Origin: Klebsormidium nitens
Taxonomy: Eukaryota; Plantae; Klebsormidiophyceae
Length of the DNA: 64,000 nt
NCBI GenBank assembly: GCA_000708835.1
Contig: DF237199.1
Coordinates: 58,207 to 122,206 of the forward strand
Reading direction: 5' to 3'
The position numbers and the translations under genes are program-made. Of the stretch, positions 1 to 64,000 are shown one piece after another. Below the pieces are notes generated by a model that did no database searches, was not told the DNA's origin, and saw nothing but the letters and a program-made list of their open reading frames with translations. Within the stretch, counting starts at the first letter, position 1, and every line of letters starts with the position of its first letter.

Positions 1-2977
1 CCTTTTGAGGAGCAGCAGTGTTAGCCTCAGTACTAGTCTTGTCCCCAACTCCTTCCCCAGAATCAGCCCGTTGCACTCCAAGTTCCAGTCCTGCGGCACA
101 CTCTGACTCCCCTCCAGAGAGCCCCCCCTCTTCCCAAGCCTCCCTTTCCTCTTCTGACGCAAACTGATGGTCGTTGTTGCTTTGCCTCTTTGACTGGACG
201 CTCGCGCAGGCGCCCACTCCCGTTGCGCCACCTGGCAGCTCCGCCTCGCTCGGCACCGTTAGCCGGACCTCGGAAGGGGTTTCCGGAACCACCTGATCGG
301 ACTCGCCCACCAGGTCAAACGCGTCCAGCAGAGACCGCTTCTGAATCCCTCGCCTCAGGTACTTCTTTCGCAGTCTTCCAAGAGGCACCGCCTCTTCGCT
401 AACATCCTCGAGACCCTGTTTGGCGAGCCCGACCCCTCCTCCGGCTAGTGAATCCGGACCAGGTGGGCCCAGGACAAGGCCCCCGGGCTTGAAGCTGGGT
501 GCAGGTTCGAACGCCGGCTGAGGCTTTGCAACAGCAGCCCGCCTCTCCGCAGCCTCAGCTACCGCCTTTTGGAGTGTGTTCCTCTTAGCCCCAGCAACAG
601 CTGACGGCCCCCTCTGTCGTTTTGACCCCGCCGATTCTGATTTTTCAATTTTGTCCCCAGCATCTGCCTTGCCGTTTTTAGGCTTTCCCTTGGAGATTTC
701 GGTATGGAAGTCGGAAGGTTCCCCTCCCGGAACTTTCCTTCGTAACACCTCCTGGGTCGCTTCTTCCTCGCGTGGCTCCTGCCCCTCCTCCAGCTGGCTG
801 GCCAGCATTCCCCTCCCCAGCCGCCCCAAGGCTGCATAGAAGGCCGCCTTCTGGGGGGCCACTTCTCCCAGAATATCCTCCCCGGATGCACGGGCTTTCT
901 CGTCTTCATCCAACCGTGTCCTGAGCTCCTCACCCTCCAGATCCTCATTCGTTATCCGTTTATGCTCGCCTAAAGCCCGCTTTCCCCGCTTTCGCCGTTC
1001 CCCGGGATGCTCTTTCTGACCGCGGTCCGTCCCTTGCACCGGCATCCGTGCCAGCAACTCTGGCCCTGCCTCAGGATCACTTCTAATTGCCTGCAAAAGG
1101 GATTGTTGGGGTCCAGATCAGACATTGTGCCAAAACGAAGCACTTCTGATGAAGCATCCCAGTACTGCCTGACGAAAGAAAAAGCAAAACATTGAAGGGC
1201 ACTGAGGACCACCTGAGAGAAAAGCACTTCAAGACTGAGGCTACATGTTTGAGGACAAAAGTGGACAAGTTGAACACAAAAGCAATGCTCCAATCTCGCG
1301 GTACCATGATGCTTGGCTGTTACAGGAAGCCCACCACATCCTGCATATTTTACTTTACTATTACTTTATTTATTTATTATACTTTAGCATATTTTCCTGG
1401 GCCTTACAACCGAAGCCAAGGTCCTAGGTCCCAACCTACAGAGCCAGCTTTAGGCAAAAGAACCCCTTCGTGCATTGCAGAGCCTCACCTTTGCAGGCAG
1501 CACTCGATCTTCTCCACCATTCAGACCTTCCCCAGCCTTTGGCACACCTCCGTCAGCCGCTGCCCTGCAAACCCGTCGCGCCAGCCCAGATCCGGCTCGC
1601 ACACCATCTTCCGGGCCCGCTTTTGCAGCCAGCTCCCTGGCGCCCATGCTAATCAGCGGCCCCATTAGTGCAGGGTCCAGTCCAAGTCCACTTTTCCTCT
1701 CGCCCCCAGGCACCGGGGCCTTTCCCTCCACTTTTCTCCTTTTAGGACTTCTCCCCTCTTGCTCTCCTACCCCTTCGTGCGCCTTCCCCCCTCTTACCAC
1801 CCCCGCCATGCCACCAGGCTCACCGACTACATCATTGACACCCTTTTCCTCACGCCCCATTTGCCTGCACCCTGCGCCTGCCCCAGCATCAGCATTCCGT
1901 CCCCCCACTTCCGCTTTATTCCCCTGCTCGGCCCCCACCCCCGCGTGTCCCCCTGCCGCCGCAGCCGCTTTGGCAGCCACGCGGCGGGCCCTTCTAGCCC
2001 TCTTGGCAGCCCGCCTGATCTTCCGCTGCCTCCTCTCCGCTTCGTCCCCCAGCTCATCCACAAACTTTACCGCTCGCACGACGTCTACCCGAACGCCCTT
2101 CCCGACTCTCACATACGGGAGCGCCGCACGGGACACCGTCAAGTACCGCAAGGGCTCCTGCTGCCCCCTCACAAGGCCCGCGTGGCCATCTCCTTCTTTG
2201 TTGGGGACAGCATTGTTCCCCCCTTCGTCCCTGAAGCACAGGCCAGCGTGCAGACCCCTGGCGCCTCCTCCCGGACCCGTACTGGTAGCATCTGGTGCCG
2301 GCTGCTCTCCCGCTGTTTGGGTAGGTGCTCTCCCCAGGACAGCTGGATTGTCAGCCGTTTTGCTTTGCCCCAACTCTGCACCGCTTGTCATTGCTGCTGT
2401 GCCGTCAGGGCTGTCTGAAAAGGCCCCGGACCCACAGCATTGTCCAAGTAACTGTTTTGACTGGCCCAGCTGCTCTGGCAAGACTGTCAGCAAGGTATCC
2501 ACTCTCAGCCCGCTTTCAATGAGCCTTAGGCCTGCAATGAAAGTGAGCAGAACCAAAATCAGAAACTGAGATAAATGATTTGCAGCAGAAAGGAGGTTTG
2601 AGCTTGTCAACGCCCCCACTCACAGCCCATAAACCCATTGCGTTCTCAAAGGAAAGCATTCAAAGGCAATAACTGAACTGGAAGAAATGCTGGGAGAGTA
2701 TGCATCTCACAGAACTTGTGAAATCATTCCAGGAAGGAACACCTCGGTCCTGATCGCGCTCAATGCAGTAAAGCATCATGCAATGTTCACCAGATTGCCC
2801 ATTGTGCACCCTCCATTTGTTCAGTGTTGAATACGTCACCCTTGGTTCTGGAGGTGCCGCACTCACCATGGTCATTGAAGCATGACTTCCAGTCCTGCAG
2901 TTCCCCTACGATTATTCGCCAGAGCACCTCCAAAACACCGCCAATCGATTCTGTTGCCTTCCTCGCCGTTACAAATG
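1..2977 (-). CDS. Multi-exon gene of unknown function; 3' end runs off the left edge, 5' end unresolved
   Basis: Exons at 2977-2867 (FVTARKATESIGGVLEVLWRIIVGELQDWKSCFNDH), 2531-1489 (acceptor ttgcag, donor AAG|gtgagg) and 1090-<1 (stop-free to base 1; low-complexity, contains VVPETP). Phase is compatible across the 2867/2531 junction. A small exon near 1210-1144 is possible. No family recognised. Confidence 0.75.
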
Positions 2978-4152
2978 CTGGTGGTTACGGGTGGAGAATG
3001 CAAGCCGGTCTTGTCTGGAAACTCTTGCAAAGCTTCTTCTTGGATCAGTTTGTAATGCTTCTAGATGATTAGCTGAATGCTGTAGTGCTCAAGTCCCAGA
3101 AGCACACGAAGAGCAGCAGATTGAGCTTGATAGGCCCTGACCTTCTTTGCCCTTGACCAATCCTACTGATAATGGTGTGCAATGGCAAATCGTCACTCGG
3201 TCATCTACCAAGGTAATACCATATGAAGCTGCTGACCACCGAAGCCTTCAAGAAGCAAAAGGTTGCTTGAGAGACCATAGAAAGGCAACTCGAACCCATG
3301 ATCACTGCCACCTTGGCCGCCATTGCAAGATCATGTTGCCAGGCTGTCATGCACCGGATTTGAAGACGCCAATGTCGCACTGTGACTCTGAGCTCTAGCT
3401 TTGAGGCGTTGCACACGTGCGTGCATGCGACTTTTTCAAATTTTCAAAAGCAATTTGATTTGTTCGCGCCAAAAGCCCGGAAATGTACCCGCAGTTTGAG
3501 TTTCCATTTCGGAGAATAAAACCAGCCGAGCAAATCCTGCCTAATGTGGTTGGGTTCTTCCCGAACGCATCTCTTATGTAATTTAACGGCAGATGGGTTT
3601 TGGCCCTGGGGTTCGCCAGTCAGCGACCTAGGTACCGTAGGCAGCCTGCAGGATTTGGCCCTGAGTGGGCCTTGCTTGCATGATGCAGGAATCAGCCATG
3701 CATGCTTCTGTGGCGCAAATTCTCATCTTGTCATTCAGGTTTCAGGTACCTAGGAGGTACAATGTGGTTAGGGAGGCATAATGTCAATGGTGTATTCAGG
3801 CATTGTTCGTAAAGACGAGCCTCAAATGCGCACTATCATTACCCCACTTCAGTGGTAATTGGACACCGCTCGGCTGAGTGATTGAAGTCTGTGCGGTTGC
3901 TGATGTTTGGCTCTTGGTCGGCATGAATTCGGGGGAACGCGCTCAGCTTTAGATACCGCGGGTAGAGGTAAGAACTTTCAGTCGCCTTTTGCAAATCTGT
4001 CTCTTTATGCTTAGACATGGTAGTCAGACCCCAGAACTAGGGGTGCACTTGATATGACAAGTCTGCCACTGTGCTTGATGTGGTTCGTTGCAGTTGCTGT
4101 ACCTCTAATCGTGTCCCTCAATGTCGATTTGAGAATTGAGTGCATTCTTTAC

Positions 4153-4390
4153 CACAGTAGACTTTCCGGACATTGTCGATTGCATGCAATGCTGGTGGAA
4201 GAGCTTTTTCAGAGTGTGCTGAAGCAATGGAACAGCAATGTTTGTTCTGTGCACAGGCACACCTTCATAAGTTGGTAATATAAAAGGCAATGAGCCACAC
4301 ACTTCATGCTCAGAAGGATCTGCCAATGTTTGAATTACAGCTGCGCGGTGCTGCGCACAAACAAGTTTTGGCAACACTCTAAAAGCATCT
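4153..4390 (-). CDS. Two exon-like segments, possibly upstream exons of the left-edge gene
   Basis: 4390-4303 (DAFRVLPKLVCAQHRAAVIQTLADPSEHE|gtgtgt) and 4218-4153 (HTLKKLFHQHCMQSTMSGKSTV|gtaaag) are in one frame with canonical splice signals. Confidence 0.4.
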
Positions 4391-5019
4391 CTGCAGAAGA
4401 TTCTCAACCTGGCTGAAGTTTTGACAGTTATTTGCCTCACAAACCTTGCTCTTGAAGGGCGAAATGATTGCACCCTGACGCTACCTACTGAAAAGACTGT
4501 TCTTTTGAAGCGGCACTAAATCATCTTAGAATTGGGTGGTCACGGCCAGATGCCGAGAAAGTATCCACTCTGATGGTTCTCATGCACTCATGATGGTTCT
4601 AAGTAAGGCAGCTCCCTGCCTCAACCACTCTTCCTGCAATTGAGCATCCAATTTACCATGGCGCCCATTGCCCTGCAATCGATATTCTTCATTTGTCTGG
4701 GAGTCAAACCTCCTCACGACTTGCGGAATCTAACTGATATCCCCCATCTTTAGCCTCCTCCCGTGATTTGCTTCAACTGAAGCTTGAGTTATAGAGGGCC
4801 AAGGGCCCCTGTTTAAGTACTTTTTCTGCACATTCAGCTTTATCTTGTGGGACTGTGCATCAGCAGCTCACGTACACTCTTTGTTTTGTTGTTCTCAGAC
4901 AATCCTTGGCAAAGCTGAGGACCATTCGAGGGGCGGCCCTATACGAAGGAAGCGACACCAAGCCTGGGCCTTGTACCAGTTTTCCAGCCAACAAATCCAC
5001 ACGACTGGCGGCGCTTCCA

Positions 5020-8000
5020 ATGATGGATTCAAGTCCACAGGCCCCGGGGCCTCGGAGTCTGTCGCCCCTGTCACCCGAGAAGCGCTCCGCTTGTCTGTTG
5101 ATGCGGCGCGCGCAAAACCGCAAGATCGGGCACTTTCTGGCCTGGACGGTGGGGAGGAAGAAGCTAACCAGGGAACAAAGCAGCGTCCTGAAAGGAGTGG
5201 TAGGACGGGGCCAGGAAGTAGGGAAGAGGCCTGCGAGGGAACTCGAAGAACCGCTAAGCGGCAGCAAGAAGGCACGCGGGAAGAGTTTGGGTGAGGGTTT
5301 TCACCAGGAGCCTCGAGTCCCAAAAAGGAGAAAGCGCGAGTACACCGAAGCGAGTATAGCGCCAGAGGCTGCCATGGAGACTCCAGCCAAAGAACTGTTC
5401 AGAGCGGCTGGGTCCACTTTGAAACCAAACGGAAGTAGTGCAGGGGGTGCACGTCAAGAAGAAGTGAAACCTCAATCGCATGGGGCATCACACAGCATGG
5501 GGGAGAAGCGGGGCAAGCGCAGAATTACGCCGATCCCCAGCCCGCCAGTCAGCCGGCCTGTCTCCGCAGAGTCGAGTGTCATAAGAAACGAGGGGCCGGA
5601 TGCTGAGGAGGCCTCCCAGCAGAGTGCGCTGGTGCGTGATCTGGCTGAGAGCTTTAGCACAGTTAGCACGGACGAAAAAGGCTCTGTTGCTGCAAACCAG
5701 GCCGTGCCTTGGAGGTTGTCCGAAGCTGAGGAAGGGGCTCCATCCGGGTCGGGACCGCCCCCAGCTTCCCAAACTCGACAAGCCAAACCCGTGAGGATCC
5801 GGAAGCCCCCCGAAGCGGACGTCGAGCTTGATCCGAGGGTGGAAGAAGCACTGCGCTACTTGGGCACAACTTTTGGGGACATTCGAGGGGGTCAGCCGGT
5901 CTCCGGTGCTTCTAGGCGGCGGAGAAAAGCACGGCGTTGGCGCAAGTGGCGCAGGTTCTGTGGGCAATTGGCTTTCTGGCCGTCCAAGAAGTGGTACCTC
6001 GGGTTTACGGAGCAATTGGCGAAGGTCGCGGAGGACGGGGGGAGGGTGCTGGGAATGATTGACCGGTGGCGGGTCGAGCAGCTGCGAAACTTTGGACGGG
6101 ATCATTTGGCGGACGCTGCACTGGGAATGGTGGGGGTCCCAGCTAGGGCGGCGGAGAGAGGTCCTGGGGACGCCAACGCGCACATTAATGATGATGAAGA
6201 AGTTAAACCGGAAACGCTCAGCCAAAACGAAGCTGGGGCGAAGGAGGATTTCACGGGAGCCAAAGGTTCGGAAATTGGACTTGCGGGGCAGGTTGAAACC
6301 GAGGGGAAGGAAGAGTTAGCGCCTGCAGACGTTAGGGGGCACCCAGATGAGGAAGAGGTATCCAGTTCGGGTATGGACGTGGAAGACTGGGGAGCCCTGG
6401 AGGAGGACGCGCCGCTAGAAGGGGCATCAGATGACGACTGCACGGTTTCTGACGGGCTGAGTGAGTTAGGTAGGGACGAACCGGCGCATGCTTCGGAGGC
6501 TGAGGGGCAGCCCGAACCGGAGGTGATCCACGATCGGGACTTAGCGGAAGGGGATGCAAACGAGCTCCACATGGACGCTTTGCGCAGCATGAGGTTGATG
6601 ACCCAGGACGCATTCTGGGTGCTGCGAGAAGGCGGGGGTGGGGAAGCGTGGGACTTGGAAGAAGGTCCCGGGGGACCAGGGTCGGGCGGCGCAGAGGCGG
6701 ACTGGCGAACGGACGATGAAGGTGGAGGGGGGGAATCACAAAGGCAGGGGGAGAACGGGGGCGGTCCAAGCGACTTGGCGTTCATGACGAAAATGGCGAC
6801 CGCAGAGTCGCCATCGGACCTGGAGGCGATGCTGGACCGACTCGGCCTGGAGGACCTCGCCTTAACGGTGAGCAGCTGGCCCCAGGTCTGCTGACTTTCT
6901 TTCGATGAAGGATCTTGCTGATTCCGTGCGTTTAGGGGTGTTCTGCAGAGAGGTGACGAATGAAGTCTGTAGAATGTGCTTTCTATTTTCGTAAAAATCG
7001 CCAACCTGCTGTAGGCTGATCCTGTCTTCGAGGCAAACTGTGCAGCTTGCTTGCCTGTGACTTTGCACTCGCCGGAATACAACTCGTTCGAGACCCGGTG
7101 TGGTAATCCTCACAAAGAGCCACTGACGCTTTCGGCTCTCTAGCGACTGGTCGAGCAGGTCACCTTACGACAAAGGACAACACAGAACACAGATCTTTTG
7201 TATCCGGCCCGTTCGGCGACTGTTCTGCAGGGTCAACTACGATATGAGGAGCAGCCAGACAATCTTCAGCATCCATTCTGAACCGCTGCCACTCCGACAT
7301 ATTCAGGCCGTACCGCTACTTCCACTGAAGAATACCACTGTTATGCTTGCCGGAATGCACTACTCACAGTGATACTTAATCTCCCGTCCAGGCCCCCCGG
7401 CCTGTCAGCTGCCGCCCCCTCTCGGCCGCCGAGAGCACTGCGGTGGACGCGGTCTTGCGGCGCAGCTTCTTCCGGGGGGGTGACGACGGGCACGGCATCG
7501 TGGCGTCTGTGGGGCAGCACGAAGTGAGCGCGCGCGACCTGCAGGCGCTGAGCGGCGCGCGCTGGCTCAACGACCAGGTGGTCAACTTCTACATGGAGCT
7601 GCTGGCGCGCAAGAACGCGGCCGACAGGAAGGCCGCGCGCGCAAGGTGAGCGGCGTGCGGGACTAGGGAGACTGGTCCACTGGTCAGCTTGGCAAGGAAT
7701 TGATCGTCCAGGAACAGAATAAGGATGGTCGGGCTGTTGCTTGCGTAGGAGAAATAAGGCCGGAAGCGTGCCGGTATCGATAAGCCTCCTCGTTGAAGGT
7801 TTGCTCCAGGTCGCAGGGATACAGGTTCTGCCAACATCTGAAGGGGGCGCTAGAGGCGCCTCCTTCTTTCCGCATCGTTTTTCGCACTTGTCAGTGTCAG
7901 ATTTACCCACACCGGCAAGCTGCCAGGGAGGCTGACACGGTTGGCTTGTTGCTCCTCAGGCCAGTTCCCCGGGTGCACGTGTTGAACAGCTTCTTCTACA

Positions 8001-9697
8001 CCAAGCTGGTCAACGGCGGGTACAACTACACGGGGGTGCGCCGCTGGACCAAGAGAGTGGACGTCTTTCAGCAGGACCTCCTCCTCACGCCCATCAACCT
8101 CAACAACGCGCACTGGTGAGCAGCGCTGTCTGCATCGGTTTTTACGAGCAGAAATGATCTCAGCAGAGTGCTGCTTACTGGCAGTGCGCTACGAAGCTCG
8201 ACATCTTATCGACATGCACGGGATAGCTACTGTGGCTCGTCTTTTTCCCTTGGAGTGCTTGCAATCATTGTTTTTTAGGGTGCTTCTGTCCGTCGACGGT
8301 ACGTTCTTTGTTTGAAAGAAACGCGTTTCAACTGCTGAAGGTGGCTGTGTCATCGTCTCCGGACTCTTCACGTCAGTCTTCTGGCCTGCTTTATGCTGAG
8401 CTGGAAATGAAAGGGACACTGCTGGAGCGGAACGGAAGTCGCACGTGGACACGACTATTCTGCGTCATCACTCATTAAGAAAGCAGAGGTGCTTGGAAAA
8501 AGTCAGAGCGGCATTGCGTAATGATTCATTAGTCGACCAATCCCTCCCTCGCCCCTGTTCTACGGCGACAAAAGCCAGAGCAAGCACACAGGCTTTGGAG
8601 CTGACTTGCTCTCGTGTCCTCCAGGGCCTTGATCTCTGTGAACCTCAAGGACCGGTGTGTGGAGTACTACGATTCGCTATGCGGTCCCGTCGAAAGTGCG
8701 CGTGCCAGGACCATCACAGAGACGGTAAGCGCGCCGTGGTCTTTTGAAGAGCAACTCTTTTCATTTACCTACCGTCGAACGCATCTGCATCTTTCCACCT
8801 ACGGCCTGCTTATCATGCGCGATCCCCGGATTTCGCGTCTGGTCGCTTTGCACAGATTCTTACAGACGCGTCTGCTTTTGTTTTCATCCGCAGAGTGCTT
8901 TGAGCCTGACTCCACGACATCTACGCCAGCTCGATCGAACCGGCGAAAAAATCTTTGATTTCTTTGGCACTCCCATGTATTTGCAAAAGGGCCGCAGATC
9001 AGCGCGTCTTCCGTCCAAGCTCTTAGAGAAAGGCGCTTCCTCGACCATCGAAAGCAGGTGGCCTCTTCCGCAGTGATCGACCTTTGAATTGTTCTCTCCC
9101 TCTTGGAGCAGGTTCTGCGGTACCTGGAAGACGAGAGCCAGGACAAGCGGCAGCGCGAGCTGGAGGACCGGAAGAAGTGGGCCGTCAAACAGATGCTGCA
9201 CGGGGTGCCGCAGCAGGTACGGCCCTGCGCCTCAGTGCTGCTTCCCACGTTCCCTGTGCTGCGCTTTCGATTCTCTTACGGCCTCTTGCAGGGGTAGCAC
9301 GCAGAGGTTTTGGCGGCGCACTGCATGCCCAAGCGTCTCCTTTATACCCGCCTGTTGAGACTACCAGGCCTCTTGCAAAGTTTCGTCTGTTCGTTGTACA
9401 CCTTTCGGTCGCGTTTCCACCGATCGATTCCCTGGAACTGCGCCAGTTTCATATGTGAGTAAGTAAGTCTCTTGCACCTCATTTACCGTGCATAAAGGAG
9501 TGCACAACCTTCAAAATTGTGTCTCCTGTGGCCCTGCGCAGGGCGACGGAGGTAGCTGCGGCGTGTTTGCATGCGCTTACGCCGACCTGTTGGCCCAAGG
9601 GGCGCGGCCGCCGTTCGACTTCAGCCAGGCGGACATTCTGACCATGAGGAGAGCTATGGCCGCGGACATTCTTGCCGGAAAGTTGCAACCGGCATAG
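5020..9697 (+). CDS. ULP1: Ulp1/SENP-family (peptidase C48) SUMO protease with a long disordered N-terminus
   Basis: Exons 5020-6867, 7392-7645, 7960-8115, 8625-8724, 9112-9216 and 9542-9697 are all phase-compatible. Motifs WLNDQVVNFYM, NSFFYTKL, HW (His), YYDS (Asp) and PQQGDGGSCGVF (Gln, Cys). Confidence 0.93.
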
Positions 9698-10821
9698 AAG
9701 AAGAGCGGAGGAGGAATGCTTCTCATGAAACTGTGGCCCTAGCTAGGCGTGCCCTGCTTTTGTAAGCAGGGTCAATAAGATGTGCCCCACAAAGCCGCTC
9801 TGGCAAAGCCAGGCCTGGCAAAGCAGCTTAGGCATCCAGGAGTCCTCCTCCAGAACTTGTATTTCAACGGTGATATAGTATGTTGAAAGCTTCGCTCTTG
9901 TCGAAAAGTCTGATGCAGGCGGAAACATTGACTGACAAGCCGTGACCGGCTTGATTGGACTCCAAAGAAAAGGAGATGCTCCGGAAACGTTGTACCTTAG
10001 TGCAACCGCTCCGAAAAATGATGTTAAGCGTGAGCACATCAAAGACCTGCGGGGCTCTCTTAGGGCTTCCACTTATCCGTGCTTGTATGGTCGTGATAGA
10101 TGCACGAGGACTCTCAGATCTGTTCACATCCGGTGATGGACAATGATGGAATGCGTACGTCGACCAGGACGGTCACACGAGTTGGGCCTGGAGGCTATAG
10201 AACCGCCGCACCGCGGCATGTAACATCGTAAGTGAAGTTGCAAAGCCAAGATACTAGGGAAGGCGCCCGTAAAGTATATCAAGGACCAGTCACGTTAAAT
10301 TACTGCCAAACGTCTAGGCGCCGCGATAAAGGATAAAGGACCAGTCACGCGTTTATCAAGTTACTCAGCGTGCAGAGATATCGTCTCAAAGATCCTCTCT
10401 GGCTCCGACTTCAGGCCGGGGCGGCCGCCAGGGCCGCATGCATGGTACGTCCGTTTGCAGTTGACTAGTGTTTGAGCGCTACGTTAAGCTGGGCACGCCA
10501 ACCTATACTTACTTAATTTTGAAATGTGCAGCGTGCCCTATAGCAATAGGACTAGCTGGTACGTCAGTGTCATGTTGGGCCTGCGCTACAAATGCAATCA
10601 ACGGCGGCTGGCAATGATGCAAAGTGGGCGGCCTTCAATCATTGCAATTGTCGCGATCCATGAATTCAAGCGCATCATGCCGCGGGCCGGAGCGTGAGCA
10701 GCAAATATTGCTGCCGCCCCCGCTGCTGCACCCTTTCACAGAATCAATTTGATAAGAAGACTTGCACATGAATATGTTCTAACCTCGCACTTACAATCCA
10801 GCATCAAACGTGCGAACGAGT

Positions 10822-11025
10822 AGTCTCGATTATATGTTGAGTTACGGCTATGTTGACTTAGGTCATGCCCGGGAGACGGGTGGGGTTGGTTTGGGGGTTT
10901 CAAGTTTAGGGTGGGTATGTACGGGTGCGGAGCATGTTAACTTTTGGTTTAGGTTTTTAGTTTGTTTGAGCCCGGGGACTCGATCTAACTCAACATACAC
11001 CTAACTCAACATAATATCGAGACTT
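10822..11025. mobile_element. MITE-like element with about 55-bp imperfect terminal inverted repeats
   Basis: Left agtctcgattatatgttgagtta...cccggg versus right cccggg...taactcaacataatatcgagact. Each arm has two copies of a tatgttga(g/c)tta subrepeat. G/T-rich core. A 7-bp direct repeat gcgaacg lies at 10812 and 11030. Confidence 0.6.
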
Positions 11026-11142
11026 ATGGGCGAACGTTCATGTATGCAAGTTTAATCTTTCGACACTGTCATATGTATGTATTGCTCCCATGTGCTAATG
11101 CTACCATCCGCTCTGTATTCAGCTGTAATCGATCAGCGATGC

Positions 11143-13715
11143 TCAGGGGCCCTGCTTGCTGCGCTTGAACGGGCTTGCCCCAGAATCTTCCGACTTTAGC
11201 GGTTTCGACTTCTCGTAGGGCGCTTTCCAGTTCTGCAAAGACAGCAAGGAACTAGCTCAAAAGGCTTGGTAGAAACAAATCGGGGAGAGTGCGGATGCAA
11301 ATGCAAGTTGAAAGCCGACAAAGGAAGTCAACGTAGACTGAAAAGGGTGTTCGTTACCTGCTTCAAACCTTACGATCCTGTACAATCTGAAATGAATGGA
11401 CGGAAGAGATAAGTTCGAACGTTCACAATCTGTAGCCTCTTTCTGAAGACTTCTCGAACACGCCAAAAACAATAAGAAAGTCGGCAGCTGCATCGGCAAA
11501 GATGAAGACCTGCAACCGAGCTTCGTCATCTACGAAGCTTGCGAACTTGACCTGTGTGTACCTGCAGCGGCGCATCCACCATCTCCGGAGTGACGTAGTT
11601 GGCCAGCAGAGTCAGCGCCGCCTCGGCATCGCAGGAGAGGGAGCTCTTGGCGGCGGGCAGCGGGTCGTAGAAGCCGTAGGGCCCCGCCACCTTGATGTCC
11701 AGGTCCATGTTGCCAGGCGTGAGGCTGCGCGCGGTCACGCGCAAACCGAGGACCACCTTGAGGCTGGTCAGGAGCACCCAGGCCTCCTTTGGCTCGTCCT
11801 TGTACACGCCATGCGCCTCATTTGTCTCGATGATGGCCACGCTCTGGAAATCGAACAGAAAACATCATCGAAGAATTTACAGATTGATGCTGCAGGATTA
11901 CTAGATTGTGATACAAGATCAAGCGCTGCTCGGAAAACTTTCTGCCAGTGAGTGAATACATTCGAAGGGGGTGTACCTCACGCAGAACCTAAGGCTGTCT
12001 CTAAGCGTCTAAACTCCACAACTTCAAAACCTCTTACTTTTGGACGAGTACAGGACACGAGAATCAGCTTGTTCCGATAGATTGAGAGGCGAGATCGAGT
12101 GATTGGTCAGGATGAAAATTGGGTGTGAAAATTGCATAAACAAACATACAAGAGAACGTCTGATTTAATCCAGGTGCAAACCCGAAGTGCAATTCGATTT
12201 TCAAGCCATCAAGCTGCAGTTGCTTGCAGACTTTTCATCTCAGCAGAATAGAAAGATTTCAGGATCTCCTATCTACCTGGTTTTGTCCAATGGTCCCTTC
12301 CCAGCGAATGCGGCCCCTATGATGCGCAGCAACCTTGTCAGAATCATTGCAGTGATTGGTCAATACATCTGATACCGGACAGATGTTTGTAAATCTAAAA
12401 GAAGTCTGCTGCGAAGGCGTTGCAAAGGCTTGCCTTCGCAAGTCCTTGGTACAAGGATTCCACCACGGCCTCCTCCGTTGCTTCGATGTGGACCACTCCG
12501 TATGTCCTTTTCTTGGTCGGATCCAGAATCTGAATGTCCTCTGTGTCTCCTGCGCTCAAGTACCCGCAATGGCCAATAAGTGCATCCAGAAATGCGCCTG
12601 CGTCCTGCAAGGAATAGGATTTGTGTCCACAAGCATCGAACTTTCATGCTTGCGACTGCGCACTGAAAGCTTCTGGTTGCTCGACTGGAAGTGGAAGCTT
12701 CGGCCATCTTTGGCATGTGAATTAGCAAAGATCGGGAAAGCCATCGGCGTCTTCCCAATCATCCATACATGATGGAGATTATTCTGAGAAGCAATCGTCA
12801 TGCTTTCATGCATGTCAGCTTGCTGGTCATCTGAAGGTTGCTTTGCTTTGATCAAAAGGTTTGATCTTACCTCGCCAGTATCTTGATCGGAAGTCTTTGG
12901 TCGTGAAGAGTCCCCTGCGGACGCAACCGCGAGCTTCTTGGTCCCACCGAGTCCCACGACGACTTCGAAGAGGAACTCTCTGAGCACGGCATGCATTGCG
13001 TAGAAGCGAGCTCTAGCAGAAACCTTTCCCTCTGGAAACGATGTGAATGTCTGCCACTGCAAGATTGTTGGCAGGCAGCGCTCTTTCAGCATGTATCTGT
13101 CGACGCCTTCTTGCAGCTCTATGATCTGATCAGTAGCGATTCCTGACTGGCCAGCCTCGATCTCAGCCTGCAGATTTGTTCGCACACTCAAAAGCGGGCT
13201 ATCCCACATGAGACCAGAATCTTCGTGGACTTTCAGCTCAGAAGGAAACTTCTGACAGGCTTCACGGATTGCTTCAACCTTCTGCGCCACGCTTTGGCCG
13301 CAGAACTTGTTCACATACATTTTGGGGAAGGGCTTGAATAGATCTGCGAGTTTGAAGTCTGGCCCACGATTCTCAAGCATCTGCTTCATGTTCTGCAGGA
13401 TCTCTAATGCAGCCGCCATTCTGAACTCTAATTCCAGAAATGAGTGATCGGTAAGCAGGCTAGTCAAGTTTTTTCAGCGCTGGCAAATTTCTCTGAACGG
13501 AATCGCCTATACCTGTAGCGCAGACCACTTGGCTACTGCATGCTGCGATAGCGCTTGCGAAGAAAAATGGAAGCAACAGGAATGAAGTAGAATACAACCC
13601 AATAGAGAGCTTCTATCTTACCTGTGCTTTGAGCCTGGATCCAACTTATAGCGTCCAGAATCACTTTCCGGCCAAAATCCTGTTCATGAAACTGAGCAAG
13701 CCAATCGCACTTCCC
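11143..13715 (-). CDS. Orphan multi-exon protein of unknown function; 5' end uncertain
   Basis: Exons about 13715-13622, about 13427-12871 (in-frame ATG at 13419), 12604-12434 (GC donor AAG|gcaagc), 12333-12277, 11843-11562 and 11232-11143 (stop TGA). The 3' exons are phase 0 and the last coding exons are GC3-rich. Confidence 0.7.
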
Positions 13716-15330
13716 CTGCCAAACAGCACAAAAAAGTGGGGTCAATGAAATCAGACGGCCCGCAGTAGTAAGGAAAGCCTGAGTTGTAACTGGTAAGCCA
13801 TGGTTACTTCGATGCCCGCTGATTGCAAGTTTACTATGCTGACTCGACATCGGATCAGTGCGCGAACGATTGCCACGTGCTTGAATTCCATTGCATCGGT
13901 AGCGATGGTGGCGATCTGTCGGGGTCGGCGGTGCGATGACGGCTTTCACGCACTGCATCGAGTCAGATCAGCTCATCCTCTGCCCTGCATCTCCTGAAGA
14001 GGTGTGGAAAGGACTAATCGCATGCTGTTCTCATGGACGCTGCACCCTTTAGCCCTGTAGACTATAGCGAGCAGAAGTATCACAAATCCATCAGAAAGCA
14101 ACTCCCACTTGGACACTGGAAGCGTAATGATGGGTTTTCCTCTCGTACGGGTTCCACTTTGAGATTCGTGCCTGAGCATGATACTTCCACCGTTCGGAAA
14201 GACCATGCAAGCTGCATCGCGCATAAGAATCTCGCTTTGGAAGTCCTGATGAACATCGTTAAGACGTATTCCATGAATTGCTGAACCCGCATGGAATGCG
14301 CCGCTGAAATCGTATCAAAAGCACTTCCCTTTACAAGCTGTTCCCACAGGCTGTTCCCGTAAGTTACAAGGCTGCATCCCACTTGCCTTGATTGGTGCCA
14401 GCATTGCAGTCTGTCCGAGATTCTTATGGGCGAGAACAAATAAGTACGCATACTGGTTAGACCTGACAAACCAGGGTGCTGATCCAGATGGATGCGATAC
14501 ATTTTCCCTGTGACTTCCGTTTAGTCGCTACACGAGATCCAGAGGGAGGGAGGTTCTCGATGCAGAGAAGTCGTTTTGGTGCTCCTTGCGGAGCAGCAAC
14601 ACTCAAAACCGTGGTACTACATAGCGCCTCTTTTAATCGGCGCCCATACTAGCTCATGAATGGTCATGGGCTTGAATCTTGAAAGAATTCACATGTCACA
14701 TGCACACGGAGATTGGTAGAACATTGGTCATCAGCAAACACTCTCCACTATTGGAGTAAAGTCGCCAGATAGAAGTGGAACAACAACGAAATTCGATACC
14801 TTACATATCCGTAATACGAACCCTTTCAGAATCTTCGACTATTCATAACACTCTCTCCCTTTCATAAGCGACACGCTTCAGGTACAGCGCAAAGCACGTA
14901 AGCGATCTGACGTGAAATCCGAATGAGGGCATGCGTTTCAAGTCGCATAATTCATCATATTGAAAAACTGAATTGGACGCTTTCTACTTAAGTGTACCAT
15001 GAGCTTCTCGAAAGTTGTTTCTCCAGATGGCAAAAAAGTCCAAATCTGCAAGAAGATGCAGACATGAAGGCTGTATTCTTGCACCGTTCACTACAAATAT
15101 CAGAACTCATAGAGAAGCGGCTGAGACACTACTTTGACTATTTGCGGCCGTCCGGACCGCTCTCTGCCTTTCGCAAGCATTGAAGACCTCTCCAACGTCC
15201 TGTGGCCATTGCATACCTTCAAAGGATCCTCTGCGCACTTCCAGTTCCAGGTTCCAGGCGTGCAAACCGTGCCGTTTAGTCAAACCAAAACCCTTAAGAA
15301 GCAATCAGCCGCAGCTGGGGCGGCGGCAGG

Positions 15331-18300
15331 TCACGGCACCAGGATGACGGAGCCCTTGTTGTGGCGGCCCTCGAGGTACGCGTGCGCCCCGGCCGCATCC
15401 GCGAGCGGGAACCGGGTGATCTCGGGGATGCGAACGCGGCCGCTGCCCAGCTCATTCAAGGCCGCCTGCAGGGGTAGGAAACTTTTGTTATTTAGGTGTC
15501 TTGAAGTCCATCGCATTTCATTAACCTTTGCTTACCAAAAAGGCCGTTCTTTGCAGAACGTGCCGCTTCTGCAGGACTCGGGCGCCCGCAGGGGCACCAG
15601 CTTTGAGAGCACGCAATGGACCGTTTGGTGGTGAACCAGCTACCGTCAGCTCCACAGATTTGGGACCTCAGACCTTCTTGAGTCAAACAATGAAGACACC
15701 CGAAGAAGAAAGTGGAGGCCAATAATGTAGATTGAGCAACAAAAAAGCTTGGCACTCTTTCGCGTCAACTTCCGCTCCGATAGAGCATGGAATGTCAACG
15801 AGAACGAAACCTCGAGTGAAACTGATTCAAAGACAAAATGGACACTGAACGGGGAACAGGCATCCGGCAAAGCTGCAGTTCGAGAGCTGCCCACCTGCGC
15901 GAACTCGACGTACTCCTCGCGTGTTTTGATGTAGTTGAAGAGGGCCGCCTGATGCACCGAAATGTGACGGCGGTTCAAGTACTCCTGCCGCAGGTCTTCC
16001 GGGTCGGGCGGGCCGGAAGCGGAACCGAAAAGAACCTGGGAAATGAGGTCGGAAGGTTCAGTAAAAATGGGGTTGGGGACGAAGAGCAAGCTTCTTTCTT
16101 GAGAGGGCTTTGCTTCCCCAGAGTCATGACTATTAGAGTTACAGGTCGAGGTTCATGCGCTCAAAGTTTATCGAGCGTGGAAGCGGTGGAGTTTTTCGCT
16201 TTCTGTGCCCCTGGCTCGTATGAAACTACTTTGTCTGGTAGACCTCGAATTATCTCGTCGATCTGTCGCCTCCAGGACCCATCAGAATCTTCAGAAGCTG
16301 AAGCAGACCTGCTCGAGTATGACCAAACAAAAAACTTAGCTCGTCAGGTTCGCGAGGACCGGAGATCTCCCCGGGCCGTCCTGATGCTTCGGTTCATCTA
16401 ATTATTGCTCACCAGGTGTCCGTTGTCGTGGAGGCTCTCGAGGGACGCCTTGACGGTGGCCTTGCCCACCGCGTCATACACGACGTCAGCCATGTGCCCC
16501 TTGGTCGCCTGCTTGACGCCCTCCGCGACGTCCTCGCGCGTGTACACGATCACGTGGTCGCAGCCGTTCTCGCGCGCGCGCGCGGCCTTCTCGTCGGATC
16601 CGACGGTCACGATGACGTGCGCGCCCAGGCGCTTGGCCCACTGGGTGAGCAGCGACCCGACGCCGCCCGCGGCCGCGTGGACCACGACCCCTGGACCACG
16701 ACCCACTGGCCCGCCTTCACCGGGTACCTGGACGGACAGCAGCGCCCTCAGAAACGGAGACAAAGTTTATTAGGGGACCTGAATTACCCAGACTGGTTCA
16801 AGGATGGAACTGCTTTGCTTGCCGCCACGTATATGGCTTTGTGCTTAGGTTGATAGCAAGCGGTCGAACAAAGTGAGCACTTTTTGATTGCCAACTCAGC
16901 TGGTATATTTGACAGAGCATTCGAGCAGACGCAACACCACCATAGTTCCCCTGACGCTGACGGAGCTACTCCGTTCCAACCCATTATGCTTCTTAAGCGG
17001 CGACCAGCAATGGAACACTTCCAGCGTCCTGATCAACTGAAGACCTACCTGTGATTGAGGGCGTTTGTAAGTCGAAACTCTTACAGTGGGTTCAGGACTG
17101 ATACGCAGTCGTGCCCTTCGACCACACTTTGCTCGGGCTTTGGTATTCAAGGCAGCTTAATTCTACCGTCGTATTTCCCTCCTGACCTTTGTCTCTACGG
17201 AAAGCATCCTGACCGACTGCATAATTCTGCTTCGAAGTAAATACCGAATCAAACCATTGATTCTGCGGTCGGCAAAACGAGGACCGTTNNNNNNNNNNNN
17301 NNNNNNNNNNNNNNNNNNNNNNNNNNNNNNNNNNNNNNNNNNNNNNNNNNNNNNNNNNNNNNNNNNNNNNNNNNNNNNNNNNNNNNNNNNNNNNNNNNNN
17401 NNNNNNNNNNNNNNNNNNNNNNNNNNNNNNNNNNNNNNNNNNNNNNNNNNNNNNNNNNNNNNNNNNNNNNNNNNNNNNNNNNNNNNNNNNNNNNNNNNNN
17501 NNNNNNNNNNNNNNNNNNNNNNNNNNNNNNNNNNNNNNNNNNNNNNNNNNNNNNNNNNNNNNNNNNNNNNNNNNNNNNNNNNNNNNNNNNNNNNNNNNNN
17601 NNNNNNNNNNNNNNNNNNNNNNNNNNNNNNNNNNNNNNNNNNNNNNNNNNNNNNNNNNNNNNNNNNNNNNNNNNNNNNNNNNNNNNNNNNNNNNNNNNNN
17701 NNNNNNNNNNNNNNNNNNNNNNNNNNNNNNNNNNNNNNNNNNNNNNNNNNNNNNNNNNNNNNNNNNNNNNNNNNNNNNNNNNNNNNNNNNNNNNNNNNNN
17801 NNNNNNNNNNNNNNNNNNNNNNNGAGGACCGTTCAAAGGACCTACCCTAAGTTGCGTCTTGGGACTCCGGGTCACTCACGCGTGATACAGCAGCATGTAG
17901 ACGGTCATCCCCTTGAGCAGCCCCGCGGCTGCCGTTTCGTCGTCCACGCCGTTGATCTCGGTGTTCGGGTAGAAGCGGCTCAGGTTGATGCACCGGTCGG
18001 TGCCCACGTTGCGCTCCTCCGAGTAGGCGCCCTGCTCGCGGGTCAGGTACGTGACGTGGTCGCCCACTTCGTAGTCCTCCTTGGACACGTCTGCGGAGGA
18101 ACGGAAAAGTTGGTTGACAGAAAGCGAGCCAAGCGCAAGCTGGCAGTAGAAGGAAAGGTTCAGACTTCCGATTGCAGCATTCTGAGTGGAAACATTAACG
18201 GACGAAATAGTCATTCGAATAAGTTCGTGCAGATTTCATGGTGCGCTACTTGATCTTCTCTGTCCCAACCTCGTGGCCATCTTATCAAGCCGTGGGCACG

Positions 18301-19301
18301 GGCCACTTTTCAAAAGAGAAGAAACGTAGCACAAGCTGGCTGAACAGTTCGATGTGGATTGCTCCGCCTTAAACGCGAACATTTTGTTTGAAAGGCCAAC
18401 TGCAGCTTCGAATGCAACATCCAGCAAAGACTGAAGATTCGTAGAAGTTCCAAGAAACATACGAACAGTGCAATCACTACTCATCTCGGCCTCCAGAAGC
18501 TCCTAACCGGCGACGAAGGAGGCTTTCGAGACCAGAAGATTTCAAATGCTCCTCAAAGAACAGGTCGTTCAAACGAGTTCGCTTTTTCACAGTCTTTGGC
18601 CGGAAAGAATGCAGGTCAGGAGCCTGATGCAGCAGGAGTGACGGAATCCTGTGTCAGCGCTAAAGGCAATCAACAAGACAACCGGCTCGTAATTTCTAGA
18701 AGCAAATTCGTTCTTTGCGTCTGGGCCGCTCCATGCACGACGTCGCCCTTCGCTTTTTGAGTAGCCCAAAGCAGAACGCACATTCACCCCGCTTTCGGAG
18801 CCCCCACCTTAATTTTTGTTTCGACCCAGCCTCATGAACGTTTCGATCCTGTTCCTTTTAATAAGAGCGAAGCACCTTTACAACAACAGCCCGAATAAAG
18901 TGAGAGACCTCAAGTCACAGCAACGGCAATGGAAAGCAAGCGGCGCAAGGGGTGGTAAAAAAGGAGAGGCAAGCAAAGCCCCAATATATCTGAATAGGAC
19001 ATTGAGCACAGCGTTCACATTGTGTAACATTGGCACGTCAAACTTTGCGACCCAAGGTCCTCAGCCCACCTTCGCCTAAGCCTGTGATGGGGCCCGCCCC
19101 CTCGAAGCCCAGAATGTGGGGGTACTTCTCCGGCTTGTACCCCCCCTCCCCGCGCCGAATGTAGCAGTCCACGAAGTTGACCCCACTCGCTGCATGCCGC
19201 ACGCGCACCTCGCTTCCGCCCAGGGGGTGCCTCTCCTTGATGTCCTCGTACTTGAGAACGCTGGGGGGGCCCGGTTGGTGTATAACTGCGGCTTTCACCA
19301 T
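15331..19301 (-). CDS. qor: NADPH:quinone oxidoreductase (Qor/zeta-crystallin-like MDR family); frameshifted in exon 3 as assembled
   Basis: Exons 19301-19070, 18090-17880, 16727-16413, 16035-15895 and 15465-15331. Motifs GVNFVD, GFEGAG, AAAGLLKGMTV, VHAAAGGVGSL, VVYDAVG, FGSASG and AHAYLEGRHNKGSVIL. A 14-bp duplication at about 16678-16704 breaks the frame. Confidence 0.92.
17289..17823. other. Assembly gap (535 N) in intron 2 of qor
   Basis: Run of N, flanked on both sides by the identical 10-mer gaggaccgtt (17279-17288 and 17824-17833). Confidence 0.99.
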
Positions 19302-20974
19302 TGTGCTCGTCTGTTTGCTTACAATGTAACGCTCATGCACAGTCTGTTGCAGCAATCCTCGAGTCTCTTTGAAGAGGACGCCCTGGTAATCTGGCCGCCC
19401 TCAGTCGTTTTGCCAACCCGCATGGCACTACTAATCTGGTAAAACGAGATTCGAGAACATCTTCCAAAGGGTGGTGCACATTAGTGGATTGTCGCAGATG
19501 ATTGCGCAAGCTCCGCAATTATATTGAGCGCGCCTTGGACTACATGCAAAGTTGAAGAAGCGAGATGGAGTGTTGCCCCTCCACGGATCGAACGGATCGC
19601 GAGGCGGTGTCGTTTGCCAAGCCCACCAGATTAAACCTAAGACAAAGTAGAACGGTTATATCAGAAGCCGGGGCTGGTTGGAAGATGATCTGGGCGAACT
19701 TTCGAAGCCGGTCACAGGATGGATGCGGTCGGACGTTCGCCGTTTGAAGCGACTCTACGAAGCTCGTCTCGACGAACCGACAGCATTGACGTTGAATCTT
19801 CATGCGGCAATCAAGTCGAGTCCAGTGATGCTCCAAGTCGCTCAGTAACTGACGTTGGTCTCTATGATCGACTGCAGAAAGAGTCTTGACGTCTTAGGCG
19901 GCGCGCGCTGTAAAGATATTGTCCAGCTGGCGAACTGGTAATTCTTAATCGAGCGAGGCGCCAACAATCACCATGATCATGATGATGCAGATGTCGACGT
20001 ACTTCTGACGGGCTTGCCGTCAAGCTCGCTTACGTAGCGCTGTATCAGTGTATGGCGGTGGAGAGACTTGGACAGGGGCCCGGACTCGACCTTGCAAACC
20101 TTGCATGGAGTCCGAGTCCGACCGAGTCGGACATTCTAAACTCAAGAGGGTTTTAATCGAATAAAGCCACCTGGCTATGCTCGGCACCGCGCGGCGGGCC
20201 GCGGTACGTACGGCCCGGGAAGCTGTGAAGTGCCGACCAATTTCCTGGCGTCGGCAACGGGGTCTCGTGACCGTCGGATGCTCCTTGAATCTCCGATCGG
20301 ACGGTGATGGAACTCTACCGAAACTTCTCCGTCTGACGAAAATTACGAAATTTGCTGACACGCCGGGATTCTGTACACTGAATCCAGCTGTGAACCTTCT
20401 GGAGCGCATCCAGAAAGTGCATCATGGATCTTGCGCGACATGCACATCTTCCATGCAAGTTTGTTACACCTTCTACAAGCTGGGAGGAAGACTGCTAAAA
20501 GCCGCTTTGAAGAACGTATCTGTTGAGCTGCTGAAAGAGACGATACAGCGAACACAGTGTCTCCCGGCGTGTGGAGTCAGCTGCAGGTTGGTCTCAACAT
20601 CACAGCATTGCCTAAATCAAGTCCGAGAAAACCATCCAATCGGCGGGTCCTCTATCTTAGCTGGTAGTATAAAAGCGCTGTGAGAAATTGTCACTAGTCA
20701 CTTGCAGATTTCCTTGCAGAACAACAGATACACAATCAGCTTTGTGATTGAGCAGCTCAACGTCACAAAAGGCCTTGCTTCTTGTCAGTCTGCTTTTGCT
20801 GTCAACGGCAAGCCTGCCAGCTGCCAGCTTCTTGACCGTCACTGCGAATCAGAGTCGCCTACTTTTCCTTTACTCGCTTAATCTTTGCCCTTTTTCAAGC
20901 TAGCTCTCTGCCAGCAGGAGGTTTGTTCGACCAGCTCTTCCTTCTTCCAAAGTTTCTCGACAGACCACCCCAAA

Positions 20975-23414
20975 ATGGGTGTGGAAGTTCACCAAGCAAA
21001 TGGGGCGCACGCTGACGAGTCCCCCGCCAGCCCTCATGTGGAGACAAAGATCCGGTACCTGGTGCCTCAGAGCCACCAGCTCGTTGAGTACACATACCAA
21101 CCTGAAAACGGGGACCCGCAGACAAACGGCAAGTATGAGCTGAAGACAGTCAAGATTGGAGACCTGAAGGCGCTGGCGGCGTCAGAGGGCTTATCGGTGG
21201 ATAAGCAGGGCTTTACAATCCTCGAAAACAGGTGGGCGAGTCGTTCTGAAGAATGTACAGATTGGATGGGGCTCTGAGCCATAGCTTCAGGTTATGTGTA
21301 GCTGTGTCGGGAGATTCGTTTACGTATGTTTGTTGGCGCGCTGGTATATTTGCCACTCAGGCATCACAGCAAGCTTTTTCTTGCAACCACAGTAGTGGAC
21401 TCAGTCAGCTGGGAGCCAGAAGTTAAGTGAAGTCAGTGATCTGCAACCAGTTGGAAGATGGAAGATTCACGTTGAATATATGGGCTGCCACCACCCTGAT
21501 TGAATGTGCTGACACCGCACTTCATGAGCCTTACGGCTCAACTGCAAAGCCACCGATGGAGCTGCTGGGTATGTCTGGGTCTGTCCATGTCACTTTGCCT
21601 CTATCGCACCTGCTTCTGCCACTAACAACAACAAGTGTCTCTGGTTGCAGGACCCAGGTGAAGGACTGGGACAATGTGGAAGAGATTCAAAAGGTGTACT
21701 ATCCAGAGGCTATAGAGCTCGTGAAAGCGGCCACAGGGGCATCCAGAGTGTTCATCTTTGACCATACAATTCGGAAGCAACCAGAGCAGAAGGTCCCGGA
21801 CGGCGAAGCGTGAGCTTTCAAACCAAACGTCTTTCCCTTTCAACCATTGCAGAAGCCTGCTTAGTCTGCACTGTAAAGATGGTCCACAGGTACTCCGATC
21901 AGGCCAGTTCTATCAAGCTTGGTTAGTCTGCACTGATTGACATTGTCCACAGGTATGCGGATCAGGCCAGTTCTTCCAAAATTGGGTTTCTGTATTATTT
22001 AAAGTTGGCAAAGAAGCAGACCTTCTTTGTTTTGCTGGGTGGACTTCTTTAAGTGTGTTGACACCCTGGGGCTGCCTGTTCCTGCACTGTTCCAGCTCTA
22101 TATTTGGCAAGTCCTATTGCTACAGAGTTTTCATTCACAACGCCTGTCGATGTGTTTCTTAAACTTGATAGTCTTCCCATACGCAAGTGGTCGTGTCAAT
22201 TACACTCAGGCCATACTTTGTTTGGAACAGCGGGAACGTGAACCGGGATAAGGTAGGCAAGCGGGAGCCAGTGAGGAAGGCCCACGTGGACTACACGGTG
22301 ACTTCCGGACCCCAAAAGATCCAGCAACTCATGGGCGACGAGGCGGAGAAACTGCTGAAAGGGCGCTTCGCCGAGGTCAACGTATGGCAGCCGCTGCGGG
22401 TGAGGCCGACCTTTCAAATTGAACGACGTTCAGATCCAGCAAAAGGAAAGTCGGATGCATACTTACATGTTCAGTGGGGCAGCAGAGGGATTGCAGAGGC
22501 CTCAGGAAGCAGCATGTGGGAGCGATTTTGAGGCAGTGCTTTTCTGGCGCGTTGAGTTGAATTCGCTCAGCCTCTTTGCCCTGTAGTGCACTGCATTCAG
22601 TTCACCACCGGGCCGGGTGTCGGTTGTTATGTCCTCATACGTATGTACTCAGCGGCGGATGTGGCCTCGTCAGTCCAGCGAGGCAGCAAATTATCGCTTG
22701 TGCCTACCGTTCTGACTTCGTTCGCTTTTCTTCATTCTCAGGGCCCGGTCCAGGACACACCCCTTGCTGTTGCGGACGCCCGGAGTATTCCGAAAGAGGA
22801 CTTGGTCCCGACCAAGATTGCCTTCCCAGGACGGTGGGGGGAGGTTTACAGCCTGACTCACAAGTAAGCCACTGCGAGCCACTTGCTCGGGTCGAAGTAA
22901 AGGCGGGGCGCCCGGTTTTGAACGCTCGACGATCTCTTACTGAGGCGAATAGAGGGCACCACCACGTTCGAGACAGTGAGCTGAACGATTTGCTCGGGAA
23001 GATGTGAAAGTTTCATCGTAACCGATGGAGCTCGAAGGTTCGTGGATGAATTGTGAAGGTTTGTCAGAGGAGTCATGAAGAACTGTTAGCAAAGCGAGTT
23101 CAGCTTGTGACCACAGCTTGTGACCACGGCTTCCAGTTCTTTCTTTCCTCGATTTGATTTCTCTCATCGATTTGCGAACTGACGTTCGTTGAACTCACAT
23201 TTGCCGAACTGCTTCTGCCAGTCCCGCGCACCGGTGGTACTACATCCCAGAGCAGCGCGCGGAGGAGGCCCTGCTGTTCAAGTCGTACGACTCCGTCGAA
23301 GACGGGTCGGTAGCGCGGTTCACCGGCCACAGTGCTTTCGACCACCCGCACGCCCCTGCAGATGCGCTGCCGCGGCAAAGCATTGAGACGAGGACCTTGG
23401 TCTTCTGGGAGTAG
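20975..23414 (+). CDS. CmcJ/NvfI/AsaB-like oxidoreductase (Fe(II)/2-oxoglutarate-type; fungal GA4-desaturase-like family)
   Basis: Exons 20975-21231, 21651-21809, 22231-22399, 22742-22863 and 23222-23414 are phase-compatible. Family motifs LSVDKQGF, VYYPE...ATGASRVFIFDHTIR, AHVDYT, VNVWQPL, PLAVAD, HRWYY, LFKSYDS and HSAF...RQSIETR. Confidence 0.88.
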
Positions 23415-24686
23415 ACTTTTCTAGTGACGGCTTAGTTTTTCTTGGCAAGCCTGCAGAGGACATTCATATGCGCACGCTTGAGTTGTGCATGCACCTTGTG
23501 TACATAAAAGTTCGGACTATCATGGGGCATTCTAGCGCCCCTGTTACCAGCTCTCTTTGGTAACTATCAAAGTCCTGACAAAGTATTTCCGACTTAGTCA
23601 AAATCTACATATGCAAATTGTGTTTTGAAGAACGTTGACACTCAACGTCGAGTCCGACTCGACAATCTTGTGATGTCAGAGCTGTTGGCTTGAAAGCTTA
23701 CTGGTAATTCGCAAACCGTTTTCTTCTGCGCCGACGCGGCAGCGGCGTTCATAGAGTCCAAGGCGGATCCGACGGACATGACGGTTTTTGGTTGAAGTCA
23801 GCGGCTTTTTTTCTCATAAACATTACATTTGTGAGTGGACATCATTTCACCTATTGATCGCCTTGACTATGTTGTCACCACTGTTAAGTTTACAATCTTA
23901 CGACATGTAGACCGCGGGGGGCATTAGCTCGACGGCCCCGTAATGTCATATACTTACGTACTTCATATGAATTGTGCCATGACAACGAGTTCGAAGATCG
24001 CTTTTCGCGAGCTAGGCCGCTCAAACTCTCATGGACCGTTTGATTGCGCCGCTAATTAAGTCACACCGGCCTACGCCAAACGCGGTATCTACGTATACAC
24101 GCGCATCGAAGCGATCGCGACAGTGGCGCTCGCGTTCATATGCATCGCATGTGGAATGTCACCCAATTGCGGCAACTTGTATTTGTATGCAGCCGCCTAT
24201 AGTGCAAGCTGCTTCAATGCACAATGGGCGGCCCATGTATGATCCAGACCGACATTCTTTCTGCAGCTCTCTTAGTATTTGGATGATGCAAACGTCTGCT
24301 GAGGGCTTCTCGGACCCCATGTCCGTCGCGTGACCATATAGCTCTGCATACTTGAAGATCGACGGTTCAAAAGTCAGCGCACATGAAGGCCGGCCATATC
24401 TAGCTCTTGCGTGTTAACCATCTGTGCAACGGCATGCAGCTAATTGAAGCCTGGCAAGGCATGTCGCCCAGACGTTGCCAGCCAAGCGGTGGTAACACAC
24501 AAGAAAATATGCGCCTGCTGTGTGTATGTATCGGTGATTTTTTGTCCCGTTTGGCCAGTGTTTGTGCAAAGCACTGGAGATGCTCAAGAAGCAATCCTTT
24601 TACTAAGAGTCGCTTTAATCTAGACATTATAATGCAGGAAATGTTGCAATTTGAGCACCAAAATATTTCCCCAATGAAAAGAGGCT

Positions 24687-27600
24687 TTAAGTTCGTCTCG
24701 AACAAGCCCTGAAGAGTATACTTCGGGGCAACTTCGCTCCTCTTGAGCTCAGTCGGTCAAGCACTTCCTCTACTTGCACTTGCTCTCCCGTCACCTTCAG
24801 ATCAACGTAGGACTCTGCGCCTTTACTGATTCCATTCATCAACGGCGGAACGCACAGACTATCTGATTTCACAGCGTCGTGAAGTAGAAATTTGACTCGT
24901 TTAGCCACCGGCTGTGCAGCGTCGAGGATAGTTACACCTTCGGGAAGGACTTCTGCCAGGACGTCCTGCAGTTGCGAAAACGACCCCGTTTCAAGGATGA
25001 GAAATTGTCAGGGTGTGCTTTGCCAAACTAATGTGAGAGGAGAAGCTGTAGAGAGTAAAATTAGTGGAACCAGGGTCGAGCGGGAAGGGTGCCCAGTCTT
25101 AATGTGATATGCTTCGAAGTTGCTAATCCTGCGACTCAAATATTGTGGTAGGATGAGCCGACACGAGTTTTCGGCTAGCAAGGCTGATAGAGAGACCTCG
25201 AAGTCGAAGCTGGCGTGCTTACTCGCAGAAAAGCGTAGTGCGTGCACCCTAGGACTACCATATCTGCTCCTTCCGAGATCGGCCCGGCCAGTTGGGACCA
25301 CAGCATGCTCGTCACAACTGGCCCGCTAATCTGCACGGAAGCGCGATCCAGAAAAATCATGAGTAAAGTCCAATACGGCAAGCAGGGCAAGGCTTGTCTC
25401 GTTTAGATGAGCCTGCTTAATTTGCCTCAAAAGGTCCTACAAACCCCGAAAGGTTTATCCTTAAGATGGCACGCTCCACCAGTACCGTCCATGATCCTTG
25501 CAGACGATGGACCCGCAGATTGAATTGTTTTCCAAGTTTGGAGGATCTGAAGAGTTCCACAGTTGGAGAGGAACAGGAGAAATCGAAGCTGAGTTGATCA
25601 GAATCACCGCCTTTGCACAAACTTTCGACCACCGTGTCAACTTCTGTGAAGAAAAGAAATCTTTCAGCAGATTTCACTGCTTTCGATATATCAAGCCTTA
25701 AGCGCACCCTGAAGGAATTCTGCACCAACGTCCACCCTTTATCAGGGTGCTTCTTGCAATTGGACTCTGCCTGTATCACGGGCCTACCTGTCCTGCCTCC
25801 ACCATATCCGCCAGCCCTGGCATGGGCAGCACGGACACTCGGGCACTGTGCGCATGATTCCTGACCAACGCTGCCAGGCGGGGCCCCTCTGCCGTGTGCT
25901 GCGTCGCCAACACGACAATATGCTGCACATCGAGCACAGATGTCAGCAGAATCATTGGAAACCTGAGATCATGCCTGCTAACTAGTCGGTCTGTTTAGCG
26001 ACTGTTTGAGCCTGAGGCCCCTCAAGGTTCGTCTCAGCTGAGAGGGTATCCACTGTCAAAAAGAAGTCAACCTTGGAAGTTTGTGAAGAATCTTCAGGAA
26101 TGGTCAGCGTCTTGGCAGAAATTTCATGCGTCGACAGGAAACAATCTGTCCACCTTGAGTACGGTAGATTCCCATGATTAAGCCCCTCGTTGACTTTTGT
26201 TGGATAGGATCGTCTAGAAGATTCAGATAAAAAGTCTCAAACTAAACACATTTGATTGATATATCCTTTCCATACATGAATGAATTGTCACTTGTATGAC
26301 GCAATGGCATTGTCTGATCCAGCCCCCAACTCGGATTTGTACGGTCAATGTGCTCCTTTGACGCGCACCTTTGACTGGCTCATCTGGACCGCAGGCTTCA
26401 CAGCAGGTTCTACCCCAACACATGGTACCTGCACACTGCCCAGCGCATCTTCCTCAGCTGGTGAACACTGCCCTCACAGAGACAGTGATTCACAACAGCA
26501 GCACAAAGAAAGACTTGGCTAACTGGCCCTTCTGTCATGAAGGTCAGCTTATTAAGTTCTGTTTCATCTACAGCACAACCTGACTGGTTCAGACATGCAA
26601 GTTCCCTCCTTACGAGAAGAACAACTTCCACCAATATCCCCCAGTTGACCGCCACGAAACAGAGGAAAGTGCACTTCTCCGCATGCACAGGGCTTACCTC
26701 GCACGGACACACTCAAGGGCTGCTGATGACGCAGTGTTGCATGCCACAACCACCAGCTGGCATCCATCTGAAACTGCAGCCAGCGCGGATCATGGAGGTT
26801 ACGTCAAATGAAATGCACTTTTAACTCAGGCGGCTCTCAGCAATTTTCTGTATCCGTTTTAAACCTGTAGCTAGTTGTCTCAATGCGCTTCAGGCCTTCG
26901 AAAGGTCTTACATTAAGTGTAAGCAGGTAAACAGGGCAATCAACCGTCAATGTCAATCAAGCATTGCTCTCTGCTGTTGGTCTAATCTTGCTAGTTTCTT
27001 ATTTTCAGTCAGAACGAAATCATCGTTCGATTCCCTGGAAACTTGAATGTTGGCTCAACTGCCTGTGATGGAGCACTGCCTACTTACCGAGCGAGTGGCT
27101 CAAGTACAAAGCTCGTTGAACCAGAATCTCTTGGCTTTGCCCTCCGTAAGGGAAATACGCTGTGTCTGCGATGTAGTGGATCTTGACACCTGGCTGCAAG
27201 AAGCAGCATTAGGGTTAGGGTTCCGTTTTGCAATCAACTTTTTGGAGCAGGTTTTCACTCCATGACTGCCTGGAATCGTGGCATTGCTCTATTACCACCT
27301 TTGGTAATGAAATTCTGACGAAGGACTAAGACTTCTAGCTACTTCAAGAAGAGGGATCTGAGGGATCTGAGCTGAAGCACTTACCAGAACATCTTGCACC
27401 GCAGCTGCTACGCTTAGACCGCCAATCCCTGAATCCCAGATTCCGATCTTCATGCTCTGGAAATTGCCATGCGAGGTAATATTTGTGGATAAGCTGCAAC
27501 ACACTTTCTGAGAAAGCGTGTCTCTATTCCAGTATCCGGGACAGAGGTTAATTGATCTCTTCCGGTCCAGAGATCTTGCACCGTGGAAGCTGGGGAAATG

Positions 27601-28079
27601 TAATTTTACATTCCTCCAGAACAGAGGGCTCATCGACCCTTGGAGTACTAGGATACAGGGATCCGCCTGCAATCTTAGCGCGTGCTTCTGTGGTATCAGA
27701 CATGGCGGCATCGCGTCTCAGGATGGTGTTTCTCCGATATCCTCTCAATGATCAGATTGCCGCCACAATGCTGAGACCTCTGCAGGGCTGGCAATAGAAG
27801 ATTGACAAGATATGAGGTGGCGACCAGCATATGACAACGCCGGCAAGCTCCTGACCCGCTCGCTTGCTCTGACTGCAGTGTCACAATAGGCTCTTTGAAC
27901 CGTCAGCTGACGCATTGTGGCCATGACAACCTGCGATGGCTGGCTGAACCCAGGTCAGAGCAACGAGCCCGCATCTGCCTGCAACTTCTAGGAGGGGTCT
28001 TCTCTTCACTGTTGATCAGACGCCAGAGCTGATCGTCTGAAAAAATGCCGCTCACTTCCATCATGTCATTGTCAAACAT
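24687..28079 (-). CDS. murI: Glutamate racemase (MurI), spliced, with an N-terminal extension
   Basis: Core exons 27456-27385 (MKIGIWDSGIGGLSV), 27193-27088 (YIADTAYFPYG), 26773-26698 (VVVACNTAS), 26435-26369 (VGVEPAVKPA), 25922-25788 (IVVLATQHT), 25330-25223 (VVLGCTHY) and 24965-24687 (ILDAAQPVAKRV); all junctions in phase. Tentative upstream exons 28079-27931 and 27589-27505. Confidence 0.93.
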
Positions 28080-28604
28080 GTGGTGACTTGAAGTGATGTC
28101 TTCGCAAGCTAGGATCAGTTTGGATTTCAATTCCCGCGTCAATCTCCTCAGAGTGATTTTAATGGTGTGGCGTTCCGTACACCGGTGATCGAACCTTCCT
28201 GGGTGCCAAACAAGGTCAAAAATTCTGACGGTCGAAAATACGTCGCTTGTTCTGACGAAAACATTGGAATTCTACACAGAGGACGGGGTCAAATTACAAA
28301 CTGGTTGAAGTCACTTTCTTCCTCGTACAGAAGTCAGAGAGGACGTCAAAGGTGCGTCAAAGGCGCTGCTGTCACTGCTGGTGTTGGCGGTGCTGCATTT
28401 ACAGGTTGAGCAATGAAAGGGTGTGGCATCTGGTCGCGTGCTGCAGCTCGTAACTGGTAGTCTTACCTTGAGAGTCCCATGGCATCATGAAAAGGCGCGG
28501 GGGCGGAATTGTACGCACAATGCGAGCACGACAAGATATTTGATCTAGACTGCCAAGAATACATTGGGGCATCACTCAGTACTTTTACACGGTTGCTGTT
28601 AGGC

Positions 28605-31600
28605 ATGGAGGTCAGTCAGGGCACCCGTGATCAGCACGAAGGGGAGAGCCGGTTCATTCACCTGTTGCAGCCCATCCGGGACCTGGCCGGCAACTGGAAC
28701 ATAGACATTGCGGCTGAGCTTTCGGACTACTTGGAGGAGTTGGAGTCAATTACCTTCTCCTTCGATGGAGGCCACAGTACCCTGAACTTTGCAGAGGGTA
28801 AGCAGGCTGGCTGGTAGCCAGTGTCGTGACTGATCTTCGGTTTAACCCTACTTACATGGACAGAGGATGTTGCCTCAAATTGATTGTGTGCTGCACTCCA
28901 ATGCTTTGTTGAGTGAGGACCAATGTGCATACAATTTTGAAGGTTCCTGCCATGTTTTACCCTTGGTAGACTAGCTGTAGTTGGTGCTGGTGCCGGTTCT
29001 CTGATCCCATTGCTTCGGTTGTAAAAAGTTAGAACTACAATTGCCAGGCTTCAGGAAAGCCCCCCCATCATCTGACAGACTTCAATTGCATCTTCAGCGG
29101 CCCTGGTAATCCAAGGCTCAGCATGCATCTACAGCAAGAAGGTGGAGTCCCTCTATGGTCTGGTCTACCAAGCCCTGGACGTCATTGCAAAGAAGAAGTG
29201 AGTTGCCCAACTCATGGAAATGCAAGATTACAAAGGTGGCATACTTGACGGTTGCCCCCTGTTTTGCTGGTATGTGATTGGCTGCTTCAGGAAGAACTAA
29301 TTTGACTAAGGCTTACCCCATCCTCGCTTGCTGAGCCCCTAGCATTTCTGTGCACACTGCATTGCTTGAGTGGCTTCTAATTGAGTTAGGTTTGAAGTAA
29401 CTAGGAGGATATCGAGTTATCAAGGGATAACTGATCATGCAAATACTCGAGTACTTTTGAAGTGGTTTACCGCCTGTGCAGGCGAGCAGAGGAAGCGGGG
29501 GCTGACTTGGAAGCCAGCGGAAATGCGATCCAGGATGAAGAGGAGGAAGAGGAGGCGCGCTTCTTGCTGCTGGATGACATCCCAGGTACAGTCTTATGTT
29601 TCATCATCAACAGAAGCCTTCTGACCTACCTATACTTCCTTCAGAAACGCCTGCAGCATTTCAATTCTTGCATGCTACGCTCATTTGCAAACTTGGTCAA
29701 AGTGGCGGGGTCGACGGAGCGGTCACTCCTTACCTTCAACATCTCTTGGGTCGGACATGCCCTTGCTGATTTGCTGAGAAGCATGTTTCTATGCAGAGGG
29801 CACGGGCATTGACCTGGATGAGGTGGCGGATGAGGAGAACCCAATTTTCACCGCAGCGACAAGGGGGCCTCCCGCAGCATTGCTGGCTATGGAGGATGAG
29901 CGAATGGGGCCAGGGGGGCCAGGCAACATGGGGGGCGAAGCGGCCGCATACAAGGTGACTTAGGTTCTATTTTGATCTGTCTGATCAGCTGGTTGTCGAG
30001 AGCTTATCAATGAGCATGCGCTGTGGAGAAATTTTGTTGCTCGTGGTGGTCATGAATGAACAATGGTGGGTTAAGAGGATTACTTCTTGCCTTTCTTCTC
30101 TTCATTGGGAATGAGGGTGCTCTGCACTTTATGCGAAAGGAGACTGGACATCCCACTGGCCATCGAAGAATCAGCCTGCCACAACGTTCCCAACCTTCAC
30201 CAGAGCCCAGGTCTAGGAATTCCCGATTGACCTTTCAGTCGCAAGTGATCACACCTTCATTCTTACACCGGAAAAACTTCTCAAGGCCGGGGTGGCTCAT
30301 GGTCTCCCTTGAAGAACCTTCAGGGAGAAGCCTTTCTGGATTGGAGTGTCAAGTGTCAACGCCTTGCTTTGATAGATTCTTCCATATCTAGTCAAACGTC
30401 GCTTTTCTCTCTGAGATAAACTTGTACTTGAAATGACGCCCACCCCGGTCAATCCTGTTTGACGATTGCAGATCAACAGCTGTACCGTGCACTCTTCGGG
30501 GGCTCTGCTGCTCGACCCCCGGGATGGTGACTTGCTGGATGACCAGCTGATGCCTATCAGTTTCCGAGCGTCACCACCAAGCTTGCATCCAGAGGGTTGG
30601 AGTCCTGCCAAAACGGCACCCCAGAATGGCGGCGTGGATGAGGGTGGGTCAGGTTGAGATTCAAACAACTGTGACAAACTGTTGCAACCAAAGGGTCTTC
30701 ACAGATGTATTCTCACAGGTGGCAACCCGTGAACGAGAAACAATAGCTAGGCGGGCATGTTGAATGGTTTGCTTTGAAAAGCTCCCAGACCCAAGAGTTT
30801 TGCAGAGGAAGGATTATCGTTTCTCTAAATCACCACAAGGAGACCCGGTTTGCATCTTTAGACTGTACAAAGCTGACCAGAGAACGCGAATTTTTGTCCC
30901 CCGCTGCAGGCCCCCGCCTTCAAAGAGAACTCCCCCTTGTCAATATCAACTGCTCCAGACTCTCTTGACTTTCCTCTCATTGCAGCCACTGATCACATGG
31001 ATGACGATGACAACGACTTTGGGGGCGGCGGCGACAACTGGGACGGTCCAACAGGGGATCCCCCAGGACAGGAGGAGGCGGCCCTAGGCGTTGCGGACCC
31101 AGCCCCAGGCCAAGCTGGTGCTGTTGACCCTGGTATGCAGACCAGGGGGGCCATGCAGCACGGAGCACCTGTTCAAGCTGAGCAGCAGGAAGAAGAGATC
31201 AACCCGTGGAAGCAGCTAGACCCCCATGATCCAGGGACGGCGGTCGTCCGGCCGTACAAGAGAGGTGGGTGGTTTGCGATCCACTTAGAAGGTTCCACAA
31301 GGCAAGCGAAGTCGGCTCATATTTGACTGCTTTGAAGGCTTGGTGCGGAATGGTCGTTCACCTTGAAAGGGCTGCTTTTGTGTGGTTCTGGTAAATGAGT
31401 TGGTAGGTTTTAAGCAAAGGCAGTCTTTTTCACAAATTCCCCGAACCGATCCCGTCAGGGTGTCCATGATGTTGATGACCTGATTAAGCCCGTTCCAGAA
31501 TCAATCTAAGTCGGAAAGTGCACGAACTGCTGGTCACAACGTCTCAGGTTTAAGGCTCTTTCTCACCGAAGACTCTCTCTGCCAGGCCGCCCGGTCCGCC

Positions 31601-34600
31601 GTCCCCAAGCCAAGCGCTCTGCCGCAGTGCCCGCCAAGGCGCCCTACGCTCTCGCTCCTGCCAGGGGCGTTTTCTTCCCGGAGTTTGCCGCCGCATTCCA
31701 AGCTAGGCTGCGGGCTGAGAGGGTATCACGGAGAGAAGGGGCCGGAAACAGGGCAACTTACAGAGGCGACTTCGCAGCTTTCGGCGAAGTGGCGGGAGAA
31801 CAGGAGAATGTGTTGGGCAGTGGCGATGATTGGCATGCCGCAGGGGGGGGGGATGACGACGACTTCCCGGATGGGGGGGACGACTACGAGCCAGTGGATG
31901 CCATTGAGGTGAGATGGGCGATCACTGCCATCTTAATTTTATTGACAGCCCAAGTGGCACCCTTCCAGGCATGTTCAGGTACTCTCAATCGAGGCATACC
32001 TTGGCTGTTAACGTAAACCATCCTGGAAACCAGATTGTGAAAGTAGAGGGTGCATTCAACATCCGTCGATCTTAAGGAGAAGCAGCATAACGGGCTTCAG
32101 ATTATTGAAGGTCGTCCTTGATTAGCTATGGTGTGTGCTCTTGAAAGTGTACTTGTACACCTTCTCCTGTGCACCTGCGACCAGCTAAGACCAGATGCGT
32201 CCTTCCTGCCGGATGCAAGGTGCTTAGTTTCTAGCCTTCGATGTCTCATGACTCTCAAAGCCCTCCAGAAAGGGACCGCGGAAATTGATATCTCCATTGC
32301 GTTCTTATTGGCAACCGAGTCTGAAGCTCAGTGTCAGTCGAAGCTGATGTCCTTTCCATTCTTGGCAGATGGGCGACGGAGGAGATCGCCCCTTCTACTT
32401 TGGCGCGGACAGCGGTGCAGTAGGCCCACCGGGAGAAGCCGAGAAGACGTACGAGGACCTGGTCAGAGAGCACATCGTGAGTAGCACCGCTCTCATTTTC
32501 CCTGCTCTTTTTTGCGTCCGACTCGACCATGTAGGGAGCGAAAATCCACGCGTACTTGAGTAGTGCATCTCTAAAATTCTCAGCCCTCACCCATGGACCA
32601 GGGACCGAAGTCTATGGACCGCTCTGAATGATTCGAGCCTTGCGGCGGTGCAGGACGCGATGCTGAAGGCCGCCGCAGCGGCGGAGGTGCAAACCGACCT
32701 GGCCGCCCGGGTGGCCACGTGGAAGCACAAGATCGAGCCGGTGCTCCAGGAACAGGTGGGCACCCGCGCTCGACAAGACTCGCTGGCCCTAGATGACGTT
32801 TTCAGAGGCTGCGAAAAGTTTGCTCTTTCTTGGCGCTCGTGTGCACTCCCGTTGCCCCTTTTAAGCATGGAGAATTGCACCGCGATAATAATCAGAGCGC
32901 CTACTTGGGCGTGCAGGCAACGCAGACATTAAGATCCTTGGCGAATCTTTTTTCTTTATTGGATCAGAATTCCTGGTCAGTGTCTTGGGCCAATCCCAAG
33001 GGCTCTCGAAATGCTCGAGTGTCCACACTTGAGAAGCTTCACCTATTATTGCAGCTCTTTCGCTCGTTGTGCCGCCTCGAAATGCAAGCGCTCCGCGCTT
33101 CCGCAGGATGCTCGCCCGGAGTTCGACATCCACCTGTACGGCGCGCGAGTGCTGGACGCGGCCACGGCGACGGCTGGGCCCCCGTCCGAGGACGAGCGCG
33201 CGCTGACGTCAGCGGAAGTGGTGGTCCCGTTTACCGAGGTAGTGAAGGGGCAACCGAAGCACGAGATCTCGCGCCTCTTCGCGGCCATGCTGCAGCTGGT
33301 GGGTGCAGAAGCGCGTCATTGCCAAATTGTTTGCCGCTTTTTCGTTGTTTGGGGACTCCTTGAAATGTTTCTGGTTCAGCTCGTTACAAGGACAAATGGT
33401 ACTGCTGAGAATAGCTTCCGGCGCATCTTTCTGCGATGCTCCCAGAATGCAGCTCCGTCAGACGGATCAGGAGGAAGGGCGGTTGGATCCGAGTGTCGCT
33501 TGAAGCCGCTTTCCTGGTCTGGAGAGTATGCCAGGACAATGAAGCGGAGTGTCTGGCTGCTATAGTTTCAATTGGTTGTCCCGCAGATCAACAACGGCAA
33601 CCTTTCAGTGCCCGACGAGGGTGCCTTCGCGGTGTTCGACTCGGCGCACCCGTTCCGGCTCAAAGTCCTGAGCCTCCACAAACCGCACGAGGACATGCTC
33701 AACTACCGAGCGCCTTCCATGCTGCCCGGGGAAGCGTCCCCGGGGCTTGAACTGGCCCACAACAGCCCGGCGAAAGCGGCCGGGGGAAAGAAGAAGGGAG
33801 CAGCCGGAAGGAAACGGGCGGAGAAGGCAACGGCAAGCAGAGCGCTGGTCGAAGAGCCCGCGGCAAGTCTGGGACAAGTAGAGGAGGCGCCGGGTTTGGC
33901 CGCAACCGAGGAAGACCGGGCGGTTGTGTCAGAGTCCCGGGCGAGAACGGGTGGGGTTCAGAGGAAGGGCCGGCGAGTCAAGCCCATCCAGGAGGTTGGC
34001 ACGCAAGGGTCGAGCTTAGAAAACGGGGAGCCTGAGGCTAGGGGAACAGCTAACCCGGAGGTGACTCCAAGGGTCAAGGAGCCGGTTAGGCCTGCTGGGA
34101 CCCAAGGGTCTGGGCTAGCGACCCAGGTATCTGGGTTAGCGACTCAACCGTGGGAAGCTCCCACTCAGCAGAGCGATTTGGCCACCCAGGAATCCGGGTT
34201 AGCAACTCAACCGGAGATTGTTGCAAGTCAACGGGCAAGGGTTCTCAAGATTGTCAAGGGGTCAAGTGCGCATCCGTCCCGGGTCTCCTCCTCCCAAGTT
34301 TCGGGGCTGGCTTCTCCACAGCCCACCAGAACGGCTGGTGTGAAAAGGCTCCAGAGGTCGCCTCGTGCCCAGGTGTTACGTGCTAGGCCCAGCCAGGCGT
34401 CTGGCTTGACACAAGCCGGAGGCAGACAGGGGAACAACTTCTTGGTGTCAGTTGACGAGAGTAGCCAGTCATTAGCGGGGGGATTGGGTGTCACCCCCGA
34501 GAAGGGTGTGGCCAGGTTAGAAAGGATGTCAATAATGCCGTATGGTCTGTCGCCCTCAGCGGAGATCGAGAACGCAGCCAGCCAGGCTGCCAGTACGCCT

Positions 34601-34675
34601 GGAAAGGGGACGCCTGACGGCAAGAAGAGGAAGAAGTCGATAAGGCCACAGCGGCCGCCCTTCCGGCCTGTGTAA
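28605..34675 (+). CDS. NCAPH2: Condensin II kleisin subunit CAP-H2
   Basis: N-terminal [31 protein letters not shown] and [33 protein letters not shown]; C-terminal [16 protein letters not shown] and [17 protein letters not shown]. Eleven exons from 28605-28797 to 33587-34675. Confidence 0.95.
34100..34231 (+). repeat. 21-bp tandem repeat encoding TQ heptads in the CAP-H2 C-terminal tail
   Basis: [44 protein letters not shown]. Confidence 0.85.
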
Positions 34676-35445
34676 ATTCAAAAAGGCACCTTTTGAAAAA
34701 ACGAGGAACCAGGAACCACACTGTTGCATTCACAAGTTTGTAAAGCGTCACCCTCAAAATACCTTGTTAAAAGTCCAATTCAACAGATTGCTTCACTTCA
34801 TCGATTCAGAGGTGCTCCAAAACAGTGCGCTGCTGCTGCTTCATTGCAAACATTGTCGCTCTGCCCCTTCAAATGCCGAAATATGCATGTGCCTCTTTGC
34901 TCGTGTGCAGACTCTATGCATAGACTGGATCCAATCTGAACGATCAAGTTACTCACGGTCAGGTCGATCAGCCACGTACCAATGTGCACGGTTCTAGGTG
35001 CATGAGTGCAAGCAATCAACTCATGTGTAGGTGTTATAGTATGCACAGCTCTGGCAAGTTGATCAGATCGAACATGTATGCCAATGATTCGATCCAAGAT
35101 TCGCAGTCCTATACGTATGGACGTACGATCTGCAAGGCCACGGGCCACATGATTCATTCTGGCGGCCAAGCTCTGAGTTGTAACACGTTCAGCTCGTTTC
35201 GCACAGCGTCAGTGCATGTGCAACATCATTCGGCGTGGCTGCATTAGAAACCTGAGTTGGCCTTTCAAGTTTCATCAGTTGCCCATCAATAAAACATTTG
35301 AACTAATGTTCTGCTAGCTTTACTTAATTACATTAGGCAGTCCTGCAGGACCTTTCAATACAAGGCATACCCCTCATTGATGGGCCGCAAGCGCCTACCT
35401 ATCACTCGCCAGCCGAGCGGACGCAGAGCTAGACATACAGATACT

Positions 35446-36737
35446 TCAACGTGAATGGATCCCTTTGCCTGCATCATTGGCCTGATGTAAGAAGGTAGCG
35501 AAGTCGTCGCCGCTGCTTCCATTGCCTTCTAAACTTGAATCCATGGCTTCAATCATTTCTTGCAGGCGAGCAATGGGTACATTCTCCGCTGACTCTAGGA
35601 AAAACCGTCGCAAATCCTCAGCTTTCATCAAGCTCTGGGGACGCAACTGGACAGATGATACGAAGCGTGATGCCTGCGAGACGGACAAAAGCCTCGAGTA
35701 AACGAACTTACCACTTTCGTGGAATATTGCCCTTCATACAGATCCAGGCTGGAACAGGTGCTTCGCAACATAGCACCAGCGTCGTCCAACCGATCCGGCA
35801 GACCCAGTTGTCAACTGATGGGCGAGGTCAACCAGCAGAATCTGAACCCCATTGAGCGTCAAGTTGCTATCAGTAGCCCTCTATCAGAAGCCAGTACTTC
35901 AGATGTCGCACAACCCTTGCATCACATCTTGCTCTGACTCTCCTATCTGCTACAGGTACATGTTAGGATAAAACCGATTGAAGTACTGTGCAGATTCACC
36001 GCTTTCCTCAGGTTGGGGCACCCCTCACCAGCACATCAAGGGCGTGCTCAGGAAGTTCTGCAGTCTTCCGCCTGAGAGACTGTAGAAATGTGGGAAGAGC
36101 AAGTCTGCCTGGGGGAGCGCCAGCTGGAACCAGGTGAAGTCCCAGCAAGCGGGCCGCATGTGCCGCTTCCTCCAATGTCAGCTGCCCGTCTCGATCTGTG
36201 TCCAACATGTGGAACACCTGGAAAGGGTTGCAAATTACAGTTTTGCGCTGGAGCTCAAGAATAAGACCTGGAAGGCTAGTGGTGATTGGACCTCTGGGGA
36301 GGTGAAAGCAGCTGCCAGACAAGAAGAGCTGGGCAGCAGGTCAACTATGCAGAGTCTTGACTCCATTCGGGAAAGCCATGCATCCCCGTCTTTTGATATC
36401 CTTCACAAGTGAGGCATTGGTTATTCAAATGTGACATTTTGCAGCACTTCTGGGCTCCAAAACTCCTGCTTCGTGAACTCATCCGACAATAGAAAATTCT
36501 GCATTGAAGTTCAGGCCTTCGAATTAGGGTTTCATATTTCCCTTTCCTTGGTACTGAAGAAGCTGGGCTCCAGAAATCTCTGCTCCCTTTTTCGAAGACA
36601 TCATTAATATCCACAGGGGGTCCGAAAATGAAAAGGAAATAACTTTCAAGATCGGAAAACTTTCTCACCTGCGTAAGTTGGTCTTCATGCTCCCTGTCCA
36701 GGCTCAGTCGGGCGTCTATCGTGCTTGGAGAAACCAT
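35446..36737 (-). CDS. Calmodulin/centrin-like EF-hand protein (about 160 aa)
   Basis: Exons 36737-36669, 36217-36029 and 35673-35446, all phase 0. One canonical EF loop DTDRDGQLTLEE; the C-lobe is degenerate (AEDLRRFF...RLQEMIEAMD). The start may lie further upstream. Confidence 0.72.
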
Positions 36738-37452
36738 GGTGGATACATGCTCTATCCTCTATGATGAGGACCACCAGCTCACTGCCGCCCTTCAAGGAGA
36801 GCCCTCGTTTATTTCTTCTCACATTCAGGATCACCATCTGGAGTTGCACTGCCCTGCATTTGCCTGCGATGCCATGATGCTGCACATTGTTCGGCGACCA
36901 CACGCGCAGTAGCGCTTAGAGAAGGGTCGCTATGCCAGCTCAAACCGTTCGATGGTCCTATGACCAGCAGCACACCGTCCGATGCTCACCACGGAATTGG
37001 CGCCCAATCGTAACGGTCCATTCCGCTGCTCGAAGTTGAAGTTGCCCATGCAGAGCAAGGCAGACTGCACACTGCACTGTGCACAGTGCTCTTGAGTGAC
37101 GGCAGCCTGCACAGTGCAGTCGGGCCTGGGCGAGACCAGATTTTCCATTCTGCAGGAGGAAGCCGCCAGCGCGTGCTTTCAAGGAGGCTTGATCAGCTTT
37201 AGAAGAAGTCCTCTTACGATCTCAGCAGGACGTTGCGTCACGTGACAACCCACCGCCTAGCTCGCTAGCCAGGCCCCGTAGATCCTTGCTTGACATTACT
37301 CCCTTGCTTGCATCGATCCACTTCACCACTTCACGTAATGTAGAAAAGTGACGTGTGGCGCTCTTGCAAAATAAAGTAAACGCAAACGTCGTGATTGCAT
37401 CAGCTTTTCAACCAGACTGCATTTCTTGGATAAGGATAAGGCTAGTGACTTG

Positions 37453-39960
37453 ATGGAGGTTCTGCGGAGCCGCGCCCTTATCCCTGTCCAAGATGAAAAG
37501 GAGAATGCTGTCCTTGGCAAAGGTGAGAACTGCTGGCCTTATGATTTGCATACGCTTGAAAGCATGTTGAGATGCTAGGCAAGCAGGGACAATTGTGAGA
37601 CTACTGTTGCACTCTTTGAATGTATTGCTGACATTGGATTCCCAAGGCAATGGAGGTGTAGACTACTGCACCCAGAAAGGAACAAGAGGCTGTTGGGTTG
37701 CAGACATGCACGGAAAGAGCAGATGAATTGATCTTCGCGAAACTGGCAAATGCAGGGTCAATGAATGCAGCTAGGCATTGATCTTTGAACAAGATGGTTT
37801 GTGAAGCAGAAGCTGCTTTTCAACGTTGGGACACTCTAATCAATAAATGTACATTTGGGCGATGCCATTGCTGCTCATGTTTACCAGATGCGGGAAGTTG
37901 CTCTACTGCAATAAGAAGAGTAGAGCCAACAGATAAAATGTCTCTTTTTGCATACTTCAGCAAGTCTGAACACTTGTTGGAACAAATCACAGCATTGTTC
38001 TGCATCTCCAGGCAACTTCAAAGAGGGCGCCGGCTTCCCTTCTGCCTCCAAGCCTGGCATGCAGTCCCGCAAGGCTGGATCCACCAAGCAAGTAACCCTG
38101 CTGGTCCCTGAAAACCCTGGGCTGTCAGCCAAGACTCCCGGCCCTTCTGCAAAGACCCCTGGTCGGAGGGCCCTAGGAGATATCACTAACGCAGGGCAAG
38201 GCAGCAAGGCAGCCAAGACCCCAAAGCTCAAGGCAGACGGCCTCAAGGCAGTGCAGACGCCGGCAAGGAGGGCCCTTGCAAACATCACCAATCAGGCCCA
38301 AGTGCAGTTGCAGAGAAAGGCTGAGCAGGGGCTTAGGGAAACAGTAGCAGAGAAGGCGGTTGAGGTTGAGGGGCTGGTTAGCACTGCTAGAGAGGCTGCG
38401 AGCGACAGGGAAAGGAGAGCCGTCAGGCGGACGGCGAATGGGAGGAGGATAGTGGCGGGGGTGAAGCTCCGGTTGAGCGCCCAGGAGAAGGCGGAGATTA
38501 GGGAGAGGGCGACAATGCTGGCGGAGACGGGGATCGAGCACGTGCATGTGACGGGGCAGCAGGTGGAGGAGCTGCGCGCCAGGCAGGAGGAGAAGGGTGA
38601 GAGCAGCCATGCTCTGATGCAAACAAAGTGCTCTGCCGTCTTGAGATTCATCTGCGCAGTACCTGAGGCTTACTGAGAGCCGACGCACTTTTGGTCTCTC
38701 CCTCCTCTCAACCACAGCAGATTTGGGATTACTGGTCTGACAAGTAAGCTCCGCAGGGTATCCAATTTCTTCTGCCAGCTGTCACGTGGATGCAACTTGG
38801 TCATTCAAATAAAGTCGACCTTATTGCCGAGTTTTGAATCACATGAGTCGAAAGCCTGTGGCCCTCTTCTAGACCATAACACATGGTGGCTGTGGTGTGC
38901 AGACGTGACAGGGAGCATGCGACGGCTGCTGGGCTTGGACAATGATGACCGTCCTTTTGTCTTTGAAACAACCTCTGCATCTGACCTGGTAAGATTGGCT
39001 TTGCAACCCCCTCCAGTCTCCAGCTGTTTCGCACAGCCTCTTCCAAACCGGTCAAAGTAGAATGATTCTTGTAGATAACCCTGATCTTTCAACAGGTACA
39101 ATCAAGTCCCAGGAGGATCTATTGTTCTACGAGATTGGAAGACAGTTCGCTTGTGGTAGAACAACACTGAAAGGTGCCGGCATTCCTGGCTCCGTCATTT
39201 AGCACAAGAGCTTTCATATAAGCATGAGGATAAGATCTGGAAGGATGATATCCAGCTTCTCATTCTGAAATGATGTGCATTTGGTAGCCAGGCTTGAGAT
39301 GCTGCTAGAAATTGCTCGAGAGAAGGCCATCTACGGATTTGCGGGGTCAAGTGCGCGGAGTCCAGCGGCCGTGTGCAGTGCTGAGCTCAGGCAGCGGCGG
39401 ATTCAGGCTTGCATACTTGTTCTCCAGGGTAAGAGGAGCCAGCAGATCGTGCTGCTTCTGGTCCTGCCCACATGTGGGCATGTTCAACCCTGGCCCATCA
39501 ACATTTCTGTGCCGTTTTTGTGCAGGCCCCTGCTGACGATGAGAGCCGGCTCGAGCCTATCGATGTGTCACAGCCGTCCTCCCCCGACTTCAAAGCAACA
39601 GGTAAACGCAAAAGCCAGTCGATGCTGCGCGCAGAACAAGACTCGATGTTGCTTCTTACGCATGAGTATATCATGCACCTACATGGTTTCCCCTGCTTTT
39701 CAGGTAGAGCAAAAGGTCGGTTTGATATCCATGTTGGATCGTGACAATTGTCTTTGGAGCATGTTGCTCAAACGTGCTGTTGAACATGGCCAGCCAACAA
39801 AATCTGCTCCGCTCCCGCAGCTCGCTCCTCGGCGCTCAGCACTTTCGACGACAACGACATTCTGCGGGCGTCTCTTGACGTCCTTCCCTCGCTGTCTGAC
39901 CGGGAGCTGGACTTCGACTGGCAAGACGAAGACATGGAGGTCGAATCGGACGCGGACTGA
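37453..39960 (+). CDS. KEN-box / double D-box APC/C substrate, securin/PATRONUS-like
   Basis: Exons 37453-37522 (QDEKENAV), 38012-38596 (RRALGDITN, RRALANITN, ETGIEHVH), 38903-38988, 39526-39601 and 39821-39960 (acidic tail), all phase-compatible. The gene itself is well supported; securin identity is inference. Confidence 0.7.
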
Positions 39961-40905
39961 GTCGCCTCTATTCCGCAACCCGGCCTCCTAAATCGAGTCC
40001 GCATACTCGTAAATTGTCCACAATCTTTCAAGTTTACTGTTTTACTAAAAGGATCAGGCGGGTTCGGTGGATGTTGATAGTGACTTTTTTAAAAAAGGCG
40101 ATACCTGCTACTGAGGAGGTTTATCTATCCACGGGCCGTAACGCATCATGTATGACATGCACCACGCTTCATGCGTGCATGCTGCCTGCCCCAACAGGCA
40201 TCAAGAACGGCCCAGGTTGCAAGCTATCACGTACACCACGATGGTACGGAGCTCACTGCGCAGGCTGCATGGGTGCCCAGCATCGTTGCATGCTGTGAGC
40301 TGCTCACAGGCTGCAGGCAACTATGAACTGTTGCGTTCAGCTTACATGGGCATGCGGATCGTATGCATACGGTATCACATGGTATGCCAGTTGCATCGGT
40401 TTAATTGGGCCAATTTCATTTGGTAGTAATGGCATATCATATATGCATGTGCACATGCGATCCGTGGCGCCGCGCGCTTGTGGCAACGTTGTGGACTCAA
40501 CGTTCCACAAGTTGATTACCACATCGATCATGCAGTATATATGGCATGTTGCAGCAAGCTGACCGCGACGGTGAGTCCGCAATCGACGCACTCGGACATG
40601 GTCTCACGCCGGGTCCAACTAACTAGCTATCGACTTGACAAGATATATCACGCAGCCGCCGGGCCGCCCATGCATGATATAATTGATGGTCTGCAATAAG
40701 TGCGTGTCCATGCATGACTCATTCATACTGAGAATCCCTCATGCAAGGCTTTCCGTGAACTTTGGAGGCACTCAGTACGTCGTGACAAGGAAGTATTCTC
40801 TGTAAACAAGTACCTCACCGCTTGGGGAAAGTAACCTGTACAAGCTCCACGTACTCGCATCAACTTACAGCGAATCAGGTTCAATTTCCCCGTTCCCCAG
40901 CATTG

Positions 40906-43900
40906 TCATCTAGTGCTGGCTCTTTCGGCATTGATCTTCGTAGGCAGCAACTCGGCCATCTCTCTGCACACTTGCACCCGTTCGTCCATGCCCTTCACCG
41001 CGTGCTTTTCGACGTACTTCAAAAAAGCGGTGTACAGTTCCAAGCTTGTGACCAAATGCTCTATTCTGCGCTCCTCATTTTGCTTGTCGTACAATTTGTA
41101 GTATAACATAGCCAGCTGAACCTGCGCGAGCAAGTATTCTTCTTCCTCTCCCTCGGGAACCTTTTCCGGCACCTTCCCTTTCGCATCCCGGAAACTGTCC
41201 AGGAAAAGCGTGTAGAACTTAACCGCATCCTTCGCGGCAGGCCCGTACTTTGCGAACGGGCGGCTGTGGCTCAACCGCACGTCGACGATCTCCTGGTTAA
41301 TGCACGCTAACTCGTAGGTTAGCTGCCGCCAAACGCCGGAGAACGCGCTGGGGTTAAGGGCGCTAACTAAGGGTTCTAATCTCGTGGCCCGACGCTTGTG
41401 TAGCTGGCAGACGCGGCTTTCGTTTGACTCCAGGAACGCGAGGTACTTGTGAAGCGTGCTGATGTCAAACAGGATGCTGCAGTGGTCGGTCACGTGCCCA
41501 TCCAGCCGGTAGTACTGCACAAAGGAGGCACGGGCTAAGCATTAGGACCATGAGAAAGGGACTAAGAGAAGTCAGCCGAGTATCGTATCTCCTTCAGCAT
41601 GACACAGTCTTGCAGCGAGAATCGAAGGCTTCCTGATGAAGGACGAGCCTTTTGGCGTTCGGAACCTGGAAAAGTGGACAGGACTGGAGCATCAAAGCAT
41701 CTACGTAATCGGCCGTCCGCACGCAAAAAGCGATAGGGGGACGCCCCTTACCTCGAGCGCACCCTTGAAGGCCGCCATCCCCTTGTTGAACTGCTTGACC
41801 GCATCCTCGTACAAGCGCACCCCCCCAGTCTCGTCGCACCCGCTTAGTGCACCCGTCGAGGGAAGGTTGAGGCTCTCAAACCGCAGCTGTCGTTGGGTGG
41901 GCTTAGAATCTTGCTGCCCGTCCGGTTGCGGCGGGGCTTTGCCAGCGGACGCCTTGCCGTTTGCGGGCGGCTGGAGATTGCTGCGATCCTGCAGAACCGC
42001 CGGCGCGGGCCCCGGGCCGCTTGCTGCGGAGAGGGCGTTCTCGTCGGCTGCGCTGGTGAAGAGGGACCGGGAGTTGCCGATAATTTGCATGTGCCTGCCG
42101 CAGAAGAAAGACTCGTTGGTCGAATTGCTCGAAATAGGTGCTGAAAGAGGTGGAGAGTGGAAGCGGACCTGAAATTCTGGTGCTCGGCCTGCGGTTCATT
42201 AAGGTAGAAGCCGAGGCGGCTATGTTGCTGATTTGAGCTTCTTCAGTACGTGATGCAAGGTGTACAAGGGCGACCTTGCACCCCTTTGTCCACTGCTCGA
42301 GCTATTGATCATGCTGTCCAAGCAGTGCCGTGAGGTGTCAACTAAAGGGAGAAGAGGCTGTAAACGAACCCTCATTCTTCGGGTTATTGGCTCGAATCCT
42401 GAAACTCCCTAGGTAGAGAGAAAAACTTCGTCCCCACGAAATTCAAGGCCCTTACTCCGTCGACCCGCAAGGAGGACAACACGAAACGACAGAGGTCCTT
42501 CGATAGACAGACACTCACAGTCTGCCCCAGCCAATCAACACGTTCGCCACCACGTCTCCACCATTCTCCGTCTGCAGTGTGATGCCCGCCCGTTCCAGAA
42601 CCAAGCTTGCCGCCGCCAAACAGTGAGCGGCCGTCTCGTAATCGCCTTGCTGAACGAAGTAGCCAGAGACCTGCACAAGTGGTAGATTCGGATCTTCTTC
42701 TTGTGCGATCCTGGGCGGCCAAGGCGAGCTGCCGAGAAGGCTGAAAGTTCGAAGCCAAGAGGAGCTTTTGCCCAGACATTCAAGAGATGCGAATCTGGAG
42801 AACTGACCGAGTAGAAGGAGGCAATCTGCTGTTCACCAGCAACTAATCACCGGTGGACGGAGATAGCTCCGGACCAAAGGATCGGTTTCGAGTCCTTAGC
42901 ACGTTGCAGGATTGCAGAGCTCTATATGCCATCCCCCTTTGTTTAACGATCCTACATACCTTTTTTCATTTTGAGTATCATGTTTGATATTTCCGGGCGC
43001 CTACCTGTGCGCAGTTCTGTGCCCATTCAAGCGGCTCAAAGTTGTGGCCCATGCGCAGCTGGCGGTCCAGCGTGATGCCCAGGAACTCTGCCATCTGGTC
43101 CTGCTGCCGGGAGTGGCCGTACACTTGAGCCAGGTAGAACGCCGTCATCGTGTACAGAAACTCCGCCTTCTCTCTCGATCCACCCTCCGATTCCTTTTCT
43201 GCGCTGGTTTCTGTCTTAAAACCGCTTGTCTCCGGGGCTGGCTCTGGCTGTCTATCGCCGCTGCTGGGAGGGACGTCAAGTGCAGGCTTGCTGGCTGAGG
43301 TGGAACTATTTTCAGTGTTCTCGAACTCTTCAGTTCGTTCCGGACTTGGCTCTGAACCTGCTTCGATCCTACTATTCTGCTCCTCCGCAGAAGTTCCCCG
43401 GTCCACAGATGGCCCACGATTTCCGGCGTCTGCCGGACCAGTACCTGTAACTGCTTCCGAGGGTGGACCTTGGTAAGCTTCGATGTCAGGGCATGGTGCA
43501 CGCGAAACTGGAGCGGCCACCTGTGTTGGTGCACGGTACTTGTGGTAGAGCCGCTGTGCTTCCAGCAGGTAGGACTCAGCCTTCTTCTGCTCGTCACGGT
43601 TGCTCCAGATGACACCCAGCAGGTTGTACGCATCCTGTAGGGCCTCCACGTTGCGCTCCTCCAAAATCTGCACCCAGACTTTCGTTCAGTTGAGACGGCC
43701 AGAGGAAAACAACTTCGAATGCATTTAAGCACAAGCTGAGTGTAGGAATGCGTTCTCATCTGAAAGTAATCGCGTCTGAGAGTTTCACCATACACCAAAA
43801 GCACCTGGTGACAACTTCGATGTACATTGAGAGCTACCACTTGAGAGCTGAGACCTAAAGTGATTGATAAGGATCAACTGAAAACAGCGACAACCTAAGG

Positions 43901-44852
43901 GCTTCAAGCTGAGCTGCCACATCAGCGCACAAACATTTGTGTGGAGCAAAGATAATAACAAAATGGAGCTTTTCAAGAGTCAAAGGTGATGCCAAACTCC
44001 TACAATGAGTAGAAACTGAATTGAAAAAGGATACAAAAAGCCACAAACCGTGACGGAGCCTTGAAAAAAGTACTGCTTGCAAGAGTCCAACCAGATGAAA
44101 GCCCCTGCCAGCCACACGGCCAATCCTTGGGGCACTTCCGCTTAAGTTCTGTTGGATCATACACAAGAAGAACTGAATGATAGGTGGTGGCATGATACCT
44201 TCAACTGTAACGAAGCACTTGTGAGAAGCTTGTCAGCCAGTGATGGGTCTTCTGTGTCGAGAGCGAGGGTGCCTCTCCTCAGATCAAGCATAGCAAGCAT
44301 GTCCTTGCATTCAGCCTGCACCGTTGGAATGCAAGTAAGTATCAAGCTGAAAGATTTGACAGTCTACGAAACGAATTTGCAACCATTGAAAGCTTGTCAT
44401 GAGCTAGTGCATCAGTATTCCCAAGATTTTGAAAGTGCTTACAGTTTGCGTCGTCTGCATCAGAGTATAAGCAACTGATTGTGCTTGATCAAGAAACACC
44501 TGCACAGAGCTTATAGAAGACAGGCTACAGATTGGAGCTGAAAGGCACGTTCTAGGGGCTGCAGAAGCCTGAGGGAGTATTGGATCAGCTGGAACAACAG
44601 GGGAGAATGATGCAAGACCTTGCTCACCTTCTCCTCTGGACATAAGAGGCCCTCTGCTCGAGAATATGCGGCTCCCTGGTGTCTAAGGTTGCTCAGCTTT
44701 TCAATTGCCAGGTACTTAGACTTGAAGGGCTCATTCTCAGGGTCCTCCACTTTGCTCAGCTCCTGAGCTTCCAAGACAGTGGGGATGTAAGTGTCGTGCA
44801 CATAGGCACTCCATGGCTTTGAAGGAGAACTTAATGAGCTAGATTCAGCCAT
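40906..44852 (-). CDS. KIFBP: KIF-binding protein (KBP/KIFBP) homolog
   Basis: EDPENEPFKSKY in exon 44852-44628; LGVIWSNR...AESYLLEA and YTMTAFYLAQVY...LEWAQNCAQ in exon 43667-43005; SRHCL near 42330; LRFESL...LEYYRLDGHVTDH...HKRRATRLEPLVSALNP in the last exons, with the stop at 40906. Exon borders between 42200 and 42960 are unresolved. Confidence 0.88.
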
Positions 44853-45161
44853 CCTGTGCCGCCTCTTGATCAGTTGAAGTAAAGGGGAAGCGTCAATCAA
44901 TTGGAAAAGGAGCACAATAGGCCGCAGATGTGCAGTAAAATGCAGTGTGCTGATCGTACGTGAGGGGGTTTGGAGTTTCAATGGTTGCCAGTAAGGGAGA
45001 GCTCGATTATTGAAACGTGCAAAGAGGCCTCCAGGGACGGGGAAGGAAAGGTTTGGAGAGGAGGGAAGCGTCCCCAGCAGTGGCAGAACTGCACAGTGAA
45101 AATGCAATTTTTGCCAAGTGCTGCCACTGCACGTTGCTCGACTCCTTCAGGACTACCGACG

Positions 45162-45366
45162 TACCGTACTGCTTTTTTCCACCTATAATTTCGGCAAAAA
45201 ATATATAATTATTTGGCCTGCTGAAAATTTTAAATAATTATCCAAGAGCGATGATGGTCGATAACGGTTCTTTTTAGCAGGTAACGCTGAGTCTGCCGAA
45301 AGTTTCAAACGTTTCATAATGAACTATTTTGCGTCGAAGGTGCCGATATTAAAAAGCAGTACGGTA
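45162..45366. mobile_element. About 200-bp Tc1/mariner (Stowaway-like) MITE
   Basis: TA + CCGTACTGCTTTTT (45164-45177) ... AAAAAGCAGTACGG (45351-45364) + TA: a perfect 14-bp TIR with a TA target duplication and an AT-rich interior. Confidence 0.72.
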
Positions 45367-45718
45367 GTACCGGTAGTAGGAGTCGGAGTGACCATCTTTC
45401 TCACATCTCACATCTTTGCCAACAAATATCCAAATTTTCGTGATCGGACGCGTCAATTTTTGTTGGAGCAGAAGCCGCTTTCTTTTCCCGTATAATAGGG
45501 ACCAGTTTGTGATGAGTCCGGAGGTAGAACAAGGCTGTGCTTAGAGAAGAAGTCTGAAGGACGTCAATTCTAATACATTAAATACGAGAGAATATCTGGT
45601 CGGTCAGCAACTTCCGTTTGAGCTGCGGCAATCTTCATTCTCATAGGAGCGGGGAGTGGGTGGGCGCGAGCAGGGAAGCAACGGGATAAGGCCCAGGGAG
45701 TGTCTCTGAGGAGCAGCC

Positions 45719-48700
45719 ATGGCGGACACAGTGCACTATCTGATGGAGCAGATGGTCCCCGAGCTGGAGGACCTGGAGAGGAGGGGCCTCTTCAAGAAGG
45801 CGGAGATCAAGCAGATTGTAAAGAAGTGAGTGGTCCACTTCCCGCTATATTGCAGCGAAAGATTGTAGTGCGGTCCGTCCAGGCATATGGCTAGCTTTGA
45901 AGCCTTTGGCAAATCGGCAGCTTTCTGGCACACCATACTTGCATTTGATATTTTGCCAGGCTGCTGTTCAGATTCTGAAACCATTACCAATTTTTAAGGG
46001 GTTTGCAAACATCAATCTGATGGCTTTCTTAGGCGTGGCAGATAGCGCACAAGGATAGCTTTTGCAGGAGGTGCAGAGTGAAGATACTGGACTTGTGCTG
46101 TTCTTCATGCTATTATGCATCCTCAATGTCTTGTAGCTGAAGTGTGATGTCAAGAAAGATAACCAGACTTCTGATGACAGGAGCGTTGGAAAATCAGCAA
46201 GCACCACTAGTTCGAAAACACACACTTGCACACCACCCTTTCATCGTGCTGAAATGGTGAATACACACTGATCCGCCAGCAATGCTGGCTTGATCCCTTC
46301 GACTACTTCACTGTCATGCAGCTTGTGATGGTTTCTTTTGCATTCTGTTACAGGCGTCAAGATTTTGAGTATCTGCTCAAGAGACGCCGAGGCCTGAAGG
46401 AGGACTACCTCCGCTACATTGACTCCGAGACAAAGCTAGAAGCGCTGAGGCAACATAGGAAGAATCTTCTGCTCAAGCAGCTGCAGGTATGGTTTGTTGG
46501 CCTGTCGCCCAGCTTTGCAAGTGCGGCACATTACGTCCTGTTGGTCAAAATGATGGTCGGGCCCGCTTTTGCTGGATATACCTACTTCCTTTCTGATGTT
46601 ATTGTTGATGACAGATGAGCAGGTTGTCTGAATTGCAGTGATTGTGCGGCACACAAGATAACCGAGTTGTGCGTCCCATGCTGCCCGCAGGCTGACAACG
46701 CGCGCGTGCGCTGGCGGTCCAGCCTGAGCGACCATGCAATCACACGGCGCATCATGTTCATCTATGAGCGCGCCAGCCGCAAGTTCAAGGGGGACCTCGG
46801 ACTCTGGTTTCACTACCTGGAGTACTGCCGCAGCAAGAGTGGGTCCAGGCAGATGCAGAAGGTGTGTAGGTCCTAGACAGTAGTCGTTCTGAGCTGGCAA
46901 TTAAGGAAGTTGAGGGGCGCGAGCTGGCCAGACTGTAAAAGGAATGCGGGCCAGATGGGCGTCTCATTGATTAGCACAAAGTGGTGGCATGTGATCGCCG
47001 CGGTTGGACACTTGTTTTGGAATCAGTGACCTAGGTGGGCGAGTGTTGGGTATCTTCGGCTTCAGTAAACTCTGGTATCTCCAAACTCCGAATTTGAACG
47101 AGCTTCTAGAGATCTTTTCAAGGCCAGCTATACTGGAAAATGTGGTGCCCCCTTCTTACCCCACCCCCAAAAAAAGGTCTTTAATCTCAGCTCGATTTAG
47201 AACAGGACTGGAGAGTTATTGCCCTTCACTTGGGAAGTGTAAGGCACTCTTCGCTGCAAAGAGAATAGACAATCCAAGAAGTGGCTGATGCTTGCATCAC
47301 GTTGGGACGAAGGCCCGTGCCTGGTCTCTGGCGCAATTGTCCCAGTAGTCAAGAACCCCGCTCTCCTATTCGCAGGTCCTGACAAAAGCCCTCCAGCTGC
47401 ACCCTGCGCGCCCCGCCCTCTGGATCTACGCAGCCGCATGGGAGTTCGAAGCAAACCAGAACGCCGCGGCCGCACGGTCGCTGATGCAGCGCGGCCTGCG
47501 CATGTGCCCCAAGTCGGGGCAGCTCTGGCTGGAGTACCTCAAGATGGAGCTCACCTACGCGCAGCGCCTCAAGACCCGTCGTGAGATCCTTGGGCTTGGA
47601 GGGGCTGCAAACCAGTCTGGCAACGGAGGGGAAGCCGCACCGGAAGCAAAGAGGCAGAAGGTAGAAGAATCCAGGGCAGCAGCTGAAACCTCGAATGGGG
47701 CGTCAGCAAGTCTTGATCAGCTTGGGTATAAGGTCGCGGCAGCCACGTTCCAGAACACGATTGCCAGTGTCCCTGATAATCTGGAACTGCGGGTGCGGTT
47801 TTTGGAGGTATTGGAGGGGTTCGACTTTGACGGTTTGGAGCAACTAGAGGAGGAGGTTTATGCTAGCATTGAGAGGGACTTTGCGAGCAGCGAAGACGGG
47901 CGGGCCTGTTTGGCGCTGCGGTGGGTGAGGGATCAGCGCAGGGGCCGCGGCAGGGTGGGGGCATTGACCCCGTCAGAAGCGCGAGGGAAGACGGCAGAGA
48001 CGTTTCGAGAAGCTCTCGAGGCGCAAGCAACGCCCAGAATGGCAGAGTTGTATGCTGCCTTTCTGGATGACTGCATACAAGAGCTGAGCGCAGATGGGGC
48101 GGGAACTTCGAAAGGCAAAGGCGGGATTGGGAGTGTTTCAGATGCAGTCGACTTGCTACTCAAACACCTAGCTGTGTGTAGAGAGAGGGGCCTGGCGTCG
48201 GAGCCAATGACGGAGCGCCACGTGGCACTGCTGCTGCAGCGGGGTGATCGAGCAGCCGCCTTGGAAACCGCGGCTGCTTACTGCGAGGGAGGGTTCGAGG
48301 GGTCTGCGCGGATGTGGGTGCTCAGGCTGGGGCTGGAAACATCGAGGAGCGGGGGAAAGGGAGAGGACAAAGAGGAGCGGTTGGACGCGCTGTTTGAGAG
48401 GGGGCTCAGAGCGGTGCCGCTCAGCGAGGTGACGCCCGTCTGGAGCCTGGTGAGTCGCTGGAACGATGCTGTCCCCTATTGAATCATTTTGGTCTTCTGC
48501 ACGACGCGTATTATGGTTCAGTCCTGGATGTGGTGCTTTGGGACGATCTTGGGGAGTTTGTGTGAAGCGACAGAACCCAGGACTTACTGTTTGAAAGAAA
48601 CAGTAGTAGCTTTTTGCCTGGACGAGATACACTCGCAGCGTCCCAGCTTTCTCGTCCAGAATTTTATGCTTCCGTAGGCAAAGAGTATCGAACGATGCGT

Positions 48701-50319
48701 TTCGAACTTCCAGCGCACGTCATATCTCCAAAAGCCCGCTCAGCGACTTACGCGCGTCCAGATGCACTTTCGACTCTTCCTTGAGTATCTGCAACCGCCA
48801 ACTATACCATCCCCTTCTTGCTTCCGCTTCAAGCTTGTCATCAAGTACAAATATTTCCTCAGTTGTTAGGTCATTGAGTGGCGACGCACATTTATCTGAC
48901 ACCCTTCTCACCGCGATCTCGAACTCGCTCTCTTTTCAGCAGTCTCGCTGATTACTGCCTCGTCGCTTGATGCCGCAGGCTGCCGAGCGTGCCTCTTTGC
49001 GAACTGCTTCTGCGGACCGTCTCCTCGTTGCTGCTGAGGCACGGGTGCAGAGCGGCACTGGCTCCGACGGGAAGGGCCTCGCGTGTGCGCTCGTCGACTG
49101 GACCCTGCTCAACAAAGGGCTGCCAGCCGCACGCAGACTCTACTCCAGGTAACTCAAATTCAGCCACGATTGGAGGGAGCATTTCTCGCATCGCCCAGCC
49201 CATGGCACAAGAGAGTATTCCCTGCTCTCATGACCTTTGACGCGACTCCTTGTCTCCGACTTATGTGCCTCGCCACACTTATCTGTGCATTCTGATGGCT
49301 CGTGACGACCAATTTCCCCATTTCGCTCTCGGAGCTGACTGATCTCTAATCATACTCGAAAGTGTGCATAAAACTGCAAGAATGCTTCTTGTTGCGGATG
49401 CCCCTCTTTTTCGTGAAAAACAATTGGTTTTGAGTTCAGCGACCTTCATTTGAGCATCAGCATGTTTTGATCTGTTTGCATCTCGGTTATTGGGAAGGGC
49501 CATCAACAGGACCTTCGCTTAACCATTTGCGAGGCTTGCAGGCGTGGTCATCGTTTGTAAAGCACAGCCGGTTCCCGAGTATCCGCCGAACCTGCTTAAT
49601 AGTCAGTCGCAACCTCTCAACCTCTTACAGGCTGCTGGCTCTCCCCGGGCCCGGCCTCGCCCTTTACAAAAAGTGCATCCAGCTCGAGAGCCTGGCGTGC
49701 ATCAACGGCGCGGCAGCTAGCATGGCGGCGATTCGGCCGCTGTTCGAGGCGGCGTTGGAGGTGCATAGTCAGGCCTGGGAGCTGTGGCTCGAGTACTGCA
49801 AACAGGAGATGCAGGTGAGCGCTTTGCGGTCGGCTCTCAGAGAATGTCTGACTCACGATAGCCAAGTAGGAGGCTGATGGCCTTGGCCGGCTCCGTCTTT
49901 TCCCAACTTCGCCCTTGGTTCTTTTGCTTGCCGTGGAAGGACACGTTGTTGTCGGGGCTGTCAGCATTGAAATGTGAGGTGTGGGTTGCACAGATCTGCA
50001 GCTGAGGTGCCTCGTCGCAGTACTGTAGCTGTTGCCCTTACCGTTTCGTCCCATTTATGTTTGGTTTTCAAGGTAGTCTTGCAGGTGTAATTCAAGTTGG
50101 CTTGTTTGTTTTAACTTCAAGCGTCAGACGAAGTTCGAAGTACGTAGGGTGCCGTGCAGAATGCATTGTCTTGACATGTACTGGCCGGTCTTTAAAGTTC
50201 TCCATCTGCTTTGTCTGCAGAGCGGGCAGACTCAGAAAGCTGCAGCACTTCACTGGAGGGCCAAAAAAGCTCTACACGACCCGTCACCATTTCTAGACGG
50301 CTATAAGGACATTGCATAA
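45719..50319 (+). CDS. UTP6: U3 snoRNA-associated protein 6 (HAT repeats)
   Basis: MADTVHYLMEQMVPELEDLERRGLFKKAEIKQIVKKRQDFEYLLKRR; FKGDLGLWFHY; ALQLHPARPALWIYAAAWEFE...ARSLMQRGLRMCPKSGQLWLEYLKMEL. Exons 45719-45825, 46354-46486, 46691-46861, 47376-48449, 48979-49148, 49631-49814 and 50221-50319. Confidence 0.95.
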
Positions 50320-51842
50320 GCATCATCTGTAAGCCTAGTCGGTTGAGGACGTTGAGATGTGACTGCGGACCAAGAAAGATGTAGTGAGGCTGCAGATTTT
50401 TGGACAATGCACTTCTACAAGAAGCTAGCAATGGTCGACAAAGAAGGTCTGAGTGTTTGATGTGCAACGTTACTCTTGAGACGAAATACCGTTCTTAACA
50501 AAGTTCCTTTGGTCATGACTGATTGCAATCGATTGAATATGGACTCCATGTAATCGAACAAGCTTGATGATGCACCATGTCTAGCTGAGAGCAGCTAGTT
50601 TCAGGCAAAAAAGTCCAAGCGTCCTATTATTAGAGCTGTACACCATGTGAAGGGTGGGGATGTCTAGTCTGACTATGCATGGCAAGCTTTGAAGGCTTGC
50701 GAGTTCACAAAGAGGTGAGCTTTCTTGCGGATCCTACTGCGAGTGACAATCAAGCGCATGGGTGCCAGCCAATCTATACAGGGCACATTGACCGGGCCTG
50801 GGGCCGACCGACCGTGTCCCCTTCATAAAGCCACGTTGCAAGGCCGCGCACTAATCACAACCGCAGGTCATAGGCGCCATATGTAAGCCAACGACCCCGC
50901 CCTGGCGGCACCCACTTGTCCGCGCTCACGCTGCACTAACAAACGCCGGTTCTCAGACAGACTGCCAAAATTGGAGTGGTTAGAGAAAGATAGATGCAAC
51001 ATCATGATGGGTGTTCTCGAAGTGGCACCCAGAGCGGGCGTGTGCACACATACCTTGACGCCAACTACAAAGTCTGGTTTTCTACTCAGTCTCAGATGTC
51101 TCAAATTCAACACCCTGAGCTAGGAACTACCTGCCAACTAACACTCAGGCTGCAACCCTTGAGAAACATTCAACCGCCGGGGACCTATAAGAACCCGCGC
51201 AGGAAAGAGTGGACTTCCGACGACCGTCGATCCGCTAGTCCAAATCAGATGGACGGTGTCGATCAAACTGATATATGAGTGAGCATGACGTCAACAATGT
51301 CAAAAAGAGTCAAATGCTGACGCAAGTTAGATATCACTAACCGGTAATGCTCCTGACGGCTGCCACGTGTATCGTTCTCGCTAGAGGTGAGCCACTTGTC
51401 GTTCAAAATATCCTCGGTCCTTGATCCTGGGATTCTCAAGGAGACAGCGCGGAACCCTTGCATAGGCTATCCTTCCGCCAGCACTTTCTCAGAGATCCTG
51501 TGTTGACGAGAACCACACGCAATGGCGGCCAGCTGGTCGGAGTGTGATCGGCCTACTGGCCGCCCCTCTGGCCAGTGCATGAATCGTGGGACACGAGCTG
51601 AATTCCCAGCAGATACATACCGCAATATGACGAGCTCGGAAGCTTCATGTCGCCGAAAAGGAAGCTGGTGGGGGAACTGCAAAAGCGCATTTGCTGTACA
51701 TAGACACTGAAGATATTTCTGATGCGGGCTGATCTGCAGCAGGGATAGTGTTAACGCCAAAGAAGAGGGCCTGCAAGAACGATTAACTCGGTGTGCTCCG
51801 CTTTGTAGCGTCGTGATTTCTCATGCTGTACTGCTGATCAAC

Positions 51843-56155
<4,313 letters not shown>

Positions 56156-58170
56156 AATGCAGGCTAGAAGTTGGGAACCTGGTATGAGCCGGGAATTGGT
56201 ACGCAAAGCGCAGGTGATTCTTGTGGATTCTCGGCACATTCGCCGTTCTTGTTTGTAGCATAGAGGGGTTTGAAGTGCAGATTGCCGGCAAGAGAGCTGA
56301 CTGTAGAGCTGACGTAGAATGATTAGACACTTTCAAGACTTGCTAATTGAAAACAGGTGTGTATAGTTTGGGTCTGTGGAGGATCGACGAATGAGTTTAG
56401 TCGGGCACGCGGAACTGTGTTGAGACCCTAAGGGAGTGCAAATGTACAATTTCTGTTCTTTAGCTATTTAACATTGATTTTAGCAGCGTAGGATTAAGTG
56501 AGGAGGAATTGGCCCTCCTCGGCCGACTGTTAGCGGACTCATTGTACCGATGGAGCTTTCTTACTGTTTGGAAGCAGCGCAAGTTAGAATCCTCATTCCG
56601 GTTTCCAGAACTGGCTGCACCAGCCGGCCTAAGTTCCAATCTGGTTTTGATCAAGTAGCCCTTTTTGACTATTCACATCGACTAGAGCGAAGACGAGGCC
56701 GGACAGATTAGCATGTGCCAGCAGGCACGCCCGGAAGTGACGTGCTGAACAGAACTGCAAATCTTCGTGAGACCTCGATCAAAAACTGCAACTTGCGTGT
56801 ACAAAAGAAATAGCGTATTGATGCTCCAACCGCAGTCCAAAACGCTAAAGAGGTTGGTGGTCTTTCTGAATTACCTCACATCAACACTTGGAGCCACGTT
56901 GAGCCATTAAGCTTCACTGGCCTGAGACTGGGTTGACACTATGTCATTATCGGCAATAATGGCAGCCTCCGTGAAACATGTCCGACAAAACGCGCTCAGC
57001 ACTGACACATTTGGGAGTCACATGAGTTCAGGTCCTACGCTGGCATGCGACTGGTTCAGTTCTCCCCAGCTAGTCGAGCATGAGACGGTATGTTCTACTG
57101 CAATTCAACATGGTATGTTGCAATTCCATATATATGCTGTCACCGCTTGATTACACACGTAGTGAATCTATTCACCAATGGAATATCAATGCATGCAAGC
57201 ATGCATGGCATATGTTCCGTGCAGCAGACATGATTGATGTACATAATGGATACATTACTGTGTAAGAGTCAATTAAGCATTCACTTATACTTCCAACTAG
57301 CTTAATCGGGATGACTAAACGATCCAAAGATTTCAAGTCCGTGACTATGATCAGCGGCCGCGGATTCTTCTAGCCGGGTGCCCACGGACGCCGCGGCCAA
57401 AGTCTTGCACGCGACTTCAACATGATCATAATGCGTTCGCAATTCCCAGAACGCCGTATCCACATGCCGTATGCTGCATGCATGACATGGTGGAGACTCT
57501 TCATGGACGGTTTGCCGCCGGAATGGTGCCATGGCGCACCGCCATGGTACGACTTTCGCATGATGCTTGCACGTCATTAAATGAACGCGCAAGTAAAGTT
57601 CAAATTCAATACATACCTGGCAGATCATTAACCTCACAATGTTAATCCAAAGCTGCTGGCATGGCTAGCCTGGAGATGGAGAATAACGTGTCGGAAGCGC
57701 CGGCAACCCGAACTAAAGTGATGACACTTGTTAATCTAGAAAATGGACGGTTGATCTACATGATCCTACATGCAATAAGGTCGGACAACTTTCGAGCTAT
57801 TTGTAATCCAGTCTCTGAAATCAAATAATGTAATCTACTATCCATTCGCCTAAGTGCTGTTTAATTAATATCAATACGCATGAGCGGCACAGTCGGTTTT
57901 CAACAGATTCTGTGCCTTGTCTGGCAAAAAATGTTGGTCTATGTACCCCCATAAATGCCCTATATTAATCGCGTCGCTCATTGACGTGTGCGAGCTTGAG
58001 GAAACCCTCTCGAAAGATTGACGTGCAGTCCAAGGACTTCGACTCGACTAAATCTCCTGCGCTACTTCGCTGATGCAACACAGGCGCGGACGCAAGCTCT
58101 GACGCTTTTGTGACACAAGAACCAACACTGATCTCGGGAAGGATCACGGCACCGCCAAATCCAACATGTC

Positions 58171-61100
58171 TTAAATAGACACGTACGGGTTATCCTTGAG
58201 CTGCGGCACGAGGGGGCTGTCCTTCAGCTGCGGGTCCCACATGGACCCCATCTGCCACATGTCGACCTGCTTCACGACCGCGTCCCCCCCCTTGGCAATC
58301 AGCGCCGCACCGATAACATTCCGGTACATCCGAGTCGTCAGCACCGCGCGGCTGTTGGCAAACACCTCCACGACGCTCCGGTCCAGGAAGACGCGCAGCT
58401 TCAGGTTCTCGCCCTCGTCCAACGTCAATGGGCCGCCCTTAGAAACCAGCTCTCCCGGAGAGTCGGTTCCCGCGTCCGGCCCGGGCTGCCACCACGCCAC
58501 CTCCAGCCACTGCTTCTTGTAATCGTACGACACCAACACCCCCTCGTGAGGGTCCGTCCGTAACACCCGCTGCGCGCGCGTGGCCTCCAGCCCGCACCCC
58601 TCCGGCCCACACTCACTCTCAAGCACCTCATCTTCCGTGGGGGTCTCCCGGATGTCGATCCCGACTGCGTCGGCGCCCCCACGCTCGATCTCGACCTCGA
58701 TTTCCAGGGTGCCTGTGTGCACGTTGAAGGTGCGGGGACGAGCGCTCCGCAGCGCAAAGTCGGTCTCGTGCACCAGGTGCCGGTCGCGCAGCAGCTTCAT
58801 CTCTTCCACGGGCTCCTGGATCAACCGCCCGTCGTCGAGCATCGACAACACGCGGGGGAGGGTTAGACAGCCCGCATACCCAGCCGCCACGCTCGCCTCC
58901 TCGCTGCGCACCTCCTGGATCCAGGACCACACTAGTTGCCGGCCCTTCCCGTCAATGCAGCTGTTAGGGGCGTAGCACACGTTTCCCAGGTCGAGTCTCC
59001 GGGGGGCTCCATAGGGGACAAAGGTGCCGTTGCTGAAGGAGCCAATCCAGTACAGGATCGGGTTGGCCGGATTGTCGGGCGACACGCTCAGGATGTGCCA
59101 CTTGCCGAGCTTGAGCAGGATGGGGCATTCCCACATGGTCCCCGTTTCTGTGTGGTCCCCGATGTGAATGGGCTGCACGAACTCCCACTTGTGCAGGTCC
59201 GGGCTCTTGTAAAGAAGCGCCGTGCCCCCCTGTTCCTTGATCCCCGACCCCAGGAGCATCATCCACTCGTTGCCTTCCCGCCAAACATACGGGTCCCGAA
59301 ACCCGACGATATCCAGCCCCGCCGGGGGGGTCGAAATCACTGGCGCCAGCCCCTTGGAGAACTTCCCGTCCGGCCCCAGAGTTGCCATGCACTGCACCTC
59401 CGAGAACGCCGCCCCCAGCAGCTGAGACACCGAGGTCACATTCACCGGCCTATCGGGCGTCGCCACCTGGACGCCTGTGTAGAGGAGGGTGGGGATGCCG
59501 TCGTTGTTGACGCAGCAGCCAGAGAAGACGCCGTCCTGGTCGTACCCCCCGGGGGTGGGCGTGAGCGCCAGCGGGCGGTGCTCCCAGTGGACCAGGTCAG
59601 AGGAAACGGCGTGGCCCCAGCAGACGCCCCAGTTCCAGGCAGCGCGCGCCGGGTTGTGCTGCGGGGAAGAAGAGGAAAACCTGTTAGCTGAATGCATCCC
59701 TTTCGTCATTTTCAATTCAGCTGAGACCCTCGAGATGCCTCAGCTTACTTGGAGGAAGAATAGAGCTGCAGCGATACAAGTAAACAGTTTTCTGTCCACT
59801 CTGGAGCTGAACTGACAGACTTCACATCAAGAAGGAACAGGAGGTAAGCTGGGACATAAAAAATCAGTGACTTAGAAACAATGATACAAAACATGACTCA
59901 ATTGAACGTGTCGCACTGTACAAGGAACAGCAAGTAAAAGATAAACCGAATCTTTGGATCTTGTGTCTACTCAGATCTTCCATGTCGATACTATATTTCT
60001 AGAAAAACACCCATACTTATAAGTTCCATGTCCATACTTTGTTTGTTGAAAAACACCAAAAAAATAAGGTCCCTGCCCTCAGTATTGCAAATGGTGCTGC
60101 GAAGATTCATCTGCTGCAACTGCACTCATTGGTGCCTCTCTGAGAGATTACGCTTTTCTAACAAGTTTCATAAACCATCAGGCCAACCAAGGCCAACCCC
60201 AACTTAAACAACCCCACGAACTTATTTAGCTGGAAGAGCAAATAAAGGTTGGAAAGGTGTTACTCAGACGGTGAGAAAGTAGATAGATGAGGACCAGAAA
60301 GCAGCTGAGCCTCATACACTGGCAGAAGCTCTATGCAATGTACGTTCAGGAAGACAGGCATGGGGTGTATGCAGCGGCTAACAAACACTCTGTTTTCACA
60401 AGATACAGAGAAACAAAGACAAAACAGATTCCTAGAAGACTGAGCTTCCTTTGCACATGGTCCATGTTAATCAGGATGAACCACCACTAGACAACCAACA
60501 CTTCTGAAATGGAACAGCTTTTTCAAAACCAACCTCTTGCTGCCATTTCAAGCAGAGCAGCTGGAAAAGGAGGGACTCTCTTATTTGCAACACAGGACAG
60601 CAGCTGTGTGCAAGCCAGCAGGTTATAGACTAAGCTCAGTCTGTTGTGATAAAACGCACCTGATAGAAGATGTGATACTGGCCTCCAATAAAAGCAGGGC
60701 CGTTTGGGTCATTCATGAAACCTGCAAATGCACACGCACTTTGTCAGCTAGGCAGAAGAGTCACCCTGCAAGTTCAGCTGCCAATCCTGCGGAGAGTGCC
60801 CCCACACCTTGAGCTGACTGCTTAAATAAGGACTGTCCAGTCAACTCAATTCAAACATTTGTCAGCTCAACGTCTTTGCACGAGAAGCACAGTCCTGGTC
60901 GAGAAGAGCAGGGTCTCAGCGCTGGCGGGCCTGGTTGACCAACACCTGTCGCAAAAGGATGCACAGATCACCTGTCGCAAGGATATCCACAGAACACAAC
61001 ACCTCTGCAGCTTCCAGCGCGCCCTACAATATGAGCAGACATAGAGAAAGAGGAGCGCAGACTGACCAGCAGGTGGTTGGAAATGGTAGGTTGGCCGGTG

Positions 61101-61514
61101 GTTGTCATCAGTTGATAGCGTGGGGTACTCTGGCGAGGTGACCACAAAGGGGGAGGGGGAGTCGAAAACAGACAGGAGCTCTGGCGCTGGCAGAGGCGCA
61201 TCAAACCCCAAAGCCTCCTTAACAGGAGGCTCCGCAACACTCGCAGACACAGAAAATGGAGAGCGCACGCTCCTCTGCTGGCGTGCTGACCGCCCCCCCT
61301 CACATTTGACTCCAAAAAATGTATACTTCTGCACTAGAAGCGGACAGCCATCGGTTCCTGACACCACCCTTGGATGTCCATCCCCTGACCCTTTCGCCCT
61401 GCAGGAAGACCGTGGATGCTTGAAGGGCGTCTCAACTTCTAAAGAAGCAGCCCTGTGGAGACCTGGAAGCGACCCCAGCACGGGGCCGCCGACCACCCTG
61501 GCAGATGCTTGCAT
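58171..61514 (-). CDS. GH32 beta-fructofuranosidase, copy B (paralog, convergent with copy A)
   Basis: Exons 61514-61067, 60721-60660 (GFMNDPNGPAFIGGQYHIFYQ) and 59658-58171. The same catalytic motifs are intact. Confidence 0.95.
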
Positions 61515-62174
61515 CCTGACTGCGACCAGCTTCTGACAGCCAAAGCATCTAAGTTAGCGTGCCCCCCTCTTGGCGCCGGTCCTGAGTCCACACACGAGTG
61601 GCGTAACGGCAACTTTCACGCAGAGAAGGAAATACTTCCCCAACCACCACCCCATCGCGTAACCTTTTATTAGGGGATAGGCGTCTCAAAAGTATATCAC
61701 AGGAGGTGAGGACCACCCGTCCAGATCACGAGAACTATTCTGTACTGTCTGTGCAGCAGCTGCACTGTCCACTCGCATGCTTGAAAGCAAGAGCCTCCTC
61801 ACAAGCGCCTCGATGGAGCAAGCAGAACGAGCAGAAGGCAAGCCGCTGGCTTTTTCGCAAGTGGAGAAGAGTCAAGGAGAGGTCAAATCAGGAAAGCACA
61901 AGGGAGCCGCGGATTTGCTAGCACTGTAGCAGGTGCCTGGAAGTTGGAAGAGGCGCGGCTCCTGAGTTGTGCAGACGGCCGGGCGTGGGCACAGCGCGCA
62001 AGGCACTTCGACTCCCTGAGTCTGACTGCTTTTGTTAGGTACGACCGTCGACCAATGGTACCCAAGTACGGTACCTACTCCGGTCACCGGTGACCGGCGA
62101 GTACAGAAACCTGTTCATCGGGAATCCGTGCAGTTTGTTTTTGCACGATCCGATCGGGTTTGGTTGCTCAGGAA

Positions 62175-62364
62175 AATAGGGACAGCGGTACAAACCGTTT
62201 ATAGCAGCGCACACCCGAGCGGCCGTCTCTATGGATGCCCTGGCAACAGTACCGCGGAACGTTTTTTGAACCCTTGGCTGTTTGAAACCGTCGATTTTCA
62301 CATAACATGGAAAAAAATCCGTTCGATGATCAATGCCGGTCGTCCTCGGTACCGTGTCCCTATT
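62175..62364. mobile_element. Small MITE-like inverted-repeat element
   Basis: aatagggacagcggtac (62175-62191) versus gtaccgtgtccctatt (62349-62364), a one-base indel. TA flanks GGGACA...TGTCCC on both sides. Confidence 0.45.
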
Positions 62365-64000
62365 CGCCAAACTTGTCGTTGTGGCATTTAACCGATCTGA
62401 TTTGCCAGCGGCTAATCATGGTTACAGCTTGGGTCCGTACTGCGCAATGATGTACCAAGCAATGCAATTAATCCAGCGGAGTAATCGACGGTTGACAAGC
62501 CGCCATTGAGGACGATATTTCGACCGCACAGAATGAGTAAGTGCCACGTCAATTCATCTGGCCAAAAGGGCTACGAATCTAGTGAATGATTGGGGCATAT
62601 CTAGGAATCTGCCTACCTACTACGGTACTTACTAGGTACTGTCTACTGCCATACCGGTTGAACCGGATGTACGTACTGGGTGCACCCAACTTGAAGGCTG
62701 GGTACCAGGTACCGGTAGTATATGCGTACCTAGGTCCTAGGGAAACTTTCGACCGTGAAGTGGACGAACACGAGCCACTTCACGACGCCGCATCTTCCAC
62801 GTGGGAACATTGTTCGTCATTTCGCGCGAATCAAGTACAAATTGCCGTAGATATTCACATACGGTGGGTTTTGCAGCCAGCATTCGACATGGTCTCTTTG
62901 AGTCGCACACCGCAGCCAGTGCTGCTACAGGCTTCTCAATGTTCTCAAGGCATACAATGTTTGTTTGTGTGGCTTGCGCCCTCTACTACCGTATCCAACA
63001 TTCGATCCGACTCTACTTCGCAGCTCAGATACCCGTTTCTTCAAAGTCCTCTCCAAGAAGCTAAATGTGGGGCCATGCTTGACCAGGCGGCAGAGAAGCC
63101 AATTTGCAAGTCTTCTGCACTTGGATACAAATGCTTTCGAGGACCACTCAATGACTGCTGGACTGCAATCCGGGTTGAACTCCGCTGAAGGCATTACGGC
63201 TTTAGCATGAAGAGAGCATGAAGTGCACGAACCATCGAAATTCACACGATGAATTAGGAGCAAGCTAACAAAAGCATCCATGAAGCCTTCTTGCACGTCC
63301 CAAGCTGGGTCATGTCAAGGCACTCGAGTGAGATCTGAAACATATCAATACATCTTTGAAATGTTGCACTACCCATGCAAAATCCGAGACGTACTATAAT
63401 GCGATGTCTGACGCTCCAAACGAGCGTTCTCTTGACACCAGCAATTGATGTAGCTTCTTTCTTTGCTCAAATACAGTTGCAATTACAGTTCAATTGGTTT
63501 GCAATAGCCGGAAAGCTTGCAACCGCAGCAATAGTGCTCGCGTCAAAAGCAGCCTTTGTCAGGAACAACTGTCCAGAGAAGTGTGAAGAATCTACTTTGA
63601 CTTTCAAGGCTTGGAGGATAAGTTACCCCACGCCTTGAACATCTATCCACGTTTCTCATGAAATCATCGATATCATAGTCTCAAACTTCCGTGGGGCTTA
63701 CTTTTGAGTACTCGTGTGGTACTAAAACCTTAACCCTTTAACAGCGGCTGTTGCCTTTTGTTGCCTTTCGCAACAACATGGATATATTCGCGTGCCACGG
63801 CCTCCAAATCTGGCACGGCAAATGACCCCAGCACTTCGGGTGGGGTGTTATCGGCCCAAAATGAAAATATAAAAAAAGCAACAAATTTTTTTAAGGGGGT
63901 CCGGGCCTATATAAGGACGTGACCCCCCAGTAGACTGTTGCCTGTGATGTTGCCCCAGGCAACAGGCCTGCGGGGGGCCAACCGGGCACAATTTAGGTAT

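Follow-up and report, generated by a model that had tools for sequence, protein, structure and literature searches.

The glutamate racemase MurI makes the D-glutamate used in peptidoglycan, and the source of D-glutamate for the peptidoglycan of plant plastids is still unsettled. A murI gene (KFL_002500140) in the nuclear genome of Klebsormidium nitens, located in the window analysed here (64,000 nucleotides of contig DF237199.1), sharpens this question: where did the gene come from, and does its product supply the plastid wall? Most green plants have no obvious MurI (PMC9434261), which concurs with the premise of an earlier sequence-only reading of this DNA that land plants generally lack the enzyme. 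For moss, Dowson et al. (2022, Plant Physiol 190:165) suggested D-amino-acid transaminase or a moonlighting DapF as the source of D-glutamate, and they named GAQ85716.1 as one of two MurI exceptions in the green lineage and glaucophytes (PMC9434261). The protein encoded in the window is 100% identical to this K. nitens entry (KFL_002500140, UniProt A0A1Y1IAK3, 279 aa), which is labelled 'hypothetical protein' in GenBank and 'glutamate racemase' in UniProt/UniRef. Thus, the existence of Klebsormidium MurI is already known and the novelty implied by the sequence-only reading falls away. Where the gene came from and at which codon translation truly starts had not been established before, and our literature search found no study of the phylogeny, expression or targeting of GAQ85716.1.

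The account that we favour, and consider reasonably probable, joins a spliced MurI gene, a presequence starting at position 27711, a transfer from a Chloroflexota-like bacterium and a supply of D-glutamate in the plastid. A bolder version is put forward tentatively: the common streptophyte ancestor might have possessed MurI gained from a Dehalococcoidia-like Chloroflexota bacterium and not from the plastid ancestor, with a presequence missed so far, as the original D-glutamate supplier of the green plastid wall. If this were true, the point at which another D-glutamate route took over could be read from the loss of MurI on the branch towards Zygnematophyceae and land plants, and the D-glutamate source of plant plastids would become a dated gene-replacement question.

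Enzyme identity and proposed D-glutamate supply

The Klebsormidium protein reaches 182.4 bits against the NCBIfam equivalog TIGR00067 (cut-off 146.65), which the proteins from Mesostigma (172.3 bits) and Chlorokybus (171.6 bits) also pass, and it has no match to TIGR00035 (asp_race) at 1e-5. E. coli MurI (2JFN) is matched at E=3e-34. An AF2 model (pLDDT 93.8, pTM 0.91) displays the alpha/beta fold of MurI with its two domains, which differs from that of aspartate and hydantoin racemases. When this model was compared with the PDB by Foldseek, ranks 1-48 were all glutamate racemases (TM 0.66-0.86, E down to 3e-21), and aspartate and hydantoin racemases appeared only from E ~1e-8 to 3e-8. Profile, 2JFN match and structural ranking, based on sequence and predicted structure, argue for a glutamate and not an aspartate racemase. 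The TIGR00067 match ends at residue 218, and residues ~220-279 diverge from the profile. Taken singly, every exon peptide matched TIGR00067, in weak individual matches colinear with the profile; Pfam searches with single exon peptides yielded no match above threshold, such peptides being too short for it, and the exon 5 peptide had no match in the PDB.

Both catalytic cysteines, Cys70 (ACNTA) and Cys180 (GCTH), are present as first noticed from the motifs, and they are invariant in alignments of 10 and 45 sequences. Further invariant columns of the 45-sequence alignment are D7, S8, P38, Y39, G40, N71, T72, T113, T116, E148, T181 and H182, whose roles we take to be those assigned from solved MurI structures. 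Identity to bacterial MurI/RacE (E. coli 2JFN, M. tuberculosis 5HJ7, B. subtilis 1ZUW) is 22-32%. Sequence and model agree with these enzymes in both catalytic cysteines, in every residue that contacts the substrate and in the fold with two domains, whereas the Klebsormidium gene is nuclear, has seven exons and probably encodes a presequence. Judged by its sequence, the protein is a cofactor-independent MurI-family glutamate racemase with a complete two-cysteine active site. In line with the chemistry of the family, Cys70 and Cys180 would serve as a pair of opposed bases that take the alpha-proton off glutamate and give it back, assisted by Asp7/Ser8, Asn71/Thr72, Thr113/Thr116, Glu148 and Thr181/His182. 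The outcome would be an interconversion of L-glutamate and D-glutamate.

A complete peptidoglycan gene set has been described in Klebsormidium (PMC8227023), and the reference list of PMC9434261 includes a 2018 paper on plastid peptidoglycan labelling in K. nitens. Klebsormidium MurI would act in the plastid, giving D-glutamate to MurD for plastid peptidoglycan. A true glutamate racemase might instead serve salvage in the cytosol or mitochondrion, turning D-glutamate into usable L-glutamate; this D-glutamate would be released from bacterial walls that the soil alga digests, or when the peptidoglycan of its own plastids is turned over. The glutamate racemase reaction is freely reversible and the presequence described below is not clearly plastid-like, both of which would suit such a role. 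We nevertheless regard salvage as unlikely, as the complete Mur pathway of K. nitens requires a source of D-glutamate (PMC8227023, PMC9434261), and as MurI is kept in exactly the early streptophytes and reported absent where another route has been proposed (PMC9434261). Salvage and synthesis are compatible with each other.

Relatives and origin of the algal racemases

Orthologues were identified in Mesostigma viride (Mv07897) and Chlorokybus atmophyticus (Chrsp59S06971), both as EukProt gene models, and at a locus of a Klebsormidium relative (L082). The former two are 44-47% identical to Klebsormidium MurI and group with the Klebsormidium pair; the Mesostigma protein differs from Klebsormidium MurI in its short N-terminus and long C-terminal tail. 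No paper on glutamate racemase together with Mesostigma or Chlorokybus was found in our literature search. As MurI is common to the three earliest-branching streptophyte algal lineages, it is probably ancestral and was lost later.

The full-length protein used for searches was obtained via an exon 7 match in the representative library. No relative came up when genome_contigs and metagenome_contigs were scanned with exon 7, and a MAFFT alignment of the exon peptides on an E. coli MurI scaffold, which misplaced exons 5 and 7, was abandoned. Among the best 120 matches, the closest relatives are racemases from Dehalococcoidia/Chloroflexota MAGs (e.g. MSP21570.1, listed as P0006, and loci L002 and L003), with 48-51% identity over ~95% of the length. 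In the tree, the algal sequences, four in number, group together with moderate support (85/78) and are nested in a 51-row clade (support 100/100, stem 0.83) whose named members are all Dehalococcoidia/Chloroflexota MAGs and whose sister is an additional Dehalococcoidia sequence (100/95), the nearest relatives owing their taxonomic labels to metagenome bins. Besides this clade, Dehalococcoidia-type racemases have a C-terminal VTGD...RLRAAGA.LP signature in common with Klebsormidium MurI, carried by exon 7 in the form VTG-D/E...L.RL...GA.LP. Unlike Klebsormidium murI, their genes are bacterial and intronless, stand in compact neighbourhoods and are without a presequence. Some long relatives were considered as further eukaryotes and rejected: P0120 and P0117 both sit in compact bacterial gene neighbourhoods, and P0033 nests among bacterial sequences.

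Descent of murI from the cyanobacterial plastid ancestor, by endosymbiotic gene transfer, would mean that the affinity to Chloroflexota is spurious and stems from sampling or from subsequent transfers between bacteria. The cyanobacterial sample of the tree, which consists of picocyanobacteria only, gives this origin some room; a Vulcanococcus query for a wider range of cyanobacterial MurI had only picocyanobacteria among its matches, and the plasmid collection contained no cyanobacterial MurI. Moreover, picocyanobacterial MurI shares an unresolved region of the tree with several Anaerolineae (Chloroflexota) lineages, so that the overall distance between the MurI of Chloroflexota and that of cyanobacteria is not large. 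We consider the endosymbiotic origin distinctly improbable all the same. The algal proteins do not branch with the sampled picocyanobacteria but within the long-stemmed Dehalococcoidia-type clade with its C-terminal signature, and cyanobacterial names are absent from the best 120 matches of the Klebsormidium query and from those of the Mesostigma query. A union of algae and picocyanobacteria was rejected by the AU test (delta lnL 133, p=0.0003), the cyanobacterial group having been chosen after the first tree had been viewed. Finally, most plant peptidoglycan enzymes are reported to be non-cyanobacterial (PMC8227023), and a Chloroflexota-like MurI type agrees with this mosaic origin of the rest of the pathway.

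By sequence comparison, the nearest kin of algal MurI are thus Dehalococcoidia-type (Chloroflexota) and not picocyanobacterial racemases, so that the phylogenetic check proposed in the sequence-only reading, made with picocyanobacteria as the cyanobacterial sample, favours another bacterial source. That reading had left the choice between an ancestral and a laterally acquired gene, and both descriptions apply, the gene being present in early streptophytes and of a Dehalococcoidia-like, non-cyanobacterial type. We propose that a Chloroflexota-like bacterium was the donor of murI to an early streptophyte and that the gene would have been lost before the lineage of Zygnematophyceae and land plants. 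Cyanophora paradoxa, the other archaeplastid reported to have MurI beside plastid peptidoglycan, has two murI homologues (Price et al. 2019, PMC6704402). Cyanophora MurI is missing from the best 120 matches of the Klebsormidium and Mesostigma queries, and Cyanophora and streptophyte MurI are therefore probably of separate origin.

Gene structure, transcripts and start codon

Exon assembly from the region 24300-28500 yielded seven coding exons, running from 27453 to 24687 on the minus strand (Table 1). All six introns are bounded by GT..AG, and the 840-nt CDS encodes 279 aa with DSGIGG, FPYG, ACNTAS and GCTHY. The six exon joints are identical in transcript assemblies from four studies, with zero sequence differences, and the longest contigs from these studies (1522-1597 nt) extend from 24548, 24613 or 24622 to 28061-28079 across all six joints. 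These contigs show that the nuclear murI gene of K. nitens is expressed and that its seven exons are joined by splicing, which bears out the expectation that all MurI motifs are spread over at least seven canonical exons. The range first assigned to the gene, 24687-28079, reaches from the stop codon to the 5′ end of the transcript.

Table 1. Positions of murI features and of the adjacent gene within the window.
Feature	Position	Strand	Evidence
murI transcribed region	24548..28079	-	longest transcript contigs
murI 5′ leader (368 nt if start = 27711)	27712..28079	-	transcript contigs, ORF reading
proposed N-terminal presequence (86 codons, MPPCL start)	27454..27711	-	open frame and L082
core exon 1 (MKIGIWDSGIGG...; Asp7/Ser8 motif)	27385..27453	-	assembly, profile, RNA
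exon 2 (YIADTAYFPYGG motif)	27088..27193	-	assembly, profile, RNA
exon 3 (VVACNTASS; catalytic Cys70 codon 26739-26741)	26698..26773	-	assembly, profile, alignments, RNA
exon 4 (VGVEPAVKPA)	26369..26435	-	assembly, RNA
exon 5 (Thr113, Thr116, Glu148)	25788..25922	-	assembly, profile, alignment, RNA
exon 6 (VVLGCTHY; catalytic Cys180 codon 25244-25246, then Thr181, His182)	25223..25330	-	assembly, profile, alignment, RNA
exon 7, coding part (C-terminal segment; stop TAA 24687-24689)	24687..24965	-	assembly, RNA
murI 3′ UTR	24548..24686	-	transcript contig ends
head-to-head neighbour, 5′ part of condensin-II H2 (CNDH2_N) gene	28345..28845	+	RNA contigs 28345-28500, tblastx

The public model places the start codon at 27451-27453. 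Two leaders further upstream had been considered, and neither is borne out by the transcripts. Exon 1 is unbroken from 27385 to ~28079 in all four assemblies; thus the splice that would join ATG 27974 to SFHGARS and create a Ser/Arg-rich leader does not exist, its joint being absent from every assembly. ATG 28079, proposed as the start of an acidic leader, opens a 58-codon upstream ORF in a different frame. A 59-codon in-frame ORF from ATG 27924 (MATMRQ..., transit-peptide-like) was rejected as the true N-terminus, as two TGA codons lie between it and the main frame, the transcripts match the genome at this point and L082 has no counterpart. From ATG 27711 (MPPCL...), by comparison, the frame is open through into the core. 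In L082, the core begins IKVGIW, with Ile and no Met, and the in-frame ORF starts 87 codons upstream of it, also with MPPCL. Given this conserved start and a core without Met in L082, the public 279-aa model, which starts at ATG 27453, probably lacks an 86-aa presequence, and ATG 27711 would give a 365-aa precursor. The N-terminal extension is ~88 aa in the Chlorokybus protein and only 17 aa in the Mesostigma model.

The presequence is basic (10 R+K vs 3 D+E) and poorly conserved. The predicted precursor would look like a protein made for import into an organelle. Since the presequence is Ala-poor and only moderately Ser/Thr-rich, its destination may be plastid, mitochondrion or cytosol. GFP fusions or localisation predictions on the database sequence would miss this segment.

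Eight upstream ATGs precede 27711 (8-13, depending on the chosen start), a number not below chance (~5.7 expected), and one of them opens an ORF overlapping ATG 27711. The main frame of the long transcript may thus be poorly translated. In run X1, a second exon 4 acceptor at 26428, 7 nt inside the exon, produced a frameshifted isoform with a contig depth near that of the productive one in this single run; causing a frameshift, it was rejected as the true site, the correct acceptor being 26435. Together with the in-frame upstream ORF cut by two TGA codons, these features might suggest a decaying relic that is transcribed and yields little or no protein. This we hold to be very improbable, slightly more so than the endosymbiotic origin, as the productive isoform is the sole isoform in three of the four runs and L082 is a syntenic locus with seven exons, the same positions of all six introns and the same neighbours. 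Despite a divergence of ~29% at the protein level, all catalytic residues and the upstream start codon are conserved, and dN/dS between K. nitens murI and this orthologue is 0.12-0.18. The gene is under purifying selection.

That the algal scaffold contains contaminating or wrongly assembled bacterial DNA, as the bacterial nature of the nearest relatives might suggest, has a negligible probability, as six spliceosomal introns are all removed in RNA, eukaryotic flanking genes stand in the same order in the second species and bacterial relatives among the best 120 matches are at most 51% identical, so that the initial view of an integrated, spliced and expressed eukaryotic gene stands. One of the flanking genes is the CNDH2_N neighbour, of which 28573-28845 matches the corresponding gene of L082 by tblastx; at most ~265 bp separate it from the murI 5′ end.

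Exon structure, transcripts and genomic context

The murI gene of Klebsormidium nitens had been read from the sequence alone as an intron-containing glutamate racemase gene with all family motifs, and this description proved correct. Its seven exons are separated by introns of 191-457 nt, six of six with GT..AG borders, and form a reading frame of 840 nt encoding 279 residues with the motifs DSGIGG, FPYG, ACNTAS and GCTHY. The exon peptides match the glutamate racemase profile TIGR00067 colinearly at profile positions 1-19, 24-52, 63-81, 107-150 and 163-186. For exon 4, an acceptor at 26428 was rejected for the main model as it runs into stop codons, which the acceptor at 26435, lying 7 nt farther upstream, does not.

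Exons of murI, from open segments read within 24300-28500 of the window
Feature	Position	Strand
Exon 1 (core)	27453-27385	minus
Exon 2	27193-27088	minus
Exon 3	26773-26698	minus
Exon 4	26435-26369	minus
Exon 5	25922-25788	minus
Exon 6	25330-25223	minus
Exon 7	24965-24687	minus

The gene is real, already in databases and flagged in the literature. In a library of 1.84 billion representatives, exon 7 retrieved a protein of 279 aa to which it is identical at residues 188-279, and this protein turned out to be fully identical to the spliced model: GAQ85716.1, hypothetical protein KFL_002500140 of K. nitens (UniRef A0A1Y1IAK3, 'glutamate racemase'). The only mention of this accession that we found in the literature is in Dowson et al. 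2022 (PMC9434261). According to these authors, an obvious MurI homologue is missing from most green plants, Cyanophora paradoxa and K. nitens being the exceptions, and D-amino-acid transaminase or DapF was proposed for moss. Our analysis adds that transcripts prove the gene model, that the two proposed leaders are to be rejected and that the start codon probably needs correcting; it also adds orthologues from Mesostigma, from Chlorokybus and from a relative of Klebsormidium, as well as an affinity to Dehalococcoidia rather than to picocyanobacteria.

At least 20 public runs from seven studies match the stretch, and their contig sets resemble transcriptomes. When RNA contigs of four studies were aligned to the murI stretch, single spliced contigs of 1522-1597 nt from these studies contained exactly the six joints of the model with zero base differences. 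In one RNA run (X1), an alternative 3′ splice site (CAG/GTACC at 26428, minus strand, 7 nt inside exon 4) is used in a contig whose depth is similar to that of the normal joint. The resulting frameshift leads to a stop within 7 codons, so that this isoform is non-productive.

A related alga is represented by a 9.1-kb contig (L082, run SRR14092360), which encodes a database fragment of 107 aa with 56% identity to exon 7. The murI gene on L082 has the same seven exons, about 71% protein identity to that of K. nitens and the same neighbours, namely, upstream, a condensin gene (CNDH2_N) in head-to-head orientation and, downstream, conserved genes matching additional conserved exons at 20984-23415 of the window. 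Over 271 codons, dN/dS between the two genes is 0.12 (NG86) to 0.18 (YN00). Shared exons and neighbours together with this ratio indicate purifying selection and rule out contamination. Thus, with introns spliced in RNA, the earlier view of an integrated eukaryotic rather than a contaminating bacterial gene holds. In K. nitens, the condensin-II H2 gene (5′ part at 28345-28845, plus strand) is separated from the 5′ end of murI by at most about 265 bp, and the arrangement suggests a common bidirectional promoter. RNA contigs at 28345-28500, separate from the murI contigs, represent this neighbouring gene. Intron 1 contains a 12-nt telomere-like CCCTAACCCTAA (27209-27220, minus strand), probably by chance. 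A scaffold gap (run of N) extends over about 17280-17830, and ORFs listed over it are artefacts.

Translation start and 5′ leader

Translation of murI most likely starts at ATG 27711, in which case the 279-aa public model lacks the presequence. The L082 core begins with IKVGIW, without Met, and upstream of it 87 codons without a stop lead back to an ATG encoding MPPCL; the K. nitens frame is open for 86 codons upstream of the core to ATG 27711, likewise encoding MPPCL in otherwise unalignable DNA. The N-terminal extension is weakly conserved between the two algae and basic in both (10 R+K versus 3 D+E in K. nitens, 18 versus 7 in L082), and a similar extension, about 88 residues long and rich in Ser, Arg and Ala, is present in Chlorokybus MurI. 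Counting against efficient initiation at 27711, eight ATGs precede it, one of them opening an overlapping ORF. The 368-nt leader (27712-28079, minus strand) with these ATGs shows no ATG depletion; its uORFs comprise 58, 59 and 44 codons, the last overlapping the proposed start, and the matching 370 nt of L082 also contain 8 ATGs. The uORFs suggest that translation of murI is limited.

Two leaders put forward in the sequence-only reading were not upheld. A Ser/Arg-rich leader from ATG 27974 could be joined to the SFHGARS frame only by a splice from about 27930, which is absent from the RNA of four studies. Exon 1 is unbroken from 27385 to 28061-28079 in the contigs of all four; thus the 5′ region has no intron. 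The ATG at 28079, proposed for an acidic leader, is located at the extreme 5′ terminus of the transcript, and the ORF of 58 codons that it opens is in a different frame. A Ser/Ala/Arg-rich, transit-peptide-like ORF of 59 codons (MATMRQ..., 27748-27924, minus strand) is in the murI frame. As an N-terminus starting at 27924 it was rejected, since two TGA codons (27745-27747 and 27721-27723) part it from the main frame and no counterpart was found in L082; it is probably a chance occurrence.

Predicted activity and proposed role in the plastid

MurI enzymes need no cofactor: two cysteines on opposite faces of the substrate convert L-Glu into D-Glu and back, and the two cysteines of the algal protein would act likewise. 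K. nitens MurI scores 182.4 bits against the TIGR00067 equivalog cut-off of 146.65 and matches E. coli MurI (2JFN) at 3e-34. A structural model from a 45-row alignment (pLDDT 93.8, pTM 0.91) retrieved solved glutamate racemases at all Foldseek ranks from 1 to 48, followed by aspartate and hydantoin racemases at E about 1e-8. Invariant columns of this alignment include Asp7, Ser8, Pro38-Tyr39-Gly40, Cys70, Asn71, Thr72, Thr113, Thr116, Glu148, Cys180, Thr181 and His182. Score, 2JFN match, fold ranking and invariant active-site residues make an aspartate racemase unlikely, and the predicted activity is that of a glutamate racemase, as originally assumed.

Judging by the title of a 2018 paper cited in PMC9434261, plastid peptidoglycan has reportedly been visualised in K. 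nitens. A complete peptidoglycan gene set was reported for this alga as well (PMC8227023). In view of both, the most economical role of MurI would be to enter the plastid by means of the presequence and to provide MurD there with D-Glu. The main rival is a salvage function, with D-Glu coming from the walls of bacteria or from wall turnover.

Phylogenetic affinity

In a phmmer search of 5.8 billion proteins, the nearest relatives of K. nitens MurI were 44-51% identical. Among the best 120 matches, the named bacteria were without exception Dehalococcoidia or Chloroflexota MAGs, and the only named eukaryotes were Mesostigma viride (Mv07897) and Chlorokybus atmophyticus (Chrsp59S06971). The best 120 matches of the Mesostigma query gave the same bacterial picture and no further eukaryotes. 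Two long database relatives once considered as such (P0120 and P0117) were dismissed, both being surrounded by compact bacterial gene rows. Among species-representative bacterial genomes, two Dehalococcoidia reached 48-49% identity and the rest at most 45%, including one picocyanobacterium, Vulcanococcus. Vulcanococcus MurI matched only MurI of Vulcanococcus, Cyanobium and Synechococcus and is thus genuinely cyanobacterial.

In a maximum likelihood tree of 120 rows (LG+C20 PMSF), with approximate supports as the ultrafast bootstrap fell short of full convergence, K. nitens and L082 form a pair (100/100) that joins Mesostigma and Chlorokybus (85/78). These algae are nested in a clade of 51 rows (100/100, with a long stem of 0.83) whose labelled members are all Dehalococcoidia/Chloroflexota, labels that derive from metagenome bins; its sister is another Dehalococcoidia sequence (100/95). 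Picocyanobacterial MurI forms a separate 100/100 clade elsewhere. Constraining algae and picocyanobacteria together, a group chosen after sight of a quick tree, was 133 log-likelihood units worse (p-AU 0.0003). Of the two origins left open by the sequence-only reading, cyanobacterial or other bacterial, tree and AU test thus favour the latter, with a Dehalococcoidia-like rather than picocyanobacterial affinity; cyanobacteria were represented by picocyanobacteria only, and the algae by these four sequences. The algal proteins share a C-terminal signature, VTGD...RLRAAGA.LP, with those of Dehalococcoidia type; E. coli MurI lacks it. This affinity agrees with the view that plant peptidoglycan enzymes are mostly of non-cyanobacterial origin (PMC8227023).

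The MurI phylogeny cuts across phyla. Picocyanobacterial MurI (Vulcanococcus, Cyanobium and Synechococcus) shares an unresolved region of the tree with several lineages of Anaerolineae (Chloroflexota). The quick tree placed it closest to MurI of Anaerolineae type, not to any clearly separate cyanobacterial lineage.
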